DNA of 5,807 nucleotides, taken from positions 1-5,807 of the IMG/VR virus record IMGVR_UViG_2531839454_000022. The stretch is one strand, 5' to 3'. The stretch is from a virus (taxonomy: Duplodnaviria; Heunggongvirae; Uroviricota; Caudoviricetes). The notes beneath the pieces were generated by a model. It made no database searches. It was not told where the DNA came from and saw only the letters and a list, made by a program, of their open reading frames with translations. This document shows positions 1 through 5,807 of the stretch, piece after piece (positions within the stretch are counted from its first letter, which is position 1; every line of letters begins with the position of its first letter). A program made the translations under genes and the position numbers.

Positions 1-132
1 ATTCGCTGCATTCTAGTGGATTCCATTAAGAAAACAATGACATACACTCAAACACATCTTTTTTATCAACAGTGAATTTCAGTTCGGCCAGTTTTTACCA
101 GCTATTATAAAAATAGCATCCATATAAAGTTT

Positions 133-235
133 TTACCCCACAGGTACAGCTGGCCATTCGATAACCGCACTAAGGAAGTGCCAACACGATATCAGCAAGA
201 CCCGATATTTCTTCCATGCCGCCAGCAACGATGTT
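133..235 (-). pseudogene. Relic of the 3' end (~30 codons plus stop) of a second, diverged tfa-like gene
   Basis: DNA similarity to tfa 820..920 (e.g. shared CTGGCCATTC, CCCGATA, CCAGCAACGA blocks). The minus-strand translation ...[13 protein letters not shown]...IEWPVAPVG-stop parallels the tfa C-terminus ...[13 protein letters not shown]...IEWPVAPIG-stop. Similarity begins exactly at the stop codon and is lost upstream of ~235, where AT-rich sequence begins. Confidence 0.5.
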
Positions 236-389
236 AAGGTTAAATTAATTATAAAAAAATATATTATAATTCCATCCTCGCATTAAATTTTAACCTTTAA
301 TCTCCACACGGAACAAGTTGCATAGGTGACTATATTAGGAAAACTTATAACCACCAAAACATTTGCTTTGCAAACAAAAACAGTGACCA

Positions 390-418
390 TTGACTCTAAG
401 AAAATTCCGATCTATTGT
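390..418 (+). promoter_or_regulatory. Candidate sigma70 promoter (TTGACT -35, 17-bp spacer, TATTGT -10) reading rightward into the AT-rich segment
   Basis: TTGACT at 390..395, 17-nt spacer, TATTGT at 413..418. An 8-bp palindrome TTTGCAAA (367..374) lies just upstream. Sequence-pattern prediction only, in AT-rich DNA where such matches occur by chance. Confidence 0.25.
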
Positions 419-452
419 TAGGGTCATCAAAGTTACTTAACAGTATTCCGAA

Positions 453-554
453 ATGAAAATACAAAGCAAGCTAATTGTCTTATTAAACATTATCATTGCA
501 TTTATATTATTTGAGCTTTTAGCTCAAAAATTTGGTTTGAGTACATTATTTTAA
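453..554 (+). CDS. Hypothetical 33-aa small hydrophobic (single predicted transmembrane helix) peptide MKIQSKLIVLLNIIIAFILFELLAQKFGLSTLF
   Basis: ATG at 453, TAA at 552-554; about 35 nt downstream of the candidate promoter and upstream of the + strand terminator at 704..736. No convincing Shine-Dalgarno; below the ORF-track length cutoff. Could equally be a non-coding region. Confidence 0.2.
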   Translation: MKIQSKLIVLLNIIIAFILFELLAQKFGLSTLF

Positions 555-703
555 AGCAAGATAAACAATATCGGGCACTCTAGTTTTTATAATTAACAAT
601 TAAACGTCCATAAAATGTTATTTACTTTTGTTCGCTATTGTCATATCTTAATATAGTGGCTTACGCCACTCTACTTTCATCACATTTTGTACGTTTATGT
701 ACT

Positions 704-736
704 CGCCATGAAGCTCTTTCATGGCGATTTTTTATT
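704..736 (+). terminator. Strong rho-independent terminator on the + strand (opposite to the phage late genes)
   Basis: CGCCATGAA-GCTCT-TTCATGGCG: 9-bp perfect stem (704..712 / 718..726), 5-nt loop, followed by A-TTTTTT-ATT (727..736). On the minus strand the hairpin is not followed by a T-run, so it is unidirectional for + strand transcripts. Confidence 0.55.
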
Positions 737-819
737 CTTAATCCAAGAACATACTCCCTACCTATAGCAAAATCACTTTTTGAACAAAAGAATAACGTAT
801 TTAGGTAATCATTACGAAT

Positions 820-1401
820 TTACCCTATAGGTGCTACTGGCCATTCAATATCCGGTGCAGTTGTTGTATTAACACGGTTCAGCAACACCCGATACTTTTT
901 CCAGGCTTCCAGCAACGAGTTTTCTTCCTCCGTTGCGATTTCCAGATCTACAGCATCCTGAAGTGGCGCAATATGCTCATTCGCTGCCTGCATCAGGCTG
1001 TTTTTTGTTTCTTCCGCCTCCCGGATCCGGAATAGTTTTTCTGCTTCTGCATCTTTCACCCAGGCTGTGCCGTTCCACTTCTGAAACTCCCCTTCCGGGG
1101 ATAACCAGGTGACATTTTCCGGTAATGAGCCGAGTTCAGAAATAAATAACGCGTCGCCGGAAGCCACGTCATAAACCGTTTTACCCCGATGGTCTTCAAC
1201 GAGATGCCACGATGCCTCATCACTGTTGAAAACAGCCACAAAGCCAGCAGGAATATCTGGTGGTGCAATATCGGTACTGTTTGCTGGCAGACCTGTATGA
1301 GGCGGAATATATGCGTCACCTTCACCAATAAATTCATTAGTTCCGACCAGCAGATTATAAATTTTTATGGTCCGTGGTTGTTCACTCATTCTGAATGCCA
1401 T
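820..1401 (-). CDS. tfa: Tail fibre assembly protein (chaperone), intact, 193 aa
   Basis: Translation [83 protein letters not shown]... ...[31 protein letters not shown] is near-identical, from memory, to lambda Tfa over its whole length. ATG at 1401-1399 overlaps the stf stop by one base (translational coupling). Confidence 0.9.
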
Positions 1402-2363
1402 TATGCAAGCCTCACAATATAGTTAAATGCGATGTTTTTGACGGTGTTTTCCGCATTACCAGCAGCGTTAACGGTGATGGTGTGTCCATGTGAACCAATC
1501 GCAACGGAGTGCGTATGAGCACCAATACCGACAGTATGCGCGTGTGCACCTGCAGATGCTGCTGTGCCGGACAGTGAGTGGCTATGATTACCATCTGTAC
1601 TGGTATTAGCTAACCACCCCGTAGACATACCTACTGAGCCTTGTACACCCCAGGTATTTTGACCTGAGCTTGTATAACCATATTGATAAGTATCTTTAAA
1701 AACACTGGGGTTAAATCGACGGCCATCTCTATGGCTGTGATTACCAGCTGCATTCGTGCTGCCACTTAAACTATGAGTATGCGCACCAGTGTTATTCGTG
1801 GATTTAGTGCCGTAATCAAACGATGATGTGGTTTTCGTACCCAAATCCGTACTGGATACGCTGGCGCTGTGGGTGTGCGATTTAATGCCGTCCTGTTCCT
1901 GAGACAATACGGCACGACCACTGGCGGGCTTGCCCTTAATCGTCCAGCCACGCATATCAGGGATCACGCCTGACGGATAAGCGGCTGCAAGTTTCGGGTA
2001 AGCAGATTTGTCAAAAGTCTGCCCCTGCATCAGGGCATAACCAGACGGAACGGTATCTGATGGCCACGGGATTGGTGCGCCGACTGGGTAGCTTTCTGGT
2101 GGAAGATTTTTCGAGGTATAAACTTCTGCCCAGTCTTCCTCAAAACCATAACCGTCTCTTGAAGAACGGTAGAACAGACCACCATTTCTGTAATGCGCCT
2201 TCATCTGCAGGGTCCGGCAACTTCCGACTCCGGTATAGAAGTTAACCAGAATATAGCTGTCGCCAGAGCGGGTGACATTGTAAGCGCCTGATTCGGCATT
2301 CCAGGGAACGCCACCATCCGCATCGGCATATGTATCCGTTGCCCTTCTGGCAAAAGCAGCCAC
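1401..2363 (-). CDS. stf: stf C-terminal fragment (~320 codons, intact frame; analogous to lambda orf-314), receptor-binding His-rich tip
   Basis: Uninterrupted frame ending ...[31 protein letters not shown]-stop. The listed GTG start at 2361-2363 is an ORF-finder artefact; the frame stays open upstream to 2444. The stop codon overlaps the tfa start (TAATG). Confidence 0.75.
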
Positions 2364-2403
2364 ATGCGCGGCGGTTAAAGTAATATCTTTGGAACCATCA
2401 AAC

Positions 2404-2691
2404 TCAACCCAGAAACCGTCTTGGCGTTTGCAGCTTTGTTGCTGTCAATGCGTTACCGTTCAGACTTGCAGACAGCTTGGTTCCAATAACCAGTTCGCCG
2501 GTTGCGTTATCAATAGCAAACGGTCTTAATGTATTCCATCCACCATAAACATCACCTTGATTGGTAAGCAGCAGGTAAGTTTTAGCGCCATCATTACGCC
2601 ATAATGCCCCATACTCCCCACCTATCATTCGAATCTGATTACCACCACGCGCTACAATTTCGTCTGTGGCAAAAAGTTTTTTGCACGACAA
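2404..2691 (-). CDS. stf: stf fragment (tail fibre distal domain piece)
   Basis: Frame piece ...[49 protein letters not shown]..., between the neighbouring stf pieces; frame changes again near 2404-2445. Confidence 0.45.
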
Positions 2692-2705
2692 GTTATCGTT
2701 AACGA

Positions 2706-3134
2706 TTAACGAATGAGACTCATAAAAACCACGCCCACTCTTAAAATCAAGGATAACGTCCGCCGCGATACATTCAGTCGCGGATTTGTTGCCCCAAACT
2801 TATAGGTCGTATCATTAACAACGAGATCAGCACCAGGTGCGGATATTGACAGGCCATCTTCGATAAACGCAAAAACAGGGAAAGCAGCGCCATCAACATA
2901 GAACACAGAGCGCAAATCATCGCCCTTATTACTCATCATTATTGAGTGGATGGCTCGTTCATTGTTTTGATATTGCCAGAACATTCCATAAGCATAACGC
3001 CCCCTGTCAGTCCAGCCACCAGGCATAACAAATCCGTTAAACTCGCAGTTATTCATCGGATCGCCTGCGGTTCGCGTTGCCGTGGTGATAATGACCCTTG
3101 ATGCCAGTTCGCTTACTGAGCCAGCAGAACGCAT
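2706..3134 (-). CDS. stf: stf fragment (tail fibre distal domain piece)
   Basis: Frame piece ...GFVMPGGWTDRGRYAYGMFWQYQNNERAIHSIMMSNKGDDLRSVFYVDGAAFPVFAFIEDGLSISAPGADLVVNDTTYKFG..., contiguous with flanking stf pieces but in a different frame. Confidence 0.45.
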   Translation of the reverse strand: MRSAGSVSELASRVIITTATRTAGDPMNNCEFNGFVMPGGWTDRGRYAYGMFWQYQNNERAIHSIMMSNKGDDLRSVFYVDGAAFPVFAFIEDGLSISAPGADLVVNDTTYKFGATNPRLNVSRRTLSLILRVGVVFMSLIR

Positions 3135-4543
3135 AACAACAACAGGTAATATTTTCCAGATGTTGCACCTGCAGGAGCGTTAACCCGCACATAACGCATA
3201 CCACGCTTATCAGCAAAGTCTGTTTTACTGACCGCGTTAATGTTGTTCAGGAAGCGTCCCTTATCGGGTATATCAGCGCCGTTCTGGTCTTTCTGCAGAC
3301 GTTTCTCTGCATTGTCATAGGCTGATTTTACTGCCTTTGGCGTTGCCGCCAGCGTTTCAGACGTGCTGTTGGTCGCGCTGCTTAGCTGGATTATCCCTTT
3401 CTGTGCTGTCGTTGCATCCTGTGCGGTGTATTTCCCGTTAGCCAGGTCATACGCGGCCTTAACGGCTTTTGGCGTTGCCGCCAGCGTTTCGGACGTACTG
3501 TTGGTCGCACTGCTGAGCTGTACTATCCCCTTTTTCGTCGTGCTCGCATCCTCAAGCGCCACGGCGGATGCAATATCCTCTGCCCGTTTTGCCGCTGTCT
3601 CAGCGCGCGTTGCCGCGGATTCCGCCGTACTTTTGCTCTGTGCTGCCGCCGTCGCACTGCCAGCTGCCTCTGTCGCCTTCGTGGATGCCGTCGTGGCGCT
3701 GCCCTTCGCTGCGGACGCTTGTCTGGTCGCCTCATCTTTTGAAGCAGACGCAGATGATGCCGATGACGCCGCCGAACTGGCGGACGATGCGGCAGCCGTT
3801 TTTGAGGATTCTGCGCTGGTTTCCGACGCTTTCGCGTTCGTTTCGGATGTCTTCGCTGCGGAAGCAGACCTCGCTGCTGCGCTGGCCTGTTCAGTGGCTT
3901 CGCCAGCCTTCGTTGTGGCTGTTGAAGCAGACGATGCGGCGCTTTCTGCCGATTTTCCGGCGGCGGTGGCACTGGCTGAGGCCTGCCCGGCACTTGTTGA
4001 CGCTGCACTGGCAGACGACGCAGCCGCTGTTTTTGAGCCTGCCGCAGCCGAGGCGCTCTGTCCCGCTGCCGTTTCAGAAGACCTGGCGTTGTCTCGACGT
4101 TTTGCCGCCTTCGCGGAATTGCTGCGCCGTTGCCGAGGAAGCGCCTCTGGCGCTGAGTGCGTCGTTTCTGATGATTTGCGCCTCTTTTGAGCGCGCATCC
4201 CGGGCTGAGGTGGCAGCTTCTGACGCTTCGTGGTCGCGGTGGATGCAGAAGTGGCTGCTGATTGTTGTGACGCTGCCGCATTCGTTTCTGACGTTTTCGC
4301 GCAGGCACTGGTAGCTGCCGCGCTTTTTGAGGACTCTGCAGCAGCAGCACTTTTCGATGCTTCATGGCCTTTGTTGATGCCGTTCCTGCGCTGGAAGAGC
4401 TGACTGAGCCGACGAGCGGCCTGTCCGGCTGACGTGCTGGCTGCGCGTGCTGAGCCTGCAGCATCAGTCGCATGGGTTGCCGCCTCACGGCGATGTGCCG
4501 GCATCGCGGCTGACTTCTTCGCGGCTGCCGTGTTCTGTGCCAC
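3113..4543 (-). CDS. stf: stf central fragment (Ala/Ser-rich shaft plus tail-fibre repeat motifs); contains internal compensating frameshifts
   Basis: Translation is mostly Ala/Ser/Thr-rich (ASTSAGQA, AKTSETNA...) but includes Arg/Lys-rich islands (e.g. RQKLPPQPGMRAQKRRKSSETTHSAPEALPRQRRSNSAKAAKRRDNA) that look like out-of-frame readings of the same codon family. Confidence 0.5.
   Translation of the reverse strand: MAQNTAAAKKSAAMPAHRREAATHATDAAGSARAASTSAGQAARRLSQLFQRRNGINKGHEASKSAAAAESSKSAAATSACAKTSETNAAASQQSAATSASTATTKRQKLPPQPGMRAQKRRKSSETTHSAPEALPRQRRSNSAKAAKRRDNARSSETAAGQSASAAAGSKTAAASSASAASTSAGQASASATAAGKSAESAASSASTATTKAGEATEQASAAARSASAAKTSETNAKASETSAESSKTAAASSASSAASSASSASASKDEATRQASAAKGSATTASTKATEAAGSATAAAQSKSTAESAATRAETAAKRAEDIASAVALEDASTTKKGIVQLSSATNSTSETLAATPKAVKAAYDLANGKYTAQDATTAQKGIIQLSSATNSTSETLAATPKAVKSAYDNAEKRLQKDQNGADIPDKGRFLNNINAVSKTDFADKRGMRYVRVNAPAGATSGKYYLLLLCVLLAQ
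3314..3535 (-). repeat. Tandem in-gene repeat in stf: two ~90-bp copies encoding KGI(V/I)QLSSATNSTSETLAATPKAVK(A/S)AYD, spaced ~132 bp apart
   Basis: Copies at about 3446..3535 and 3314..3403 are near-identical at DNA and protein level; the motif is a widespread tail-fibre motif. Confidence 0.7.
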
Positions 4544-4606
4544 GCGGACGCGTTACGCGCCACCTCTTCCACCATCAGTTCAAAACGGCGCAGTGCCTCG
4601 GCGGCA

Positions 4607-4894
4607 TCATCCTCCGTCATGCACCGAGAAATCATTCAGTGTGCCCGGCTTTGAGTCCTCATATACGGTGATAATCCCGGCGTGTGACGGCGGGAATCCC
4701 TCCACCAACAGACTGACGCTGTACTGACCATACTCGACGTCCATTGTGTAACGCCCGGCTTCATCCGGGTTTTCTGAGGCCACTGTGTTCACCACCACCG
4801 TGGTGCTGTTGCGCCTGGCCTTTAGCTGAATGGTGCAGTTTTGTATCGGCTTACCTGCGCCATCTTTCAGTACACCTGAAATCCGTACTGCCAT
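4607..4894 (-). CDS. stf: stf N-terminal fragment (95 codons); frame lost after ...PGTLNDF
   Basis: ATG at 4894-4892 preceded by a G-rich RBS; translation matches the Stf N-terminus, then terminates after a frame change near 4620-4640. Confidence 0.6.
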   Translation of the reverse strand: MAVRISGVLKDGAGKPIQNCTIQLKARRNSTTVVVNTVASENPDEAGRYTMDVEYGQYSVSLLVEGFPPSHAGIITVYEDSKPGTLNDFSVHDGG

Positions 4895-4903
4895 ATTCCC
4901 CCC

Positions 4904-4932
4904 ACAAAAAAGCCCGCCTGAACCGGCGGGCT
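4904..4932 (-). terminator. Rho-independent terminator between lom and stf
   Basis: On the minus strand: GCCCGCC-GGTTCA-GGCGGGC 7-bp GC stem (4931..4912) followed by TTTTTTGTGGGG (4911..4900); lies between lom stop (4959) and stf start (4894). Confidence 0.7.
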
Positions 4933-4958
4933 GTCATAACACTGTGTTACCTGGCTAA

Positions 4959-5524
4959 TCAGAATTTATAACCGACACCAACGATGAAACTGTGTCGCCA
5001 GTCACCCTGCCGGAGCCTTCATAAGCAGTCAAGGCCACGGATTCGGTCGGGTTAAACTGCACGCCAGCTCCCCACGCCAGAGACGTGTTGCTGTGGCGAC
5101 CGTCATCACTTCCGGTCAGCACATCGTGCGTTTTCCCTTGTTGTCAGTTACGCGGAATAATCCCCGGAGAAAGTCGACACACGGCTGTAAGCCACCGCCA
5201 TCGCATACGCGCTGAACCATTCATTCACGCGCACAGACGGCCCCGCCATCACGCTGAACCAGCGTTACGCACGGAATCTCATGCCAGCGGGTATCGCTGT
5301 AAGGTTGATCTTCCTGCATACTGAAGACGTACACCCCAGGTGTCCGTAAACTCATAACGGTATTTCACGTTAATCCCGTTCAGATCATCACTGCCGGGAA
5401 CGTTCGTACGGGCATGAAGATACCCTGCGCTCAGTGTGGCCTGCTGCTCAGACGCCCATGCAGGCGCACCGGATACGGCCAGACAGATGGCTGCGGACAA
5501 AATGGCTGCACAAACTTTACGCAT
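4959..5524 (-). pseudogene. lom: lom-like outer membrane protein (Ail/Lom family) gene, frame-disrupted
   Basis: ATG at 5524-5522 preceded by GAGAGG Shine-Dalgarno. N-terminal 65 aa read as signal peptide (MRKVCAAILSAAICLAVSGAPAWA) plus ...GINVKYRYEFTDTWGV, typical of Lom. Further Lom-like segments (SVMAGPSVRVNEWFSAYAMAVAYSRVSTFSGDY; KTHDVLTGSDDGRHSNTSLAWGAGVQFNPTESVALTAYEGSG; GDWRHSFIVGVGYKF-stop at 4959-4961) lie in different frames. Locus length 566 nt is not a multiple of 3. Confidence 0.7.
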
Positions 5525-5545
5525 AATTACCTCTCGCTTTTCTGC

Positions 5546-5573
5546 AATAAAAAAGGCGCCATTTCTGGCGCCC
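5546..5573 (-). terminator. Rho-independent terminator between J-like gene and lom
   Basis: On the minus strand: GGCGCC-AGAAAT-GGCGCC perfect 6-bp GC stem (5572..5555) followed by TTTTTTATT (5554..5546), about 20 nt after the J-like stop codon. Confidence 0.7.
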
Positions 5574-5591
5574 GTATATGGGTTATAAAAT

Positions 5592-5807
5592 TCAGCTGAT
5601 ACTGATGCCTGCGGTGGCTTTCTTCATCACCACAACCAGCAAATCGCTGATACTTGCTGTGGGATACCAGTTATTTACCAGCCATGCTGACACCGAAAAC
5701 TCCAGTGTCATGTGACCGTGACCGGCAGGCATATCAATAACGCCACTGTAAATCAGCGTATTATCCAGCGCGGTACGGTTATAAATTTCAGCACCGTTTT
5801 TCCGCAC
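5592..5807 (-). CDS. 3' end (last ~71 codons) of a tail-tip / host-specificity protein (lambda J-like); the gene continues beyond the right edge of the window
   Basis: Minus-strand open frame running off the window edge with stop at 5592-5594. It sits directly upstream of lom-stf-tfa, matching the lambdoid order J-lom-stf-tfa. Assignment is by synteny only; I do not recognise a diagnostic motif in these 71 residues. Confidence 0.5.

Follow-up and report, generated by a model that had tools for sequence, protein, structure and literature searches.

A probable moron-type cassette at the tail-fibre end of lambdoid Escherichia coli prophages carries a gene for a predicted YncL-like small membrane protein

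Introduction

What is encoded by the AT-rich DNA that adjoins the tail fibre assembly gene at the end of a lambdoid Escherichia coli prophage, and is this DNA a unit in its own right? The question is raised by positions 236–819 of the window, that is, of the whole stretch of 5,807 nucleotides analysed here (IMG/VR virus record IMGVR_UViG_2531839454_000022). The original prediction, made from the sequence alone, interpreted this segment as a moron-like insert with its own promoter, small ORF, and terminator. Its cargo was thought to be either a tiny membrane peptide or a ~300-nt non-coding RNA.

Results and Discussion

Genomic Setting of the AT-Rich Segment

The first 1000 nucleotides of the window match many E. 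coli chromosomes with 100% identity, including that of APEC O2-211, in which the matching region is the end of a lambdoid prophage located in ydfJ (the Qin site). The order in APEC O2-211 is ydfJ', ~0.7 kb of DNA, a gene for a 65-aa hypothetical protein, the start of the window, tfaQ, a gene for a 1132-aa side tail fibre protein, lom, and J. The tfa gene of the window (820–1401, − strand) encodes a tail fibre assembly protein of 193 aa (Pfam PF02413 Caudo_TAP, E = 1e-43). This gene is annotated as tfaQ in the matching genomes, shows 94.6% identity with K-12 tfaQ, and is followed by stf from position 1401.

The GC content of 236–819 is 29.3% versus 47.4% in tfa and 53.5% in stf, and the homology with K-12 tfaQ ends at position 819, one base past the tfa stop codon. 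On the other side of the segment, positions 132–236 (− strand) contain tfa', a 3' remnant of a tfa gene comprising its last ~34 codons and the stop codon. The remnant can be aligned in register with the 3' end of the intact tfa (819–923, stop codon included) at ~80% identity. In addition, the Rfam family IS009, which is internal to tfa, gives a second, partial match at 172–247, and a short ORF at 133–228 terminates in IEWPAVPVG, as Tfa does. The abrupt shift in composition at the tfa stop codon and the return to tfa-like sequence at ~235, both noted in the original prediction, were thus confirmed. The tfa-like piece at 132–236 is what was left of an older tail-fibre module when an incoming block of at least tfa and the cassette displaced it.

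According to the DNA searches, the cassette is present in 831 of the 5426 complete E. coli genomes (~15%), in up to four places per genome, all of them chromosomal; it was found on none of the plasmids searched by DNA. By comparison, a query comprising positions 1–1000, which includes part of tfa, matched 4647 genomes. The cassette is also carried by the lambdoid phages mEp332, ev099, and PhiR70_1. Only three lineages of it exist: A (the type of the window), A' (the fetched loci L082, L083, and L085), and B (NIST0056 and 21 other genomes), the last being ~80% identical to A in DNA.

The right neighbour of the cassette is the tfa stop codon in 52 of the 53 fetched copies. The left neighbours, by contrast, fall into three unrelated classes among the 49 copies with a scorable left flank, namely, the tfa remnant, as in the window (21 copies), DNA that leads to an AraC-family regulator, which is the arrangement of the free phages (25 copies), and a third sequence (3 copies). 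Depending on this context, the homology among copies begins at ~240 or ~278 on the left, and the part common to all three contexts begins at ~278. In K-12 Qin, which occupies the same ydfJ site and has the 94.6%-identical tfaQ, pinQ-ydfK-ynfT is found in place of the cassette. The three left contexts, the constant junction with the tfa stop codon, and the comparison with K-12 Qin indicate that the cassette is an alternative cargo at the distal end of tfa. The comparison of the tfa-distal junction, which had been proposed together with the original prediction, therefore showed a segment that is present or absent as a unit.

The word "insert" in that prediction is justified only in the sense of such a discrete unit. 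An insertion of the cassette into tfa, or an origin of the tfa remnant as a duplication made by the insertion, was rejected since the remnant represents just one of the three left contexts. It had also been considered that the segment might be a degraded fragment of a larger gene. No such gene was found: the DNA searches yielded only full-length cassette copies, and 823 of the 831 carrier genomes cover at least 80% of the cassette.

The segment contains six ORFs of at least 25 aa, and an ORF of 33 codons is, by itself, unremarkable there. The other five ORFs have no Pfam match, and one of them (283–390, − strand) is frameshifted in allele B. High identity of alleles A and B was noted across 236–345; however, it was not accepted as a sign of constraint, because other lineages are only 79–85% identical in this region. 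It is explained by the left context that A and B share (mosaicism).

Coding Evidence for the ORF at 453–554

The ORF at 453–554 (+ strand) consists of 33 codons and a stop codon; its product, MKIQSKLIVLLNIIIAFILFELLAQKFGLSTLF, has one predicted transmembrane helix at residues 7–24. The original prediction of a hydrophobic 33-codon ORF at these positions was correct. A stop codon lies in frame four codons upstream of ATG 453, and this fixes ATG 453 as the start. No Shine-Dalgarno sequence was found before this ATG, whereas chromosomal yncL, the relative described below, has the Shine-Dalgarno sequence AAGGTGG.

Between alleles A and B, 18 of the 102 nucleotides of the ORF are different, with 7, 1, and 10 differences at the first, second, and third codon positions, respectively. 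Thirteen codons are changed; the changes are synonymous in eight codons and lead to conservative replacements in five (V>I, I>F, F>L, E>K, and S>Y). The ORF contains no indel between the two alleles, and its start, stop, and length are kept; the indels start directly after the stop codon. In the five other frames, the same comparison gives 9–14 replacements each, with stops. When the same substitutions were placed at random, an intact ORF with five or fewer replacements was obtained in 2e-4 of 200,000 trials, although, with no more than three lineages, all closely related, this test rests on few substitutions. In A', a further four changes are synonymous and one is a replacement (A24D), and the ORF is intact in all 52 full-length copies. 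As judged from this pattern of substitutions, the 33-codon ORF is under purifying selection at the protein level.

Similarity of the Product to YncL

According to the search of NCBIfam (18,950 models), MKIQSKLIVLLNIIIAFILFELLAQKFGLSTLF has a single match, to the model NF000537, "stress response membrane protein YncL" (E = 1.3e-5, 25 bits). Residues 1–28 are aligned with positions 1–28 of the 30 positions of the model without gaps, Met1 to Met1. The three alleles score 25.0, 23.5, and 22.5 bits (E = 1.3e-5, 3.7e-5, and 7.5e-5, respectively), all below the equivalog cutoff of the model, which is 35 bits. BLASTP comparison of the peptide with YncL of E. coli K-12 (b4598; MNVSSRTVVLINFFAAVGLFTLISMRFGWFI) showed 11 identities (39%) and 18 positives over 28 positions without gaps (E = 2e-7). 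The positions common to both proteins are M1, S5, K/R6, V/I9, L10, N12, A16, L19, F20, L22, K/R26, F27, and G28.

As a control for composition, an HMM was built from 15 distinct chromosomal YncL sequences of Escherichia, Shigella, Citrobacter, and Intestinirhabdus, which had been retrieved with a degenerate family pattern. The peptide scores 21.6 bits with this model, against 12.8 bits for the best of 20,000 full shuffles and 18.2 bits for the best of 20,000 segment-wise shuffles, in which the polar-hydrophobic-polar layout was kept. When 12,942 stop-to-stop segments of all fetched loci served as the background, scores above 12 bits were confined to true yncL genes (77–84 bits) and the cassette peptides (20–23 bits).

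Both proteins are ~31–33 aa long with one predicted transmembrane helix, and hydropathy over 18-residue windows peaks at 2.87 in the peptide (residues 7–24) and at 2.31 in YncL (residues 8–25). Unlike YncL, the peptide has two extra C-terminal residues and carries a charged residue, E or K, within the helix (position 21). The genes show no similarity at the DNA level, and the cassette gene differs additionally in its long conserved 3'UTR. Their surroundings are also different: in K-12, yncL is located between patD and ortT, whereas the cassette gene adjoins tfa in prophages and phages. Since the scores are below the equivalog cutoff and the synteny is different, the cassette gene is considered a diverged paralogue and not an orthologue of yncL. 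On these sequence grounds, MKIQSKLIVLLNIIIAFILFELLAQKFGLSTLF is a divergent, phage-borne small membrane protein of the YncL family with a single predicted helix. The conservation of Asn12 inside this helix suggests helix–helix association.

The peptide, which could not be matched to a named family when the segment was first described, is thereby placed in the YncL family (NF000537). As for the two kinds of cargo considered at that time, the evidence of selection and the family assignment argue for a membrane peptide and against a purely non-coding RNA.

YncL is a classic orphan small membrane protein of E. coli. Heat shock and minimal medium induce its expression; its ability, when produced, to depolarise the membrane in the way of YohP was demonstrated only in 2025 (PMC12542507). 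Its production leads to sublethal membrane depolarisation, a phage-shock response, less protein synthesis, and nucleoid condensation, and its over-production lowers viability (PMC12542507). In addition, YncL is cleaved by RseP in vivo (PMC10470546), and yncL depends on sigma-S in Salmonella (PMC5437024).

Promoter-Like Site and Terminator

A promoter-like site is located at 390–418 of the + strand and consists of the −35 hexamer TTGACT (390–395), a 17-nt spacer, and the −10 hexamer TATTGT (413–418), with a predicted transcription start near 425. Its position agrees with the original prediction, in which the pair was called near-consensus; this wording is generous for the −10 hexamer, the two hexamers together having 9 of 12 consensus matches. 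The −10 hexamer is preceded by C (TCTATTGT), a base that is frequent before the −10 hexamer at sigma-S promoters. Of 52 copies, 51 agree in the hexamers, the spacer, and the distance of 34 nt between the −10 hexamer and the ATG, type B having TATCGT. The site forms an island of 83% identity between the alleles versus 61% in the upstream spacer, and it is the only promoter-like site on the + strand in the universally shared part before the ORF (278–452).

An intrinsic terminator facing the end of tfa was identified at 703–736 of the + strand. Its stem (TCGCCATGAAG / TTTCATGGCGA, loop CTC) occupies 703–727, comprises 11 pairs, including one G-U pair, and is followed by TTTTTTATT; a terminator with a T-run had been proposed originally, and its presence in the sequence was thus confirmed. 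The stem is kept in all variants, the sole change being that of G-U to A-U at its top (G713>A), while type B has a weaker T-run (CTTTCTTATTCT). When read on the − strand, the hairpin is not followed by a T-run. Another terminator-like structure, inside the ORF at 510–528, was rejected: the pairing of its stem is disrupted in allele B, and the structure is regarded as a by-product of the coding sequence.

The mere presence of such elements is of limited value. Three promoter-like sites were found in the segment versus 3.6 ± 1.8 expected from shuffled sequence, which is not above chance, and two terminator-like sites versus 0.7 expected. It is by conservation and homology that the features of the segment rise above chance. 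The candidate promoter and the predicted terminator belong to the part that every copy has and are conserved there.

Conserved 3' Block and Possible Roles of the RNA

The region 646–736 (+ strand) downstream of the ORF is a conserved, structured 3'UTR block that contains a hairpin at 655–670 (AGTGGC-TTAC-GCCACT), a small hairpin at 689–702 (GTAC-N6-GTAC), and the terminator. The first of them is the perfect 6-bp hairpin described in the original prediction. No other part of the unit is as conserved: the identity of the block between alleles A and B is 91% versus 80% for the ORF and 66% for either flank of the block, and its fold z-score is −6.2. The region 555–645, which contains indels, is the least conserved part. 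The only changes in the stems of the block are C660>T and G713>A, and both would keep the pairing in the RNA of the + strand but not in that of the − strand. The higher conservation of the 3'UTR in comparison with the ORF hints at constraint on the RNA and not on the protein alone.

It could be supposed that the RNA is mainly selected, with 646–736 acting as a 3'UTR-derived Hfq-type sRNA and the ORF being secondary or part of a dual-function transcript. We consider this reading unlikely, although the conservation of the block, its hairpin, U-rich linker, and terminator with a U-tail, and the pairing kept on the + strand only are consistent with it. It is also in line with the history of Salmonella yncL (STM14_1932), which was first catalogued as the sRNA STnc1110 (PMC5437024). 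In the search of the cassette against Rfam 15, no family reached its gathering threshold; the best matches were the Hfq sRNAs MicC (23.4 bits, threshold 90) and VrrA (23 bits, threshold 50), with E values of 0.05–0.4. The cassette was not accepted as a known sRNA, because this weak likeness reflects a generic terminator and U-rich sequence, and the MicC-like 5' stretch with the seed is not conserved in allele B. Furthermore, no conserved internal promoter was found, the stretch directly before the block being the poorly conserved 555–645, and the hairpins show no compensatory double changes. Mosaic recombination, for example, at a junction near 727 in L083, could inflate the local identity. 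Finally, selection on the RNA leaves the synonymous-biased divergence of the ORF unexplained.

Two further pairings were considered. The inverted repeat 316–340/646–670 was rejected as a long-range RNA pairing, because its complementarity decays in allele B without compensation. RNAalifold predicts a helix between ~440–459 (the start-codon region) and ~626–641, with one compensatory A-U/G-C pair; this helix between the 5'UTR and the 3'UTR is reached by 47 of 500 shuffles, that is, it is no better than the controls, and several of its pairs are broken in allele B. It was kept as a lead. Given the sub-threshold Rfam matches, the non-conserved MicC-like stretch, and a helix comparable to shuffles, a role at the RNA level is treated here as a rival of, or an addition to, the peptide and not as a finding.

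If such a helix or an antisense RNA silenced the mRNA of a depolarising peptide, the cassette would be a module similar to type I toxins, with release under stress or infection serving abortive infection, exclusion, or persistence. A charged C-terminal tail is common in type I toxins, and the cassette peptide has none. To our knowledge, chromosomal yncL is not a toxin–antitoxin locus. The small size and hydrophobicity of the peptide, an mRNA lacking a Shine-Dalgarno sequence with a long structured 3'UTR, and the compensatory pair in the helix would fit such a module, as would the depolarisation and lower viability caused by over-production of YncL (PMC12542507). A promoter-like site is also present on the − strand (644–615), but it has no −35 hexamer in allele B. 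The cassette contains no conserved promoter–terminator pair and no terminator on the − strand that could be assigned to an antitoxin RNA, the criterion for a type I system, and no PADLOC match was obtained. Together with the shuffle controls of the helix and the loss of the inverted repeat between alleles, these data make the toxin-like reading very unlikely.

Least of all, the segment might be a non-functional, AT-rich spacer or recombination scar that separates tail-fibre modules, with an incidental ORF, promoter-like site, and hairpins, which is extremely improbable: its position at a recombination junction beside the tfa remnant, the chance rate of promoter-like sites in AT-rich DNA, and the lack of annotation of the ORF fit this idea, but the purifying selection on the ORF, its specific homology to YncL, its integrity in every full-length copy with conserved signal geometry, and the retention of the segment in the viable phages mEp332, ev099, and PhiR70_1 and at several chromosomal sites contradict it.

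Moron Reading and Proposed Function

The data favour the interpretation of 236–819 as a moron-type accessory transcription unit, with a YncL-like gene, at the tail-fibre end of a lambdoid (Qin-site) E. coli prophage, and we regard this as likely. The segment is a discrete unit present or absent in close relatives, has a terminator, and differs from its neighbours in base composition; with the conserved signals, these properties support the moron-like cassette that was originally proposed.

Lambdoid morons, such as lom and bor of lambda and the superinfection-exclusion membrane protein gp15 of HK97, were reportedly described by Juhala et al. in 2000 and Cumby et al. in 2012. Like the cassette, the classical lambdoid morons are extra genes beside tail genes with their own promoter-like site and terminator, atypical composition, variable presence among close phages, and a membrane protein as cargo. 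The cassette differs from them in its far smaller cargo (33 aa), which is unrelated in sequence, and in its orientation antiparallel to the late operon. Morons that encode membrane proteins (HK97 gp15, lambda lom and bor) offer a comparison for stress tolerance or interference with an incoming phage. As for the peptide, YohP and the type I toxins TisB and HokB, which depolarise the membrane, are likewise short inner-membrane peptides with a single helix, as predicted for the cassette product. The latter has no sequence relationship to TisB, Hok, or YohP, and no antitoxin RNA was found for it.

Under the moron interpretation, transcription of the cassette in the lysogen would start near 425, driven by the TTGACT-17-TATTGT site, and would run against the direction of the late operon. 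The leader would be ~28 nt long and without a Shine-Dalgarno sequence, and the transcript would end at the terminator, which may in addition keep convergent transcription out of tfa. A probable task of the structured 3'UTR is to stabilise the short mRNA, and it may add a role at the RNA level. The peptide would be inserted into the inner membrane of the lysogen and, like YncL, would lower or modulate the membrane potential. A stress-tolerance or phage-exclusion phenotype of the lysogen would result, to the benefit of the prophage. We infer this expression and function by analogy with membrane depolarisation by YncL, and the source of the functional transfer is the over-expression phenotypes of a 39%-identical paralogue.

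A more elaborate scheme, which we find quite unlikely, would combine these elements in a phage-borne switch of membrane potential. In it, a YncL-like depolariser would be encoded by an mRNA that lacks a Shine-Dalgarno sequence and is silenced by a helix until freed by stress or superinfection, with the 3' end doubling as a trans-acting sRNA. Such a switch would serve exclusion, abortive infection, or dormancy of the lysogen; it would be a new type-I-toxin-like, dual-function moron and would provide the first physiological role for the YncL family.

The presence of a diverged paralogue on a moron means that the YncL peptide family has been recruited by phages, and this recruitment suggests that the peptide confers a phenotype open to selection, for example, stress tolerance, exclusion, or dormancy. 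The cassette may help in approaching the function of this orphan family of small proteins. Natural variation marks S5, N12, A16, L19-F20, and the K/R-F-G motif as constrained residues. The system is easy to test since phage mEp332 plates on K-12.

Representation of the Gene in Databases

The 33-codon ORF is unannotated in all inspected records, so that a gene present in about one in seven complete E. coli genomes constitutes an annotation gap. No match was obtained in PHROGs. The tblastn search against phages also gave no match, although four phage records in that database carry the cassette; the low-complexity filter of BLAST is probably responsible. In the literature search, no paper with the peptide sequence and none on a phage-borne YncL was found. 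A collection of ~15 billion predicted proteins contains the exact peptide only twice, both times without a name, and phmmer analysis of 1.84 billion representatives found nothing beyond the peptide itself and a frameshift variant. A degenerate pattern of the family, applied to one genome per species, detected no phage-type copy and 25 chromosomal yncL genes, which belong to Escherichia, Shigella, Citrobacter, and Intestinirhabdus. Scans of viral contigs revealed the same three lineages of the cassette gene, together with one yncL of the chromosomal type and one doubtful ORF.

Gene content beside the cassette in other prophages and phages

At the position taken by the cassette, the Qin prophage of E. 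coli K-12 carries ynfT, ydfK, and pinQ (L087 2391–3713), which makes the end of Qin-site prophages distal to tfa a hotspot for small genes related to stress. In K-12 Qin, ynfT encodes a small protein discovered by Ribo-seq and ydfK is a cold shock gene. In the free phages and in many prophages, a gene encoding an AraC-family transcriptional regulator lies past the cassette, beyond approximately 0.9 kb of unannotated DNA (phage mEp332, L003 1001–1753; phage PhiR70_1, L004 1017–1760; comparison locus L086 784–1527), and is accompanied there by IS2 or IS1 remnants.

Past the old tfa remnant, the DNA is again AT-rich, with a GC content of 32% for window 1–131 together with the adjoining part of comparison locus L001 (7803–8000). 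This part of L001 is annotated as a gene of a 65-aa hypothetical protein (WP_001421370.1, + strand), which ends one base short of window position 1 and is antiparallel to the late genes, as is the cassette ORF. No significant match to the protein was found in Pfam, NCBIfam, PHROGs, or PADLOC. The gene may be an accessory gene of the same older module as the tfa remnant.

YncL-like sequences and RNA-level links

A candidate long-range helix on the + strand pairs the start-codon region of the yncL-like mRNA (window ~440–459) with its 3′UTR (~626–641). One compensatory change, A-U to G-C or the reverse, was noted between the cassette alleles, but the helix is statistically unconvincing with the three lineages at hand. 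An independent link between prophages and YncL is provided by KilS, an sRNA from the kilR 3′UTR of the Rac prophage, since the chromosomal yncL mRNA is listed among its targets in RIL-seq data (PMC8175672).

Two further YncL-like ORFs were detected on viral contigs. The first, MNVSSRFIIFINVVSAGALLCLLSAKFNWF (L088 355–447, + strand), is a divergent YncL of the chromosomal type that scores 46 bits, above the equivalog cutoff. Its gene is located near the end of an IMG/VR contig, and the region is probably host DNA beside a prophage of another enterobacterial genus; the range of the family is thus wider than Escherichia and Citrobacter. The second, MKKAITLILMNIISALFLFFLIIQNFGFWGHE (L081, about 3440–3540, + strand), is a small ORF with a YncL-like motif that reaches only 14 bits (E = 0.03), and it may be a very distant relative or a chance match.

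Other features of the window

Rfam model IS009, listed as a “gene”, matches window 860–1058 (− strand, 212 bits) wholly within the tfa coding sequence, and a partial match occurs in the tfa remnant (172–247, − strand). These matches appear to arise because the coding sequence of tfa is conserved, not from a distinct RNA gene.

Neither stf nor lom has an unbroken reading frame here (window 1401–5807): stf is split into at least five separate ORFs, and lom is cut to 81 aa. In the closest genomes, Stf is intact at 1132 aa and Lom has 199 aa. Alignment with the APEC O2-211 genome gave 4 gap openings in 1–3420 versus 42 in 3446–5802. The top match of the full-length window among RefSeq complete genomes was only 98.1% identical; for the cassette region (1–1000), many genomes were 100% identical. 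The broken frames reflect either prophage decay or a source assembly with many indel errors.

Between lom and stf, a GC-rich hairpin is followed by a T-run (CAGCCCGCCGGTTCAGGCGGGCTTTTTTGT, window 4904–4986, − strand). It gave a weak Trp_leader score (27 bits, E = 0.02) and looks like an intrinsic terminator 3′ of lom, which is consistent with lom being a separate moron unit.
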